NCBI GenBank assembly: GCA_050173015.1
Contig: JBFXLE010000042.1
Span: 1 to 19,880, forward strand
Reading direction: 5' to 3'
DNA from: Calditrichaceae bacterium
GTDB lineage: Bacteria; Calditrichota; Calditrichia; Calditrichales; JBFXGD01
DNA length: 19,880 nt
Below are positions 1 to 19,880 of the stretch, one piece after another. The notes under the pieces were generated by a model. The model did no database searches. It had not been told where the DNA came from and saw only the letters and a program-made list of their open reading frames with translations. The translations under genes and the position numbers were made by a program. The number at the start of each line of letters is the position of its first letter. Positions within the stretch are counted from its first letter, which is position 1.

Positions 1-216
1 CAGATTCAAATAGTTGCTTTTTCCATTTGTACAACATGTTAGGGTTGATATGATACCGACGAGATAGCTCGCTCAACGGAACCTGGTTTTCCAAATGTTC
101 ACGTAGGATTTCAACTTTCTTTTCTGCAGAATAACTCGTGCGTTGTTTGGACATGATAGACTCCTTTTTAATTAGTTAAACTTAAACTAGTATGGAGTCC
201 ATTTCCAACTGATTCA
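1..216 (-). mobile_element. Left end of an IS3-family insertion sequence, running off the window start
   Basis: Minus strand reads TGAATCAGTTGGAAATGGACT from 216 (IS3-type 5'-TG end; 14/21 identical to the putative left end of the second IS3 at 18278). An AGGAG RBS and an OrfA-type HTH ORF follow. Confidence 0.75.
2..154 (-). CDS. IS3-family transposase OrfA, N-terminal HTH part (partial; not in the ORF track)
   Basis: Manual translation from ATG at 154: MSKQRTSYSAEKKVEILREHLENQVPLSELSRRYHINPNMLYKWKKQLFES, a typical HTH_Tnp_1 pattern. RBS AGGAG at 161-165. Confidence 0.85.
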   Translation of the reverse strand, partial: MSKQRTSYSAEKKVEILREHLENQVPLSELSRRYHINPNMLYKWKKQLFES

Positions 217-330
217 ATACAGTTGAGTCTCTTCTATTAGTCCCCTTAAGTTTCATTTATAAATTTTTGAGCAATTCCGCCAGACGATTCTGTTTTTAAT
301 TTAACCATAATTTAACTCATACAGGCTAAA

Positions 331-414
331 AAATGACCGCGCGGGAGCCATATATGTCCCGAAAGGGATGATATATGACCGCGAAAGAATGATATCTGTT
401 CAGTTCCGGATTAT
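331..414. repeat. Degenerate 21-bp tandem repeat, 3-4 units
   Basis: aaatgaccgcgcgggagccat / atatgtcccgaaagggatgat / atatgaccgcgaaagaatgat / atctgttcagttccggattat. Confidence 0.5.
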
Positions 415-577
415 TCCGTAATCATAACTTCTAAATCATCCGGCCGCCAGGGGTATATTTTTTCTTTTTGCAATCTTCTCCATTTTGTTTTACCATCTGT
501 TTAGTAGTTCGATTTCATTAAAACGACCAATCAATAAGTAAAAGTTTATTTCCGTCATATCAAAGGAGGCGCCGGGG

Positions 578-997
578 ATGAATGATCAAAAACCTGTTGG
601 AAAAACAAAATCTGTGGGCTATCAAATAGGCGTTCGGCGCACTTTTGATATCCGTCTTGCACACGCCTGGGATTTTTTAATCTCAGAAAAAGGTCTTGCC
701 GCGTGGCTTGGGTCAGGAGTGCCGATAAATGCGGTTGTCGGTGAAAGATACCGGCTTCCCGATGGCACGACGGGGGAGTTTCGGGTGATCAAAGCAAATT
801 CGCATCTCAGGATGACATGGCAGCCGCCGGGTTGGGAGAAAGCGTCAACAATTCAGGTTCGTGTCCTCCCGGCAAAAAATAAAACGACCATTTCATTCCA
901 TCAGGAAAATCTACCCGGTCCCCGGGAGCGTGAATTACGCAAAACATTTTTTATGGAAGTTCTGGATGAGTTTAGGAAGAGCGTGGGCCAGGCATAG
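578..997 (+). CDS. SRPBCC/AHSA1-like domain protein
   Basis: 139 aa with an SRPBCC-like pattern (RRTF..AWDFL..LAAWLG..LRMTW..TTISFHQE). RBS AAGGAGG upstream. Confidence 0.8.
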   Translation: MNDQKPVGKTKSVGYQIGVRRTFDIRLAHAWDFLISEKGLAAWLGSGVPINAVVGERYRLPDGTTGEFRVIKANSHLRMTWQPPGWEKASTIQVRVLPAKNKTTISFHQENLPGPRERELRKTFFMEVLDEFRKSVGQA

Positions 998-1051
998 GTA
1001 AAGACGGCCTTTGGAAAAAAGATGTCCATACAAATTGCGAAAGGGGGAGCA

Positions 1052-1402
1052 ATGAACGGATTCAGCCCGGGGGACAACATGGCGATGAAGGTTCCCGCAG
1101 ATCAGTTTGACGCCACTGTACAATTTTATCGCGATGTCATCGGACTCAGGCAAATCAAAAAACATCTGCCTTCTTTTGTGTTTGATTTTAATGGAAAAAA
1201 TCTATGGATTGACAAGATGGATAATCTCCCACGTGCTGAAATATGGCTGGAAATCAGAGTTGATGATGTAAAAACCGCCGCCGGTTATCTGAAATCCCAC
1301 AAAGTTCAAAGACGTGATGAAGTGGAAAAGCTACCGGAAGGATTCGATGGATTCTGGATTTCGAATCCGGCGGGAATAATTCATCTTGTTTGCAATGATT
1401 AA
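1052..1402 (+). CDS. VOC/glyoxalase-like family protein
   Basis: FYRDVIGL, LEIRVDDV and FWISNPAG motifs of VOC folds. Start moved to ATG 1052 behind a GGGGAG RBS. Confidence 0.75.
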   Translation: MNGFSPGDNMAMKVPADQFDATVQFYRDVIGLRQIKKHLPSFVFDFNGKNLWIDKMDNLPRAEIWLEIRVDDVKTAAGYLKSHKVQRRDEVEKLPEGFDGFWISNPAGIIHLVCND

Positions 1403-1448
1403 ATTATCAGACAACAGTTTCACACATGAAAATCAGAAAGGTCAGATA

Positions 1449-1652
1449 ATGCCTTATGTGAATATCAAAATAACCCGGGAAGGCGCTACTTCTGAACAAA
1501 AGCAGAAGTTGATTGAAGGCGTCACCAATCTTCTTAAAGATGTTCTTGGAAAAAATCCCGCGACGACCGTGGTTGTGATAGATGAGGTGGATACCGATAA
1601 CTGGGGGATCGGCGGAGAAACCGTTACAAAAAGAAGAAGTAAAGTGAACTGA
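1449..1652 (+). CDS. 4-oxalocrotonate tautomerase family protein
   Basis: Starts M-P (catalytic Pro1): MPYVNIKITREGATSEQKQKLIEGVT...VVIDEVDTDNWGIGG. True start is ATG 1449, not 1386. Confidence 0.92.
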   Translation: MPYVNIKITREGATSEQKQKLIEGVTNLLKDVLGKNPATTVVVIDEVDTDNWGIGGETVTKRRSKVN

Positions 1653-1781
1653 TCGCGGGTAAGATATCAAATTAAGTTTGGCCACGGGCCCTGTGTTTAA
1701 AATTCTGCAATTATAATTCATCTAATAAATAAATTGAGTTAATTACCACATTCCACGGGCTGGAAAATTTAAAAATTAATT

Positions 1782-1810
1782 TTGTTGAATGAACATATGT
1801 TCATTATATT
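1782..1810 (+). promoter_or_regulatory. sigma70-like promoter with a perfect 18-bp palindromic operator in its spacer
   Basis: TTGTTG-N17-TATATT; palindrome AATGAACAT|ATGTTCATT at 1788-1805. Confidence 0.7.
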
Positions 1811-1851
1811 GTGGGGAGTTGTTAATTTCATGTTCATGGAATGGAGTTATA

Positions 1852-2286
1852 ATGAGAAAAGCGTATCGTAAGCGGCGCGTTGACAAGCCTCCTGATTTTA
1901 AAAATTTTAAACCGAGCGGTATTCCGCGTCGGGAGTTAGAGACGGTGACTTTGAATCTCGATGAATTCGAAGCGTTAAGGCTTGCTGATTATCATGGACT
2001 GGAACAGATGCAGGCCGCCGGAGAAATGGGTATTTCCCGGCCGACATTCACACGATTGATAGAGAAAGCCCGATATAAAATTACGAAAGCCATTGTAGAA
2101 GGAATGGAATTGGTTCTTGAAGGCGGTAACGTGGAATTTACGCATACGAAACATCGATGCCTGGATTGCGGTGATGAGCAGATAAATAAGCTTGATGTGG
2201 TTGTGAATGACTGTCCTGAATGTGGTTCCAATAATCTGGAAGATACGGTTAAAAAATTTTTTAATTCCGAAATCAACCGGGAATAG
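1852..2286 (+). CDS. DUF134 (UPF0251) putative DNA-binding regulator with C-terminal Zn ribbon
   Basis: FKPSGIP..LNLDEFEALRLADYHGLEQMQAAGEMGISRPTFTRLIEKAR..AIVEG signature; CLDC..CPEC tail. Start at ATG 1852 behind GGAG. Confidence 0.9.
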   Translation: MRKAYRKRRVDKPPDFKNFKPSGIPRRELETVTLNLDEFEALRLADYHGLEQMQAAGEMGISRPTFTRLIEKARYKITKAIVEGMELVLEGGNVEFTHTKHRCLDCGDEQINKLDVVVNDCPECGSNNLEDTVKKFFNSEINRE

Positions 2287-2378
2287 AAAATGGACAGCTG
2301 TTGATTCTGAAGTCACTTTAGATCAAAAAACAATAAAAGATCGGTCTGAATCATTTACACAAATTGGGAGATAAGAAA

Positions 2379-2615
2379 ATGAGAAACTCCGGAAGAAACG
2401 GAAATAATGGTAGAGGCGGGGGAATGGGTCGCGGAAATGGACAGGGCAGAAATCGCGGGGGCTCATTCGGAACCGGCGGATTCTGTGTTTGTGCCAAATG
2501 CGGCGCGAAAGTACCGCATGAGCAGGGGGTCAAATGTACAAATGTGCAATGCCCTGATTGCGGTCATACCATGGTGAGAGAAGAATTGCTAAACGAGAGA
2601 AGAGCGGATAAATAA
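2379..2615 (+). CDS. Small Gly/Arg-rich, Cys-rich Zn-ribbon protein
   Basis: GRGGGMGRG N-terminus then CVCAKCG..C....CPDCG, a type often found beside DUF134. Start at ATG 2379 behind GGGAG. Confidence 0.8.
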   Translation: MRNSGRNGNNGRGGGMGRGNGQGRNRGGSFGTGGFCVCAKCGAKVPHEQGVKCTNVQCPDCGHTMVREELLNERRADK

Positions 2616-2723
2616 GATTGTCAAACACAATGCCCGCAATATAGAAAACGGATTTTTTATTGGTAGAAGTAATGATTTTTATGAAGATAGAGAAAAATTA
2701 ATTCAATCGGAAAAGGAACGGAT

Positions 2724-3239
2724 ATGGAACTGATACAAAATCTCTCACGGGATGAGCTGTTAAAACTGATTGAGGTTTACGCGAAAAATTGGTTGGCGCA
2801 TGACGGCTGCTGGTTTCTGGCCGCGGAAGAAAAGTACGATCTGGATACGGCGATGGAACTGGATACAAAATCATGGGAACGTTTTGCCGTCTCCGAAGCC
2901 AGAAGAATTATGAAAGCATTCGATATTCCGCAAAACGGCGGGCTTAAAGCGCTGGAAAAGGCGTTTCAATACCGGCTGTACGCGGCAATCAATCAACAGA
3001 AGATTGAATGGGTGGATGATCACACCATAATATTCAGAATGATTGAATGCCGTGTTCAGAAAACAAGACGACAAAAAAAATTACCGGATTTCCCCTGTAA
3101 ATCGGTGGGCATTGTTGAATTCAGTCAATTCGCGAAAACTGTTGATCCGCGTATCAAAACACGATGCATCGCCTGTCCGCCGGATAAGGCTGACCATTAT
3201 TATTGCGCATGGGAATTCACTCTTCAATCAAACCCGTGA
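2724..3239 (+). CDS. DUF6125 family protein
   Basis: WLAHDGCWFLAAEEKY..., CRVQKTR..FPCK and CIACPPD..CAWEF motifs. Confidence 0.8.
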   Translation: MELIQNLSRDELLKLIEVYAKNWLAHDGCWFLAAEEKYDLDTAMELDTKSWERFAVSEARRIMKAFDIPQNGGLKALEKAFQYRLYAAINQQKIEWVDDHTIIFRMIECRVQKTRRQKKLPDFPCKSVGIVEFSQFAKTVDPRIKTRCIACPPDKADHYYCAWEFTLQSNP

Positions 3240-3255
3240 TAACAGGTATAATCTG

Positions 3256-3290
3256 AAAGCCGGCATCCATAATGGGACTCCGGCTTTTTT
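3256..3290. terminator. Intrinsic terminator between convergent genes, possibly bidirectional
   Basis: AAAGCCGG...CCGGCTTTTTT. Confidence 0.7.
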
Positions 3291-3313
3291 AATCTCAGAT
3301 TCGCTGCATTAGT

Positions 3314-3628
3314 TTAGTCTTTCGGCGCGCCCAGCAGGCTTTTTGTGAGAATACCGACTCCGGCAAATTTATCAAACAAACCCGTGGCGATCAGAATAAT
3401 TGAAAGAAGAAGATAGAACATAAAGCCGGATAACAAACCCAGTCCGTATGGCCCTATCCAGTCCGGATAGTTCCCCAGAAATCCGATAACGGTGGCGCCG
3501 CCGACGGCTCCAATCGCTACGCTGAGCATCTCGATGCTGAATTCTTTAGTGTGGCGGACGGCATAATAAAGCAGATATCCAAAAACAAAACCGGTGCCAA
3601 AAACTCCCCAGAACACAGAAGCTGACAT
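3314..3628 (-). CDS. Small multi-pass membrane protein of unknown function (104 aa)
   Basis: About three hydrophobic Gly-rich segments. ATG at 3628 preceded by AGGGGG. Confidence 0.7.
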   Translation of the reverse strand: MSASVFWGVFGTGFVFGYLLYYAVRHTKEFSIEMLSVAIGAVGGATVIGFLGNYPDWIGPYGLGLLSGFMFYLLLSIILIATGLFDKFAGVGILTKSLLGAPKD

Positions 3629-3873
3629 AATTTCCCCCTGTGGATATGCGGTTAATGGTTTGCGGAAGTTGATCAAAGTTAATGCGTAAGAACAAGAGAT
3701 CAAACAATCAAAAAAAATAATAACTAAAACCTCAATTGTACCATATTGGCGCAATTTGCTCCTTCTCAGTACGATTGTCTCAGCAAATACATCAACAAAT
3801 TTGAATTTATGAATAATTTTGAGTATATCTTAAACATTACTTATGTCAAATGATGTTATAATGGAATTAGCCA

Positions 3874-4506
3874 ATGAATGATTATGTCTATAGTTTTTTT
3901 AGATCGTCCGTACTTCTGTTGATGCTTCTGAATCCATTTCTGGTAATTTTGTATCTGCTTGAAGTTGTCAAAAAACTCAGCTTATCGCAATTTTTAAAAG
4001 TGTTATTTCAGGCGGGATTGATAAGTATTGTCGTGTTTGTCACTTTCGCGGTACTTGGTGATTACGCCTTTAATGTCCTGTTTCAGGCTGAATTCGCTTC
4101 GTTTCAAATCTTCGGTGGTATTATTTTCCTGGTGATCGGTCTTCAGTTTGTTTTTAAAGGCACGGGAGCTATCGATATTCTCAGAGGTGAAGTCAATCAG
4201 GTGGCCGGGGCTCTGGCCATGCCGATTCTGATTGGCCCGGGGACCATCAGCGCCAGTGTCATCATCGGTAAAAGACTTGAACCGTTATACGCGGCCCTGG
4301 CGATTATATTTGCCGTGAGTACCTCATTGATTGTGATGGGATTGCTCAAGGTGATACATGACCGTTTGAAAGCAAAAAACGAGCAACTGATTGAACGATA
4401 TACGGAGGTTGCCGGGCGAATTCTGGCCATCTATGTCGGTACGATCGCGGTTGAAATGATTATGCAGGGAATGCATTTCTGGATTTTAAAAATCAAGGGA
4501 GTATAA
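3874..4506 (+). CDS. marC: MarC family membrane protein
   Basis: LLNPF, SFQIFGGII and LAMPILIGPGTIS motifs; about six TM segments. Confidence 0.88.
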   Translation: MNDYVYSFFRSSVLLLMLLNPFLVILYLLEVVKKLSLSQFLKVLFQAGLISIVVFVTFAVLGDYAFNVLFQAEFASFQIFGGIIFLVIGLQFVFKGTGAIDILRGEVNQVAGALAMPILIGPGTISASVIIGKRLEPLYAALAIIFAVSTSLIVMGLLKVIHDRLKAKNEQLIERYTEVAGRILAIYVGTIAVEMIMQGMHFWILKIKGV

Positions 4507-4595
4507 CGGACGTATTCTTTTTTTTTCTAACCTACCCCGAGTCAGATAAAGATACCTCTTAACTCTTCAACTTCTTACTTCCTACTTTTATTCTT

Positions 4596-4652
4596 CCCAA
4601 GCAGGCAGAAGATTCCTCTTTCCTAAACCCGCCTCTGGCGGGCAGGATGACA
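4596..4652. repeat. Cassette type 1 (cccaagca.gcagaagat...caggatgaca), long allele
   Basis: Second copy at 4972-5004 is 24 bp shorter and lacks the internal CCCGCCTCTGGCGGG palindrome. Confidence 0.8.
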
Positions 4653-4763
4653 TGTATAGAAGCCTGTCGTGAATTACCGGGACGCCCCAACTCTTAACTC
4701 TTATACTCTTAACTCTTAACGTTCTTACTTCCTACTTCTTACTTCCTACTTTTCTTTCTCTCC

Positions 4764-4873
4764 CTACTTTTTGAATGGCCAAAAAGTAGCAAAAAGCCCT
4801 GGCGAATTTTAACTCGTGTATAATTTATCCGTTTTTCAATTTACTCCACTCGAACAGAAAATTCGCCCCGAAG
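4764..4873 (-). repeat. Cassette type 2, double-hairpin element
   Basis: CTACTTTTTG-6nt-CAAAAAGTAG hairpin (4764-4789) plus GGCGAATTTT...AAAATTCGCC arms (4801-4810/4858-4867). Highly similar copy at 12187-12295. Confidence 0.88.
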
Positions 4874-5081
4874 AGTTTCTCAACACAATGGTTGAATCTT
4901 AAACTCTTAACTCTTTTTTCTTTTTTCTTCCAATTCCTACTTCTTACTTCTTACTTCCTACTTTTATTCTTCCCAAGCAAGCAGAAGATCCTTCCAGGAT
5001 GACAAATTTGTGAGTGTAATCGGACGACTCAAATAATATCCATGAATGCCACTCGGCCGCTCCAACTCTTACACTCTTAAC

Positions 5082-5635
5082 TCTTTTTTCTTTTTTCTTT
5101 TATCTTTTTTCTTAAAATTCCTACTTCTTGTCTGAACTATGATTGGCCTGATTTAATGAAAACTCTGATTTCCAATTTCTTAATCATCCGAATCATTTAA
5201 TCATTTTAATCCACCAGAGGCGGACACGCCCCGGTTCAGACCGTTCTTAATCTTTTTTCTTTTTTCTTTTATCTTTTTTCTTAAACTTCTTACTTCTTGT
5301 CTGAACTATGATTGGCCTGATTTAATGAAAACTCTGATTTCCAATTTCTTAATCATCCGAATCATTTAATCATTTTAATCCACCAGAGGCGGACACGTCC
5401 CGGTTCAGACCGTTCTTAATCTTTTTTCTTTTTTCTTTTATCTTTTTTCTTAAAATTCCTACTTCTTGTCTGAACTATGATTGGCCTGATTTAATGAAAA
5501 CTCTGATTTCCAATTTCTTAATCATCCAAATCATTTAATCATTTTAATCCACCAGAGGCGGACACGTCCCGGTTCAGACCGTTCTTAATCTTTTTTCTTT
5601 TTTCTTTTATTTTTTTTCTTAAAATTCCTACTTCC
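5082..5635. repeat. 169-bp tandem repeat, about 3.3 near-identical copies, each holding a 112-bp element with terminal inverted repeats
   Basis: GTCTGAAC starts at 5130, 5299 and 5468 (period 169) and each element ends in GTTCAGAC. Only a few substitutions between copies. Confidence 0.95.
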
Positions 5636-5687
5636 TACTTCTTACTTCCTACTTCCTACTTCCTACTTCCTACTTCCTACTTCTTAC
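5625..5687. repeat. (TTCYTAC)9 heptamer microsatellite
   Basis: Nine consecutive TTCCTAC/TTCTTAC units. Confidence 0.95.
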
Positions 5688-5694
5688 TTCCTCT

Positions 5695-5723
5695 TTGACT
5701 TCCCCCGAATTATTGACTAATCT
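5695..5723 (+). promoter_or_regulatory. Putative sigma70 promoter for the DUF1801 gene
   Basis: TTGACT-N17-TAATCT immediately after array A. Confidence 0.55.
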
Positions 5724-5775
5724 AATCGCGTTACACTCTGGAGCAGTCGCGTATTCACAAATAAAAGGGGGATGT

Positions 5776-6195
5776 ATGGCGGAATTAAAGACAAAAAAGA
5801 ACAAACAAAGTGTCAATGAATTTTTGGACAGAGTTGAGGACCCTAAGAAAAGGACAGATTGTTATAACATTCTTGAGATTATGAAGGAGGCTACCGGGGA
5901 AGAGCCGGCTATGTGGGGTGACAGTATTGTTGGATTTGGAAATTATCATTATAAATACGCGAGCGGGCGCGAAGGCGACTGGTTCTTGACGGGCTTTTCA
6001 CCGCGAAAACAAAATCTGACCCTGTATATCATGTCCGGTTTTGAGAAATATGATGAGTTGATGCAAAAACTTGGGAAGTATAAAACAGGGAAGGCATGTC
6101 TGTATATCAACACACTTGATGATGTGAATACCGATGTCTTAACGGAATTGGTATCCCTCTCCGTCAAATATATCGCCGGAGCTTATAAAAAATAA
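5776..6195 (+). CDS. DUF1801 (YdhG-like) domain protein
   Basis: MAELKTK..ATGEEPAMWGDSIVGFGNYHYKYASGREGDW..GFSPRKQNLTLY..LGKYKTGKACLYI. ATG at 5776 behind AGGGGG. Confidence 0.9.
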   Translation: MAELKTKKNKQSVNEFLDRVEDPKKRTDCYNILEIMKEATGEEPAMWGDSIVGFGNYHYKYASGREGDWFLTGFSPRKQNLTLYIMSGFEKYDELMQKLGKYKTGKACLYINTLDDVNTDVLTELVSLSVKYIAGAYKK

Positions 6196-6223
6196 TCTCT
6201 ATTGGCGGCGCCGCCTGTATGAT

Positions 6224-6880
6224 TTAATTGTGTAAGGTGAACGTCTTTTTTGTTGTTATCGTTGTGTCAACTTTGACGGTACTGACAGATATTTTATAAT
6301 CGGGCTTGAATAAAATGATTTTAATCGAATCGGCAACGATCAATTGATTTTCGGCGTCATTGATCATCATTGTAAATTTTTTACCTATTCCAAGTGTGGA
6401 ATAACTCAATTCAAAAGAACCATCCGAAGCCGATCTTAATAATGGATTTTTAAGTATCAGATTACTTATCTGATCGTCGCGAACAAGAAAAGATCCTTCC
6501 TGATTTAATTCTCCGCTTTCAATTTTATAGCTATATATTCCGTTTGTATAATCCGACGCGTCAAAAATGTAGTTATGATAACCTGCCGGCTGAGATACAA
6601 CATCCAACGGGCGGGCGATCTCATCACCAAACATATTATAAATGATCAGCGTGACATCCTGTTGAGCGGAAAGTGTGTAAGCGATACCCGCGTTTTTAAA
6701 AACGGCATCCATCCCGATGTAATAGATATAATGAATATCCACGTCAGATAATGCATTACCATTTGTGTCGCTCACCACGCCGCTAATTTGTTTCGGGGTA
6801 TTGTTATCCGGCTTTACGGGATCATCATCGCATCCAATGAGAAAAATCAGAATCGCTATCGCTTTGATCCAATATTTCAT
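6224..6880 (-). CDS. Lipoprotein with an internal FlgD-Ig/secretion-CTD-like segment
   Basis: Signal peptide with lipobox LIGC. Internal IAYTL..DVTLIIYNMFG..QPAGYH..FDASDYTNGIYSYKI pattern. Confidence 0.75.
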   Translation of the reverse strand: MKYWIKAIAILIFLIGCDDDPVKPDNNTPKQISGVVSDTNGNALSDVDIHYIYYIGMDAVFKNAGIAYTLSAQQDVTLIIYNMFGDEIARPLDVVSQPAGYHNYIFDASDYTNGIYSYKIESGELNQEGSFLVRDDQISNLILKNPLLRSASDGSFELSYSTLGIGKKFTMMINDAENQLIVADSIKIILFKPDYKISVSTVKVDTTITTKKTFTLHN

Positions 6881-7108
6881 CCTTTATCCTTGTGTTTTTA
6901 GGAGTTGAGTGTTTACTGACAGCATAGAAGACAGTAATAATAACAGAAAATTAATTAAATAACTCAACCAATATTTTAAAAATATGATTATAAGGGCGTG
7001 GAAATCGCCAAATTAGGATTAAGTGACTAGAACTCACAAATTATCCGGAATTGGTCCGGCGATTCGGGGCAGTGTAACGAGAGATATGGTAATCATCCGG
7101 GATATTGT

Positions 7109-7651
7109 CTACCAATGTTCCTGTTCTATAAGAGCCTGAATCTGCGCGAGATGGTGTGTCCCGTGCCAGGCGTAAAGACCGATGTTTTTTTTGAGCAGAA
7201 CATAACCGGTTTCGGGATGCATATACCCGCGCTCGAGTTGTTTTTCGTTTAGCGATTTTAGAAGTATCACCCATCTTTTGTGAAGGAGCTCAATAAACTG
7301 AAGCGAATCATGAATCGGGAACTGTGCAGAATCGGCTGTTTCCGCCCATTTTTCCTGATTATAAGGTTTGATAACCGGCCGATCTTCAGTGACGGCCAGC
7401 TTGAAACGGACATAACTGTTGAGATGACTGTCACCGATATGATGGATCACCTGACGCACCGTCCATCCACCGGGCCGGTATCGAGTATCAAGTTGCTTGT
7501 CATTCAGGCCGTTCACGCTTTGAATAAGATTTTGCGGCAAGAGCTTAATCTCCTGAATCCACTTATCAATTGTTCTTTTATCGATTGGATCAGGATAAAC
7601 AACTTTCCCGATAGGATATTTCAATTTCTCAATATCATTTGTCATGCTCAT
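7109..7651 (-). CDS. yfiT: YfiT/BstA-family bacillithiol transferase (DinB superfamily)
   Basis: LKYPIG, YRPGGWTVRQVIHHIGDSH, IKPY and YAWHGTHHLAQI motifs. AGGAGG RBS. Confidence 0.9.
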   Translation of the reverse strand: MSMTNDIEKLKYPIGKVVYPDPIDKRTIDKWIQEIKLLPQNLIQSVNGLNDKQLDTRYRPGGWTVRQVIHHIGDSHLNSYVRFKLAVTEDRPVIKPYNQEKWAETADSAQFPIHDSLQFIELLHKRWVILLKSLNEKQLERGYMHPETGYVLLKKNIGLYAWHGTHHLAQIQALIEQEHW

Positions 7652-7883
7652 TGGGTGACCTCCTATTTACAATTAGATCAAATATGAACGGGGGTATTGC
7701 TCAACATGCGTATCCTTTATTACAAAATGCAGAGTGGCAATAATATCAACTCTAACTAATCCACTTTCTCAGATAATTCCAATATGAAATATTGTCCGGT
7801 CACGCGCGGGAAGTTCACTGGGGCATTGAATGATAAGAAAGATAATATGTAGATCGTGTCATTACTCTCATATGGTTTTAGAG

Positions 7884-9026
7884 TTATGTTATCTTTTCGA
7901 TCCATTGGATCATTACATCGAGCGCCAGACGGATGTTACCGACCTGACAATGATTCTGGGCGTGTTCTTTTTTGGTGAAGACTCTTGCAGTGACCGATTT
8001 GGCCTTGGTCAGCGCCTTTACCTGCATGGCGTGCATTTTAAATGGAATGAAATGATCGTTTCTGCCGGTCAAAATCAATACATCCTGTCTGATTTTATCC
8101 GAATGCAGATTATGCTCATTCATCCGCGCGGCCGCGTCAAAGGCTTCCATAGGAGTGCTTTTATGGGTAATATACATCAGGTTACCGATGGACCATTTAT
8201 GCATCCCGTCTTTTTCCATTTTTTTCAAAGTCACTCTGTTTGAAAAGTCTCTGAAATGATAGAAAAACAACTTCATCATTAATTTTCCGAAGATATTTGG
8301 GAATTTCAGATAATCAAACGCAATACCGGACGCGATCACCCGCTTAATCCGGGACTCATACGCCGCGGCTCTTAGGCAAAAATACCCGCCCATGGAAATG
8401 CCCAGCAATGTCACATCGGTCAACTTAAAGTAATCCAGAATTGCCTTTACCGGTTTTTCCCATTCGTGATCCAGCGGCAGTCCGTGCTTTTTTAGTGCCG
8501 CGCCCTGTCCGGGACCTTCAAATCCGATCACCTCATAGCCGTGATCAGAAAAATATCTCATCCAGGAGTAAAATTCTTCAATATAAGAATCAAATCCCCC
8601 GTGAATAACGATGGTGCCTTTTTTACCGGTCATGGATGGGATTTTTATGACAGGGAGAAAAGCGCCGTGATAGGGTACCTGAAATTTTTCAAAGTTATCG
8701 TCTTTAATAAAACGGTAAAACAGATCGATAAACGTGTCGTATAAACGCTCTTTTTCAGGATCGTCATTAAAAGTATAAAATTCGGCTGCCCTGAAATAAA
8801 ACGCGGCATTCATAATCCGGTCTTCTGAAAGGGCTTTGTTGGCCAGGGAGATGAACACAGTTTTCCAGTTACTAAATGACTGTATCGACTTGCCGGCGGA
8901 TTGCATATCTTCATATTTGGCGTAACCAAGAGAGTGCCATCTGTTCAATTGGTAATTGAAGAGCTGATCCTTATGGAATCGCTGATATCCGACAGGAAAC
9001 TGAAACGTATCCGGAACATTCGTCAT
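7884..9026 (-). CDS. Alpha/beta hydrolase (FrsA / dihydroxypseudooxynicotine hydrolase-like)
   Basis: HGGFDS, EGPGQG, nucleophile motif GISMGG, D in GRNDH, and HCQ. Confidence 0.85.
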   Translation of the reverse strand: MTNVPDTFQFPVGYQRFHKDQLFNYQLNRWHSLGYAKYEDMQSAGKSIQSFSNWKTVFISLANKALSEDRIMNAAFYFRAAEFYTFNDDPEKERLYDTFIDLFYRFIKDDNFEKFQVPYHGAFLPVIKIPSMTGKKGTIVIHGGFDSYIEEFYSWMRYFSDHGYEVIGFEGPGQGAALKKHGLPLDHEWEKPVKAILDYFKLTDVTLLGISMGGYFCLRAAAYESRIKRVIASGIAFDYLKFPNIFGKLMMKLFFYHFRDFSNRVTLKKMEKDGMHKWSIGNLMYITHKSTPMEAFDAAARMNEHNLHSDKIRQDVLILTGRNDHFIPFKMHAMQVKALTKAKSVTARVFTKKEHAQNHCQVGNIRLALDVMIQWIEKIT

Positions 9027-9188
9027 AATTGTGCCCTTAGGCCTCCCATTATGAAATTAATTTCGATAAACAGGGTTAAGTTGTCTTCCCGAAAATTACA
9101 AAAATGATCTAAATCCGCAATTGATAAAAATATTTGATGAAATACCGCGCGGAGATTGAGAGAGGAGAGGATTGGCAGCTCTTTAAAC

Positions 9189-9219
9189 AAAAAAACCCCG
9201 GCCGAAAAGACCGGGGTTT
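9189..9219 (-). terminator. Intrinsic terminator of the cold-shock gene
   Basis: Minus strand AAACCCCGG-loop-CCGGGGTTTTTTT, 17 nt after the stop codon. Confidence 0.88.
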
Positions 9220-9236
9220 GCAAAATTATAGTAAAA

Positions 9237-9437
9237 TTATAATTTTGTTACGTTAATTGCCTGAAGACCTTTTGGGCCCTGACCAATTTCGAATTCAACT
9301 TTGTCGCCTTCTTCAAGGGATCTGTATCCGTTACCTTGAATTGCATTGTAATGCACGAATACATCGTCGCCTTCTTCTCTGCTGATGAAACCATAGCCCT
9401 TAGAGCCATTGAACCATTTTACTGTTCCTGTTTCCAT
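9237..9437 (-). CDS. csp: Cold-shock protein, CspA family
   Basis: [15 protein letters not shown] (RNP1) and DVFVHY (RNP2); 66 aa. Confidence 0.97.
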
Positions 9438-9638
9438 AAAATAATTCCTTACATAAAAAAATAATTGTTGCGTACATCTTTCGTTCTCAGACTGTTAAGG
9501 GCAAAAAAAAATCGCTTTGAATAGTCCATTAGCACCATTCTCAACGAGTTTTCTTTTATTTTACCAGCATCATTTTTTAACAAACCTGCTACCACAAAAC
9601 TAAAAAGTCGAAAAACATGTACATTTAACTGCGAAGAG

Positions 9639-9667
9639 ATAATACAAGATAAAATTACAAAAAGCAA
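9639..9667 (-). promoter_or_regulatory. Putative sigma70 promoter of csp, implying a 5' UTR of about 195 nt
   Basis: Minus strand TTGCTT-N17-TATTAT with A/T-rich upstream tracts. Long leaders are typical of csp mRNAs. Confidence 0.6.
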
Positions 9668-9856
9668 ACATTATTTTTTATTTTTTTGTATTTTTTGTTT
9701 AAAAAAGGATTTTTGTTGGATTTAGAGCTGATTTTACGGCCTTTCTAAAGGATTCTCCGGTTTTTTTTATTTTTCTGTACACAATGTAACTTTTGTATCG
9801 CCGGCATAAAATACTAAAATTTATTTTCACCGGCAAATGAAACACCCTCAAATAGA

Positions 9857-11494
9857 TCAAATGCGCACATTTTTTCTATTAATGTATTCTTTAGCGTTTT
9901 TTGTGATACTTTTCGGATAACCGGCATATTCCAAAAGGGCGATGGCATTTCGGGTTGTAGCGGTACCATCATGGAGTTTATAATCGAAACAAAGGCCGTC
10001 GGAGCTGATTTTTTCAGAAAAATGAAAATTGGAGTATTGATCCTTCAGTGTTTCCGGCAATTGCATATCGTGTGTTGATACAAGGATAAAGTCTTTGTTG
10101 TTAGCCAGATATTTCAAAATAGCGATTGAGGCCGCCAGGCGTTCGGTTGAATTGGTCCCGCGTAGAATCTCATCCAAAATAAATAAATGGATACCACCTG
10201 TATCTGATGATTTCAGGATATCCAACAATGATTCGACTTCCGACAAGTAGTAACTTTTTCCCAGTAGCAGATTGTCGGTTATGCCTATGGATGATTTAAC
10301 ATTTAAAAATGGCGCTTTATATCTGCCGGCCATGCATGTATTGATGCTTTGCGCGAGAACCGCGTTGACACCGAGCGTTTTTAAAAAAGTGGTTTTGCCC
10401 GACATATTGGATCCCGTGATGATCACAGTTTGACAATCAAACCTGAAGCAATTAGAAACGGGATTCTTTAGAAGTGGATGATAAATCTCATCGACATCAA
10501 AATTTTTAGAATTTTCAGTGAAAACCGGTTGGCAATATCGATTATTTTCATTCCGAAATGAAGCGACAGATATCAGAGCATCGAGATAACCAATTGTTTT
10601 AAATAAAGTTCTTAATTTTTCTGAATGTTGGTCAATTTTTTTTACGGCTGAGAAAAATCCCGTTACCTCACTCAGAAAGTAGATATTAAAATATTCGACA
10701 ATGCCGAGTTGATCTTTGAATTGTAATGTAAATAAACGCTTAGCGATAATTCTTGTTTCCTTTAAGTTCTTACTGAGTACATTTTGGACAGATTTCAATT
10801 TTTCTGTTTTCAGAACAGAAATTCTGTCAGAAACACTGATCATGACTCCGAGATATTGAAATGAGTGTATAAAAATTTCAATTTTTCGTTTGATAAAGGA
10901 ATGAATGATCAGATTTACCGAAAAAATCAAGAACACGGATGCGGGATGCAAAATATTTCCGAGCGCCAAAAGCAAAACTATGGTTGAAATCAGCGTCATA
11001 ATCGGCAAAAATTTAGCATAGCCGGGAACTTCCGGCAATGGTTTCCATAGCGAATAGGGTAGATATTTCGCGTTTTTTTCATTCAGATGTCTAAGGATAA
11101 GCTGGAGCTGTTCCCGCAAATTCTGATCACGCGAGAATAAATTGATCATTGATTCGCGGTCATCAAGGATTGTTTTGTTAAGAGCAGGCGTCCGCAGCAG
11201 ATGATACAGATACTGAGAACCAACCGGTGTATTTGTCCGGTCCATTATCCTGAATATGTCGTCAAAATTGAGATCGTTCCAGGTGTTATCATCCAATTGA
11301 TGGGTGTGAGAATGGGACATATCTTTTGTGAATTCAAAAAACAGACTCGCATCCTCTGTGGATAGTGACTTCTCCGGTATGGATCCCCAGGCGGCGCGAA
11401 GAGATCTCAAATATTTTATGCGGTTTGTTTTTGTGAAAATGATTGTGATAATGATGACCAAAAGAATGACGCTGCTCAATAGAATTAGATTCAT
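9857..11494 (-). CDS. Membrane-anchored MutS-like ATPase (domain V; no mismatch-recognition domain evident)
   Basis: Walker A GSNMSGKTT, Walker B LFILDE followed by RGTN, and STHD. N-terminal and internal hydrophobic segments. Confidence 0.9.
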   Translation of the reverse strand: MNLILLSSVILLVIIITIIFTKTNRIKYLRSLRAAWGSIPEKSLSTEDASLFFEFTKDMSHSHTHQLDDNTWNDLNFDDIFRIMDRTNTPVGSQYLYHLLRTPALNKTILDDRESMINLFSRDQNLREQLQLILRHLNEKNAKYLPYSLWKPLPEVPGYAKFLPIMTLISTIVLLLALGNILHPASVFLIFSVNLIIHSFIKRKIEIFIHSFQYLGVMISVSDRISVLKTEKLKSVQNVLSKNLKETRIIAKRLFTLQFKDQLGIVEYFNIYFLSEVTGFFSAVKKIDQHSEKLRTLFKTIGYLDALISVASFRNENNRYCQPVFTENSKNFDVDEIYHPLLKNPVSNCFRFDCQTVIITGSNMSGKTTFLKTLGVNAVLAQSINTCMAGRYKAPFLNVKSSIGITDNLLLGKSYYLSEVESLLDILKSSDTGGIHLFILDEILRGTNSTERLAASIAILKYLANNKDFILVSTHDMQLPETLKDQYSNFHFSEKISSDGLCFDYKLHDGTATTRNAIALLEYAGYPKSITKNAKEYINRKNVRI

Positions 11495-11901
11495 GAGACT
11501 TATCCAGGTTTAATGATAGAATAATGAGACTTGTCTAAAAAAATGTTATCTATGTGAAAATAGATATTGATTCTAACGCGTTTGGGTCGTCAGGGAATCA
11601 TTGCTTCCGGAGAAAGCCATTAAAATTCTTATCGGATCAATGACTGTGAATCTTTAAGGTGAATTTATAGAACAGGGAAGTGATTAAAAATTTATTTTGT
11701 TGATGGTACAATTTTACGCAGGATGCAATGGCCGCGGATGTTTACATCCGGTTTCTGTTTTTTTTGCCTGCTTTTAAACACGGATATCCCCGCCCCCACT
11801 CTCAACTCTTACACTCTTAACTCTTTTTTCTTTTGTCTTTTTTCTTTTATCTTAACCTTCCTACTTCCTACTTCCTACTTTTCTTCTCCACTCCGGCCTT
11901 A

Positions 11902-12069
11902 CAAAAAAATCGGTTGAAATTCAGGTGAGCGGAACGGCTGAAATTCTTGCTGTCTGAGACCGCCGCCAGGCGGGCGAGTTTAAGAATTTCAGTGCAGCGA
12001 GCCGTTTAATTTCCCGATTTTTTGGGACAGCCATGATCTTTTGGTTCTTTTCCATCAAGGGAAAAGAAC
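11902..12069 (+). repeat. Long hairpin element, a divergent relative of cassette type 2
   Basis: Nested arms AAAAAATCGG/CCGATTTTTT, GAAATT/AATTTC and CTGAAATTCTT/AAGAATTTCAG around CTGTCTGAG..CGAGTT. Terminal GTTCTTTTCC-6nt-GGAAAAGAAC hairpin. Confidence 0.8.
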
Positions 12070-12186
12070 AAAGAAACATCAGTTCTGATTTCGAAATACA
12101 AACGCTACTAGGATCTCTGAAATCTTTTTTCTTTTTTCTTATTCTTACTACTTCCTACTTTCAACTTCTTACTTTTCTTTCTCTCC

Positions 12187-12295
12187 CTACTTTTTGAATG
12201 GCCAAAAAGTAGCAAAAAGCCCCGGCGAATTTTAACTCGTATAAATTTTTCCGTTTTTCTAATTCTTCCACTCGGACAGAAAATTCGCCCCGAAG
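12187..12295 (-). repeat. Cassette type 2, second copy
   Basis: Arms identical to 4764-4873; differences concentrated in the loop. Confidence 0.88.
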
Positions 12296-12340
12296 AATCC
12301 AAACACTGCTTTGGGATTAACAACCAGATTATCCTGACCA

Positions 12341-12435
12341 GTAGAACAGGGATTCCCGGTGTAATTGTTCGACCCCGACGGGGTCGCCGGATTTTGTGGG
12401 GTCTGTTTTCTACAATAATTTCATCCCTTCGGGAT
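12341..12435. repeat. REP-like composite palindrome
   Basis: GTAGAACAG...CTGTTTTCTAC arms enclosing CGACCCC-GAC-GGGGTCG (12370-12386), followed by the hairpin ATCCC-TTC-GGGAT. Confidence 0.7.
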
Positions 12436-12543
12436 TTGGATTGACGTATGAATTGAATCCCCGAGCTTGATTTAAAATGTTGGATGAATTGGACATGAAA
12501 ACCCCATGCCGGAGGTGTCGCATTTTTGTGGAACTCCAATAAC

Positions 12544-12576
12544 AACCCCCTTAGTCACCCTTTAGCCAAGGGGGAA
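12544..12576. repeat. CCCCCTT/AAGGGGG REP-like palindrome
   Basis: aacccccttagtcaccctttagccaagggggaa. Confidence 0.6.
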
Positions 12577-12648
12577 ACGCCCATTCCCACTCTTTTTTCT
12601 TTTATCTTTTTTCTAAACCTTCTTACTTCCTACTTCTCACTTCTTACT

Positions 12649-12673
12649 TAGGGCACGAGCCTCGTGCCCCTAC
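12649..12673 (-). repeat. GTAG-type REP sequence
   Basis: Minus strand GTAGGGGCACGAG-G-CTCGTGCCCTA: a GTAG foot plus a GC-rich palindrome. Confidence 0.8.
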
Positions 12674-12854
12674 TCATGACTCTTTCCTCTTAACACTCTT
12701 CAACTTCTTACTTCCTACTTCTTACTTCCAACTTTTCTTCTACGCCCCGAAGAAATCCGCAACACAATAGCTGAATCTTAAACTCTTAACTCTTTTTTCT
12801 TTTATCTTTTATCTTTTTTCTTCAACTTCCTACTTCCTCCTTCCTACTTTTCTT

Positions 12855-12883
12855 TTGTGCCAATAGTAAATTTTGTGTACTAT
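12855..12883 (+). promoter_or_regulatory. Putative sigma70 promoter for the beta-CASP/aminopeptidase genes
   Basis: TTGTGC-N17-TACTAT immediately after array B. Confidence 0.45.
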
Positions 12884-12910
12884 TTGATTTCAGTTTTCGG
12901 AAAGGTGCTC

Positions 12911-13858
12911 ATGTTTTCTTATGATAAAGATATATTAATCAACGATATCGGTTTATGGCTTGACGCGGGCAGGGTAAAAGAGTTTGGATTTATATCCCAC
13001 GCGCATGGGGATCATATCGCGCGGCACAAGAAGATCATCTGCACGCCCGTCACCGGAAAAATCATCGAAAAACGTCTAAAATCACCAAATTACACATCGC
13101 TTGAATATCATAAACCACTTAAAATAAATAGCAGTACGATCACGCTTTACCCGGCGGGACATATCCTTGGATCTGCGCAGATCAAAATCGAAAATACTAC
13201 AGGATCGCTCTTATACACCGGTGATTTCAGGCTTCGCCCGGCTAAAACCGTCGAACCGTTTGAATTCGTTAAAACAGATATCCTGATTATGGAAACCACA
13301 TTCGGCCTGCCGCATTATAAGATGCCACCCCGCGAAGAAATAGAGCATTACCTGATTGAACAATGCAAAAAATTACTAAAGGAAGGCCGGATTCCGGTGG
13401 TTTTTTCCTATTCCCTCGGGAAAGGGCAGGAAGTGATGAAAATTCTCACGGAGGCGGGACTGCCCGTGGCGGTTGACTACGGAATATTACGCTTTGTGCC
13501 ATATTACCAGGCCCAGGGGGTTGAATTCGGCCGGTTTGAAAAATTCAGGCGCAGCGAATTCAGGGGGAAAGTGCTACTGCTTCCGACGGGCGCGCGATAT
13601 CAAAGATATCTGAAAGACCTTCGGGATACCCATTCATTTTATATTTCCGGGTGGGGAATTGATCCCTCCGCGCCGAAAAGACTGGGGGTCGATGAAGTTC
13701 TGCCAATCAGTGATCACGCGGATTATGATGAATTGATCGAACTGGTGGAGCGAATCAAACCGGAGGTGGTTTATTGTACTCACGGATTCCCTCAGTTTGT
13801 GGATTCCCTGCGAAACGCCGGATACAATGCCTTCGAATTGGGAAGTGTGTCATCATAA
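12911..13858 (+). CDS. MBL-fold beta-CASP nuclease (ligase-associated DNA-damage-response exonuclease-like)
   Basis: SHAHGDH, AGHILGSA, YTGD, ETTFG, YSLGKGQE, SDHAD and THG motifs. ATG at 12911 behind AAGGTG. Confidence 0.88.
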   Translation: MFSYDKDILINDIGLWLDAGRVKEFGFISHAHGDHIARHKKIICTPVTGKIIEKRLKSPNYTSLEYHKPLKINSSTITLYPAGHILGSAQIKIENTTGSLLYTGDFRLRPAKTVEPFEFVKTDILIMETTFGLPHYKMPPREEIEHYLIEQCKKLLKEGRIPVVFSYSLGKGQEVMKILTEAGLPVAVDYGILRFVPYYQAQGVEFGRFEKFRRSEFRGKVLLLPTGARYQRYLKDLRDTHSFYISGWGIDPSAPKRLGVDEVLPISDHADYDELIELVERIKPEVVYCTHGFPQFVDSLRNAGYNAFELGSVSS

Positions 13859-13976
13859 GGAAAATTAGAAACAAAAATCTTCAATCAACCGTAATCCGGA
13901 TTAGAATTGATTCATAATGGGTTAATTTATTATTGAAAGATTGCCGCGATTCTTTAATAAAATGGAGAAATGAAAG

Positions 13977-16427
13977 ATGAAAGTTCTGAGCCGAGTATTC
14001 ATTTATGTGGTTTTGACGCTCGCTTTTTATCAGACGCAGGCGACAGAAGCATGGCGGGAACATGATTATGATGTGATACACTACAGAATTGAAGTGGGAT
14101 TTGATCATGATAGAGGGATGGTTTCAGGAAGCGCTACCATCGAAATTTCACCACTGAAGGATTATTTCAATTCATTTGATTTGGATGCGCGTAAATTCAC
14201 CGTGAATTCAGTAAGGCTGAACGGCGATAAATCTATTGAATACAATGTAAGTGATGATAAAATCACGGTTATCCTGCCGCGCGATTTCTCTCGGGGTGAA
14301 GCATTTAAAGTGACGGTTGATTATAAGGCAAATCCGGTATCCGGGATGTACTTTTTTAGCCCTGACAAAAAAATGAAGGACCGGCCGAAACAGATTTGGA
14401 CCCAGGGTGAAGGACAAGACAATCATTACTGGTTCCCATGCTATGATTATCCAAATGACAAGGCGACATTTGAAGTGATCGCGGAAGTGGATGGGGGACA
14501 AATCGCGGTTTCCAACGGTAAACTGGTCAGCAGGGATGAGAAAGGGAAGAAGGTCGTTTATCATTATAAAATGGATAAACCCATGTCTTCCTATCTGATC
14601 GATCTGGTGGTTGGTGATTATAAAATGTATGAACAGAGCTGGAACGGCATACCTTTGCAGTACTTTGTGTATCCGGAACATTCTGAGGAAGATGCTCTTC
14701 GTTCTTTCGGAAGAACACCGGTCATGATGCAATTTTTCTCCGACTATACGGGCTTTGAGTATCCCTACTCCAAATACGCGCAGATCCTGATCACCGAATT
14801 CATGTTTGGCGGAATGGAAAATACCACCGCCACTACAATCACCGACAGAACGATGCACACCGAACGCGCCCATCTGGATTTTTCGAGTGACGGACTTGTG
14901 GCGCATGAACTGGCGCATCAATGGTTTGGTGATATGATCACCTGCCGCGAATGGAGCGAAATATGGGTGAATGAAGGGTTTGCCACCTATTTTGATCATC
15001 TTTTTAATGAATTTTATAACGGGAAGGATCAGTTTGGATATGATTTTTATGAAATTCAGAAAGGTGTGATTGATCTGGAACTAAAAAAACCGCAATATCT
15101 AACCGGTAAAGCGCCGTGGAGAATCGCGTATACCAAAGGCGCGTCCGTATTGCACATGACGCGTAACCTGCTTGGTGAAAATCGGTTTCGCGCGGCCATC
15201 AACGAATTTTTAACACAATATGCATATAAGAACGCTGAATCACACGATATGAGAAGGGTAATGGAAGACGCCAGCGGCGTAAATCTGTATGAATTTTTTG
15301 ATCAGTGGGTTTTCGATGGAGGTATTCCCGAATTTGATGTGACAAAAAATTATGATGGTCATTTATCTGAGCTGCAAATCAATGTGAAACAGGTTCAGGA
15401 CAGCGGAATCCGCTCCGTGTTTAAGGTGAAATTATTTATCGGTATCGATGACGGACAAGAGTATTCAGAACATCAGATCGAAATAAACGCCGGAGAACAG
15501 GATTTCGTCATCCCTGTGAAAGCGGAACCGCGAATGGTTATTTTTGATGCCGGACAGGTTATACTTAAAAAAGTGACATTCCGGAAAACTCTTGATGAAT
15601 GGATCTATCAGGCGCGTAACGCGCACCGGATAGCAGACAGACTTCATGCCATAGAGATACTTCCTGAATTGGAGACAGAATCGAATCACGGCAAAATCGC
15701 ATCGGCATTACTCGAGCTGGCCGCCGGTGATAAATTTTATGGAATTCGCGCGGATGCTCTGAAAGCCTTCACCGGATTGCAGTATTTGACGGGGGATAAA
15801 AATGTCGGTTTTGCGGACACGCTGAGATCGCTTTTAGTGACGGAATATAAATCAACTGTAAGGGTCAATCTTTTACATGCTCTGGCAAAATTCAAAGTTC
15901 CTGCCGATGAAGTGGTGTTCGATCAATACTTTAAATCGGATATGAGTTACGACGTGAGAATAAGCGCGCTTCAAGCATTACTTGAAGTATTTCCGGCTAA
16001 GGGGGAAAAATATCTGAAAGAAGCAATGCAGATGGACTCCTGGGATGAGAAAATCCGGGAAACCGCTTTTGATTCGCTGTTGATACTGCCTGATAAAAAA
16101 GCATTCGAGATGGCAAAGTCGTATACAAAATATGGAAATGACCAGAAATTACGGGCCGCGGCTGTTAAAGTTATGGGAGAATTGGCGGCAAAGAATTATG
16201 ATCCGGCAATTAAAGTATTGCTTGATGTTGTAAAAGAGGGTGGAGAGGATTACCGGTACCGGCCTGTTAGCCTTGCCATTGCCAAAGTGGGAGAATTTGC
16301 TCCGGAGAGCGCCCGCCCGCTGCTGTTAGAAATTGTTAAAAAAAACGGAAATAAATACATGACGGCATCCGCGGAACGCGCCTTGGCAAAGTTGACAGAA
16401 AATAACACGCAAGCACAGGAAGAATAA
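13977..16427 (+). CDS. Secreted M1-family aminopeptidase (PepN-like) with C-terminal HEAT-like repeats
   Basis: Signal peptide, GGMEN, HELAH...NEGFA zinc motif, YTKG, and a helical repeat C-terminus. Confidence 0.93.
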   Translation: MKVLSRVFIYVVLTLAFYQTQATEAWREHDYDVIHYRIEVGFDHDRGMVSGSATIEISPLKDYFNSFDLDARKFTVNSVRLNGDKSIEYNVSDDKITVILPRDFSRGEAFKVTVDYKANPVSGMYFFSPDKKMKDRPKQIWTQGEGQDNHYWFPCYDYPNDKATFEVIAEVDGGQIAVSNGKLVSRDEKGKKVVYHYKMDKPMSSYLIDLVVGDYKMYEQSWNGIPLQYFVYPEHSEEDALRSFGRTPVMMQFFSDYTGFEYPYSKYAQILITEFMFGGMENTTATTITDRTMHTERAHLDFSSDGLVAHELAHQWFGDMITCREWSEIWVNEGFATYFDHLFNEFYNGKDQFGYDFYEIQKGVIDLELKKPQYLTGKAPWRIAYTKGASVLHMTRNLLGENRFRAAINEFLTQYAYKNAESHDMRRVMEDASGVNLYEFFDQWVFDGGIPEFDVTKNYDGHLSELQINVKQVQDSGIRSVFKVKLFIGIDDGQEYSEHQIEINAGEQDFVIPVKAEPRMVIFDAGQVILKKVTFRKTLDEWIYQARNAHRIADRLHAIEILPELETESNHGKIASALLELAAGDKFYGIRADALKAFTGLQYLTGDKNVGFADTLRSLLVTEYKSTVRVNLLHALAKFKVPADEVVFDQYFKSDMSYDVRISALQALLEVFPAKGEKYLKEAMQMDSWDEKIRETAFDSLLILPDKKAFEMAKSYTKYGNDQKLRAAAVKVMGELAAKNYDPAIKVLLDVVKEGGEDYRYRPVSLAIAKVGEFAPESARPLLLEIVKKNGNKYMTASAERALAKLTENNTQAQEE

Positions 16428-16460
16428 GCGTATTTAGCCGAGCAACATAAAGGGTCTTAT

Positions 16461-16494
16461 AAATGCCGGATTGTTTTCTCCCGGCATTTTTTTT
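16461..16494. terminator. Intrinsic terminator between convergent genes
   Basis: AAATGCCGG...CCGGCATTTTTTTT. Confidence 0.8.
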
Positions 16495-16646
16495 AGATAG
16501 TTAAAATAATAAAGAGAAGCAAAAACGGATTTTATTTAATCGAATTGTGAACCTGAATCATGAACAGGCATGAATATAGATAATAACGGCTTTGCCGCTT
16601 TGTATATTTATGCAACCAGGGATCGAATTTTTCTGTTCCATTGAAA

Positions 16647-18206
16647 TTAATGAATGATATAATTTTCCGCCAGCTTAAGATAATCTTCAACCTGTTGTTT
16701 TTTCCATTTTTTGCCTTTTTTAAGTTGATCATCCATAATCGTGGCCACTTCTTCAGCAATTTCCATGCTTGCCCTGGCGTTGAGGAGCAACGCTCGTGTA
16801 CGGCGCGCCAGAACATCTTCAAGAGTACGCGCCATTTCCCGGTGAACCGCCCAGATGATTTCAGCGCGGGTATAAGGCAAATCCGGGTGCAGCTGTTTAC
16901 CCATTTTGGGATTGGTTACGGATAAGGCGCGAATAGCAAACGCGTCAGATCCGTAAACACTGAGATGATCGGATGGATCGGAATTTTTAAGCCAGCCATG
17001 AAGGCGCAAATGGGCGCTTTTCACAGGCCGCTCTTCGAAACCGGCAAGAAGTTCGGCTTCTTTGATAGTGTCTTCGGCCATTTTACGGTAGGTCGTCCAT
17101 TTCCCGCCGCAGATGGTCAGCAGACCCGATGAGGATATAATCAGACTGTGATCTCTGGATATGGATGCGGTATCAGAGGTTTCGTGGGATTTAACAAGGG
17201 GCCTGAGACCGGCAAAGACACTCAGGACATCCGTTTTGGACGGATCTTTGGTCAGATAACGGGCGGCGTGGGTCAACAAAAAATCAATCTCTTCAGGCAG
17301 GGCGCGCGGCTCTATCGAGATTTCATTAACCGGCGTGTCGGTCGTTCCCACAATAACGCGATTATGCCAGGGTACGGCAAAAAGCACCCGGCCGTCATCC
17401 GTATGGGGCACCATGATGGCGCTTTTACCGGGTAAAAAGGATCGGTCCAAAACAAGATGCACACCCTGGCTCGGAACAAGTATGGGAGAGCACGATGAAT
17501 CATCCATTTTGCGGATGGAGTCGGCAAACACACCGGTGGCGTTTATGACCACACGCGCGTTCAGTTCATGCGTTTCACCGCTTTCCTCATCCCTGACAAG
17601 GACCCCGTTCACATAATTTTTTGATTTTAACAATCCGGTTACACGCATATAATTTATCGCGCAGCCACCGAGGTCGCACACCGTTTGCGCGAGATTTACC
17701 GCAAGCCGGGCGTCATCAAACTGGCCGTCATGGTATATAACACCACCCCGGAGGCCGGCGGTTTCAACTGTGGGGATCTGCTCGATAGTTTCTTCCCTCG
17801 AAAGCATTTTTGACGGGCCTAATCCCAGCTTTCCGGCAAGGGCATCATACATTTTTAGGCCGATACCGTAAAACGGGCCTTCCCACCATTCATAATTCGG
17901 CACAATAAAAGCTTGATTATGAACCAGATGCGGAGCGTTTTTAAGCAAAAGGCCGCGTTCGCGAAGCGCTTCCAGAACAAGGGAGATATTTCCCTGTTGA
18001 AGATACCGGACGCCACCGTGAACAAGTTTAGTACTCCTGCTGGAGGTGCCCTGCGCGAAATCTTTCTGCTCAAGAAGAAGAGTGCGATAACCCCGGGAAG
18101 CGGCATCAACTGCGGTACCGAGTCCGGTCGCTCCACCCCCGATAATAATCATATCCCACAGACCCGTTGATTTCTTCAATTGATCAATAGCATCATGACG
18201 ATTCAT
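16647..18206 (-). CDS. glpD: FAD-dependent glycerol-3-phosphate dehydrogenase/oxidase
   Basis: IIGGGATGLG, GTSSRSTKLVHGGVRYL, DGQFDDAR, FAGLRPL and GGKWTTYRKMAE motifs. Confidence 0.95.
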   Translation of the reverse strand: MNRHDAIDQLKKSTGLWDMIIIGGGATGLGTAVDAASRGYRTLLLEQKDFAQGTSSRSTKLVHGGVRYLQQGNISLVLEALRERGLLLKNAPHLVHNQAFIVPNYEWWEGPFYGIGLKMYDALAGKLGLGPSKMLSREETIEQIPTVETAGLRGGVIYHDGQFDDARLAVNLAQTVCDLGGCAINYMRVTGLLKSKNYVNGVLVRDEESGETHELNARVVINATGVFADSIRKMDDSSCSPILVPSQGVHLVLDRSFLPGKSAIMVPHTDDGRVLFAVPWHNRVIVGTTDTPVNEISIEPRALPEEIDFLLTHAARYLTKDPSKTDVLSVFAGLRPLVKSHETSDTASISRDHSLIISSSGLLTICGGKWTTYRKMAEDTIKEAELLAGFEERPVKSAHLRLHGWLKNSDPSDHLSVYGSDAFAIRALSVTNPKMGKQLHPDLPYTRAEIIWAVHREMARTLEDVLARRTRALLLNARASMEIAEEVATIMDDQLKKGKKWKKQQVEDYLKLAENYIIH

Positions 18207-18277
18207 ACTGAACTCCTGTAAATGATTTAAATATAAAAATGAAATCTTAAAAAGGCTATCAGTTTCTAAAATTTTAT

Positions 18278-19617
18278 TGGTTCAGTCAAAATTGGAATTT
18301 TAAAAGGATTTAGTGCTATGATTTAAACCTTCTTATAAGGAGTAATATCATGGCAAGAAAATCAGTTAGACACTTTACCCCGGAACAGAAATTAAAGATC
18401 ATAAAAGAGGGTTTTTTGCCCAATGTTCGGGTTGCAGATCTATGCCGTTATTACGATATTTATCCCACAGATTATTATCGTTGGAAAAAATTAGCGGAGT
18501 CTTCAATGATTGATGGATTAAAACCCAAAAAGAAGAAACAAAAGCCATTAAGTAAACGCGGGCAGGAATTACAACAAGAGAATGAACGCCTTCAGGCATT
18601 AATTATCCAGCTAACCAAAGAACATTTAGAGCTTAAAAAAAAGTACAGGAATCGGAATAAAGAACCGATTTTGCAGATTCGAAAAAAAAGATATTCTGGA
18701 TTTTATGAAACATATCAGACACTAACCGGAACGGATAAAAAGATCATTCTCAAACACCTGGGTTTAAGGCCCTCAACGTATTACAAGTGGCTACATCGTT
18801 ACGAGCACAAAAGTTTACACGATCAAAAGCCGGTAGGCATGAATCCTTATCGTTTGTTAGACTGGGAAAAGGAAGCGATACATGATTTTTACATAGATAA
18901 TCAGGAAAACGGTTACCGGCGAATCACATATATGATGATAGATCAGTACATCGTATCTACAAGCCCCCTCAACAGTTTACAGGTATTTAAAAAGTGAAGG
19001 ATTACTCATGCGATGGGCCCCGCCTCGCATACTTGGCCCCAAGCCAGCGCTGCCCACCGCACCCAATCAGAAGTGGCATACGGACTTAATGATTCTGGCA
19101 ATTGACGGTAATAATTATTACTATCAGGGTATCATAGATGCTTACAGTCGCTGAATTATCGCCTGGGATATTTATGCAGAAGGTAGCGCTTTAAATACCA
19201 GCCTGCTTCTGCAGGATGCCTATGATAAATCACCCGAAGGAATAAATCCTGTGGTTATTGCGGATAACGGTCCTGAGTTTACCGGCAAAGAATTTCGAGA
19301 AATTATAAAAGTTCATCAAGGCAAAGATGTGCGTATTGCTGCCTATCATCCGCAGAGTAACGGTATAGAAGAACGATTCCATCGCACACTGAGTGAGAGA
19401 AGAAGGATTAAGCCGCTATCATAACCTGATAGAAGCAAAAGAAAAAGTCGGTAAATGGATTAAATATTATAACAAATACAGACTACATTCATCCATTCAG
19501 TATATGCCGCCGAAAGTTTGGCATTTTGGTGACCCGGGCGTGAAAGCTGATGAAAGAAGACAGAAGTTAGAACAGGCAAAACAAGAACGTCATATAGAGA
19601 ATAAAGTGGTGGTGTAA
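18278..19617 (+). mobile_element. IS3-family insertion sequence, degenerate; right end not identified
   Basis: Putative left end TGGTTCAGTCAAAATTGGAAT, OrfA HTH, slippery A8G run at 18635-18643, and DDE integrase-like core. Confidence 0.85.
18350..19617 (+). pseudogene. IS3-family transposase pseudogene
   Basis: Stitched frames give ..PNQKWHTD..IDAYSR*IIAW..IADNGPEF..PQSNGIEERFHRTL/REE..YNKYRLHSSI. Lesions: frameshift at the C5 run 18964-18968, TGA at 19152-19154, and a 4-bp duplication at 19390-19397. Confidence 0.88.
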
Positions 19618-19880
19618 AGATTTTTGTGTAAACAGTTACACACGGTTTTGGGGCTGAGGGAGCCGGAGGCGACCGAAGCTCCAAAACCCAACGCCAAATT
19701 TTTGACGCCGGCACTGGATTGTTTTGTGTAATTCCTTTATAATTTTTACTTTTAAGAAAGGAGACGACATGAATATATAGTCGGTTGAAATTCACCGCTC
19801 AGATTATTAACTATCTGGGTAGAGTGGAAAAAGGCTTAAGGCTGTATCATTAGCATGGGGCATTGATCCCGAAAAGGAGA
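19608..19880 (+). mobile_element. Possible IS256-family left end / degenerate remnant
   Basis: GGTGGTGTAAAGATTTTTGTGTAAAC resembles IS256-type termini (from recall). Hairpin at 19644-19688; AAGGAG-ATG at 19769 with an immediate stop; fragment KAVSLAWGIDPEK from 19838. Confidence 0.5.

Follow-up and report, generated by a model that had tools for sequence, protein, structure and literature searches.

The window, by which we mean the whole stretch of 19,880 nucleotides that we analysed from this Calditrichaceae bacterium, contains two repeat arrays on the same strand (Table 1). The first lies between a gene for a MarC family membrane protein and a DUF1801 gene. When we segmented positions 4551 to 5694, we found seven G-poor tracts that alternate with six cassettes in the order 1, 2, 1', 3, 3, 3, just as a preliminary description of this DNA had stated.

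Table 1. Features of the two arrays and of the flanking genes
Feature	Positions	Strand	Remark
Upstream flanking gene, MarC family membrane protein	3874..4506	+	
Tract T1: short AACTCTT-type head, then TTCYTAC heptads	4551..4595	+	45 nt, 1 G
Cassette 1: REP-like core, small GC hairpin CCGCCTCTGGCGG nested in hairpin loop, then GGATGAC	4596..4685	+	
Tract T2: AACTCTT-type head (after REP-like core), then TTCYTAC heptads	4686..4764	+	
Cassette 2: 9-bp hairpin and long-range 10-14-bp stem	4765..4896	+	33 genome copies
Tract T3: short AACTCTT block, TCTTTTT block, then TTCYTAC heptads	4897..4971	+	
Cassette 1': REP-like core, hairpin ATCCTTCCAGGAT, then GAC	4972..5063	+	16-mer found 25 times in genome
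Tract T4: AACTCTT block, TCTTTTT block, then TTCYTAC heptads	5064..5129	+	
Cassette 3, copy 1: MITE-like, 8-9-bp terminal inverted repeat GTCTGAAC...GTTCAGAC	5130..5243	+	z = -4.36
Tract T5: TCTTTTT block, then TTCYTAC heptads	5244..5298	+	0 G
Cassette 3, copy 2	5299..5412	+	99% identical to copy 1
Tract T6: TCTTTTT block, then TTCYTAC heptads	5413..5467	+	
Cassette 3, copy 3	5468..5581	+	98% identical to copy 1
Tract T7 (terminal): TCTTTTT block, then about 10 TTCYTAC heptads	5582..5694	+	
Downstream flanking gene, DUF1801	5776..6195	+	Starts 81 nt past last heptad tract
Second array: five tracts	11792..12856	+	Same strand as first array

In our segmentation, the tracts of the first array are 45, 79, 75, 66, 55, 55, and 113 nt long and contain 1, 1, 0, 0, 0, 0, and 0 G. 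Because the genome is about 21% G, just 2 G in 488 nt of tract is far beyond chance. The cassettes (90, 132, 92, 114, 114, and 114 nt) have 18 to 24 G each, or 120 G in 656 nt, and all six share one orientation. The GC skew of the region is -0.32 to -0.37. Tandem Repeats Finder detected three kinds of heptamer block, AACTCTT, TCTTTTT, and TTCYTAC (hereafter A, B, and C), as well as a 169-bp period that is repeated 3.3 times at 5075 to 5634 with 97% matches. The array also contains three 215-nt copies that are 98% identical.

The cassettes had been sorted into three types of palindromic element. The order of the types stands, but cassettes 1 and 1' are alike only in their first third. As for the palindromes, cassette 3 folds better than shuffled sequences (z = -4.36, with 0 of 200 shuffles as good) and so does cassette 2 (z = -2.04, 7 of 200). 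The same is not true of cassettes 1 and 1' (z = -0.72 and +0.72), whose hairpins are short and local only, and no inverted repeats of at least 14 nt were found in positions 4400 to 5800. The GC hairpin that is nested in the loop of cassette 1 is 13 to 14 nt long, and G001, a genome from the same genus that was assembled independently (94% complete; the genome under study is G000), has the nested form at the orthologous site too. In cassette 2, the stem columns are 99.4% conserved, as compared to 88.4% elsewhere. Since the stems of cassettes 2 and 3 are almost invariant, compensatory change speaks neither for nor against structure. We found no real ORF inside any of the cassettes, and the first array has no coding capacity. 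Neither array matched any covariance model of Rfam 15 at E ≤ 1, and promoter-like and terminator-like sites were not above shuffles. (The only notable Rfam match in the window is cspA-like, at 9189 to 9597.)

In the second array, the tracts separate a 230-nt core, a copy of cassette 2 along with further modules, a hairpin module of 44 nt, a GC hairpin of 23 nt, and a 3' fragment of cassette 2. Contig C159 of G001 also has the first and second tracts and the first core. A 145-aa ORF at 12108 to 12545, within the second array, is spurious and is made by the repeats.

Arrays of this kind are scattered over both strands of the genome: we identified 243 tracts in 111 arrays, of which 61 hold two to nine tracts. 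Their combined span of 34,880 nt makes up 0.80% of the genome and, by crude gene calls, about 6% of the non-coding DNA; only 6 of the 111 arrays have more than 30% overlap with predicted genes. However, 44 of the 111 are within 500 nt of a contig end, so in these short-read assemblies some "different" arrays may be a single locus, and the copy numbers are uncertain. The order of the blocks is nearly fixed, with A and/or B followed by C in 253 of 256 seed clusters genome-wide. The three exceptions are CBC, BCB, and ACBC. Just three inverted pairs of tracts were seen. The strand of the tracts is not significantly associated with regional GC skew (Fisher p = 0.15), so there is no sign of a replication-strand bias; regional GC skew mostly tracks gene strand (r = 0.87).

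The 132 segments between tracts have a median length of 114.5 nt and belong to several families, and the same few families recur across the genome (33 copies of cassette 2, 28 of cassette 3, and 10 of cassette 1'). A C tract lies just 5' of 30 of the 33 copies of cassette 2, 22 of the 28 copies of cassette 3, 8 of the 10 copies of cassette 1', and 7 of the 8 copies of the GC hairpin, versus 163 of 20,000 random intergenic positions (0.8%). Similarly, C heptads precede the three main families of cores in 38 of 41, 22 of 27, and 18 of 18 cases. The proposal that the layout is modular is well supported, and cassettes are tied to tracts far more often than expected by chance.

What follows a cassette depends on the cassette. 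The 3' end of cassette 2 is followed by B or A+B heads (15 of 15), the CCCCCTT...AAGGGGG hairpin module by B (6 of 6), the ends of cassette 3 by B (9 of 14, 4 of 4, and 3 of 3) and never by pure A, and the ends of REP-like cores by A (6 of 7, 3 of 3, and 2 of 2). The tract had been viewed as a recurring junction or landing pad, but it is not uniform: its head varies with the preceding cassette, and only the TTCYTAC heptads are common to all tracts.

Copies within an array are also more alike than copies in different arrays. The median similarity is 0.986 within arrays and 0.781 between them for cassette 3, and 0.895 and 0.62 for REP-like cores, although pairs from the same array are not mutually independent. 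In the first array, the last three cassettes are a local 169-bp tandem duplication, which does not fit the earlier suggestion that the array was assembled unit by unit. Longer pieces are shared between loci as well: a 284-nt block with multiple modules is 98 to 99% identical between arrays that are beside different genes (on contigs C16 and C4).

We compared G000 to G001, whose genes differ from those of G000 by 13 to 20%. At all six orthologous sites that we inspected, both genomes have tract arrays, and at all six the content of the array differs. Tracts at the ends can be aligned, namely, at the right end of the first array (where the 3' junction of T7 is conserved), at both ends of the second site on contig C4, and at the right end of the array on contig C1. 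Among these six sites, we saw no polarised gain and no pair of a filled and an empty site. A polarised array would have grown from one end, but here end tracts of either side are conserved between the species and the interiors differ. All listed copies of the A block, 47 in G000 and 16 in G001, have an identical 21-nt core, and in total there are 89 and 32 copies with up to two mismatches. Passive junk would drift, so the identity of the A block between genomes whose genes are this different suggests ongoing spread, homogenisation, or selection.

Across the phylum, 17 of 86 genomes contain TTCYTAC heptads. In distant genomes, TTCYTAC tracts occur alone and are found at the ends of genes, in some cases as an inverted pair where two genes converge. 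In metagenome contigs, neither the right junction of the first array nor the A block had any exact matches. (TTCYTAC)4 occurs in 17 viral contigs, which contain plain heptads only, without A or B blocks or cores.

We think that the region is probably one array of genus-specific mosaic intergenic repeats, shaped by slippage, unequal crossing-over, and ectopic recombination. A recombination-shuffled composite repeat was a fallback in the preliminary description, and it fits best. The arrays would be built from two kinds of block: a compound microsatellite of related G-free heptads (A, B, and C), and a small set of cores that bear hairpins, some of them REP-like and one MITE-like. Each core would move with its own tail (A or B) and be placed between C heptads. 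The number of heptads may be altered through replication slippage, and units of core plus tract could be duplicated in tandem by unequal crossing-over between tracts. Near-identical tracts would also provide the homology by which blocks are swapped or copied between arrays, via ectopic recombination or gene conversion. The sites are old and common to both species, while the interiors turn over quickly.

The array resembles the NIME arrays of Neisseria and the BIMEs of E. coli. No description of such an architecture had been known to the preliminary account, but NIME arrays are one. As described in the available part of Bentley et al. 2007 (PMC1797815), NIME arrays have dRS3 junctions (20-bp inverted repeats, ATTCCCN8GGGAAT) that separate more than 100 families of 50-150-bp repeats and vary between strains; an IS110-type enzyme can integrate into the repeats, and the arrays were proposed to be recombination substrates. 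Judging from that part of the paper, both systems are long non-coding arrays in which a short recurring junction alternates with many cassette families of 50-150 bp, both show a wave in G+C content between junction and cassette, and in both, syntenic arrays vary between genomes in the number and length of repeats. We also found an IS110-family element in a cassette-1 hairpin, on contig C45. However, the junction here is a polar and G-free compound heptad microsatellite of 45 to 113 nt instead of a 20-bp palindrome, its head varies with the cassette before it, the modules all point the same way, and the organisms and sequences are unrelated; dRS3 has no match in the window with up to one mismatch.

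BIMEs, which are known from E. coli and Pseudomonas, contain REP hairpins in alternating orientation (PMC2817692, available in part). Like BIMEs, the arrays that we studied are intergenic mosaics of hairpin repeats and other motifs that can be amplified in tandem. The genome also has a Y1 transposase gene with flanking REP clusters, whose REP is found in array modules and which may be a counterpart of the RAYT transposases that go with REPs. Unlike in BIMEs, as far as that source describes them, the hairpins are mostly co-oriented (42 versus 13), heptad tracts are included, and the presence of the Y1 transposase does not go along with that of the arrays. The BOX elements of Streptococcus pneumoniae (boxA-(boxB)n-boxC) are likewise intergenic repeats that are modular and restricted to a lineage, and their internal modules vary in number; the part of Croucher et al. 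2011 (PMC3049150) available to us judges them to be parasitic, with a slow turnover of insertions. But BOX is a single element with fixed end modules, whereas here many types of core share a microsatellite linker in arrays of up to nine tracts.

Heptamer repeats are also known from cyanobacteria (the STRR repeats). Elhai et al. reportedly described, in 2008, small dispersed repeats nested in the heptamer repeats of Nostoc. The nesting of very small hairpins in other repeats is similar to our 13- to 14-nt GC hairpin, but the phylum and the sequences differ. As for relatives of our bacterium, the only motif in the available part of the Caldithrix abyssi genome paper (PMC5317091) is an 18-nt palindrome. 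In the literature on Caldithrix intergenic repeats and on heptameric and small dispersed repeats, we found no account of this family.

Recombination alone does not account for where the arrays lie relative to genes. With our own crude ORF model as the source of gene calls, at 40 of 52 C ends a convergent gene has its stop codon -39 to +5 nt away, whereas only 3 of 32 A/B ends have one this near (Fisher p = 8e-10). A heptad supplies the stop itself, as its TAR or TGA, in 18 of 39 cases. In co-directional spacers, the orientation with purines in the sense strand is favored by 30 to 11 (binomial p = 0.004). Nor does recombination alone account for the recurrence of TTCYTAC across the phylum.

The part of Rehm et al. 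2015 (PMC4692102) available to us describes similar placement in other bacteria: the GGGAATC heptamers of Xanthomonas are 0 to 50 nt after stop codons, on the coding strand, and the heptamer repeats of Xanthomonas and Nostoc both sit near stop codons. Both those repeats and ours are tandem 7-nt intergenic repeats that are nearer to the upstream ORF, mostly 0 to 50 nt from the stop codon or overlapping it, and in which the strand that contains G is the coding one; their length and sequence vary among close relatives, and the site is kept. Compared to what that source describes, our tracts comprise three ordered types of heptad and are interleaved with hairpin cassettes. Also, the purine-strand units (GTARGAA, AAAAAGA, and AAGAGTT) do not form GGG runs, so no G-quadruplex is expected.

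The first alternative is that the cassettes are non-autonomous mobile elements (REP, REPIN, or MITE) that a transposase acting in trans (RAYT/Y1, IS110-type, or other) inserts into TTCYTAC, in which case the tract would be a true target site and arrays would grow by repeated insertion. This is possible but unlikely. Cassette 3 does look like a MITE, with its terminal inverted repeats of 8 to 9 bp and its tract-free relatives at 70 to 75% identity, which we read as older. However, among 93 cassette-3-like 5' ends, 37 of which have a 3' end at 90 to 130 nt, we did not identify a full-length parent with a transposase. The REP-like hairpins with GATGAC form subfamilies with paired changes in the stem (ATCCT/AGGAT, ATCCC/GGGAT, and ACCCC/GGGGT), and 55 of the 84 perfect copies are inside arrays, but there they mostly have the same orientation as the tract, unlike REPIN pairs. 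A gene for one of the four Y1 transposases of G000 (contig C5, 165006 to 165470) is flanked by clusters of the ATCCCGAAGGGATGAC repeat, which also occurs inside array modules (29 to 36 nt at 89 to 97% identity). Against a role for this gene, its best match in the array-rich G001 is just 34% identical (although the gene could be unassembled), and its closest relatives, at 58 to 67% identity, are mostly in genomes without tracts. PF01797 is found in 37 of 41 relatives, with or without tracts. The nested GC hairpin, the IS110-family element, and the identity of the A block across species would be consistent with mobility. On the other hand, we saw no target-site duplications and, as mentioned above, no filled and empty pair of sites, and that adjacent copies are most alike argues for duplication rather than repeated insertion.

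The search for genes linked to the arrays, which the preliminary description had in view, covered three candidates: PF01797, CsrA, and the Y1 transposase on contig C5. None of the three tracks the arrays.

More speculatively, the TTCYTAC tract might be a sequence-specific docking site at stop codons, on which hairpin modules with their A or B tails home in. A protein may recognise the tract, or the tract may be the homology arm for tract-templated gene conversion. We are doubtful of this idea, but if it is true, non-coding mobile modules would have a landing-pad system that is transposase-free or uses a new recombinase. Docking would explain why modules are identical across two species with such divergent genes, the strict alternation of tracts and cassettes, and the presence of the heptad in 17 of the 86 genomes.

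Another possibility, which we consider improbable, is that the tracts or the whole arrays act at the RNA level, with the heptads, which read (GUARGAA)n in the sense of the upstream gene, as a 3'-UTR element after its stop codon. Such an element might be bound by CsrA or another GGA-binding protein, provide back-up stops in three frames, or affect mRNA stability or termination, with the hairpin modules as stabilisers. The placement of the C end at convergent stops, the use of the heptad itself as the stop codon, the bias towards purines in the sense strand, the solo tracts at gene ends in distant genomes, the conservation of the stems of cassette 2, and the position of the Xanthomonas heptamers (in the available part of PMC4692102) are all consistent with this. 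However, every frame of the purine strand of the heptads contains stops, whereas the pyrimidine strand lacks them altogether, so purifying selection alone could yield the orientation bias at gene ends. Furthermore, both arrays in the window are opposite, with the pyrimidine strand as the sense strand of the next gene, and 37 of 89 arrays have a co-directional downstream gene. The lack of Rfam matches and of terminator-like sites above shuffles, and the differences in array content between species, also argue against a function in RNA, and the distribution of CsrA (77 of the 86 genomes of the phylum) does not follow that of the tracts.

It is very unlikely that the interior of the array is an artefact of short-read metagenome assembly, in which repeats were collapsed, expanded, or joined wrongly. 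These repeats do interrupt contigs, as indicated by the many arrays near contig ends; the copy number of the 169-bp unit is as assembled only, and what G001 confirms of the first array is limited to its flanks, first cassette, and last tract. But this array is between unique flanks and inside its contig, and the same architecture is seen at many loci and in the independently assembled genome. Also, sequencing runs from three studies contain 59 to 81% of the sampled 31-mers from positions 3900 to 6200 of the window, half of which is array, although this support is weak because the best run may be the source sample and the repeat words can come from elsewhere. No RNA dataset is among those listed as containing this region.

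Finally, the array shows no sign of adaptive acquisition. CRISPR arrays have identical direct repeats, unique spacers, polarised acquisition, and nearby cas genes, and integron arrays have ORF-bearing cassettes bounded by attC sites beside a tyrosine-recombinase integrase. We give almost no credence to the analogy with these systems that was drawn at first, or to a trap, decoy, or memory for which the tract would be the recombination site: the regular alternation and the IS110-family element that landed in a cassette elsewhere in the genome would suit it, but the "spacers" are a few families with tens of copies genome-wide and without ORFs, half of the six cassettes here arose by tandem duplication, the junction is variable, there is no polarity, the 111 arrays are scattered over the genome instead of at one or a few loci, and the 11 window ORFs that we scanned include no cas genes, no integrases, and no recombinase except for an IS3-type HTH fragment about 12.6 kb off (PF00589 matches are on contigs C19, C10, C16, C9, and C5, with none on the contig of the first array).

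Overall, these arrays add a well-resolved case from a poorly studied phylum (Calditrichota-like) to the few mosaic intergenic systems of this sort, namely NIMEs, BIMEs, and BOX. They join phenomena that are usually separate: heptameric microsatellites that are anchored at stop codons, and REP- or MITE-like hairpin modules. In practice, the arrays break short-read assemblies and create spurious ORFs. The polar placement of heptads abutting stop codons has now been seen in Xanthomonas, in Nostoc, and here, which makes it a recurring trait of bacterial heptamers, and this genus offers about 40 natural cases for testing it.

Segmentation of array A gives seven tracts of 45-113 nt (2 G in 488 nt) that alternate with six cassettes of 90-132 nt (120 G in 656 nt), so the tract-cassette alternation in the preliminary description is real. 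Tandem Repeats Finder detected the heptamer blocks AACTCTT (A), TCTTTTT (B), and TTCYTAC (C) in the array, as well as a 169-bp period (3.3 copies, 97% matches), and there are three 215-nt copies that are 98% identical. Inside the tracts, A and/or B always come before C. The cassette order that had been described (1, 2, 1', 3, 3, 3) is correct, but cassettes 1 and 1' have just their first third in common. Calling the cassettes palindromic was an overstatement: array A has no inverted repeats of 14 nt or more, although cassettes 3 and 2 fold better than shuffled sequences (z = -4.36 and -2.04, respectively). No other cassette of array A beats its shuffles.

Array features in the window and related loci on other contigs of the same genome
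Feature	Location	Strand	Remark
Array A	window 4551-5694
169-bp period in array A	window 5075-5634
cspA thermoregulator match (RF01766)	window 9189-9597	-
67-aa predicted ORF	window 9237-9437	-
Array B	window 11792-12856	same as array A	tracts and cassettes as in array A
First core of array B	window 11889-12118
145-aa ORF	window 12108-12545	-
ATCCCGAAGGGATGAC repeat	window 12415-12445	-	within an array module
215-aa ORF	window 18350-18997	+
Hairpin repeat cluster	C5 164,600-166,300
Y1 transposase gene	C5 165006-165470		154 aa
IS110-family element	C45 ~12,660-14,250
IS110-family transposase ORF	C45 13036-14160	-	375 aa

None of the neighboring genes is unusual; they encode MarC, DUF1801, DinB_2, a hydrolase, a MutS-related protein, a metallo-beta-lactamase-fold protein, and an M1 peptidase. 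Among the 11 window ORFs that were scanned, the sole mobile-element gene is the 215-aa ORF. It has an IS3-type transposase HTH domain (PF01527), its frame lacks a catalytic domain, and it probably represents either a fragment of an IS or the leading ORF of an element with a frameshift. The 145-aa ORF lies entirely within the repeat modules of array B, is not called by the codon-usage model, and is very likely spurious. The cspA thermoregulator match (63 bits, E = 4.8e-14) is below the gathering score of 78 bits. It overlaps the 67-aa ORF, possibly the gene of a cold-shock protein whose leader is long and structured.

The window is one complete 19.9-kb contig of G000, a genome of 4.34 Mb in 54 contigs. 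A search with a glycerol-3-phosphate-dehydrogenase-like protein yielded 65-70% matches in MAGs of Calditrichia, KSB1, and Balneolales, so the assignment to Calditrichaceae is provisional. Across G000, a seed-and-extend tract finder located 243 tracts (140 on the + strand and 103 on the - strand), which group into 111 arrays: 50 with one tract and 61 with 2-9 tracts. These arrays span 34,880 nt, or 0.80% of the genome; by crude ORF-based gene calls, this is about 6% of the non-coding DNA, and the overlap with predicted genes exceeds 30% in just 6 of the 111 arrays. The tracts show no replication-strand bias in G000 (p = 0.15). The repeats break the assembly: 44 of the 111 arrays are 500 nt or less from a contig end. 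The seed scan found zero tracts on C2 (286 kb), C19, C21, C22, C25-C28, and C31, and small contigs are tract-dense; C27 contains a 460-bp-period array with pieces of the A block that the seeds overlooked. Assembly, genomic islands, or binning may account for this unevenness.

Copies of the window's cassettes occur throughout G000, and they are flanked by tracts far more often than expected by chance. A C tract lies immediately 5' of 30 of 33 copies of cassette 2, 22 of 28 copies of cassette 3, 8 of 10 copies of cassette 1', and 7 of 8 copies of a small GC hairpin, versus 163 of 20,000 random intergenic positions. The cassettes are themselves mosaic: the first 110 nt of cassette 2 are constant and are followed by at least three alternative 3' modules.

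The tract had been proposed to be a single recurring junction or landing pad. When we clustered 132 inter-tract segments of G000 by their ends, the head of the tract varied with the preceding cassette, which removes the landing pad in that simple form. After cassette-2 ends, the heads are B or A+B (15/15); after cassette-3 ends, they are B in 9/14, 4/4, and 3/3 cases and never pure A; after the CCCCCTT...AAGGGGG hairpin, they are B (6/6); and after the ends of REP-like cores, they are A in 6/7, 3/3, and 2/2 cases. C heptads precede all three main core families (38/41, 22/27, and 18/18). Thus, what repeats is a core together with the A or B tail that belongs to it, set between C heptads. Some B-C and A-C tracts also occur alone, with unique sequence on either side.

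The arrays are polar relative to genes and are anchored at stop codons. In 40 of 52 cases, the C end falls at -39 to +5 nt relative to the stop codon of a gene that converges on it; the A/B end does so in 3 of 32 (Fisher p = 8e-10). In 18 of 39 cases, such a gene takes its stop codon from a heptad, as TAR or TGA on the purine strand, with tails such as ...EVGSKK*. If the downstream gene is co-directional, as at arrays A and B, its predicted start is 36-165 nt past the tract in 29 of 37 cases, and co-directional spacers prefer the purine-sense orientation (30 vs 11, p = 0.004). From the sequence, stops occur in every frame of the purine strand and in no frame of the pyrimidine strand, so selection could explain the orientation of tracts at genes, but not their abutment. 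The GGGAATC heptamers of Xanthomonas have the same placement: they are 0-50 nt from the stop codon or overlap it, on the coding strand (PMC4692102).

We compared six orthologous sites (arrays A and B, two sites on C4, and one each on C1 and C5) with G001, which is from the same genus (gene DNA identity of 80-87%) and carries the family, with 184 matches to three heptads versus 284 in G000. Both species have tract arrays at all six sites, and at none of the six is the content the same. At array A, G001 has kept cassette 1 with the hairpin nested in it, one A-C tract, and the B-C tract at the end, whose 3' junction is identical over about 25 nt. Cassette 2, cassette 1', and all three units of cassette 3 are missing from G001, and a single small hairpin takes their place. 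End tracts also align at the second C4 site (both ends) and at C1 (right end), with different numbers of heptads. At array B, the two genomes agree over the first two tracts and the first core, apart from a 49-nt difference in the core. Beyond the second tract, G001 has unrelated AT-rich DNA with an ORF that has a Walker-A-like motif (by eye), and the window's gene downstream of array B is on a different G001 contig. Therefore, changes follow module boundaries, as the preliminary description had anticipated, but they are interior, and the expected polarity toward one end is absent at these six sites. The 49-nt segment that differs from G001 (C159) includes a CCGCCGCCAGGCGG hairpin, and this hairpin-bearing segment is found again in arrays on C27 and C34.

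Modules are more similar within arrays than between them: the median similarity of cassette 3 is 0.986 for same-array pairs versus 0.781 for different-array pairs, and for REP-like cores it is 0.895 versus 0.62 (the pairs are not independent). Further arrays consist of two-module units repeated in tandem, with periods near 441 and 475 nt. Arrays on C16 and C4 that are flanked by different genes share a multi-module block of 284 nt at 98-99% identity, which points to recent block transfer. The remaining long matches between arrays mostly involve contig ends and may be single loci that were assembled twice.

Within a phylum sample of 86 genomes, 17 contain at least three tandem TTCYTAC heptads, and only this genus is tract-rich. 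The tracts that we read in five more distant genomes are plain heptads that lack A blocks, B blocks, and cores; they are located at the ends of genes, and some form inverted pairs where two genes converge. Such pairs, (GTARGAA)n and (TTCYTAC)n around a 45-150-nt spacer, are at G004:C1:244,2xx-244,457, on G004:C79, and on G048:C293; thus, a purine-sense tract follows each convergent gene, and the two tracts could fold into a long hairpin. With up to two mismatches, the A block has 89 matches in G000 and 32 in G001. Among the other 84 genomes, just two have a match (a single one each, with two mismatches), which is the level of the reversed control, and JGI metagenome contigs contain no exact match. 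Seventeen viral contigs have plain heptads only. The composite, with A/B blocks and cores, is restricted to the genus, and plain heptads are spread more widely. A reversed control, (CATYCTT)3, has 110 matches in G061 (same class, family f8) and 8 in G063, so other members of the phylum have a different G-free heptad repeat family.

The arrays have several links to mobile elements. ATCCY-loop-RGGAT hairpins, followed by GAC or GAT, form subfamilies whose stems differ by paired changes, and 55 of 84 perfect copies are inside arrays. Cassette 1' has one such hairpin; so does cassette 1, where the loop encloses a small GC hairpin. G000 has four Y1 (IS200-like) transposase genes. The one on C5 has periodic ATCCCGAAGGGATGAC and ACCCCGAAGGGGTGAC hairpin repeats on both sides; flanking ATCCCGAAGGGATGAC clusters of this sort are the signature of a REP-associated transposase. 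ATCCCGAAGGGATGAC is also found within modules of the arrays, among them one in array B. The other three (on C4, C22, and C10) each have their own, unrelated flanking repeat family. A search for genes that co-occur with the tracts had been suggested, but the C5 transposase does not co-vary with the arrays (its best match in G001 is 34% identical), and PF01797 does not track them, as it is present in 37 of 41 relatives. On C45, a tract array contains a cassette-1 copy with an IS110-family element inserted in its REP-like hairpin, and the transposase of this element is the sole PF01548 match in G000. Such palindromes are preferred by IS110-type enzymes.

What kind of system is this? A trap or memory with a CRISPR- or integron-like layout had been suggested. 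However, the cassettes recur across the genome and contain no ORFs, the scanned window ORFs include neither a cas gene nor an integrase, the PF00589 matches in G000 are all on other contigs, and the changes between species are unpolarised. Array A is not an acquisition array. A search of Rfam matched no family in the arrays, and their promoter-like and terminator-like sites are not in excess over shuffles. No RNA run is among the matches listed for window 3900-6200.

The nearest published architecture is the NIME array of Neisseria. There, RS elements of 50-150 bp, from more than 100 families, are bordered by 20-bp dRS3 junctions; the arrays vary between syntenic loci, show a G+C wave, and are proposed recombination substrates; and a phage-encoded transposase/recombinase integrates into dRS3 (PMC1797815). 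Our array seems to work the same way, but it is not a NIME member: dRS3 is absent from the window, and the junction is a polar heptad microsatellite. BIMEs are also mosaics, of REPs, but those REPs alternate in orientation, which is not the case here (PMC2817692), and there are resemblances to BOX elements (PMC3049150) and to the heptamer repeats of Xanthomonas and Nostoc (PMC4692102). The architecture is not as novel as first thought. We found no description of this array family in the literature on Calditrichota. Its module sequences are conserved across species, and it is anchored at stop codons. Overall, the array is real and striking, and its kind is essentially known: these are mosaic intergenic repeats, here in a new lineage-specific variant.

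Follow-up and report, generated by a model that had tools for sequence, protein, structure and literature searches.

Heptamer repeats occur commonly across several bacterial phyla, and the cyanobacterial STRR are heptamer repeats that lie between genes; to our knowledge, such repeats have had no accepted explanation for decades. Small dispersed repeats inside tandem heptamer repeats were reportedly observed in Nostocaceae by Elhai and colleagues in 2008. Enterobacterial REP clusters (BIMEs) are intergenic mosaics in which hairpin repeats and conserved linker motifs are combined in a regular syntax, with the REPs alternating in orientation, and the composite BOX repeats are built from sub-modules of 45–59 bases.

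Heptamer repeats with the unit GGGNATC have been described for Xanthomonas and Nostoc (Rehm et al. 2015, PMC4692102), and those with the unit TAACTGA for Beggiatoaceae, cyanobacteria and Bacteroidetes (MacGregor 2015, PMC4679880). The latter work also notes mixed heptamers in one spacer, for Microcystis and Bacteroidetes, as well as indels in 7-base steps and contigs that end in repeats. A fixed order of heptamer blocks is not described in the parts of these two papers drawn on here. The BOX element of Streptococcus pneumoniae consists of boxA, boxB in n copies and boxC; longer arrays vary more, the inner module varies between loci and strains, and the element has a stem-loop fold, terminal inverted repeats and target duplications (Croucher et al. 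2011, PMC3049150). For Calditrichota, no heptamer repeats were found in the literature searched; the relevant passages of the Caldithrix abyssi genome paper describe only an 18-base palindrome (PMC5317091).

The tracts described here, from the genome of a Calditrichaceae bacterium, share with the bacterial heptanucleotide repeats, as these are portrayed in the sources above, the head-to-tail 7-base units, the mostly intergenic and genome-dispersed location, the change of copy number in 7-base steps between close strains, the contig breaks and the mixing of heptamers of different kinds; length changes by whole units are seen between close strains as a 14-base indel in one block and as a 49-base difference. 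Unlike the TAACTGA and GGGNATC repeats, for which those accounts give one unit type per array, several unit types follow each other in a fixed polar order, and there are conserved non-repeat words between the blocks. The tracts also differ from the heptanucleotide repeats in that they have no preference for the site just upstream of start codons and in that they link other dispersed modules. The quadruplex heptamers of Rehm et al. have G runs in each unit, whereas the tract strand is G-free here and unable to form quadruplexes, and the main units have no more than GG on the complementary strand (TTCCTAC reads GTAGGAA).

When compared with BOX, the tracts have the same composite and interspersed form, with ordered sub-modules and an inner copy number that varies, but they are made of blocks of 7-base units, with no fold (predicted 88% unpaired) and no inverted ends. 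In form, BOX comes closest to an ordered composite whose inner module varies, and BIMEs come closest to the hairpin-linker mosaic. BIMEs and REP-RAYT systems also form mosaic arrays between genes with hairpins and linkers in a regular syntax; unlike in BIMEs, the arrays are co-oriented here (66 of 69 arrays, and 31 to 1 for REP relative to tract) and the linkers are long heptamer tracts. The REP of one module, Sf, and of this module only, also flanks a Y1 transposase gene, which is a RAYT-like setting; unlike in REP-RAYT systems, most modules are without the REP of any of the four Y1 loci of the genome, and NCBIfam assigns the transposase to the IS200 type rather than to RAYT. As is said of the Nostocaceae repeats, small mobile-looking modules are embedded in heptamer tracts, but here the modules are 20–190 bases long and of several families, and the host tract is block-ordered. 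Integron-type cassette arrays, with a recombinase gene beside the array and palindromic attC-like sites, differ from the present ones, beside which no gene recurs and whose tracts are predicted to be unpaired, and DGR, retron and telomerase-like repeats differ in that no RVT_1 match is found in this genome. The composite is a variant of the known heptamer-repeat and REP/BIME/BOX-like mosaics.

Results

The two arrays of the window

The window, which is the whole stretch of DNA that was analysed, is a complete contig (C42) of 19,880 bases in a 4.34-Mb genome of 54 contigs with 41.9% G+C. It has two arrays, all elements of which are described on the plus strand. Array 1 (4555–5694) has a MarC-family gene on one side and a DUF1801 gene on the other, and array 2 (11797–12856) is flanked by a minus-strand MutS-family gene and a metallo-beta-lactamase/RMMBL gene. 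Both arrays reach on their right side to start codons (the TTG of the DUF1801 ORF and the GTG of the metallo-beta-lactamase/RMMBL gene), so that some of the tracts are probably transcribed. In the following, the units are named A (ACTCTTA, some copies of which have one or two extra bases), a (CTCTTTT), B (CTTTT[T/A/G]T) and C (CTTC[C/T][T/C]A).

Array 1 starts with a worn tract of the A-C-tail form (T1, 4555–4595), whose left border at 4555 adjoins the unique DNA after the MarC gene. It is followed by module Sa (4596–4688), of which the left half is Sc-like with the hairpin CCCGCCTCTGGCGGG and of which 13–30 partial copies exist in the genome, and by tract T2 (4688–4761), which has an A block, an AACG word, a C block and a tail, without a B block. 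Module Sb (4762–4897), with the two invariant inverted repeats CTACTTTTTG/CAAAAAGTAG and GGCGAATTTT/AAAATTCGCC, lies between T2 and tract T3 (4898–4971; A, a, B, hinge, five C units and tail), and module Sc (4972–5063; 16–54 copies in the genome) lies between T3 and tract T4 (5064–5128; A, A, a, four B units, hinge and a short C block). Three copies of module Sd (5129–5243, 5298–5412 and 5467–5581), each closed by GTCTGAAC/GTTCAGAC, alternate with the B-hinge-C tracts T5 (5244–5297) and T6 (5413–5466), generating jointly an array with a period of 169 bp at 5129–5581. Tract T7 (5582–5694), with four B units, hinge and nine C units, is the last element of array 1 and reaches the TTG that is listed as the start of the DUF1801 ORF. 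The region 4689–5128, given as one span in the initial annotation, consists of three tracts split by two non-heptamer modules, at 4762–4897 and 4972–5063, and is not a single tract.

Array 2 has unique DNA at its left and starts with a full tract (T8, 11797–11889), consisting of A, A, a, four B units, hinge, three C units and tail. Then follow module Se (11890–12075; 6–11 copies in the genome), tract T9 (12121–12185; two B units, a worn C block and tail), a second copy of module Sb without its 3' end (12186–12300) and module Sf (12340–12445), which holds, at 12421–12435, a minus-strand copy of the REP hairpin core ATCCCGAAGGGATGA. A small hairpin module (12541–12585; CCCCCTTAG...AAGGGGGAAAC), belonging to a spacer family with seven members, precedes tract T10 (12586–12649; a, two B units, hinge and four C units), and a GC-rich palindrome module (12650–12671; AGGGCACGAGCCTCGTGCCCCT, about 26 copies) precedes tract T11 (12672–12743; worn A block, five C units and tail). 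The array is completed by a 3' fragment of module Sb (12744–12776; GCCCCGAAGAA...GCTGAAT) and by tract T12 (12777–12856; A, a, four B units, hinge, three C units and tail), whose right border at 12856 is one base before the GTG start of the metallo-beta-lactamase/RMMBL gene.

With Tandem Repeats Finder, repeats of period 7 are found at all locations given in the initial annotation, namely at 4689–4720 (AACTCTT, 4.4 copies), 4722–4751 (TTCCTAC, 4.3 copies), 4912–4929 and 5082–5113 (both TCTTTTT), 4934–4971 (TTCTTAC, 5.7 copies), 5625–5692 (TTCCTAC, 9.7 copies), 11798–11880 and 12591–12849, and the 169-base period array is found at 5075–5634, with 3.3 copies and 97% matches. A tRNA search of the window found none, and an Rfam search at gathering scores is without a match anywhere in the window. 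When the Rfam search is relaxed to E values up to 1, the sole match inside the window arrays is PhotoRC-I (4603–4641), which scores 17.9 bits (E 0.59), when the gathering score is 45, and is at chance level. Promoter-like and terminator-like sites show no excess in the arrays when compared with shuffles.

Block order and composition of the tracts

Tandem dimers of three unit types, searched for on either strand throughout the genome, provided the seeds for the tracts. This gave 929 seeds in 191 clusters, and the parsing of these yields 278 tracts in the 4.34-Mb genome. Exactly 12 of these lie in the window, in agreement with the about 12 of the initial annotation, and the four tracts quoted there as examples (4902–4971, 5064–5128, 11798–11887 and 12781–12856) read as described. 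Two or more block types, with two to four unit types, are present in 185 of the 278 tracts, and in 160 of these 185 the strict order A, a, B (CTTTTTT/CTTTTAT), hinge, C (TTCYTAC) is found, when compared with a mean of 62.5 ordered tracts (sd 5.9, maximum 81) in 2000 shuffles of the block order. The fixed order that was first seen in the window is in this way a property of the whole genome, and the proposed check, in which all genomic tracts are parsed into units, places it well above the block shuffles. If only one tract is taken per array, so that fewer tandem copies are counted, 82 of 91 tracts are ordered, against 31.9 ± 4.2 after shuffling. As tract copies share kinship, the shuffles show a rule of form and not independent origins.

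The same polarity is seen at the level of single junctions. Between adjacent unlike units there are 281 forward and 31 backward steps; 16 of the backward steps are a single B-like word at the tract end, which is the terminal TTTTCTT/TTTTATT word already noticed in the window, and in the other 15 a second tract follows directly, beginning with its head. The B-to-C junction is found 38 times in this genome and C-to-B twice; with simple junction patterns, B-to-C is found 35 times and C-to-B twice, and A-to-B 13 times with no B-to-A. The congener G001 has 49 B-to-C junctions and one C-to-B. Over the 12,371 tract bases, the composition is 54% T, 30% C, 15% A and 0.8% G, and the near absence of G from the plus strand, noted for the window, holds genome-wide. 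On this G-free strand, NNNNCTT is the form common to all units. According to a rough gene call, 243 of the 278 tract midpoints are outside ORFs of at least 90 aa, and some of the other 35 fall in spurious ORFs over repeats.

All forms of the tract reduce to one master sequence, which reads CCCC, (ACTCTTA)2, ACTCTTTT, CTCTTAACGCT, (CTTTTTT CTTTTAT CTTTTTT), CTTAAA, (TTCCTAC/TTCTTAC)n and TTTTCTTCTCC. The common B-less form CTTAACGCT-CTTAAAT, for example, is the master minus its B block. The B block has 1 to 6 units, with a mode of 3, and also the order of the variants inside this block is conserved, the commonest patterns of the sixth base being T-A-T (18), T-A-A-T (15), T-T-A-T (14) and A-T (13). 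The C block has the widest range of copy number, from 1 to 30 units, and the most frequent C blocks are CTTCCTA CTTCCTA CTTCTTA and CTTCCTA CTTCTTA. The tracts derive from one G-free, lineage-specific, non-coding linker of about 100 bases, and the block order is fixed because the tracts are copies of this single linker.

Modules, junctions and array layout

The 278 tracts group into 124 arrays, of which 69 have two or more tracts, and in 66 of these 69 all tracts are on one strand. Arrays start and finish with tracts, and every inter-tract spacer of the window arrays belongs in turn to a repeat that is dispersed in roughly 6 to 50 copies. Within each module family, the junctions and the direction are constant. 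Of module Sb there are about 32 copies; the 15 that are near full length all have a C block plus tail at their left and an A/a-B head at their right. An A block comes next in 9 of the 10 near full-length copies of Sc, a C block precedes 5 of the 7 copies of Se, and 9 of the 11 copies of Sd have a C-type left and a B-type right flank, the remaining two having a B head alone and no tract at all, respectively. The modules are mosaics of smaller pieces, and tracts also occur as stand-alone elements with unique DNA at both sides, which shows that the tract is a unit in its own right.

The modules have invariant hairpins with almost no covariation: double-sided changes number 0, 1 and 1 in the stems of Sb, Sd and Sf, respectively, and as these stems are nearly invariant, the covariation test says nothing on an RNA function. 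RNA folding of 29 arrays gives a predicted unpaired probability of 0.88 for the tracts and 0.48 for the modules, and of 0.74 and 0.42, respectively, when the opposite strand is folded. From these predictions, the tracts would be polar linkers without structure of their own, set between hairpin modules that are dispersed.

Within 2.5 kb of the arrays, nothing recurs among the genes but large paralogous families and spurious repeat ORFs. The single gene for a 23S-IVP four-helix-bundle protein, a type of neighbour proposed initially, is 2.5 kb from the nearest tract, and its flanks have a different heptamer family. The orientation of the arrays follows no strong rule with respect to the neighbouring genes (the four pair classes number 28, 17, 15 and 10 among 70 arrays) and only a weak one with respect to GC skew (46 to 30). 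Contig ends are frequently near tracts (45 of 108 are within 500 bases of one), so that the true number of tracts is above the count and short-read genomes under-report them. An assembly artefact is rejected as the source of the syntax, which is the same in the independent congener assembly and in metagenome contigs.

Distribution among genomes

Three tandem TTCYTAC units are found 284 times in this genome and 184 times in the congener; in the search of 41 relatives, 9 further genomes have at most 24 each, and the back-to-front control of the same search found none. The plain repeat (TTCYTAC)n persists across several families of the order. In four other genera it is present as plain tracts without A or B blocks, some of which are inverted pairs in G004, and in G034 some of the tracts adjoin other heptamers. 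The composite B-to-C junction is much narrower, being found in 3 of 86 Calditrichota genomes: this genome, the congener and G034, which has three. A scan of all prokaryotes, with one genome per species, finds 65 stretches, of which 37 are in one Calditrichaceae MAG record and 2 in another; the remaining 26 are single matches in unrelated taxa, some of which show other compound heptamer tracts. This distribution, wide for the plain and narrow for the composite form, indicates that the C-type heptamer is of old date and has a wide range within the order, and that the ordered, module-bearing composite seen in this genus is an elaboration. A 30-base flank word, searched against metagenome contigs, gave no match.

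Turnover between relatives

The comparison covers three genomes, between which insertion and deletion are not always distinguishable: this genome, the congener, with flanking genes that are 80–89% identical, and a closer relative represented by metagenome contigs with flanks that are 91–99% identical. In the congener, the array that follows the MarC gene measures about 250 bases, compared with about 1,100 in the window; its outer parts are common to both, and 4739–5588 is extra in the window. The orthologous tracts of the congener keep their place, with whole blocks lost or gained: the ortholog of T7 has a longer C block, that of T8 is without the B block, and the tract at C6:60.7k, which is a-B-C here, has A-A and a tail in the congener. 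Module Se is at the same place in both genomes, apart from an indel of about 50 bases.

In the metagenome relative, the length differs at all 9 bracketed orthologous arrays, by 49 to 3351 bases, and one of these differences consists of a 14-base (two-unit) indel in the C block and a one-unit shift in the B block. At C1:53.7k, the relative has a single full tract, and in this genome the same outer half-tracts enclose about 520 bases of tract-module repeats. At C1:264.8k, a tract-module-tract arrangement with homologous modules is present in both the relative and the congener, compared with a lone A-C tract of 14 C units here; the most fitting explanation is a deletion that joined the two C blocks, with expansion afterwards. 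At a C7 locus, a module family has given way to others, with a difference of 8 units in the C block. Variants of the hinge also differ between the species: CTTATCC is at 11 places here and at 6 in the congener, and CTTGTCC is at 7 places in the congener and at none here, which shows that copying from locus to locus took place after the species had separated. A clean empty site for a tract was not recovered, the comparison of L064 with C3 being a complex indel.

Discussion

It is moderately likely that the arrays are shaped by slippage and by recombination between like blocks, as neutral or selfish DNA, and that their order is inherited rather than rebuilt. The initial annotation had offered descent from one master unit with independent slippage in each block, and this is supported by the single master sequence, by the conserved order of the variants inside the B block and by the whole 7-base unit differences; this reading is right but incomplete, as the order would also be carried by recombination between like blocks of different tracts. 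In such a mechanism, seven-base units would have diverged into the ordered blocks A, a, B, hinge, C and tail, and the resulting linker, which would be unable to pair with itself, would join hairpin modules into co-oriented tract-module-tract arrays between genes. Replication slippage may then add or remove whole units inside a block, recombination between the like blocks of two co-oriented tracts may delete or duplicate the intervening DNA, and exchange of tracts between loci may move or swap modules and spread linker variants. Since only like blocks of the same direction recombine in register, polarity and order would be self-maintaining. Recombination driven by homology would fit the turnover between the relatives, and the arrays may well have no dedicated function. 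Some points weigh against this explanation: the first spread of a G-free tract without terminal inverted repeats to more than 100 loci is not accounted for by it, and the plain (TTCYTAC)n repeat has outlasted what might be expected of a neutral repeat, which hints at a maintaining mechanism or function. Also, the two window arrays reach start codons, with some of their tracts probably transcribed.

The persistence of the (TTCYTAC)n word in several families of the order also speaks for a functional reading, which we regard as unlikely. In this case the tracts would be functional, unstructured pyrimidine-rich stretches (AGGAAG-rich on the other strand) in transcripts or in DNA, for example a platform for RNA- or DNA-binding proteins or an insulator between hairpins, and the order would be kept by selection. 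This is consistent with the predicted single-strandedness of the tracts between structured modules, with the two window arrays, which both end at start codons, and with the proposal that the Beggiatoaceae heptamer repeats are translational control sites (PMC4679880). In addition, 45 of 70 arrays have, on the side of the A head, a gene that is directed away from the tract, which would place the purine strand in the leader of that gene. Overall, however, the orientation of the neighbouring genes is inconsistent, and block content and copy number vary freely between orthologous loci; whole tracts and modules come and go at 91–99% flank identity, and the composite form is confined to a single genus, apart from three junctions in another genome. 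The arrays also show no excess of promoters or terminators, and their Rfam match is the chance-level PhotoRC-I only.

The link of module Sf to a Y1 transposase suggests another, bolder reading, to which we give a low probability and in which a single-strand (Y1/HUH) transposase would use the tract as a polar landing pad. The C block would then be an array of YTAC words, REP or miniature modules would insert 3' of the word in one orientation, and each inserted module would bring its own A/B head. IS608-type Y1 enzymes insert 3' of TTAC, and here YAC followed by T-rich bases precedes every module family, although the junction after YAC is also the plain heptamer register. The REP core AHCCCGAAGGGDT is present in 62 copies in the genome. 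Of these, 24 flank the Y1 transposase gene at C5:165006-165467, with 12 on each side, and 32 of the other 38 are within 400 bases of a tract, with a relative orientation of 31 to 1; these tract-near cores are inside module Sf, just upstream of the A head. The protein encoded at C5:165006-165467 matches the IS200/IS605 transposase model of NCBIfam, at 75.1 bits, and the RAYT model is unmatched (a paralogue scores 24.3 bits with the latter, for which the cut-off is 80). A landing pad also predicts arrays that start and end with tracts, as is seen. The REP, however, is limited to Sf, and the families Sb, Sc, Sd and Se are without it. In the congener, the cognate transposase was not found, the best match being 34% identical, and a clean insertion with its empty site was not recovered in the comparisons made. 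In G003, moreover, the same REP lies beside a transposase that is 67% identical, yet there are no TTCYTAC trimers; as this is a complete genome that has both the enzyme and the hairpin, the enzyme alone does not create tracts. The genome has four Y1 (IS200/IS605-type) transposase genes, each with its own local hairpin repeats, and an IS200/IS605 origin of all modules was considered and rejected, as the four loci have flanks without any long similarity to the arrays and three of the four carry other REPs.

Synthesis of each tract afresh at its site by templated stuttering of a reverse transcriptase or telomerase-like enzyme, the other possibility raised initially, is most improbable, having nothing more in its favour than the repetitive, polar make-up, when the genome, which is 97.5% complete, has no RVT_1 match, when no gene recurs beside the arrays, when the conserved heterogeneous order of variants within blocks and the common non-repeat words (CTCTTAACGCT, CTTAAA and the tail) point to copying of whole sequences, and when the relatives differ by unit slippage and recombination.

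If slippage and recombination between like blocks do shape these arrays, the Calditrichaceae tracts provide a workable model of how heptamer tracts keep their form and reshape the intergenic DNA within a species, as the behaviour of the linker, with unit slippage, in-register deletion and module exchange, is traceable between close relatives. The value of the system lies in the ordered linker, in the turnover that is visible between close relatives and in the REP/Y1 lead. The link between module Sf and the Y1 REP is a testable lead to an enzyme; if the landing pad were true, the arrays would be a gene-free cassette system with a heptamer repeat as its attachment site, and the long-unexplained heptamer repeats of bacteria would gain a concrete molecular role.

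Hairpins flanking Y1 transposase genes

In the Calditrichaceae genome under study, a Y1 transposase gene of the IS200/IS605 type, encoding 154 amino acids, is found on contig C5 (within the region 163999-166279, locus L208), with 12 short hairpins (ATCCCGAAGGGAT / ACCCCGAAGGGGT) on each side, both runs having the same orientation. This hairpin-gene-hairpin arrangement is a RAYT-like layout. In the complete genome of a relative (G003), the same hairpin adjoins a Y1 homologue that is 67% identical to the L208 protein. The three other Y1 genes of the studied genome (C4:46025, C22:62133 and C10:10717) each have different flanking hairpin repeats of their own.

Other heptamer families and features of the window

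The only gene for a 23S-rRNA-IVP (four-helix-bundle) protein in this genome lies on the minus strand of contig C38 (2898-3206, in the region 2700-3600), where inverted tracts from a separate heptamer family (GGCTATT/GGCTATC/GGCTGTT) surround it; the same words flank a copy of the dispersed module Se on contig C27. Compound tracts of several CTTNNNN-type heptamers are also seen in two unrelated genomes, a Bacteroidetes metagenome-assembled genome (L049) and Microcoleus (L062), for example in the order CTTTTGT/CTTTTAT, CTTCCTA, CTGCCAC, and therefore mixed heptamer tracts with common words extend beyond the Calditrichota.

In the window, a match to the cspA thermoregulator RNA family (RF01766) lies at 9189-9597 on the minus strand (63 bits, E 2e-14, which is under the gathering score of 78); a gene for a cold-shock protein, together with its leader, is probably located here. 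Close to the contig end, an ORF with transposase HTH domains (HTH_Tnp_1 and HTH_28; 18350-18997) resembles ORF 1 of IS3-family elements.

Array expansion and contig bridging

The biggest expansion seen is the array at C34:24202-27786 of the studied genome, which spans about 3.6 kb, including a run of N, and is built of repeated composite units of 730-970 bases; the matching site of a close relative has only 233 bases. Three metagenome contigs of a close relative (L135, L169 and L132) together join, across heptamer arrays, the ends of separate contigs of the studied genome (C6 end to C13 start, C46 start to C34 start, and C16 start to C39 end), and these contigs could serve to scaffold this genome.
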